Notes: generated from the sequence alone by a model not told the origin. A stretch of DNA of 24,000 nt from Candidatus Geoarchaeota archaeon (GCA_015520395.1 WAQG01000021.1:16637-40636); one strand, 5' to 3'; positions 1 through 24,000 are shown, counted from the stretch's first letter. Numbers and translations are program-made.

Positions 1-1995
1 AACATAACGCCCGACATAGCCGACGGAACGGCGGTGAACATAGTGACTATGGTCTTCGGGAATGTCGGTGAGGACTCTGCGACGGGCGTGGTGTTTACGA
101 GGGACCCCGCAACCGGTGAGGACAAGCTCTACGGCGAGTATCTTCCTATGGCTCAGGGGGAGGATGTGGTCGCGGGCATAAGGACCCCGAGGCCGATAGA
201 GGAGCTGGCGAAGACTATGCCGGAGGTATACAAACAGCTGTATGAGGGTGGTAAGAAGCTTGAGAGGTTTAAGAAGGAGGTTCAGGACATAGAGTTCACG
301 ATCGAGAGGGGGAAGCTCTGGTTCCTCCAGACCAGAAACGGAAAGCTTGGGCCCATAGCGATGGTGAAAACCTCCGTTGACATGGTCAGGGAGGGGCTTC
401 TCACCAAGGAGGAGGCGCTGCTCAGGGTTAAGCCCATCCACATAGAGCAGATGCTCTACCCGAGGATAGATCCGAAGGCTAAGGCCAGGCCCGTGGCACA
501 TGGCCTTGCCTCGTCCCCCGGGGCAGTCAGTGGACGCGTCGTGTTCGATGCTGATAGGGCTGTTGAGTGGGCTGAGAGGGGCGAGCCGGTTATACTTGTT
601 AGGGAGGAAACGAAGCCCGACGATGTTCATGGGATGTATGCGTCGGTTGGGATTCTGACCAGTAGGGGCGGGATGACCAGCCACGCTGCCGTCGTTGCAA
701 GGGCTATCGGCAGGCCCTGTGTCGTGGGCTGTGAGGCGCTCAAGATAGACTATGAAAAAGGATTGTTCACGGTTGAGGGCACCGATATAGTTGTTAAGGA
801 GGGTGGGTGGGTAACGATCGATGGCTTCTCAGGGGCCGTCTATGTGGGGAAGATTCCAACGATAAAGCCTGAGCCCATCCCAGAGTTCCACGAGCTGCTA
901 AGGTGGGCGGATGAGGTCAGGAGGCTTGGGGTGTGGGCAAACGCGGATGTTCCAGAGGATGCGAAGATAGCGAGGCAGTTCGGAGCCGAGGGGATAGGGC
1001 TTCTGAGGACGGAGAGGATGTTCAGGAAGCCGGAGAGGCTCGAGATATTTAGGAAGATAATCCTCGCTGAGACGAGGGAGGAGAGGGAGAAGCTGCTTGA
1101 GAAGCTGGAGCCCATGCTGAAGTCGGACTTCCTGGAGATCTTCTCGATAATGGAGGGGCTCCCAGTCATAGTCAGGCTGTTCGACCCACCCCTCCACGAG
1201 TTCCTCCCAAGCGTTGAGGAGCTGCTAGTCGAGATCAGCGAGCTGAAGGCTACGGGGCGTTTAGAGGAGGTTAAGGAAAAGGAGGAGCTCCTTAGAAGGG
1301 TTAGGGTTCTAAGGGAGGCCAACCCCATGATGGGGCACAGGGGCGTCAGAGTTGGGATAACCTATCCTGAGATTTACGCGGCGCAAGTCAGGGCGATACT
1401 TGAGGCGGCTGGAGAGCTGTTGCTTAAGGGCAAGAAGATACTTGTGAAGATAATGGTGCCCCAGGTGGCCGAGGCCCGAGAGCTGAAATACATCAAGGAG
1501 AATGTGGTCGATCCTGTTGCAAAGGAGGTTCAGGGGAGGCTAGGCGTAAAGATACCCTTCCAGTACGGGACGATGATAGAGGTCGTGAGAGCCTGTCTAA
1601 CGGCCGACAAGATAGCGAGGTACGCCGAGTTCTTCAGCTTCGGGACAAACGACCTGACTCAAGGCACGTTCACCTTCAGTAGGGACGATGTGGAGAACAA
1701 GTTCATGCCGAAGTACCTCGAGCTGGGAATACTCGACGAAGACCCATTCCACGTGCTTGACGTAGAGGGGGTTGGCAAGCTTATAGAGATTGCGGTGAAG
1801 CTTGGCAGAAGCACGAGACCCGACCTGGAGATAGGGATATGTGGGGAGCACGGCGGGGAGCCAAGGAGCATAGAGTTCTGCCACAAGGTCGGTCTTAACT
1901 ACGTAAGCGCGTCGCCCTTCAGGATCCCTGTTGCAAGGCTCGCGGCAGCCCACGCGGCTATAAAAGAGAGGGGCGTCAAGCTTTACGCCTATTAG
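1..1995 (+). CDS. ppdK: pyruvate, phosphate dikinase (C-terminal ~660 aa; 5' end lies outside the window)
   Basis: The frame-1 ORF is open from base 1; the GTG at 34 is only the first in-window start candidate. It carries the phosphohistidine swivel motif GGMTSHAAVVARAIGRPCVVGC and the C-terminal PEP/pyruvate-domain motifs FFSFGTNDLTQ and GICGEHGGEP. Stop is TAG at 1993-1995. Confidence 0.95.
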   Translation, partial: NITPDIADGTAVNIVTMVFGNVGEDSATGVVFTRDPATGEDKLYGEYLPMAQGEDVVAGIRTPRPIEELAKTMPEVYKQLYEGGKKLERFKKEVQDIEFTIERGKLWFLQTRNGKLGPIAMVKTSVDMVREGLLTKEEALLRVKPIHIEQMLYPRIDPKAKARPVAHGLASSPGAVSGRVVFDADRAVEWAERGEPVILVREETKPDDVHGMYASVGILTSRGGMTSHAAVVARAIGRPCVVGCEALKIDYEKGLFTVEGTDIVVKEGGWVTIDGFSGAVYVGKIPTIKPEPIPEFHELLRWADEVRRLGVWANADVPEDAKIARQFGAEGIGLLRTERMFRKPERLEIFRKIILAETREEREKLLEKLEPMLKSDFLEIFSIMEGLPVIVRLFDPPLHEFLPSVEELLVEISELKATGRLEEVKEKEELLRRVRVLREANPMMGHRGVRVGITYPEIYAAQVRAILEAAGELLLKGKKILVKIMVPQVAEARELKYIKENVVDPVAKEVQGRLGVKIPFQYGTMIEVVRACLTADKIARYAEFFSFGTNDLTQGTFTFSRDDVENKFMPKYLELGILDEDPFHVLDVEGVGKLIEIAVKLGRSTRPDLEIGICGEHGGEPRSIEFCHKVGLNYVSASPFRIPVARLAAAHAAIKERGVKLYAY

Positions 1996-2084
1996 CAATT
2001 CGCGGCCCACATCTGATTTATTTCCCCTTAGCGTCCGTAACACTTTTATTATGTTTGCTCAGAATCCTGTGATGGTGATTTATC

Positions 2085-2231
2085 GTGGTTGAGTGTCCTA
2101 AGTGTGGTTACGATGTAAAGGAGCCTATCAAGACATGGCCCTTGGCTCCGAGGGGGAGAAAGCCCATAATAATTGGGCAGTTCAAGTGTCCCCGATGTGG
2201 GACGAGCTTTAAGAGGGCTGTGAAAAAATAG
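2085..2231 (+). CDS. small (48 aa) zinc-ribbon protein, CPxCG-type; missing from the ORF track because it is under 60 aa
   Basis: Hand translation from GTG 2085 gives (M)VECPKCGYDVKEPIKTWPLAPRGRKPIIIGQFKCPRCGTSFKRAVKK*. It has two CxxC pairs (CPKC and CPRC) about 30 aa apart. The frame opens only at 2079 (TGA at 2076-2078), so GTG 2085 is the only start candidate. GGTGA at 2074-2078 sits 6 nt upstream, the same spacing seen at other genes in this window. An AT-rich TTTTATTAT box lies about 35 nt upstream. Confidence 0.5.
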   Translation: MVECPKCGYDVKEPIKTWPLAPRGRKPIIIGQFKCPRCGTSFKRAVKK

Positions 2232-2276
2232 TTCAAGGTCTGTTTATAATAGGGCAACGATGGGTGAACCAATCAA

Positions 2277-2286
2277 TTTTTATATT
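2277..2286 (+). promoter_or_regulatory. TATA-like box (TTTTTATATT) upstream of glmS
   Basis: This is the AT-rich element in the 84-nt intergenic region. Its centre is about 34 nt upstream of ATG 2316, which fits an archaeal TATA box at about -26 with a short leader. Confidence 0.35.
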
Positions 2287-2315
2287 CTCTAGTAGCAGTT
2301 ATAGAGGAGTAGGGT

Positions 2316-4145
2316 ATGTGTGGGATTATCGGGGTTGCATGTGGCAGAGGCGCCTTCTCTAAGCCTCTTGGATCCATTATTAAGGAGGCCCTTAAACAGT
2401 TGGAATATAGGGGTTATGATAGCGTTGGCTACGCTGTTATAGGCGAATCTCTTATTCTGAGAAAGGCTGCTGGCAAGCTTGACGACGTTGCTGGCAAGCT
2501 GAACTTTGAAGGCGTAGACGGCTTTGTTGGGATGGGGCATACCAGGTGGGCTACTCATGGAAGCCCAAACGACATAAACGCCCATCCACACTCCGACTGT
2601 ACAGGAAGGATAGTCGTTGCCCACAATGGTATTGTGCAGAACTACTTGGAGCTCAAGGAGTGGCTTATCAAAAAGGGACACATATTTCGCAGCGAGACTG
2701 ATACCGAGGTGATCCCCCACCTGATCGAGGAGCTTAAGTCGAGGGGGATGACTACCCTCGATGCTCTTAGAAGGACTGTCAAGACTTTGAGGGGCACATT
2801 TGCTATACTTGTTCTGGACCTAGACGAGCCCAACAAAATATTCTTTGCTAGATACGTCTCCCCCCTTATAATAGGTGTTGGTGAGGGCGTGAACTTCATC
2901 GCCAGCGACATACCAGCCTTCCTAAAACATACGAACCGCGTGCTCGTCCTGAAGGACGGTGAACTCGGCTACGTGTCTCAGAAGACCGTCTATGTCGAGC
3001 ATGTCGAGAGGGGGGTCGTAGACGTGTCAAGGAGAATCAGGATAATTGACTGGACCCCCTCGATGGCTATGAAGGGAGGATACCCCCACTTTATGCTTAA
3101 GGAAATCCATGAGCAACCAATGGCTCTAAGAACGACAATCAATGGCTTTGACGAGTCCCTGGATAAGGCCGCTGAGATGATCATGGAGGCGAACAATGTT
3201 TTCATAGCGGCCTGCGGCACCTCGTACCACGCGGCCCTTGTGGGAGAGTACGCCCTGGCAAAACTTGCTGGAAGGCTTGCCCACCCGTTTATAGCCTCAG
3301 AGTACACCAAATACCTCAACGCGATCGACGAAAACGATCTTCTTATAGCAGTTTCCCAATCAGGCGAGACAATAGATACGCTGATGGCTGTCAGGAAGTT
3401 TAAGGGGAGAGGAGCTAGGGTTATAGCCGTCTCAAACGTCGTTGACAGCGCTATTCCAAGGGACTCTGACCTGCCCATATACACCAAGGCTGGCCCCGAG
3501 ATAGGCGTCGCAGCGACCAAGACCTTCACAACACAGGTGGCCGTCTTACTGGAACTTTCCTATAGGCTTGGCCTCAAGACCGGGCGCCTAACCAAGAGCG
3601 AATACCTTGACCTGCATAGGGAACTCACTATGGTCCCGAAGGTGGTTTCAAGCGTTATTAGGAGGTATGAGGGGCATTGTAAGGAGTTGGGGAGGCGCCT
3701 CAAGCCCATCACAAGCATGTACTATCTGAGCAGAGGCGTGGGGGTGCCTGTGGCTATGGAGGGGGCCCTCAAGTTGAAGGAGATATCTTACATACATGCT
3801 GAGGCCTATCCGGCCGGCGAGAGCAAGCATGGCCCAATAGCCTTGATCGAAAGAGGGTTCCCAACAATGTTTCTGGCGTTTAGGGACGAGTATATGGAGG
3901 CCATACTTGGAAACGTGATGGAGATGAAGGCGCGTGGGGCCTACACGATCGGCCTTGTCCCTGAGGACTCATCGAAGCTTATAGAGAAGCTGGACTATCC
4001 CCTCAAGATGCCTTACCTGACGCCTTACGCCGCCTCGATCGTTTATGTGGTTCCTCTCCAGCTGATAGCTTACTACGCCTCAGTCGAGAGGGGGCTGGAT
4101 CCCGACAAGCCCAGGAACCTCGCCAAGACGGTTACCGTTGAATAG
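2316..4145 (+). CDS. glmS: glutamine--fructose-6-phosphate aminotransferase (isomerizing)
   Basis: 609 aa. The N-terminal MCGIIG carries the Ntn-amidotransferase Cys nucleophile. Two SIS-domain blocks are present (CGTSYHAA and SQSGETIDT). The C-terminus ends in the characteristic ...AKTVTVE. Confidence 0.97.
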   Translation: MCGIIGVACGRGAFSKPLGSIIKEALKQLEYRGYDSVGYAVIGESLILRKAAGKLDDVAGKLNFEGVDGFVGMGHTRWATHGSPNDINAHPHSDCTGRIVVAHNGIVQNYLELKEWLIKKGHIFRSETDTEVIPHLIEELKSRGMTTLDALRRTVKTLRGTFAILVLDLDEPNKIFFARYVSPLIIGVGEGVNFIASDIPAFLKHTNRVLVLKDGELGYVSQKTVYVEHVERGVVDVSRRIRIIDWTPSMAMKGGYPHFMLKEIHEQPMALRTTINGFDESLDKAAEMIMEANNVFIAACGTSYHAALVGEYALAKLAGRLAHPFIASEYTKYLNAIDENDLLIAVSQSGETIDTLMAVRKFKGRGARVIAVSNVVDSAIPRDSDLPIYTKAGPEIGVAATKTFTTQVAVLLELSYRLGLKTGRLTKSEYLDLHRELTMVPKVVSSVIRRYEGHCKELGRRLKPITSMYYLSRGVGVPVAMEGALKLKEISYIHAEAYPAGESKHGPIALIERGFPTMFLAFRDEYMEAILGNVMEMKARGAYTIGLVPEDSSKLIEKLDYPLKMPYLTPYAASIVYVVPLQLIAYYASVERGLDPDKPRNLAKTVTVE

Positions 4146-4146
4146 G

Positions 4147-4154
4147 GAGGTGAG
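4147..4154 (+). promoter_or_regulatory. Shine-Dalgarno-like site GGAGGTGA for the glmU-like gene
   Basis: The match to the anti-SD sequence is perfect. It sits 5 nt upstream of ATG 4160, within the 14-nt gap after the glmS stop, which implies a glmS-glmU operon. Confidence 0.5.
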
Positions 4155-4159
4155 ATGCC

Positions 4160-5350
4160 ATGAAGCCTGGAAGGTTTAGGGCGCTTGTCCTGGCGGCAGG
4201 CGAGGGGGTTGAAATGAGGCCCCTGTCGGAGGGCTACCCCAAGACCCTCCTAAGGATACTGGGGAAGCCAGTAGTCAGATACGTCCTAGAAAACCTGAGG
4301 AACATTGGGGTGAGGGATGCAGTAGTGGTGGTGAACAAACAGGAACTCTTCGAAAAGGAGCTTTCAGGCATCGACGACCTTAACATAGCCTTTGTTGAAC
4401 AGACAGGCCGTGGGATTACTCAGGCCGTTAAAAGTGCAACAAAGTTTTTTGAGGATGAGCCGCAGTTGCTTATGGCCTATGGCGACATCGTAGCTCCCCC
4501 AGATGCCTACAGGCTGGTGTTAGATGCCTACATCAATACGGGGGCTGAGGGGGCGGCGCTGATGGTACCTGAACGCCACCCCAGAACCTACGGTGTGCCA
4601 AGCCTTGATGAGAGAGGTTACATAAGAAGGGTTATAGAGCCCGGCGAGGAGAGGCCTGAGGTCGAATATGTGATGGGGGGCTTCTACGTCCTCCCAGGGA
4701 GGTTCATAAAGCTGGTTAAGAAGGGGCTCGGGCTTGTTGAGGCCTTTAACAAGGTGGCCCAGCATGGCCTGAGCGGCGCTCTCTGGACGGGGTGGTGGGT
4801 GAATGTGGATTATCCCTGGGACCTCCTTAAGGCGGTAAGAAACATGCTGTCCGAACTTAAGTCCATGTGGATTAGTGAGGATGCAGAAATATCCCCTAAG
4901 GCTCTGGTTGAGGGGCCGGTTTACATAGATAGCGGCGCTAAAATAGAGCATGAAGCTATAGTCAGGGGGCCGGTCTACATAGGCAGAAACAGCTATATAG
5001 GCACAAACACGCTAGTCAGGAACTACACCTCGGTGGAGGAGGGCTGCGTTGTTGGGGCATACAGTGAGCTTGTGCACACAGTGCTTCAACCCAGAAGCGT
5101 CGTGAGTAGGGGGAGTCTGATAGGCTACTCGGTTGTTGGAAGGGAGAGCGTAATAGGGCCGGGCACCATCTCCACGATGCTCTATGGCGAGGAGCTGACA
5201 AAGAGGTACGCTGACCTGATAGGTAGGATACCGGAGAAGATAGGGGCAGTGATAGGCCATAAGGTGAGGCTTGGGCCCTACAACGTCTTGAAGCCTGGGG
5301 CTAAGGTGAGAAGTGGGGTTAAGACGGGGCCCTTCGAAGTGTTGGAATAG
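4160..5350 (+). CDS. bifunctional sugar-1-phosphate nucleotidylyltransferase / acetyltransferase-like protein (archaeal GlmU/ST0452-type; N-terminal NTP-transferase fold plus C-terminal left-handed beta-helix)
   Basis: 396 aa. The N-terminus LVLAAGEGVEMRPLSEGYPKTLL resembles the nucleotidyltransferase G-x-G-x-R...PK loop. The C-terminal third has hexapeptide-repeat character (VYIDSGAKIEHEAIVRGPVYIGRNSYIGTNTLVRNYTSVEEGCVVGAYSEL...). It is SD-coupled directly behind glmS. Confidence 0.8.
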   Translation: MKPGRFRALVLAAGEGVEMRPLSEGYPKTLLRILGKPVVRYVLENLRNIGVRDAVVVVNKQELFEKELSGIDDLNIAFVEQTGRGITQAVKSATKFFEDEPQLLMAYGDIVAPPDAYRLVLDAYINTGAEGAALMVPERHPRTYGVPSLDERGYIRRVIEPGEERPEVEYVMGGFYVLPGRFIKLVKKGLGLVEAFNKVAQHGLSGALWTGWWVNVDYPWDLLKAVRNMLSELKSMWISEDAEISPKALVEGPVYIDSGAKIEHEAIVRGPVYIGRNSYIGTNTLVRNYTSVEEGCVVGAYSELVHTVLQPRSVVSRGSLIGYSVVGRESVIGPGTISTMLYGEELTKRYADLIGRIPEKIGAVIGHKVRLGPYNVLKPGAKVRSGVKTGPFEVLE

Positions 5351-5490
5351 CCGTCTGAAAGGGGGGCGATCTACCGTTTTGATGTAGCTATTAGTATGTA
5401 TCTTGGGCACTCAAGTATTTATCTGTTCATATATGATGGGAAATCACATTTATTTCTAGGTGTTTCACAAAATAATATTGGTGGTCTCCG

Positions 5491-6414
5491 TTGATAACTA
5501 TTGTTGGTGCCGGTAGGGTCGGCACGGCTGCCGCAGCTTATATAGCCCTTAAGGAGCTCGATGACATACTCCTTATCGACATAATTCCAAATAAGGCGGC
5601 GGGAGAGGCCCTCGACCTCGCCCACGCCGCAAGCATCCTAGGGTTAAGCATCGACATAAGGGGTACCGAGAACTACGAGGAGATGGCAGGAAGCGACCTC
5701 GTAGTCGTGACTGCTGGCGTCCCTAGAAAGCCCGGCATGACTAGGGAGGAGCTGGTGGGCGTAAACGCTAAAATTGTTGTTGACGTGGCTGAGAAGATAA
5801 AGAAGTATACTCCAGATGCCATAGTCCTCATGACAACCAACCCACTCGACCCAATGCTCTACCTGATGTACAAGAAGCTGGGCTTCCCGAGGGAGAGGGT
5901 GATAGGGTTCAGTGGTGTTCTCGACTCTGGTAGGCTGAGGTATTACGCCGCAAAGAAGCTAGGGATAAGCCCAGCCGACATAAACCCGGTTGTAATAGGG
6001 CAGCATGGCAGGAGCATGTTCCCAGTTCCAAGGCTCACAACGATATACGGGAAACCGCTGACCGAGCTGCTCTCCAAGGAGGAGATCGAGGAGGTGGTTA
6101 AAGAGACGATAGCCGCAGGGGCGACGATAACCAAGCTGAGGGGCTACAGCAGCAACTATGCTCCGGGCGCAGGGCTCTCACTAATGGTCGAAGCCATAAA
6201 GAAGGATCTAAAGAGGATATTCCTGGCCAGCGTCTATCTGATGGGCGAGTATGGATATAGCGACATAACCGCCTCCGTCCCCGTGCTGCTCGGCAAGTCT
6301 GGCGTTGAGAAGATATACGAGCTACCCTTAAACGAGGAGGAGAAACAGCTCTTCGCAAAGAGCATCGAGGCAATTAAGGCCAACATCGCTGGAATACCTA
6401 AGGAGCTGCTATAA
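5491..6414 (+). CDS. mdh: L-malate dehydrogenase (LDH-like MDH family)
   Basis: 307 aa. The Rossmann motif starts at the N-terminus (ITIVGAGRVG). TAGVPRKPGMTREEL has Arg at the substrate-discriminating position, which indicates MDH rather than LDH. The catalytic His lies in VIGQHGRS. Start is TTG, with GGTGG at 5480-5484 six nt upstream. Confidence 0.9.
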   Translation: MITIVGAGRVGTAAAAYIALKELDDILLIDIIPNKAAGEALDLAHAASILGLSIDIRGTENYEEMAGSDLVVVTAGVPRKPGMTREELVGVNAKIVVDVAEKIKKYTPDAIVLMTTNPLDPMLYLMYKKLGFPRERVIGFSGVLDSGRLRYYAAKKLGISPADINPVVIGQHGRSMFPVPRLTTIYGKPLTELLSKEEIEEVVKETIAAGATITKLRGYSSNYAPGAGLSLMVEAIKKDLKRIFLASVYLMGEYGYSDITASVPVLLGKSGVEKIYELPLNEEEKQLFAKSIEAIKANIAGIPKELL

Positions 6415-6421
6415 ACCATCA

Positions 6422-6432
6422 TTTCCTTTTTC
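6422..6432 (+). terminator. oligo-T tract (TTTCCTTTTTC) after mdh
   Basis: This T-rich run begins 8 nt after the mdh stop, in the 28-nt gap between the convergent genes mdh and the PAC2-family gene. Archaeal RNA polymerase terminates at oligo-T. Confidence 0.3.
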
Positions 6433-6442
6433 TAGCCATTGC

Positions 6443-7234
6443 CTACCCTATATATGACGGGGGCTCCTTCTCCTCTTCCTGCTTCATAGCTTCCATTAGC
6501 TCCCTCTCCCTGGCTATCATCGCCTGCATAAACCTCCTTCCCTGCTCTTCCAAGGGCTTTGTGTCAATCTTTATTCCCAGAATCCTTAGTAGTGAGTCTA
6601 GGGCGGCCTTGGCGGCGTTAAAGTCGTAGCCCACCATGACTATAGTCTCCCCCATTATGCATGCTCCCCTGAGGTTTTCCAGCTTGGCAAGCCCTATTAT
6701 AGTTCCATTTAAGCCTTTTATTGTGCCGTCCGTCATGATTATTATCCCATGCTCTGATAGCAGCCTGGAGGTTTCAGGGTCTGTGGCAGCGGCATAGGTT
6801 CTGGGCTTGCCCATCCGCTGCGCCGAAGCATAGGCAGCGAGGGTATAGATCTGCCTTACACCCTTGTCCTTCGCAAACTCCACAATAAACCTACCAAGAG
6901 CGAAGCTACTTTCGGGGGTTTGAGGCTGGTGGGGGGCCGTGAAGATCAGGAGCCTTCTCATCCCTCTCCCCCTCCCAGAGGACCAGTAGTAAAATGTCCC
7001 TTTGACAAGCTCTACGGTTCCATTAGGCCCTACTTCGACCTCGGCTGGAAACCCGCCGAAATACACGTCGCATATAGGCCTTGCGCCAAGTGCCTCTATG
7101 AGATAATCGACGGCTATCTTGCCCACGTAACCTATGCCGGGAAACCCTATAACCAGCGTGTCGGCCTTTATCCTATCCCCCTTTACACACCTCACAACAA
7201 GCCTGGAGCTCTTCTCAGATGTTCCAATCAGCAT
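6443..7234 (-). CDS. PAC2-family (proteasome assembly chaperone-like) protein
   Basis: 263 aa. The N-terminal block DTLVIGFPGIGYVGKIAVDYLIEAL matches the recalled PAC2/DUF75 signature (livGfpG.G.vG..a...Li). The acidic coiled-coil-like C-terminal tail and the length are typical of the archaeal family. Confidence 0.7.
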   Translation of the reverse strand: MLIGTSEKSSRLVVRCVKGDRIKADTLVIGFPGIGYVGKIAVDYLIEALGARPICDVYFGGFPAEVEVGPNGTVELVKGTFYYWSSGRGRGMRRLLIFTAPHQPQTPESSFALGRFIVEFAKDKGVRQIYTLAAYASAQRMGKPRTYAAATDPETSRLLSEHGIIIMTDGTIKGLNGTIIGLAKLENLRGACIMGETIVMVGYDFNAAKAALDSLLRILGIKIDTKPLEEQGRRFMQAMIARERELMEAMKQEEEKEPPSYIG

Positions 7235-7257
7235 CGCAGGTAATAACCTGTTAGGGG

Positions 7258-7296
7258 TAATATATTTCTATGCCTTAACCACCTAAACAATATATT
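7258..7296. promoter_or_regulatory. divergent promoter region with two TATA-like boxes (TAATATATTT at 7258-7267 for the PAC2 gene; CAATATATT at 7288-7296 for queT-like)
   Basis: Each box centre lies about 25-29 nt from its ATG (7234 on the minus strand, 7317 on the plus strand). This is the spacing expected for leaderless transcripts. Confidence 0.35.
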
Positions 7297-7316
7297 CCAC
7301 CACGCTACAGAGAGGT

Positions 7317-7820
7317 ATGAGTGGTATGAGTAGGAAGAGCCTTTTAATAGCCGAGACTGCGATGTTCGCAGTTACCTACATAGTCCTAGTGCTGGCCTTC
7401 CACTCCCTAAGCTTCTACTACATCCAGGTAAGAATTGCTGACGCCCTCCTGCCCCTAAGCATGGTCTATGGATGGACGGCGATAGCAGGCCTCACGATAG
7501 GTTGTGCAATAGCCAACCTCTATAGCCCAGTTCCACAGCCCATGCTAGACGTCCTCTTAGGAAGCCTTACCAACCTGATATCAACCTACCTGGCCTACAA
7601 AGTGGGAAGAAACGGCGTATTACGTATACTACTTGGCAGCATACTTGAAGCGATTGTGGTAACGGTCATTGTAGGAAGCTACTTATCCGTGCTATTCAAC
7701 GTCCCATTGGAAGCAGCATATGCAGGAGTCGGGCTTGGATCCTTCATAAGCATAGTAGTTATAGGGGCTCCACTGGCGGCAACGCTATCAAAATACGTGC
7801 GTATAAGTGCTAGAGAATGA
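7317..7820 (+). CDS. queT: QueT-family membrane protein (putative 7-deazaguanine precursor transporter)
   Basis: 167 aa, about 5 TM helices. The N-terminal pattern AMFAVTYIVLVLAFHSLSFYYIQVRIADALLPL resembles the recalled QueT signature (...aP.sfG.iQfRisEaL..l). The call rests on memory of the family only. Confidence 0.55.
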   Translation: MSGMSRKSLLIAETAMFAVTYIVLVLAFHSLSFYYIQVRIADALLPLSMVYGWTAIAGLTIGCAIANLYSPVPQPMLDVLLGSLTNLISTYLAYKVGRNGVLRILLGSILEAIVVTVIVGSYLSVLFNVPLEAAYAGVGLGSFISIVVIGAPLAATLSKYVRISARE

Positions 7821-8646
7821 CGGGTTTAAGGGGGGAGAAGGTTATCGATCTGTATTGTAGTATTACAGCTTCACCGTTAGCCCTGGCAGCCTCCTCCAAG
7901 GCGCTTAGGCCTAGAGACAGCTTCTCACCCTCCTCGCAAGCAGCAGCCTCTATCTTCCCATTCTTAAGAAGGAACTTAAACCTAGGGCCGTCAGCAAAAC
8001 TGATCACCATGAATATGTAACTTCCACGTGCCTCCCCATTTAGCTCATCAGTAAATTTAAGCACCGTGGGAAGGAGATCTCCCTGGTTGATCCAGACCCT
8101 CCGCTCATTTATCAGGTTCATGCTCATCATTAACCTGGCGCTACTAGTAATATCAGCAAACATCCTGCTCTTGTCGTTGATCACATCAGCAACCAGGTGT
8201 TCTATGAGGGATTTGACCGGAACAACCCTCTTGATCATAAACCTATTCTCTAGGTAGGTCTTAACCGATGTAACCATGTCATCAGCCAGCTTTGCCGCCA
8301 TTTTCCGTCCCAAGCCCTCATTCCTTATGTTAGATTCCACGGAAATTCTTGTGCCCGTCCCCGTATTCTGGAGCCTGATAGTTATAATTGCATCTATAGA
8401 GCCTATGGTTAGGTAGGCGACCTGCCAGAAGGGTATGCCCATCACGACTATCTCGAACTTAATTACCTTCCTTAACCCGAACCGTCGAACCAGTATCTCT
8501 ACAGTATATTGTCCCTCCTCTTTTTTCTCTATTTTTGAGAATAGATCAACTCCGCGGAAAACTTCATCCAACTCAAAGAGGGCATTGTATACATCCTTAA
8601 CATATATGCCCGGTAACTCCATCTCAACGCTCTGGACCGTTATCAT
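7810..8646 (-). CDS. hypothetical two-domain protein: N-terminal SRPBCC/CoxG-like domain plus an uncharacterised C-terminal domain (possibly DUF4388-like)
   Basis: The track ORF starts at TTG 8649 and the next codon is ATG (8646). A TATA-like box at 8671-8679 lies about 27 nt upstream, so I prefer ATG 8646 as a leaderless start. The N-terminal half has an alternating beta pattern ending in LGRKMAAKLADDMVTSVKTYLENRF, as in CoxG/SRPBCC proteins. The C-terminal RFKFLLKNGKIEAAACEEGEKLSLGLSALEEAARANGEAV resembles the DUF4388 'iyf.nGki..A......G.eAl' pattern. Confidence 0.6.
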   Translation of the reverse strand: MITVQSVEMELPGIYVKDVYNALFELDEVFRGVDLFSKIEKKEEGQYTVEILVRRFGLRKVIKFEIVVMGIPFWQVAYLTIGSIDAIITIRLQNTGTGTRISVESNIRNEGLGRKMAAKLADDMVTSVKTYLENRFMIKRVVPVKSLIEHLVADVINDKSRMFADITSSARLMMSMNLINERRVWINQGDLLPTVLKFTDELNGEARGSYIFMVISFADGPRFKFLLKNGKIEAAACEEGEKLSLGLSALEEAARANGEAVILQYRSITFSPLKPVIL

Positions 8647-8670
8647 CAATCTATCTTAAACGAGATAGGG

Positions 8671-8679
8671 TATATAGAG
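8671..8679 (-). promoter_or_regulatory. TATA-like box (minus strand CTCTATATA) for the 7810-8646 gene
   Basis: The AT-rich element is centred about 27 nt upstream of ATG 8646 on the minus strand. Confidence 0.35.
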
Positions 8680-8783
8680 ATTTCGTTCAATGCAAATGCC
8701 ATGATCATAAATGTCAAAGTTTGCTCGACAGCATCATATAATCTTATCACAACCACAAGTATTTACATAAATTAAATAAAATA

Positions 8784-11700
8784 TTATTCGATAGATTTTA
8801 TCTCATTATACAGTTCATTTATAAGCTCTATGTAACTCGCCCTCCCAACCTCAACTTCATACATCTTTCTTTCAAGCAGTCTCGTCCTTTCCTCCGAAAC
8901 GAACTCCTCGTAGTGCTCTATTAGGTACTTGTAGACCATTATGCCGATCTGTGTTGGAATGAGCCTCCGCCTACCCTTAATATATCTTCTCTCAATGAGC
9001 TTGCTAACTATCTTGGCGTAGGTTGATGGCCTCCCTATCCCCCTGTCCCTCATCAACTGAATAACCTCCCCTTGGGTGTATGGGTAAATCTTTGGCAGGG
9101 CCCTCAGCAGCTCAGCTTCCAGGACTTTGATCGGCCCCTCCCCGACAGCCCCGTAGGTCCTTAAAGGCTGAATAACGGTGTAACCCGGCTTAACCACCTC
9201 TACCGGCACTTCCACCGAAGCCGACCCGAAGTCGGCGCTGACAGTATAACTCTGGATCTTGACGAGTGCTGGCACCATCTGGCTGGCCATGAACCTCCTG
9301 AAAATCATGTCGTAGAGATTATAGTGCCTCTGTGTCAGGGGCTTCACCGTCCTTATGGCGCCCATCGAGATCAGCTGCCTCAGCCTAAGGGCGTCGATGG
9401 GCTTCGTAGGCCTTATACATTCGTGGGCCCCACCCTCACCCCAGCTCCTCCCCCTATAGTACTCCTCGCCAAAATGCTCAGTTATGTACTCCCTGGCCAG
9501 GGCTATCCCTGTGGCGGAAACCCTTGTGGAATCGGTCCTATGGTATGTTATTAGGCCTAGCTCGAACAGATCCTGGGCGAGCCTCATGGCCTCGCTGGCC
9601 CCAAACCCGTGGATCGCTGAGGCATCCCTGAGCATCGAGTCTGTGGTGTATGGGGGTGGGGGCCTAAGTTCGACTACCTTCTCCTTAAGATTCTTGATCA
9701 CAACATGTTTCAGCTCGCCCGGCGACTTCACGGGGCTAGTCAACTCTATGTAGGTGATGAGGCCGTTGGCGAGCTTCATTCTAACGACATCCCGCCTGCT
9801 CTTCTCGGACTCGCTGTGGCGCTGTATCACCCAGCCCAGGACGGGCGTCTGAACCCTGCCAGCTGAGAGGCGCCGATTATTGAATCTTTCCCAGAGGCGC
9901 CTGCTAAGCTCGAAGCCTATCCAGCGATCCTCTATCCTCCTGACTATCTGGGCCTCTACCAGCCTCATATCCACATCCCTAAACTCCCCCAACGCCTTCT
10001 GGAGGGCGGGCTTAGTTACCTCGTGGAACTCTATCCTGACGAGCTTCTTAGAGTAAGGTGCAAGGGAGACGGCGAGGTCCCATCCGATCTTCTCCCCCTC
10101 CACATCTGGATCCGTCCCGATCATCACCAGGTCCACCTCCGATGCCAGCTGCCTTAGAGACCTAATCACTTCGATCGAGTCCCTAATTCTCCTTGACCCA
10201 CACCTCGGGCAGGCGTCGAACTCAACGAACTGCTCCCCACACCTCAGACACCGTTTGATCGTGGTGTATATGGGGATGAAGCCGCCGTCCCTCAGCTCTA
10301 CGCCATGGAATCCCCTTGTTACGGAGAGGTCGTATACGTGGCCACCGCTGGCTATCACGGTTAGGAGGTATTCTCCCGTGCTCACCTCATAGGCGGTGAG
10401 CCTCCCCAGCCTCCTCCTGGAGGGCCTGCCGAAGAACCCGGCTATCGTCCTAGCCTTGTTGGGAGACTCCACTATCAGGAGGGCGCTCTTCACGGGATCC
10501 CGAAGCTCAGCCCTCATCTCACCCCTCATCAGGGCCCTTATCAGCTCCCTATCCCTGTCAACCTCCTCCAGTATCCTATCGAGGTCGGCCTCATCTATGC
10601 CAACCCAGGTATACTCGCCGATGAACCACTCAAGCTGCCTAGCTAGGCCTGCAAAGACCTTCTCGTCGTCGACGAGGACTATGGAGAGGCCCTTCGAGAT
10701 GCCGCCTGCAAAGAGCCTCGACGTCCTTCCCGAGGCCTGGATGTAGGTCATCGTGTCGGGAACTATCAGCTTGAGCTCGCCGTCCACCCGCCTAAGGGAT
10801 ATGTACCTGCTCTCCGAGATCCTGCTCAGAACCTCCTCCCTTGAAAGGGCGCTTCTAAGCAGGTTAACGGCGTCAAGGAAGGTTCTCAGGGCTGCCGAGA
10901 GATGTGGGGGCGCCTCGATCTCCCCAAGCATAGCCTTGTGTATCTCCCTCAGCGCCTGGGTGGGTAGCCTGTTTATATAGTTCCTCATCTTTACAAGCAG
11001 CCTCTCCCCCTTCTCCCTCTCAGCCTCGTCCAGGTACTCCAGGAGCGTCGCCATGAGCTGCGCCGCCCTGACGGGATGGACATCCTTCAGCTCCAGGTCG
11101 AAGCGGAACTTGGGCACGCCGGCAAACACGGCGTACCTTATCCTGTGGGGCAGGTCGATCCCCCTAACTATAAGGCCATAATATGTTGCGACCCCCACCA
11201 GGACATCTATCTCCCCCTCCGAAAACCTGTCCAGAACATCCCTCCGCACACCAGCCCTAACCTGGACGGCCTTCACACCAGAGTTAACGAGGGCCTCCAC
11301 AATCTTCTTCGCAAACTCGGATCCCTTGTCCAGTGGGACGAAGATGAGGCCGCCTGGCCCTAGCCTCTTAACGAGCCTCACGACCTCCCTCACTGGCTCG
11401 TCGATCTCCGTAACATAGACGTCCACGACATTCCTAAGGAGCTCCGAGGTCGACCCAACCTCGAATCCAAGGAGCTCCCTGAAGACCTTGACCCTCAGGC
11501 CCCTGGGCCTACCGGTAGCGCTGGATATTATCAGCTGCCCATGTTTTAGGCCGCGCTTAAGCTTCCTCAAAGACCTCTCCAACTCCCTAAGCTTCAGCCT
11601 GAGCTCTCTGACCTCCTCGGCGGCGCCGCGGTATGGTTGGAGGTAGGCGAGCCTGACCTTAACCTTGACGATCTCATAGGCCGTTTCTATGGCTTCTTCA

Positions 11701-12461
11701 TTAAAGCCCACCAACATCAACACCCTGTCTATGTTCTTCGAGGCCTTCAGCAGGGCGTCAACATCGTCGACGAAGATGAAGCTGAAACGGAAGTTTTTCA
11801 AAGCCTCGAAGTTTCGGGCTAGGAACTGTGAGGTTGTGACTAGGATGTCGAACTCCCCGCCCTTTATAGCCTCCATCTGGGCCCTCCTAGCCGATGGGGG
11901 CATGAGGGTATGGTAGTATGCAAGCCTGATTTTACGCCCAACCCTCTCTATGAACCTCTCCAGCCGCTCGGACACCTGCTTAACCAGGAGCGTCGTTGGA
12001 AGGACTATGTAGGACTTCTTCCGCCCAGTCCTGGACACGTAGAGAGCCATCACGCTGCCAAACAGTGTCTTCCCGACACCTGTGGGGGCGATGATCGTAA
12101 AGCTCCTCCCAAGCAGAACCCTCCTAGCCCAGCTCCTCTGAGCACTCCAAAGCCTAAAGCCCGTAGCCCTATTAAAGAACCTCTCAAACCGTTCAAGCTT
12201 CGAATCAAGGCGGATAACCGAGCGATACCTTTTATCCCTACCCCTCTCCCTAAGCATCCTAAGCACAGCCTTCCTAAACCCTAGCTGGTCGCCCAACTCC
12301 TCCCGCAGCCTTCTCAGGGAATCAATATCAACATCTAGGCAGGCCCTGCAGGGCACGCCGAGGAGGAGACGCTCGTCATCGATATCGCCGCCGCAGTTTG
12401 GACACGCCCCCGAGAATACAGCGTGCAAAGCCTGACACCAATTAAAAATTTTGTAAACCAC
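8784..12461 (-). CDS. rgy: reverse gyrase (helicase-like domain fused to a type IA topoisomerase)
   Basis: 1225 aa. It has the N-terminal Zn finger CPNCGG...CRAC and SF2 helicase motifs APTGVGKT, DDVD, SSATG and QASGRTSR. The TOPRIM start is LLIVESPNKARTIAGFFG, the internal Zn ribbon is CLRCGEQF...CPRCG, and the topo IA active-site region is ITYHRTDSTRVS. The track start is GTG 12461. TTG 12428 (giving MHAVFSGACPNCGG) is a plausible alternative; see findings. Confidence 0.97.
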   Translation of the reverse strand: MVYKIFNWCQALHAVFSGACPNCGGDIDDERLLLGVPCRACLDVDIDSLRRLREELGDQLGFRKAVLRMLRERGRDKRYRSVIRLDSKLERFERFFNRATGFRLWSAQRSWARRVLLGRSFTIIAPTGVGKTLFGSVMALYVSRTGRKKSYIVLPTTLLVKQVSERLERFIERVGRKIRLAYYHTLMPPSARRAQMEAIKGGEFDILVTTSQFLARNFEALKNFRFSFIFVDDVDALLKASKNIDRVLMLVGFNEEAIETAYEIVKVKVRLAYLQPYRGAAEEVRELRLKLRELERSLRKLKRGLKHGQLIISSATGRPRGLRVKVFRELLGFEVGSTSELLRNVVDVYVTEIDEPVREVVRLVKRLGPGGLIFVPLDKGSEFAKKIVEALVNSGVKAVQVRAGVRRDVLDRFSEGEIDVLVGVATYYGLIVRGIDLPHRIRYAVFAGVPKFRFDLELKDVHPVRAAQLMATLLEYLDEAEREKGERLLVKMRNYINRLPTQALREIHKAMLGEIEAPPHLSAALRTFLDAVNLLRSALSREEVLSRISESRYISLRRVDGELKLIVPDTMTYIQASGRTSRLFAGGISKGLSIVLVDDEKVFAGLARQLEWFIGEYTWVGIDEADLDRILEEVDRDRELIRALMRGEMRAELRDPVKSALLIVESPNKARTIAGFFGRPSRRRLGRLTAYEVSTGEYLLTVIASGGHVYDLSVTRGFHGVELRDGGFIPIYTTIKRCLRCGEQFVEFDACPRCGSRRIRDSIEVIRSLRQLASEVDLVMIGTDPDVEGEKIGWDLAVSLAPYSKKLVRIEFHEVTKPALQKALGEFRDVDMRLVEAQIVRRIEDRWIGFELSRRLWERFNNRRLSAGRVQTPVLGWVIQRHSESEKSRRDVVRMKLANGLITYIELTSPVKSPGELKHVVIKNLKEKVVELRPPPPYTTDSMLRDASAIHGFGASEAMRLAQDLFELGLITYHRTDSTRVSATGIALAREYITEHFGEEYYRGRSWGEGGAHECIRPTKPIDALRLRQLISMGAIRTVKPLTQRHYNLYDMIFRRFMASQMVPALVKIQSYTVSADFGSASVEVPVEVVKPGYTVIQPLRTYGAVGEGPIKVLEAELLRALPKIYPYTQGEVIQLMRDRGIGRPSTYAKIVSKLIERRYIKGRRRLIPTQIGIMVYKYLIEHYEEFVSEERTRLLERKMYEVEVGRASYIELINELYNEIKSIE

Positions 12462-12490
12462 TTAATTAACTAAAACCTGCCAATCCAGCC

Positions 12491-12913
12491 TCAAGCCACA
12501 CCCCTAGCGACACTTCTCCTGGTTTTCCCAGGGTGATCATCCCTCAGCCTCCATAGGCCATCCCTGATGTCTAGGAGCATTATTCCGAGCTCTCCAGCCA
12601 CATAGTCGCTTAACAGAACCTCATCGACGTGGGGATTCACTATCAGGTTGACCGTGATCGGCTTTGTCTCCCTATCCTCCAGGAGTATCCTCAGCGTTCC
12701 GGCTGAAGGGTAGTAGGGCGTGGCCACCTCACCACCGCCCGTGTCGAGCAGGGCTGTTAGGGATCCTCTGGGCGGCCATAGACCAAGCTCCCTGGCAAGC
12801 TCGATGGGGATGACGATGTCAGGGCCATCAGCCTCAAACCCACTATTCACTAAAGCCACAGCCACAACCGACTTCTCACCAACGTCCACCTTAACCCTGA
12901 TCCTACACGCCAT
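12491..12913 (-). CDS. retropepsin-like (clan AA aspartic peptidase fold) protein with Asn at the catalytic Asp position
   Basis: 140 aa. AVALVNSGFEADGPDIVIPIELARELGL aligns by eye with the archaeal retropepsin-like pattern (flvDTGf.g.l.lp..lA.eLgL). The C-terminal LLSDYVAGELGIMLLDIRDGLWRL matches 'llG.d.L..lg..iD...g.l'. The codon at the D position is AAT (Asn). Confidence 0.55.
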   Translation of the reverse strand: MACRIRVKVDVGEKSVVAVALVNSGFEADGPDIVIPIELARELGLWPPRGSLTALLDTGGGEVATPYYPSAGTLRILLEDRETKPITVNLIVNPHVDEVLLSDYVAGELGIMLLDIRDGLWRLRDDHPGKTRRSVARGVA

Positions 12914-12915
12914 CC

Positions 12916-13065
12916 CTACTCAACAACTAGTTTTTTCCTCATATACCCTAGCCTTCTCCGAGGAATCTGTTTTGAAACCCATTTCTTAAGCAGCTCGATA
13001 TCCTCCTTCCTACCACCCATCCCCCTCAACAACTCTTTACCCCAAACCTCTACTAAAACCTTCAC
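12916..13065 (-). CDS. possible mini-ORF (34 aa from ATG 13020, or 49 aa from GTG 13065) abutting the retropepsin-like gene
   Basis: Hand translation of the minus strand gives (V)KVLVEVWGKELLRGMGGRKEDIELLKKWVSKQIPRRRLGYMRKKLVVE*. Its stop TAG (12916-12918) lies 2 nt before ATG 12913 of the downstream gene. The composition is protein-like (K/R/E/L-rich). There is no clear SD or TATA and I recognise no family. Confidence 0.2.
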   Translation of the reverse strand: MKVLVEVWGKELLRGMGGRKEDIELLKKWVSKQIPRRRLGYMRKKLVVE

Positions 13066-13142
13066 CCCGCAAGTTCCAGGTAGAGGCCGGACCTAACCCC
13101 TCAATCCGTAGATCACCGAACAGCCATATGGAGACCTGCTAA

Positions 13143-13166
13143 GCCTATCCCCGAGTTGGGGTAGGC
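13143..13166 (-). repeat. imperfect hairpin (GCCTA(T)CCCC-GAGTT-GGGGTAGGC) downstream of the wHTH gene
   Basis: The stem is 9 bp with one bulged T and a 5-nt loop, 10-33 nt past the wHTH stop codon (13176-13178) on the minus strand. No oligo-T follows it, so it is not a canonical archaeal terminator. Confidence 0.3.
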
Positions 13167-13175
13167 CTGATTTCC

Positions 13176-13424
13176 TTATGACGGTTGTTCGAAGAGGGCT
13201 TTATACAGCCTGTTGAAGAGCATTATGTATTCTAAGCCCTTCCTAGTGGTGAGGTAGTATTCGCTCCGCTTTTCCAACAGGCCCTTCGAGGTGAGAAGGT
13301 CTAGGTACCTCTTGGCCGCCTTGGTGCTTAGGTTGCAGTGGAGCATTATGTGGGTGAGTCTCCGGGGCTCCCTGCAGTAGGTGAGGATCTCCCAGGCTAT
13401 CTCGTAGAGCGTCCTCTTCACCAT
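13176..13424 (-). CDS. small winged helix-turn-helix protein (HTH_45/PF14947-like archaeal wHTH)
   Basis: 82 aa. RTLYEIAWEILTYCREPRRLTHIMLHCNLSTKAAKRYLDLLTSKGLLEKRSEYYLTTRKGLEYI fits the recalled family pattern (..eIi..IL......g..kT.Im...nLs..q...Yl..L...gLl.....y.lTekG..fl). It starts 6 nt after the stop of the upstream membrane-protein gene. Confidence 0.75.
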   Translation of the reverse strand: MVKRTLYEIAWEILTYCREPRRLTHIMLHCNLSTKAAKRYLDLLTSKGLLEKRSEYYLTTRKGLEYIMLFNRLYKALFEQPS

Positions 13425-13430
13425 CCCATC

Positions 13431-14015
13431 TCACTCTAAAAACCTCATCAGATCCCTCTCAAAGGATGAAACCCTGGCCAGCTTCCTGGCCATAAGCCTC
13501 CTCTCAAGGTATAGGATGAGGGCGGCATAGAAGAATATTATGAGGCCTACTAGAAACCTGTAGAGAAATTCGCCTAGGCCGAAAACCTCTAGGAGATATC
13601 CATGCAGTGATAGTATGAGGATTCCTAAACCTGCAGCCAGCCCGAGTATCCCTACCAAAACCACATAGTGGCGGTGGCCTCTGTAGAGTGAAATCGTATC
13701 CTTTATGATGGCAACTGCATCGTCGGCCGTTATGACACGGTTCCTCACCCTCCTCGGGAGTACGATACCTATGATGGGGAGCCAGTCGTTCCTCCTACAC
13801 ACCCTCAGAACCCCGTAGAGGAGGATGAGGGATGCTGCAAGCCATATCGACGAGAACAGGCCAACCGCTATGCCGGTCATCCAACTACCCGAGTAGAAAA
13901 GCGTGACGGCCTCCTCGAGGAGTGCCAGGGATATGCCCAACGCTATTGCCGAGTTGCTAAGCCATACCCCCAACTCGCCTAAAACCTTCCTCAGAACGGC
14001 CATCTCTCCACTCAT
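13431..14015 (-). CDS. hypothetical integral membrane protein (about 4 TM helices)
   Basis: 194 aa with four long hydrophobic segments: VWLSNSAIALGISLALL, GIAVGLFSSIWLAASLILLYGVL, YVVLVGILGLAAGLGILILSL and FLVGLIIFFYAALILYL. It is the first gene of a two-gene minus-strand operon with the wHTH gene. I recognise no family. Confidence 0.7.
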   Translation of the reverse strand: MSGEMAVLRKVLGELGVWLSNSAIALGISLALLEEAVTLFYSGSWMTGIAVGLFSSIWLAASLILLYGVLRVCRRNDWLPIIGIVLPRRVRNRVITADDAVAIIKDTISLYRGHRHYVVLVGILGLAAGLGILILSLHGYLLEVFGLGEFLYRFLVGLIIFFYAALILYLERRLMARKLARVSSFERDLMRFLE

Positions 14016-14035
14016 CTCAACGATTAGGCGTGGGT

Positions 14036-14050
14036 GAAGGATAAAGAAGC
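14036..14050 (-). promoter_or_regulatory. TATA-like box (minus strand GCTTCTTTATCCTTC) for the membrane-protein/wHTH operon
   Basis: The TTTATCC core is centred about 27 nt upstream of ATG 14015, which is leaderless geometry. Confidence 0.35.
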
Positions 14051-14051
14051 T

Positions 14052-14072
14052 TTATGGATCTGTGATCCATAA
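14052..14072. promoter_or_regulatory. perfect 9-bp inverted repeat TTATGGATC-TGT-GATCCATAA, a candidate transcription-factor operator
   Basis: Read directly from the sequence: the arms are 14052-14060 and 14064-14072 with a 3-nt spacer. It lies immediately upstream of the TATA-like box of the minus-strand operon, and about 80 nt upstream of the AT-rich boxes of the NurA-like gene. Confidence 0.4.
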
Positions 14073-14150
14073 GACCCATATAGCTGCCTGAAGACGTCCA
14101 GGCGGTGGCCAGCACGGTTGTCGGGCCTGGTTGAAGGTTTTGGGAGCTGG

Positions 14151-14180
14151 ATATTTATCCTGTCTCACATATATATTATT
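14151..14180 (+). promoter_or_regulatory. two AT-rich TATA-like boxes (ATATTTAT at 14151-14158; ATATATATTATT at 14169-14180) upstream of the NurA-like gene
   Basis: These are the only AT-rich elements in the GC-rich 3' part of the intergenic region. The first is centred about 36 nt upstream of ATG 14191, which would give a leader of about 10 nt. Confidence 0.35.
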
Positions 14181-14190
14181 GGGTTGCGTA

Positions 14191-16110
14191 ATGGCTACTG
14201 CCTGGGAGCTTGAAAGGCTTAGGAGGGATGTGAGGGAGCTTTTGGCCGAGTTTGAGGGTGATGTGAGGAGGGTTCGGGAGGAGTATGGCAACCTTGTGGG
14301 GCTCCTCAGGATGACCAGCGAGGAGGGCGCCTTAGATGCGCTGGCCAGGTTTCTTGGGGGCGACGGCGAGTACCCGATGGTCGGCATAGACGGTTCGATG
14401 GCCGTTGAGGAGAGGCTTGAAATACTGATCTTCCACGTGTCCGCAATAGCGTATACAAACACCGTAATCATCGATAACCGCAACGTATCTGTGGGGAGGC
14501 CTGAGCCTGATATTGGGGCCTTCGTCTCGGCGAGCATACCCCTCTGGAGCGACCTCCTGGCCGAGGTTGACTCGTCGCTGGGCGTGAACGTCTCCACGGA
14601 GCAGGAGTTTGAGAGGGGGGTTACGGCAATCCCATTCTCACTCATGACGTTTGCTGAGCTCTACCTGGCCCACCAGTTAGTCGAGGGTGGTGCCAGGATA
14701 GTTTTCCTCGACCGGCTCCTAACCGTGACGAGGGGCCCTGCGAGCCGGGATCTAAGTGAGATGATGAGGGCTGGTTATACGTCGTTTGAGGGGGTTGACC
14801 TGGGGCAGGGCAGACTCACGCTTTTAGACCTTGTTATGGCGGCCCGACTGGGCAGGGCGCCCGACATAGCCGCAGGGATGGCCGACCCAGAAGAGTCGAG
14901 AACCGGGTTTTTGAAGACCCTATCCGAGATAATCCCGCCCAGGCCGCCCTACACCCCGTATTTCCTGCTGGGCGCCCTCGTGAAGCTAGACTACCTCGAC
15001 TATGGCGAGATCGCCTCAATGATGGTTAGACGCTTCTTTGAGGATAGGGCTGTGAGCGAGGATGAGCTTAGAGAGGTTTTCTATAGGGGTAGGAAGCCCA
15101 GATCCACCCACTGCCGATACCTTCTAAGAAGGCTTCGGAAACTCTCGGATCTCCACATGAGGCTAACAGGCTCCCTCCTGCTCCACTTCGACGCCGGGGG
15201 CGTGTACCTCGTGGATAACTCGGTCAAGAATTACTGGAGGCGGGCGTGGGGGCTGGTTAAGGGCTTTGCGGAGAGGGTATTCTCGGGGTCGGGAGAGGGA
15301 CACACGCTCAGGCTGGGGTCTAGGTGGGCTTCAAGGCAGGACTTCAGCGCCCTCATCCTAATACTCCTCAACAGGCTTGTCGAGGACTCGGTTTCCAGGA
15401 GGGTGCTCCTAATCGGCATAGCTAAGGACACCTTGTCAACGGAGCTGCTCAGAGGATTCATACCGTACGTGCAGAACGTGGGGCCTCCCCTCCTCCTGGG
15501 AAGTGATCGGAAGTTTCTAACCCTGCTGAGCTCGGTATTTAGCAGTGAGGTTAGGACGCCATGGAGAACCAGAGAGTTCGACTCGGCGTTCTCCCTGATA
15601 GGCTGGATGGATGGCGGATACAGGGCGGTTAGGGGGACGGTGATAAGGGAGAGGAGGTTTGTGAGGGGGTATTTCCAGCTATGGTCGGCTCCAAACGACC
15701 CGGCCCTCCGAAGCCCGGTCTTCGCCTACGACAGGCCCTTCTACCCCGAGTTCGACTCAGAATTCCTGAGGGACCTGCAGGTCAGGGTTGAGCGCTTCCG
15801 GGGAGAAGTCCTGATCAAGCCCTTCGCCGAAGATAGCAAGGGGTCAAGCCTCGTCGGAGATGCTGTTCTCGGGGCCCTGCTGATCGCCCACAACCCCAAT
15901 GTCATTGAGAGCCTTGGGCACAACTACCTCCTCTTCCTCGCCGACAAGCATGTGAAGCACCTGAGCAGGAGGGCTAGGGGCTCCATAATGGGTGTGGCGG
16001 ATCTCGAGATAATGCCGATCTCCAGAAAGTATAAGGCTTTCTTCATATCTAGGAGGTTTAGGGATATTAGGAGGTTGGCTGAGCATGGCAGGGAGAGGGG
16101 GGCCACCTAG
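14191..16110 (+). CDS. NurA-like nuclease, enlarged (639 aa from ATG 14191; 659 aa if TTG 14131 is used)
   Basis: Ordered blocks resemble the conserved NurA (PF09376, RNase H-like fold) motifs: MVGIDGS (Asp codon at 14389-14391), FAELY, IVFLDRLL, LLIGIAKDTLS, RGYFQLW and GHNYLLFLADKHVK. I prefer ATG 14191 because the TATA-like boxes lie downstream of TTG 14131, and the extra 20 aa are hydrophobic and not NurA-like. Confidence 0.7.
   Translation: MATAWELERLRRDVRELLAEFEGDVRRVREEYGNLVGLLRMTSEEGALDALARFLGGDGEYPMVGIDGSMAVEERLEILIFHVSAIAYTNTVIIDNRNVSVGRPEPDIGAFVSASIPLWSDLLAEVDSSLGVNVSTEQEFERGVTAIPFSLMTFAELYLAHQLVEGGARIVFLDRLLTVTRGPASRDLSEMMRAGYTSFEGVDLGQGRLTLLDLVMAARLGRAPDIAAGMADPEESRTGFLKTLSEIIPPRPPYTPYFLLGALVKLDYLDYGEIASMMVRRFFEDRAVSEDELREVFYRGRKPRSTHCRYLLRRLRKLSDLHMRLTGSLLLHFDAGGVYLVDNSVKNYWRRAWGLVKGFAERVFSGSGEGHTLRLGSRWASRQDFSALILILLNRLVEDSVSRRVLLIGIAKDTLSTELLRGFIPYVQNVGPPLLLGSDRKFLTLLSSVFSSEVRTPWRTREFDSAFSLIGWMDGGYRAVRGTVIRERRFVRGYFQLWSAPNDPALRSPVFAYDRPFYPEFDSEFLRDLQVRVERFRGEVLIKPFAEDSKGSSLVGDAVLGALLIAHNPNVIESLGHNYLLFLADKHVKHLSRRARGSIMGVADLEIMPISRKYKAFFISRRFRDIRRLAEHGRERGAT
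16069..16075 (+). promoter_or_regulatory. Shine-Dalgarno-like AGGAGGT inside the 3' end of the NurA-like gene, serving the HerA-like start
   Basis: GGAGGT sits 9 nt upstream of ATG 16085. The two ORFs overlap by 26 nt (16085-16110), consistent with translational coupling. Confidence 0.45.
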
Positions 16111-17875
16111 GTTCGCCCACGACCTTAACGGCAGGTTCAACTGTAGACTCAGGGAGTTCCGCACCCAGACCAGGAGCTACAGGGGGGCTGGGAGGGAGGA
16201 GCTGCAGGTAACCAGCAAGGTTGCCATATTTGAGGCCGACTTCGATTTTAAGGTTCTTGAAGCACTTGAAAGGCAGTCCTTCCTCGTCTCTAAGAGGAGG
16301 GGATCCGGCGGCGATATTTACATGGTTTATGAGGTGGCCTATGTCAAGCCCACCCACTATGAGAGCGCGCCGAGGGAGACCGGGCTTCCAAGAACCCTCA
16401 GAGTGGATTTCCTCAGGCGTATAGATGAGAGCTGGGGCGCGCCGGAGGGCTGGCTCGAAAACTGGATAGAAATTGGTGCGGTTTATACTGGTTACGTGGT
16501 AGTTGATGAGGACGGGAATTATCGTTATGAATGGAGGCCAGGTGCAGTCCCCCTCATAGGATCTGAGACCTACATACTCTCAGAGGAGGCTGTAACTAGA
16601 CTGGTCTCAGCACCCAGGGGCACTGCACTATTCACCCTTAAGGATGCTGATGTCAAAGTATCGCTCGACATGGAAGCCCTCGTCAAATACCATGCTGGCG
16701 TCTTCGGCTTTACAGGTGGGGGCAAGTCTAACTTAACTGCATTCATGGTTCGAAAGCTTCTAGAGGAGCTTAAGGATCTTAAGGTGATTATTGTAGATGT
16801 TGCGGGAGAATATGCAATATACCTAGCAGACCTTATCAGCGAAATCGGCATCATATATACGACTGAGAATTTCAACGCATCTGAAAATCCAGCCGAGGCC
16901 TTCCTAGCCTCACAAGCCATACCTGAAACATTAATTCCGCTCTTAGGCGGGGTTGAGCCGCTAAAGGCGTTTGCAAGAAACCTCCTTGAGGATGGTTTAG
17001 TGAATATCGTGAACCTTTCTCCAAAACCCACTGAATATTCGCTGAAGGAGGTGCTCTCATACATATTGGGGGAGAGCAGGGCCAAGGCTGCTCAGATCAT
17101 AATGGAAATCGGTGGCATCCTGGAAAAACATGGTGTGTCTATGGAGGTTCTCATTAGGGAGATGAATGATGATCTAAGGAGGGAGTTGATAGAGTATCTT
17201 GAGGGGGTTAAAGGCGAGCTGGAGGGGAAGCGATACCCGCCGGAAAAGCTAATCGAGGCTGTTACATATGCCCTCGAGTGCCTGAGGCTCGGGGAGGGCG
17301 GGGAGAGGAGAGGCGTAGACACGCCTGAGGATATCGCTGAGGCCATTCTCAGGGAGGATGATGGGCGGAGGCTTGTGATCATATACACCCCCGACCCGGT
17401 TGATGCCAGGATAACTGTTAGCAGACTCATAGAGGCTATGTTCAAGATCAGGAAGAGGTCCATAGGTGGGCCTAGGGTTCTCGTAGTCTTAGACGAAGCT
17501 CAGGAATTCATACCGGATAGGGCTAGGAAAGAGGATCTCACCGACATCTCGAATAGATCGGTTGAAAGGCTTCTTAGACAGGGAAGGAAGTATAGGCTTC
17601 ACTGCTGGATAGCAACCCAAAGACTCGCCCATCTAAACACAAACGCCCTCCAACAGATACACACATACTTTGTTAACGTCCTTCCGAGAACCTACGACAG
17701 AGGTGTCGTGGCCAATGCAGTTGGAGTAAGCCCCGAGATAGTGGATAGAACTGCGGATCTTGAAGCTGGCGAATGGCTCCTCGTTTCTCACAAAGCCCTA
17801 GCTAGAAGAGGCGTAGCTGTCTTTGTAAAGGCCCCCAATAACGAGGAGATACTGGCGGAAAAACTCCTCAAGTAA
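16085..17875 (+). CDS. HerA/FtsK-class (DUF87-type) P-loop ATPase, putative hexameric DNA translocase/helicase
   Basis: 596 aa. Walker A is HAGVFGFTGGGKSNLTAF (16706-16729). Walker B is PRVLVVLDEAQEFIP (core at 17477-17500). The downstream block LRQGRKYRLHCWIATQRLAHLNTNALQQIHTYFV matches the HerA 'eGRK.g..l.l.tQrPs.l...vl.q..t.i' pattern. The N-terminal ~200 aa are beta-rich, as expected for a HAS-barrel region. Confidence 0.85.
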   Translation: MAGRGGPPRFAHDLNGRFNCRLREFRTQTRSYRGAGREELQVTSKVAIFEADFDFKVLEALERQSFLVSKRRGSGGDIYMVYEVAYVKPTHYESAPRETGLPRTLRVDFLRRIDESWGAPEGWLENWIEIGAVYTGYVVVDEDGNYRYEWRPGAVPLIGSETYILSEEAVTRLVSAPRGTALFTLKDADVKVSLDMEALVKYHAGVFGFTGGGKSNLTAFMVRKLLEELKDLKVIIVDVAGEYAIYLADLISEIGIIYTTENFNASENPAEAFLASQAIPETLIPLLGGVEPLKAFARNLLEDGLVNIVNLSPKPTEYSLKEVLSYILGESRAKAAQIIMEIGGILEKHGVSMEVLIREMNDDLRRELIEYLEGVKGELEGKRYPPEKLIEAVTYALECLRLGEGGERRGVDTPEDIAEAILREDDGRRLVIIYTPDPVDARITVSRLIEAMFKIRKRSIGGPRVLVVLDEAQEFIPDRARKEDLTDISNRSVERLLRQGRKYRLHCWIATQRLAHLNTNALQQIHTYFVNVLPRTYDRGVVANAVGVSPEIVDRTADLEAGEWLLVSHKALARRGVAVFVKAPNNEEILAEKLLK

Positions 17876-17900
17876 ACACCAATCAAAACAGGGTTGATCA

Positions 17901-18803
17901 ATGTTGCTCAAGGTCGAGGCCTTTAGAGACCCACGGCTTTGGTACCATCTCATAGAGGGTTGCTTTGGGGGTCTTGAGCGAAGAAGCATCGAGGATCTGG
18001 AACAAGCCATGAACCACCCAAGCTTCATGCCCGAGGGTCTCCTGCTAGCAAAGGTCGATGATAAGCCTGCTGGAATGATATGGGTGAGGCCCCTCCCAAG
18101 TGGGGGGAGGTACGAGCTTCGGGATCTCGCTGTGAGGAGGGAACACTGGGGTAGGGGCGTCGAGGATGCGCTAATAAGATCTGCCATGGGGCTGGTTATG
18201 GAGAGGGGCGGATCCTTCGTTAGGGCGCAAACCCACTCGATCAAATACTACGTGGAGGCCTATAAGAGGCATGGGTTCAAGCCTTCAAGGCGTATATTGA
18301 GGATGGTGTGGGAGGTCGGCAGGATCAGCATCCCCACGCCGCCCAGCCACGTCGAGGTCGCCCCTCTCAGGATGCGTGACATCGAAGAGATAGTCGAGAC
18401 CTTCCTCAAGGCCCTAACCCCATACTGGGATTGGTGGGTCGAGGACTATGGGGGCGTTGAAAGCCTTAGAAGAAAGGCCGCACAATGGTTCAGGTCCTCG
18501 AAAGGCCTGTTCTGGCTAGTTGCCAAGGTTGGGGGTAGGCCCGTAGGGATAACCGGCTTCCGCACCCTGGGACGGACTGCGAACTTCTTCGGAGCATTCA
18601 CACATCCAGACCACAGGTTCAGGGGTGTGGGAAGAGCCCTCATGGCTGAAGTTCTAAGAAGGCTCAGGGAGCTGGGGGTGGAGAGACTCGTGGTTCATAC
18701 GGTCGCCTCACTAGAACACCTGGAGCCAGGCGCGATCCTCTACCTGAAGACCGGCGGCCGAATCGAGGCCGAATACATTCATTTGGAGAAGAGGCTGGCG
18801 TAA
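17901..18803 (+). CDS. tandem-GNAT N-acetyltransferase (two acetyltransferase domains)
   Basis: 300 aa with two acetyl-CoA-binding 'motif A' segments: LAVRREHWGRGVEDALIRSAM and FTHPDHRFRGVGRALMAEVLRRLRELG. It starts 25 nt after the HerA-like stop, on the same strand. Confidence 0.8.
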   Translation: MLLKVEAFRDPRLWYHLIEGCFGGLERRSIEDLEQAMNHPSFMPEGLLLAKVDDKPAGMIWVRPLPSGGRYELRDLAVRREHWGRGVEDALIRSAMGLVMERGGSFVRAQTHSIKYYVEAYKRHGFKPSRRILRMVWEVGRISIPTPPSHVEVAPLRMRDIEEIVETFLKALTPYWDWWVEDYGGVESLRRKAAQWFRSSKGLFWLVAKVGGRPVGITGFRTLGRTANFFGAFTHPDHRFRGVGRALMAEVLRRLRELGVERLVVHTVASLEHLEPGAILYLKTGGRIEAEYIHLEKRLA

Positions 18804-18923
18804 AGGGCTTCTACCGACCTAGTTTCGGAGCCTCGGTTCAAGGTCCAGCTAACAATCTACGCGTTGATCGACCTTTGGTGGAATATATAAACCCCCCTTC
18901 ATACCTTTCAGAAGGTGTAAGTA

Positions 18924-20336
18924 TTGAGGCACTATGACGTCATTGCATTTGGCACCGGCTCAGCTATGAACATCATCTCTGAGGTTCTTGAAATGAATCC
19001 ACATGTTAGGGTTGCGGTTATAGAGAATGGGCCGGTGGGCGGGATATGTCTTACCAGGGGTTGCATACCCTCAAAGATGGTCCTTTACCCTGCCGAGCTT
19101 CTCGCCGAGATTAGGAGAGCCTACTTATTCGGGATAGACGTTGAGATCCGGGGCGTCGACCCAGCCTACATCCTTGAAAGAACACGGCATAGCATAATGG
19201 AGGAGAGCAGGGTGATAGAGGAGAGCCTCAAGCGGCACCCAAACATAGACCTCTACAAGGCCATAGGCGAGTTTGTCGGCGACTACACGGTTAAGGTGGG
19301 GGACGAGGTGATAAGGGGGGACAAGATACTCCTCTGTACGGGATCCAGGCCCCTCATACCGCCGATAAGGGGCCTCGAGGAGGCCGGGTACCTCACAAGC
19401 GATACCTTCTTCATGCAGAAGAAGCTGCCCAGGAGCGTCCTTGTGATAGGCGGCGGCTACGTAGCCCTGGAGCTCGGCTTCTTCATGGCAATGATGGGAA
19501 CCAGGGTGACCATCATAGAGATGCTTCCAAGGATAGCTCCGATGGAGGAGCCGGAGATCTCGCTGCTTCTCGAGAGGGAGCTGTCAAGGTACATGGAGAT
19601 ACACACCAGCCACAGGGTTGTGGAGGCCGGGGTTAGGGATGGGCAGAAGATCCTGGTCGCCGAGGATGTGGAGACCGGGGAGACGGTCGAGTTTAGGGGC
19701 GAAGAGATACTGGTGGCAGCGGGCAGGAGATCCAACTCCGACATAACAAAGCCCGAGCGGACGGGCGTCAAGACCGATGAGAAGGGCTGGATCATAACCA
19801 ACGAGTACCTTGAGACGACGAAGCCAAACATATGGGCCTGCGGAGACGCCAACGGCAAATACATGTTCAAACACGTCGCCAACCTTGAGTCAAGGATCGT
19901 GTTCTACAACGCCTTCCTCGGTAGGAGAATCAAAATGGACTACCATGCCGTTCCCCACGCGATATTCACTTACCCGGAGGTCGCCTCAGTAGGAATGCGG
20001 GAGGAGGAAGCCGCAAAGAAGCACGACATACTGGTAGGCTACTACAGGTATGAGGACACGGCTAAGGGCGAGGCAATGGCAGTAAAGGACTACTTCGTAA
20101 AGGTGATAGTCGAGAGGGATACCATGAGGATACTTGGAGCCCACATAATAGGCCCCCACGCATCGATACTAATACAGGAGGTGGTAAACCTCATGTACAC
20201 CGATGATGGGACTGCAACGCCCATCTACAGGGGCATGCACATACACCCGGCCCTCACAGAGGTTGTCGAGAGGGCCTTCTACAACCTAGCACCGCCAGAG
20301 GTCTGGAGACACCACCACGAGCACCATCACCACTAA
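18924..20336 (+). CDS. class I pyridine nucleotide-disulfide oxidoreductase (dihydrolipoyl dehydrogenase / mycothione-reductase-like family) with a His-rich C-terminal tail
   Basis: 470 aa. FAD-binding YDVIAFGTGSA lies at the extreme N-terminus, which supports the TTG start; AGGTG at 18913-18917 is 6 nt upstream. The redox-active disulfide is GGICLTRGCIPSK, the second Rossmann motif is VLVIGGGYVALELG, and the dimer-interface His-Glu motif is HIHPALTEVV. The sequence ends in WRHHHEHHHH. Confidence 0.85.
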   Translation: MRHYDVIAFGTGSAMNIISEVLEMNPHVRVAVIENGPVGGICLTRGCIPSKMVLYPAELLAEIRRAYLFGIDVEIRGVDPAYILERTRHSIMEESRVIEESLKRHPNIDLYKAIGEFVGDYTVKVGDEVIRGDKILLCTGSRPLIPPIRGLEEAGYLTSDTFFMQKKLPRSVLVIGGGYVALELGFFMAMMGTRVTIIEMLPRIAPMEEPEISLLLERELSRYMEIHTSHRVVEAGVRDGQKILVAEDVETGETVEFRGEEILVAAGRRSNSDITKPERTGVKTDEKGWIITNEYLETTKPNIWACGDANGKYMFKHVANLESRIVFYNAFLGRRIKMDYHAVPHAIFTYPEVASVGMREEEAAKKHDILVGYYRYEDTAKGEAMAVKDYFVKVIVERDTMRILGAHIIGPHASILIQEVVNLMYTDDGTATPIYRGMHIHPALTEVVERAFYNLAPPEVWRHHHEHHHH

Positions 20337-20426
20337 CAATTCCACGCTGAGAACCCGTTAAGAAAAGCCAGTGCTCATTATAAGTTTATTTTAACCGGCC
20401 GACGCTATATCCTTGGTGAGCGTTAC

Positions 20427-21833
20427 TTGGCCTTTAGGACGCCCCCGGAGTTCTTAAGGAGGCTTAGGGCGGTTCTTGGGGATGAGAAGGTTTCGACGAG
20501 CCCCACCGAGCTTGTCCTCCACGACCATGACGTTCTCTTCGGGATCTATAAGGGGAGGGTGGACGCCGTCGTCAAGCCGACCAGCGTTCGGGATGTATCC
20601 GAAACCCTGAAACTCTGCAATGAATATGGAGTGCCAGTATACACCCAGGGGGCTCTCACGAGCCTAACGGGCGCCTCGATACCCCAGGGAGGCATCGCTC
20701 TCGACATGAGTGGGATGAGGAGGATACTCGAGATAAGCCTTGAGAACGCCTATGTGAAGGCTGAGGCTGGCGTTAAGCTCAACGAAATAAACGAAAGGCT
20801 GGCAGGAACCGGCTTCTTCTTCCCCGTCGACCCAGCTTCAGTTAAGTCCGCAACCGTGGGGGGCGCCATAGCGACAAATGCTGGAGGTATGAGGGGCTTC
20901 AGGTATGGCCCCATGAAGAACTGGGTGCTGGGCCTGAAGGTCGTCCTGGCCGACGGATCCGTCATCAGGCTGGGCGGCATGACTTTGAAGAGAAGACAGG
21001 GCTACGAGCTGATGAACCTTTTCATAGGGAGTGAGGGAACCCTTGGCGTCATCGTTGAGGCGACCCTGAAGATAACGAGGAAGCCCGAGGCCATTGCGAG
21101 GATTGTTGGCTTCTTTAAGAGTTATCGGGATCTTGTGAGGGCTGCTCTTCGGGTGAGGGTTGAGGCCAATCCCCTGACGATGGAGTTCCTGGACAACGAG
21201 TTGGCGAGGATAGCTTCCGAGTATGCCGGTGTCGAGATACCGGAGGAGGCGGGCTTCGTCCTCCTGGTGGATGTGGACGGGCCTAGGGAGGTTCTTGAGA
21301 GGCTGCTTGACGAGGTCGTCCTTATATTTAGGTCTGAGGGGGCGGTTGAGATCAGGTATAGCACCGACCCGAGGGAGATCGAGAAGCTCTACGAGCTTAG
21401 GAGGGCGATGTACCCGGCATCCCTCAGCCTCAGGGGGAAGGTCAGGGAGAACGTCATGGTTGAGGACCTCGTCGTGCCGCCGACCCGGCTGATGGAGGTT
21501 TTTGAGGGGATCTACAGCCTGGCCGAGAAGTACGGCTTCCCCGTCTACCTGGGGGGCCACATAGGGGATGGCAACGTCCACCCACTAATACTCTATAACA
21601 GCGACGAGATGGATCAGATGCTCAAGATGCATAGGGAGATGCACAGGCTGGCCCTGAGGCTCAACGGTGGGATAAGCGCTGAGCACGGGATAGGGCTGGT
21701 CAAGAAGGAGCTTCTGGTCGAGGAGTTCAAGCACCTCGGCTCGCTCAGGCCGATAGAGATAATGAGGGCGGTTAAGAGGCTTCTGGACCCGAAGGGGATA
21801 CTCAACCCCGGAAAGGTGATAGACCTTGAGTAG
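20427..21833 (+). CDS. glcD: FAD-linked oxidase, GlcD/D-lactate dehydrogenase family (glycolate oxidase subunit D-like)
   Basis: 468 aa. The FAD_binding_4-type N-terminal half contains PVYTQGALTSLTGASIP and GGAIATNAGGMRGFRYG. The C-terminal FAD-oxidase domain contains GGISAEHGIGLVKK and ends in LDPKGILNPGKV. Start is TTG, with GGTGA at 20415-20419 seven nt upstream. Confidence 0.85.
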   Translation: MAFRTPPEFLRRLRAVLGDEKVSTSPTELVLHDHDVLFGIYKGRVDAVVKPTSVRDVSETLKLCNEYGVPVYTQGALTSLTGASIPQGGIALDMSGMRRILEISLENAYVKAEAGVKLNEINERLAGTGFFFPVDPASVKSATVGGAIATNAGGMRGFRYGPMKNWVLGLKVVLADGSVIRLGGMTLKRRQGYELMNLFIGSEGTLGVIVEATLKITRKPEAIARIVGFFKSYRDLVRAALRVRVEANPLTMEFLDNELARIASEYAGVEIPEEAGFVLLVDVDGPREVLERLLDEVVLIFRSEGAVEIRYSTDPREIEKLYELRRAMYPASLSLRGKVRENVMVEDLVVPPTRLMEVFEGIYSLAEKYGFPVYLGGHIGDGNVHPLILYNSDEMDQMLKMHREMHRLALRLNGGISAEHGIGLVKKELLVEEFKHLGSLRPIEIMRAVKRLLDPKGILNPGKVIDLE

Positions 21834-22131
21834 GGTTATCCTTAGGGAGGAGGCCCAGCGGGTAGCCAACATGTGCACATGGTGCGGGTTCTGTGAGTCG
21901 GTGTGCCCAACATACCTGTTGACCGGGGAGAAGACGATGGGGCCTCGGGGGAGGGCCTGGCTCGCCAGGGCCTTTCTTAACGGCGAGCTGGACGGCGTTG
22001 ACCAGCTCTTTATAAGGTCTATTTTTAGTTGTATAACCTGTAAGGCGTGTATAACCGCCTGTCCGGCGGGGATAGACGTCCCCATGCTCATGTCCCACGT
22101 TAGGGACACCCTTGTGAGGATGGTGAGCTAG
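21826..22131 (+). CDS. 2x[4Fe-4S] ferredoxin-like protein corresponding to the N-terminal module of GlcF/HdrD-type Fe-S oxidoreductases
   Basis: 101 aa with two CxxCxxCxxxCP motifs (CTWCGFCESVCP and CITCKACITACP). The TTG start overlaps the glcD stop by 8 nt, and AGGTGA at 21814-21819 is 6 nt upstream. Confidence 0.75.
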   Translation: MSRVILREEAQRVANMCTWCGFCESVCPTYLLTGEKTMGPRGRAWLARAFLNGELDGVDQLFIRSIFSCITCKACITACPAGIDVPMLMSHVRDTLVRMVS

Positions 22132-22133
22132 CC

Positions 22134-23114
22134 GTGGTGAAGAAGCCTGTGATACCACCACAGGTGCCATATGTTAAGAGCCAGATGGATAAGAGGGGGA
22201 ATCCCCTGGGCGCCAGCCCTAAGGAGCTGAGCAGCTGGGCTGAGGGCCTCGATATACCCAGGAGGGGGGAGACGATACTCCACGTGGGCTGCATGTACCC
22301 TATACTCGGAAGGATGGAGGCTCTCTTAGACACGGTGATAAAGCTGGGTGCTGAGAGGGTCACCAAGCTTGGAACGGCGCTGGGCAGGCTTGGCTTCGAC
22401 CGGGTGCTCATGAAGTTCCTGCCTGCGGGGGAGAAGAGTGGGGAGAGGGTGAGGAGGATAGCGGTTGCCCTGAAGTCCCTTGGAATAAACTTCGCATACC
22501 TGGGGCCCGAGGAGCCGTGCTGCGGCGAGGTTCTCTACAACCTGGGTTACCACGACGCTTTCGTCAAGCACGCCAACAGGGTTGCGGAGAAGCTGAGGGA
22601 GCTTGGGGTTAAGAGGATGATAGTCCTCGCCCCCTTCTGCGCCTACGCCCTTAAGAAGGTGTACCCAAAGGTTGTCGACGGCTGGGATATAGAGGTTAAG
22701 ACGCTGGCTGAGGTCTTGGCAGAGGCCCTGAGGGAGAGGGGGCTGAGGCTTGGGAGGAAGCTGAGGGTTACCTACCACGACCCCTGCTACTACGCCAGGT
22801 TCCTGGGCATAGTGGACGAGCCCAGGGAGGCGCTCTACAGGATTAGGGGGGTTGAGCTCATCGAGCCCCGTCACACAGGGCTGAACACGAAGTGTGTTGG
22901 TGATGGCGGTATAGAGCTGACCTACCCTGAGCTGGCCGATGAGGTGGCGGTGATGAGGGTTAGGGAGCTGATAGAGACGGGGGCCAGGGTCATAGTGACG
23001 CAGTGTCCAGCCTGCATACTGATGATTAAGAGGGGCCTTAAGAAGCTGGGTAGGATGGATGTGGAGATCACCGACCTGGGAGAGCTGGTCTACAGGGCCG
23101 TCACTCAAATGTAG
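22134..23114 (+). CDS. CCG-domain (cysteine-rich, HdrB/GlcF C-terminal-type) Fe-S protein corresponding to the C-terminal module of GlcF
   Basis: 326 aa with two cysteine-rich CCG-type repeats: GCMYP...EEPCCGEVL...PFCAYAL and HDPCYYARF...KCVGDGG...TQCPACILM. The GTG start comes 2 nt after the upstream stop, in a different frame. GGTGA at 22122-22126 is 7 nt upstream. Confidence 0.8.
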   Translation: MVKKPVIPPQVPYVKSQMDKRGNPLGASPKELSSWAEGLDIPRRGETILHVGCMYPILGRMEALLDTVIKLGAERVTKLGTALGRLGFDRVLMKFLPAGEKSGERVRRIAVALKSLGINFAYLGPEEPCCGEVLYNLGYHDAFVKHANRVAEKLRELGVKRMIVLAPFCAYALKKVYPKVVDGWDIEVKTLAEVLAEALRERGLRLGRKLRVTYHDPCYYARFLGIVDEPREALYRIRGVELIEPRHTGLNTKCVGDGGIELTYPELADEVAVMRVRELIETGARVIVTQCPACILMIKRGLKKLGRMDVEITDLGELVYRAVTQM

Positions 23115-23127
23115 GTGGGGGTCGGGC

Positions 23128-24000
23128 TTGGACGCCCAGGATGTGCCCCCTGAGATCCCGCTAAAAATAGATAGGGTTGGGGTAAAGGAGGTCAGCAGGA
23201 GGATACTTATAGCGAGCCCCGAGGGGCCACTCAGCTACGACGTGGTTCTGGACGCCTACATAGACCTGCCCCACAACATGAGGGGCATACACATGTCGAG
23301 AAACATAGAAGCGTTCATAGAGGCTATTGAGGAGGCCCGGAAGGGGGAGGCTGCCAGCCTGGAGGAGTTCCTCGAGGTCATCTCCCATAAGCTTCTAGAG
23401 AAACACGGCTATGCAACGAGGGCTGAGGTGAGGCTTCAGACAAAGTACTACTACATGGAGGACTTCATAAACCCTCCCGTCCCCGAGGCAGCCGACGTCG
23501 CGATAACGGTTCTTATGGACAGATCCGGGCGCAGCCGCAGAAGCGTCGCGGTATCGCTTATAGGCGTGACGGCCTGTCCAAGCGCCCAGATAACCTTCAG
23601 CGAACGTGAAGGCATACCTCCGGAGAAGTCTCCAACCCATCTCCAAAGGGCCAGGCTGACGATATGCGTGAAAACGACGGGCAAGAGGATCGCCAGGATA
23701 GAGTGGCTTGTGGAGGCGGCTAGGGACTCATTTTCAGCCCCTGTTGTTAGCTTCTTGAAAAAGCCCGACGAGCATAGGCTTTTGAAAAAAGCCCTGAGAA
23801 GGCCGAGGTTCGTTGAAGACGTAGTAAGGTACGCTCTGGACAAGACATTCAAAACACTAGTAAAAATGGGCTTCCCTGAGGAAACCCTTATAAGGGTGGA
23901 GGTCGAAAGCCTGGAAAGTATCCACCCACATAACGCCTATGCGTCAAGAGAGGCCACAATAGGGGAGCTCAGAGAGGAAACAAGCCTCCAGAACTTTTAA
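23128..24000 (+). CDS. mptA: GTP cyclohydrolase, FolE2/MptA family (archaeal type IV/IB)
   Basis: AQDVPPEIPLKIDRVGVKEVSRRILI...LDAYIDLPHNMRGIHMSRNIEAF matches the recalled FolE2/MptA pattern (vQ....p.....I.rVGv..l..p......v.L....kGtHMSRf.e). The stop TAA is the last three bases of the window. I prefer TTG 23128, just after the upstream stop with AGGTGG at 23113-23118. The track's ATG 23059 would overlap the preceding gene by 56 nt and add a Trp/Ser-rich extension. GTG 23143 is also possible. Confidence 0.75.
   Translation: MDAQDVPPEIPLKIDRVGVKEVSRRILIASPEGPLSYDVVLDAYIDLPHNMRGIHMSRNIEAFIEAIEEARKGEAASLEEFLEVISHKLLEKHGYATRAEVRLQTKYYYMEDFINPPVPEAADVAITVLMDRSGRSRRSVAVSLIGVTACPSAQITFSEREGIPPEKSPTHLQRARLTICVKTTGKRIARIEWLVEAARDSFSAPVVSFLKKPDEHRLLKKALRRPRFVEDVVRYALDKTFKTLVKMGFPEETLIRVEVESLESIHPHNAYASREATIGELREETSLQNF

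Follow-up and report, generated by a model that had tools for sequence, protein, structure and literature searches.

Locus and gene features

The window, a stretch of 24 kb analysed in its entirety, carries two overlapping genes on the same strand, coding for a long NurA-family nuclease and a HerA-family ATPase. Both reading frames lie where the first-pass annotation had placed them. All the motifs it quoted are present: GIDGS, FAELY, VFLDRLL, GIAKDT, RGYFQL and LLFLADKH in the first product, and GFTGGGKSN, VLVVLDEAQEF and RKYRLHCWIATQR in the second.

14151-14177, + strand: AT-rich TATA-like elements in the divergent intergenic region just 5' of the nuclease start, from reading of the sequence
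14191-16110, + strand: long NurA-family nuclease gene, 639 aa
14362-14718, + strand: RNase H/PIWI-like catalytic core, first half (residues ~58-176)
14719-15402, + strand: M-like middle domain, enlarged to about 228 aa and set into the catalytic core, placed by the winged-helix matches of relatives and the model
15403-16107, + strand: second half of the catalytic core and C-terminal helices, with columns invariant or at least 90% conserved
16069-16075, + strand: Shine-Dalgarno-like AGGAGGT within the nuclease gene, 9 nt before the HerA ATG at 16085
16085-16110, + strand: 26-nt overlap of the nuclease 3' end with the ATPase start
16085-17875, + strand: HerA-family hexameric translocase/ATPase gene, 596 aa
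16706-16729, + strand: Walker A P-loop of HerA, G208-FTGGGK-S215
17477-17509, + strand: HerA Walker B region (VLVVLDEAQEF), including D470 and E471

The longest possible reading frame of the nuclease opens at a TTG (14131). ATG 14191 is most likely the real start, because the homology of related proteins begins at residues 3-10 counted from it. The two TATA-like elements, ATATTTAT (14151-14158) and TATATATT (14170-14177), one of which was also flagged by a generic hexamer scan, make up a possible archaeal promoter that would leave a very short leader or none. At the other end of the gene, the overlap and the internal Shine-Dalgarno sequence are as first annotated, and the overlap suggests translational coupling. 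In 62 related loci the two genes mostly overlap by 4 nt or stand a few nucleotides apart; a 26-nt overlap recurs in locus L092.

Fold and active site of the long NurA

The nuclease remains below the Pfam threshold for NurA (PF09376), with 11.5 bits (E 0.21) for a gathering threshold of 21 bits. Weak matches to this model are given by 16 of 40 relatives, a few proteins of the family pass the cut-off (P0094 with 25 bits, P0328 with 27.8 bits), and NCBI labels some members of the family 'DNA double-strand break repair nuclease NurA'. No sequence match to the NurA proteins of the PDB was found, even when a family profile was used.

The AlphaFold model of the nuclease (pLDDT 88, pTM 0.89) places it among the NurA proteins. 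Its ten best Foldseek matches in the PDB are all NurA (E 1.4e-7 to 3.7e-5, probability 1.00), from T. kodakarensis, P. furiosus and S. solfataricus, and the next PDB match has an E of only ~0.1. The corresponding TM-scores are moderate (0.35-0.62, target-normalised), because the nuclease has an extra domain; it counts 639 aa, against 319-433 residues in the matched solved chains.

Three acidic residues lie in the first half of the core: D67 of GIDGS on strand 1, E156 of FAELY on a long helix and D174 of FLDR just past strand 4. The second half carries GIAKDT (K412, D413 and T414), H577 and D585/K586 (LADKH). In the model, the long C-terminal helix begins at H577 and D585, in the place of the fourth metal ligand. 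Together they parallel the catalytic D51, E105 and D126 and the fourth metal ligand H411 of P. furiosus NurA (PMC3300031), in a mapping made by order and secondary-structure element, not by residue superposition. In a family alignment of 40 sequences, which contains 48 invariant columns, no substitution is seen at D67, E156, D174 or D585, and conservation at H577 reaches at least 90%. The motifs quoted above coincide with columns that vary little or not at all (D67, G68, S69, E156, D174, K412, D413, T414, D585 and K586) and are thus not due to chance.

The M-like domain is mostly helical, with a helix/strand pattern in the model, and contains a winged-helix-turn-helix module. ArsR, MarR and HTH_24 winged-helix models match relatives at the equivalent place (residues 212-251 of P0117, 231-266 of P0120), and the two halves of the NurA profile in relatives flank the middle insert. 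The M domain of P. furiosus NurA takes the same topological position with 98 aa (PMC3300031), against ~228 aa with a winged helix here. The size of the nuclease had been read as a pointer to defence; the extra length is a domain insertion shared by the whole family, not a fused effector.

A sub-threshold Pfam score and a winged-helix module would also be expected of a non-working nuclease, either a degenerate NurA-like scaffold or a winged-helix DNA-binding regulator partnering HerA. We consider this highly improbable: the four catalytic positions and many residues around them are invariant or nearly so in members that are 33-39% identical to the window protein, and such conservation of the site across very divergent members argues for retained catalysis. 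By its modelled fold, matched only by solved NurA structures, and by its conserved catalytic residues, the product of 14191-16110 is a NurA-type nuclease of predicted activity, in agreement with its initial assignment.

The HerA ATPase

The second protein matches Pfam DUF87 (PF01935, the HerA central domain) with 71.2 bits (1.7e-19), well over the cut-off of 23.2 bits. At the level of Pfam profiles, the proposed family assignment holds for HerA and stays under the cut-off for NurA. The HerA model (pLDDT 88) has an all-β N-terminal region, and its best fold match is the T. kodakarensis HerA of the HerA-NurA complex (2.5e-22); HerA proteins take all of the first 50 places among the PDB matches. 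Residues G208, F209, T210, G211, G213, K214 and S215 of Walker A are invariant in 36 HerA sequences, as are D470, E471, A472 and E474 of the Walker B region in the family alignment. The earlier HerA/FtsK-class reading is well founded, and the product of 16085-17875 is clearly a HerA, judging from DUF87 and the predicted fold. Inteins, which tend to occupy conserved positions in proteins essential to DNA metabolism, sit exactly at the HerA P-loop in five related loci.

The window HerA scores far under the NCBIfam equivalog cut-offs for the canonical resection enzyme (NF040819 helicase_HerA, 58 bits against 970; NF040937 HerA_Thermprot, 33.7 against 800), and likewise for its antiphage counterparts (HerA_antiphage, 65 against 800; HerA_antiphage_2, 37 against 850). 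The fold of D. radiodurans HerA (7wrw/7wrx) is matched at ~1e-16, from a different clade. A HerA fold is also common to Sir2-HerA/Nezha, DUF4297-HerA and TdpAB (Foldseek ~1e-18 to 1e-20), where the partner is Sir2, DUF4297 or TdpB and not, as here, a NurA-fold nuclease. The nurA-herA pair of Deinococcus radiodurans is likewise a stand-alone two-gene unit, unlinked from mre11/rad50, with a short NurA that is not known to carry the winged-helix insert.

Screening against PADLOC divided the pair. The best match of HerA is the model 'HerA, type III co-evolved' (PDLC01055), with 135 bits in two partial stretches, and the long NurA has none. In sequence terms, the pair falls outside the canonical resection orthologues, and its HerA comes nearer to the model co-evolved with type III CRISPR.

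A co-evolving pair among housekeeping genes

The long NurA-HerA pair is part of a compact family, with 299 representatives. In all 81 assessable loci (~80 species), herA lies directly 3' of the long nurA, and the distance matrices of the two proteins correlate with r = 0.95, a value reached by none of 999 Mantel permutations. This adjacency, with overlapping or abutting genes, and the co-evolution agree with the proposed coupled expression and probable complex: the two genes are expressed together, and we infer that their products almost certainly join in a complex.

The family follows taxonomy. Its clade extends over Nitrososphaerota (including Nitrosocaldaceae, with members in MAGs of this family), Bathyarchaeia, Brockarchaeota, Culexarchaeia, Methanomethylicia, Marsarchaeota and Aigarchaeota. 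An intermediate group includes a locus (L091) with a long NurA but no HerA, where the neighbours are a Hef/XPF-type helicase-nuclease and an HhH-GPD glycosylase.

As first noted, neither Mre11 (metallophosphoesterase) nor Rad50 was found by Pfam among the sizeable ORFs of the 24 kb; neither turned up in the next ~7.7 kb upstream, covered by a longer scaffold (~32 kb examined in all), or, by motif screen, within ±10 kb around the pair in 83 related loci. The order nurA-herA without mre11/rad50 linkage differs from the herA-mre11-rad50-nurA operon of thermophiles. It resembles Ca. Nitrosocaldus cavascurensis, where nurA and herA are adjacent (NCAV_1103/NCAV_1104), at a distance from mre11 and rad50 (PMC5797428 supplement), in a pair that may or may not be of the window's family. 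The missing linkage, once held to favour defence, is therefore not unusual.

No conserved third gene was found alongside the pair in related loci. The small regulator, the membrane gene and the GNAT of the window, cited as further signs of a defence module, adjoin the pair in none of 85 related loci. A census of 84 neighbours in 26 diverse loci gave 134 Pfam families, mostly metabolic or housekeeping, and PADLOC returned only singleton matches among these neighbours, including one isolated Csx1-like match. Of the expected conservation of the neighbourhood, the nurA-herA adjacency stands and the surrounding genes vary. The window itself holds core genes only; searched for cas and CARF genes, a CRISPR array and signs of mobile elements, it showed none. 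Nor was the family found on viral contigs or plasmids.

QueT and FolE2, at ~6 kb and ~5 kb from the pair, are in keeping with ordinary archaeosine/queuosine metabolism.

Defence-linked relatives form a sister group

The nearest outgroup of both window proteins (tier 2) consists of full-length homologues with 23-28% identity, from bacteria and Thermoplasmataceae. Their pairs have defence, DNA-modification or CRISPR-type surroundings in four of four informative loci, with CARF, SIR2, HNH, DpdA-like TGT/DUF6884, DndB, PIN, type I R-M and ParE as neighbours. The tier-2 HerAs match the PADLOC co-evolved HerA model end to end, with 210-293 bits; the match of the window protein, with 135 bits, is split in two. 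CRISPR-linked HerA and NurA paralogues are documented (PMC3973734; PMC6546367). The 'Cas HerA / Cas NurA' proteins (Vestergaard 2014; Shah 2019 clusters 57, 58) and the defence-island pairs found here at the loci L086-L090 share with our pair similar lengths, the same gene order and the best PADLOC model, and a tier-2 NurA (P0332) has a winged-helix match as well.

These relatives, together with the PADLOC hit of the window HerA, are what speaks for a module against viruses or plasmids, in which a HerA motor would serve a long NurA effector nuclease degrading invading DNA. We judge such a role unlikely. The partner genes of the sister group adjoin the pair neither in the window nor in the 85 loci of its own clade, DpdA-like TGT and DUF6884 giving 0 matches in both. 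The neighbour census is without a defence-island signature, the pair follows taxonomy and its two proteins co-evolve, the searches described above found neither the family on viral contigs or plasmids nor cas genes or a CRISPR array in the window, and the long NurA finds no PADLOC model. In a distance tree, the window protein is nested within a set of 62 clade members, and tier-2 sequences do not intrude among them. As far as these sequence comparisons go, the defence flavour belongs to the more distant sister group and not to the window clade. The three arguments on which the first-pass annotation had favoured defence thus fail.

A probable role at chromosomal DNA ends

Both folds are those of the archaeal HerA-NurA resection complex (Sulfolobus, Pyrococcus, Thermococcus; 2ygk, 3tal, 4d2i, 9x1l-9x1p). 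Common to both are the D-E-D-H arrangement of NurA, the Walker A/B motifs and N-terminal barrel of HerA, and co-expressed genes; the window NurA is set apart by its length and by the lack of a detectable sequence match to solved NurAs. The two genes probably encode a NurA-HerA nuclease-translocase complex of a distinct 'long NurA' clade, with a role in chromosomal DNA-end processing rather than antiviral. Broad archaeal spread, the absence of a conserved third gene, metabolic neighbours and the P-loop inteins count in favour of this housekeeping role; the sequence distance from canonical HerA and NurA and the defence-type loci of the nearest outgroup count against it.

It is also possible, with a lower likelihood, that the pair is a second, specialised paralogue, chromosomally fixed beside a canonical resection pair and with a different job: a particular DNA structure, the replication fork, chromosome segregation or DNA uptake, the winged helix conferring target or partner specificity. 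Reconstructions of Thaumarchaeota list two nurA and at least three herA families coexisting with mre11 and rad50 (PMC7554672 Table S3); our clade may be a second pair beside a canonical one. One nurA/herA pair was jointly lost in one Thaumarchaeota lineage (PMC7554672), and N. cavascurensis carries two herA genes (PMC5797428). The NCBIfam scores separating the clade from canonical HerA, and the lone long NurA of L091, would agree with such specialisation. Furthermore, no member of the clade was detected among mesophilic ammonia oxidisers, and these do keep a nurA/herA pair (PMC7554672); this argues against its being the universal resection pair there. On the other side, the sequence gives no pointer to a specific alternative substrate.

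In the preferred reading, that of a DNA-end processing complex, the HerA ring ATPase would thread double-stranded DNA from an end, the direction being presumed, and feed it into a docked NurA dimer. There, two RNase H-like metal-dependent active sites (D67, E156, D174, H577/D585) would cleave both strands. Contacts to DNA or within the dimer, at the NurA dimer apex, are probably added by the enlarged middle domain and its winged helix. The cellular role would be repair, recombination or replication restart.

The long NurA is a little-annotated branch that many archaea inherit vertically, in a setting of housekeeping genes. This mode of inheritance makes the complex most likely a DNA-repair machine, and not a new antiviral system.

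Identification of the two genes

The pair comprises two long ORFs on one strand (14131-16110 in its maximal form, and 16085-17875), which are read as follows:

14191-16110, plus strand: ORF1, a long NurA of 639 aa
16085-17875, plus strand: ORF2, a HerA of 596 aa

The motifs quoted for both in the first-pass annotation are all found in the translations. Its 26-nt overlap of the two genes is borne out, and so is the SD sequence inside the nuclease gene (AGGAGGT, 9 nt ahead of the ORF2 ATG). ATG 14191 is the most likely start of ORF1, since alignments with its relatives set in at residues 3-10 of this form; TATA-like AT-rich elements lie at most 40 nt upstream. The reported absence of Mre11 and Rad50 from the window holds by Pfam for every sizeable ORF, and the 62.7-kb source scaffold, followed for another 7.7 kb upstream, adds neither.

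ORF2 is a HerA: against Pfam DUF87, the HerA central domain, its score is 71 bits (cut-off 23), and its Walker A and Walker B residues are invariant among relatives. The best PDB fold matches of its predicted structure (pLDDT 88) are HerA proteins only, with T. kodakarensis HerA from the HerA-NurA complex at the top (2.5e-22). Since resection-type and defence-type HerA obtain similar scores, neither the fold search nor the PDB profile search separates the two for ORF2.

ORF1 is much harder to recognise. It reaches 11.5 bits against Pfam NurA (E 0.21) and has no match in NCBIfam or PADLOC; searches of PDB sequences, with the single sequence and with the family profile, returned nothing meaningful, and the fold search alone succeeded. 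The top ten PDB fold matches of its alignment-based model (pLDDT 88, pTM 0.89) are NurA without exception (E 1.4e-7 to 3.7e-5), with the next match at about E 0.1. The family alignment has D67, E156, D174 and D585 as invariant positions, and conservation of H577 is 90% or higher. These residues occupy strand 1, the long helix, the strand-4 end and the beginning of the C-terminal helix in the model, in the same order as D51, E105, D126 and H411 of P. furiosus NurA (PMC3300031).

The surplus length of ORF1 is a domain insertion of about 228 aa, placed where P. furiosus NurA carries its 98-aa M domain. Inside the insert, relatives of ORF1 match ArsR- and MarR-type winged helices, and the NurA profile is split by it into two halves; ORF1 is thus, as read from sequence and model, a NurA-fold nuclease with an enlarged middle domain bearing a winged helix. 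The earlier naming of a NurA-like nuclease and a HerA-like ATPase was correct, and we hold the molecular identity of both proteins with high confidence.

Five HerA orthologues, all in Nitrososphaerales/Thaumarchaeota MAGs (L035:2465-5797, L044:9205-12525, L048:11769-15125, L057:5598-8933 and L066:6084-9413), are single unbroken ORFs of about 1,110 aa. Each contains an intein of about 520 aa, exactly at the Walker A P-loop (...GF/S...HN/TGxGKSN..., with slashes at the intein ends). The window's HerA has none.

A compact family inherited as a pair

A scan of the genome collection with exact ORF1 peptides gave no matches. With an alignment as the query, one genome per GTDB species yielded 162 loci, and the best 80 of these, which were retained, belong to Nitrososphaerota, Bathyarchaeia, Culexarchaeia, Methanomethylicia, Marsarchaeota, Aigarchaeota and unclassified Thermoproteota. 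The family is compact: of 1.84 billion representatives searched exhaustively with a profile, only 299 match. Its members are roughly 580-600 aa long and for the most part annotated 'hypothetical', although NCBI already names some of the clade NurA. NCBIfam has no model for ORF1 or any relative, and weak Pfam NurA matches appear in 16 of 40 family members.

HerA follows the long NurA immediately downstream in 81 of the 83 loci examined, the remaining two stopping at a contig edge; at most junctions the genes overlap by 4 nt or lie a few nucleotides apart. The distance matrices of the two proteins correlate with r = 0.95, which none of 999 Mantel permutations attains. A distance tree places the window's NurA within 62 clade members, nearest to Culexmicrobium and to Nitrososphaerota and Bathyarchaeota MAGs from hot environments. 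Carriers of the clade include the complete genome OY970211.1 and the 843-kb Culexmicrobium contig JANZKC010000001.1, and assembly GCA_027017365.1 has a HerA gene identical to the window's. The pair is conserved and inherited vertically, and it belongs to a distinct long-NurA clade for which current profile libraries give poor annotation.

One contig labelled Nitrososphaera sp. MAG7 (L053, JBAMLO010000036.1) encodes a NurA-like protein closest to Brockarchaeota/Thermoproteota MAGs (62-66% identity), not to ammonia oxidisers. This affinity rules it out as an ammonia-oxidiser representative, and the contig is probably mis-binned or mislabelled.

The clade's distribution bears on the number of pairs per genome. 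The tables of Abby et al. 2020 give thaumarchaeal ancestors two nurA and at least three herA families beside mre11/rad50, with one nurA/herA pair lost jointly in the Nitrosopumilales/Nitrosotaleales ancestor (PMC7554672); the published families, which include FAM003267/000748, FAM003221/000368 and FAM003565, are tabulated without sequences. Because several such families existed, and because the clade is present in Nitrosocaldaceae MAGs but unseen in mesophilic ammonia oxidisers, it may be a second pair and not the universal one. A specialised paralogue with some other chromosomal role is a minority reading, to which a second pair would be congenial; we find it rather unlikely.

Genomic neighbourhood

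Further genes of the window and its weakly annotated ORFs are these:

7317-7820, plus strand: QueT, a queuosine-precursor transporter, about 6 kb from the pair
7810-8649, minus strand: 279-aa ORF with no family match, next to reverse gyrase
12491-12913, minus strand: 140-aa ORF unmatched in Pfam, NCBIfam and PADLOC, between reverse gyrase and a small HTH_45 regulator
17901-18803, plus strand: GNAT gene, 25 nt downstream of HerA, coding for two acetyltransferase domains (matched in two stretches)
23059-24000, plus strand: FolE2, a GTP cyclohydrolase (first step to 7-deazaguanines), about 5 kb from the pair

Pfam adds a PEP-utilising enzyme, GlmS, a sugar nucleotidyltransferase, malate dehydrogenase, PAC2, reverse gyrase, a flavoprotein disulfide reductase and GlcD/GlcF-like oxidase subunits. 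Reverse gyrase marks the host as a hyperthermophile. Neither a CRISPR array nor an RNA family nor any notable repeat occurs in the window. Its 140-aa ORF has an LLDTGGG motif that recalls retropepsin-like aspartic proteases, and the 279-aa ORF lies in the sole markedly low-GC stretch (0.42 at 8001-9000, against 0.49-0.58 elsewhere).

The GNAT gene may be co-transcribed with the pair. The first-pass annotation had counted it, together with the adjacent regulator/membrane operon, in favour of a paralogous HerA-plus-nuclease module; the small wHTH regulator, the four-helix membrane protein and the GNAT each recur in none of 85 related loci, and we reject a functional tie because they are not conserved. 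Clustering of all flanking ORFs limits conservation to the pair itself, the rest reflecting synteny on a local scale (a thermosome gene, for instance, accompanies it in 24 loci). Among the neighbours within two genes on either side in 26 diverse loci (84 proteins, 134 Pfam families), no family occurs more than three times, nearly all are metabolic or housekeeping, and PADLOC gives singleton matches only. The first-pass annotation had read too much into the context.

A mobile-element origin was considered and ruled out, since repeats, tRNA-type targets and an integrase are all missing and neither IMG/VR viral contigs nor PLSDB plasmids yielded a member of the family.

By motif screen, no locus has an mre11/rad50-like ORF within 10 kb on either side of the pair. 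Such separation is not unusual: nurA NCAV_1103 of Ca. Nitrosocaldus cavascurensis adjoins herA NCAV_1104, with mre11/rad50 (NCAV_1257/1258) elsewhere (PMC5797428 supplement).

One locus of an intermediate group (L091:8001-9908, on a 371-kb contig) carries a long NurA-like gene without an adjacent HerA. Its surroundings have a DNA-repair flavour, with a Hef/XPF-type helicase-nuclease (DEAD, Helicase_C, ERCC4, HhH) and an HhH-GPD glycosylase nearby.

A defence-linked sister group

Further down in the exhaustive search, at E 1e-38 to 1e-18, comes a tier of similarly long NurA-like proteins of Crocosphaera and Fimbriimonadales, which are bacteria, and of Thermoplasmataceae, likewise followed by HerA. 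Both proteins align with the window's over their full length, at 23-28% identity. Their neighbourhoods are markedly unlike those of the window's clade:

L086: QueD, DpdA-like TGT, DUF6884
L087: HNH, SIR2, CARF protein, DpdA/DUF6884 fusion, D12 methylase
L088: PIN, DndB
L090: type I R-M, AAA_15, UvrD-PD-(D/E)xK, ParE

The PADLOC model 'HerA, type III co-evolved' is matched end to end by the sister-group HerAs (210-293 bits), whereas the window's HerA reaches 135 bits in two pieces. CRISPR-linked HerA/NurA paralogues were described earlier (PMC3973734; PMC6546367). Tagg_0815/0814, VMUT_1471 and Calkr_2542 are examples of Cas-HerA/Cas-NurA. For the window's own pair, we judge a role in defence improbable.

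In L086:6001-11284 (Fimbriimonadales bacterium) and L087:4985-10954 (Thermoplasmataceae archaeon) the pair is followed by a DpdA-like TGT and DUF6884, fused in L087, where a CARF protein and a SIR2-ORC/CDC6-like protein precede it. No PADLOC model exists for the long NurA. They may represent a NurA-HerA module linked to 7-deazaguanine DNA modification or cyclic-oligonucleotide signalling.

A tie between these DpdA-like genes and the window's QueT and FolE2 was rejected, as the latter are not adjacent to the pair. Since the window has no TGT or DUF6884 gene, their flanking position is most likely coincidental archaeosine/queuosine housekeeping.

Proposed role and significance

NurA-HerA is the archaeal counterpart of the RecBCD and AddAB end-resection machines and is essential in Sulfolobus. 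To our knowledge, almost all that is known of it comes from a few proteins of Sulfolobales and Thermococcales. By analogy with the solved complexes, from which we infer assembly and polarity, a hexameric HerA ring would move dsDNA from an end into a NurA dimer, whose two metal-dependent RNase H-like sites would cleave the strands. In the solved complex 9x1m, NurA docks on the barrel face of HerA. What the present analysis supports is the fold, the catalytic and ATPase residues, the obligatory pairing and the co-evolution. The winged-helix domain, we suggest, could contact DNA or the partner subunit at the apex of the NurA dimer.

The role of the pair is probably, though by no means surely, core DNA repair or maintenance. 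More speculatively, it could be an ancient second nuclease-motor system of TACK archaea, beside canonical Mre11/Rad50/HerA/NurA, with an ancestry common to the CRISPR- and defence-island-linked long NurA-HerA of bacteria and Thermoplasmata. It would then be a defence nuclease that became domesticated, or else the chromosomal form ancestral to the mobile defence versions, and its winged helix would confer a target specificity that canonical NurA lacks.

Many uncultured TACK lineages carry a different NurA-HerA, with a NurA of roughly 600 aa and a winged-helix-bearing middle domain, usually annotated 'hypothetical' because Pfam and NCBIfam mostly miss the family. Recognising it corrects the genome annotations and repair-pathway inventories of the TACK phyla that carry it, and its homology to defence-island and CRISPR-linked pairs offers a concrete case for relating a repair-type nuclease motor to an immune effector. 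For the window, the result is mainly the correct identification of an ordinary conserved gene pair, not a new system; the more interesting thread is the relation of the chromosomal clade to its defence-island sister group.
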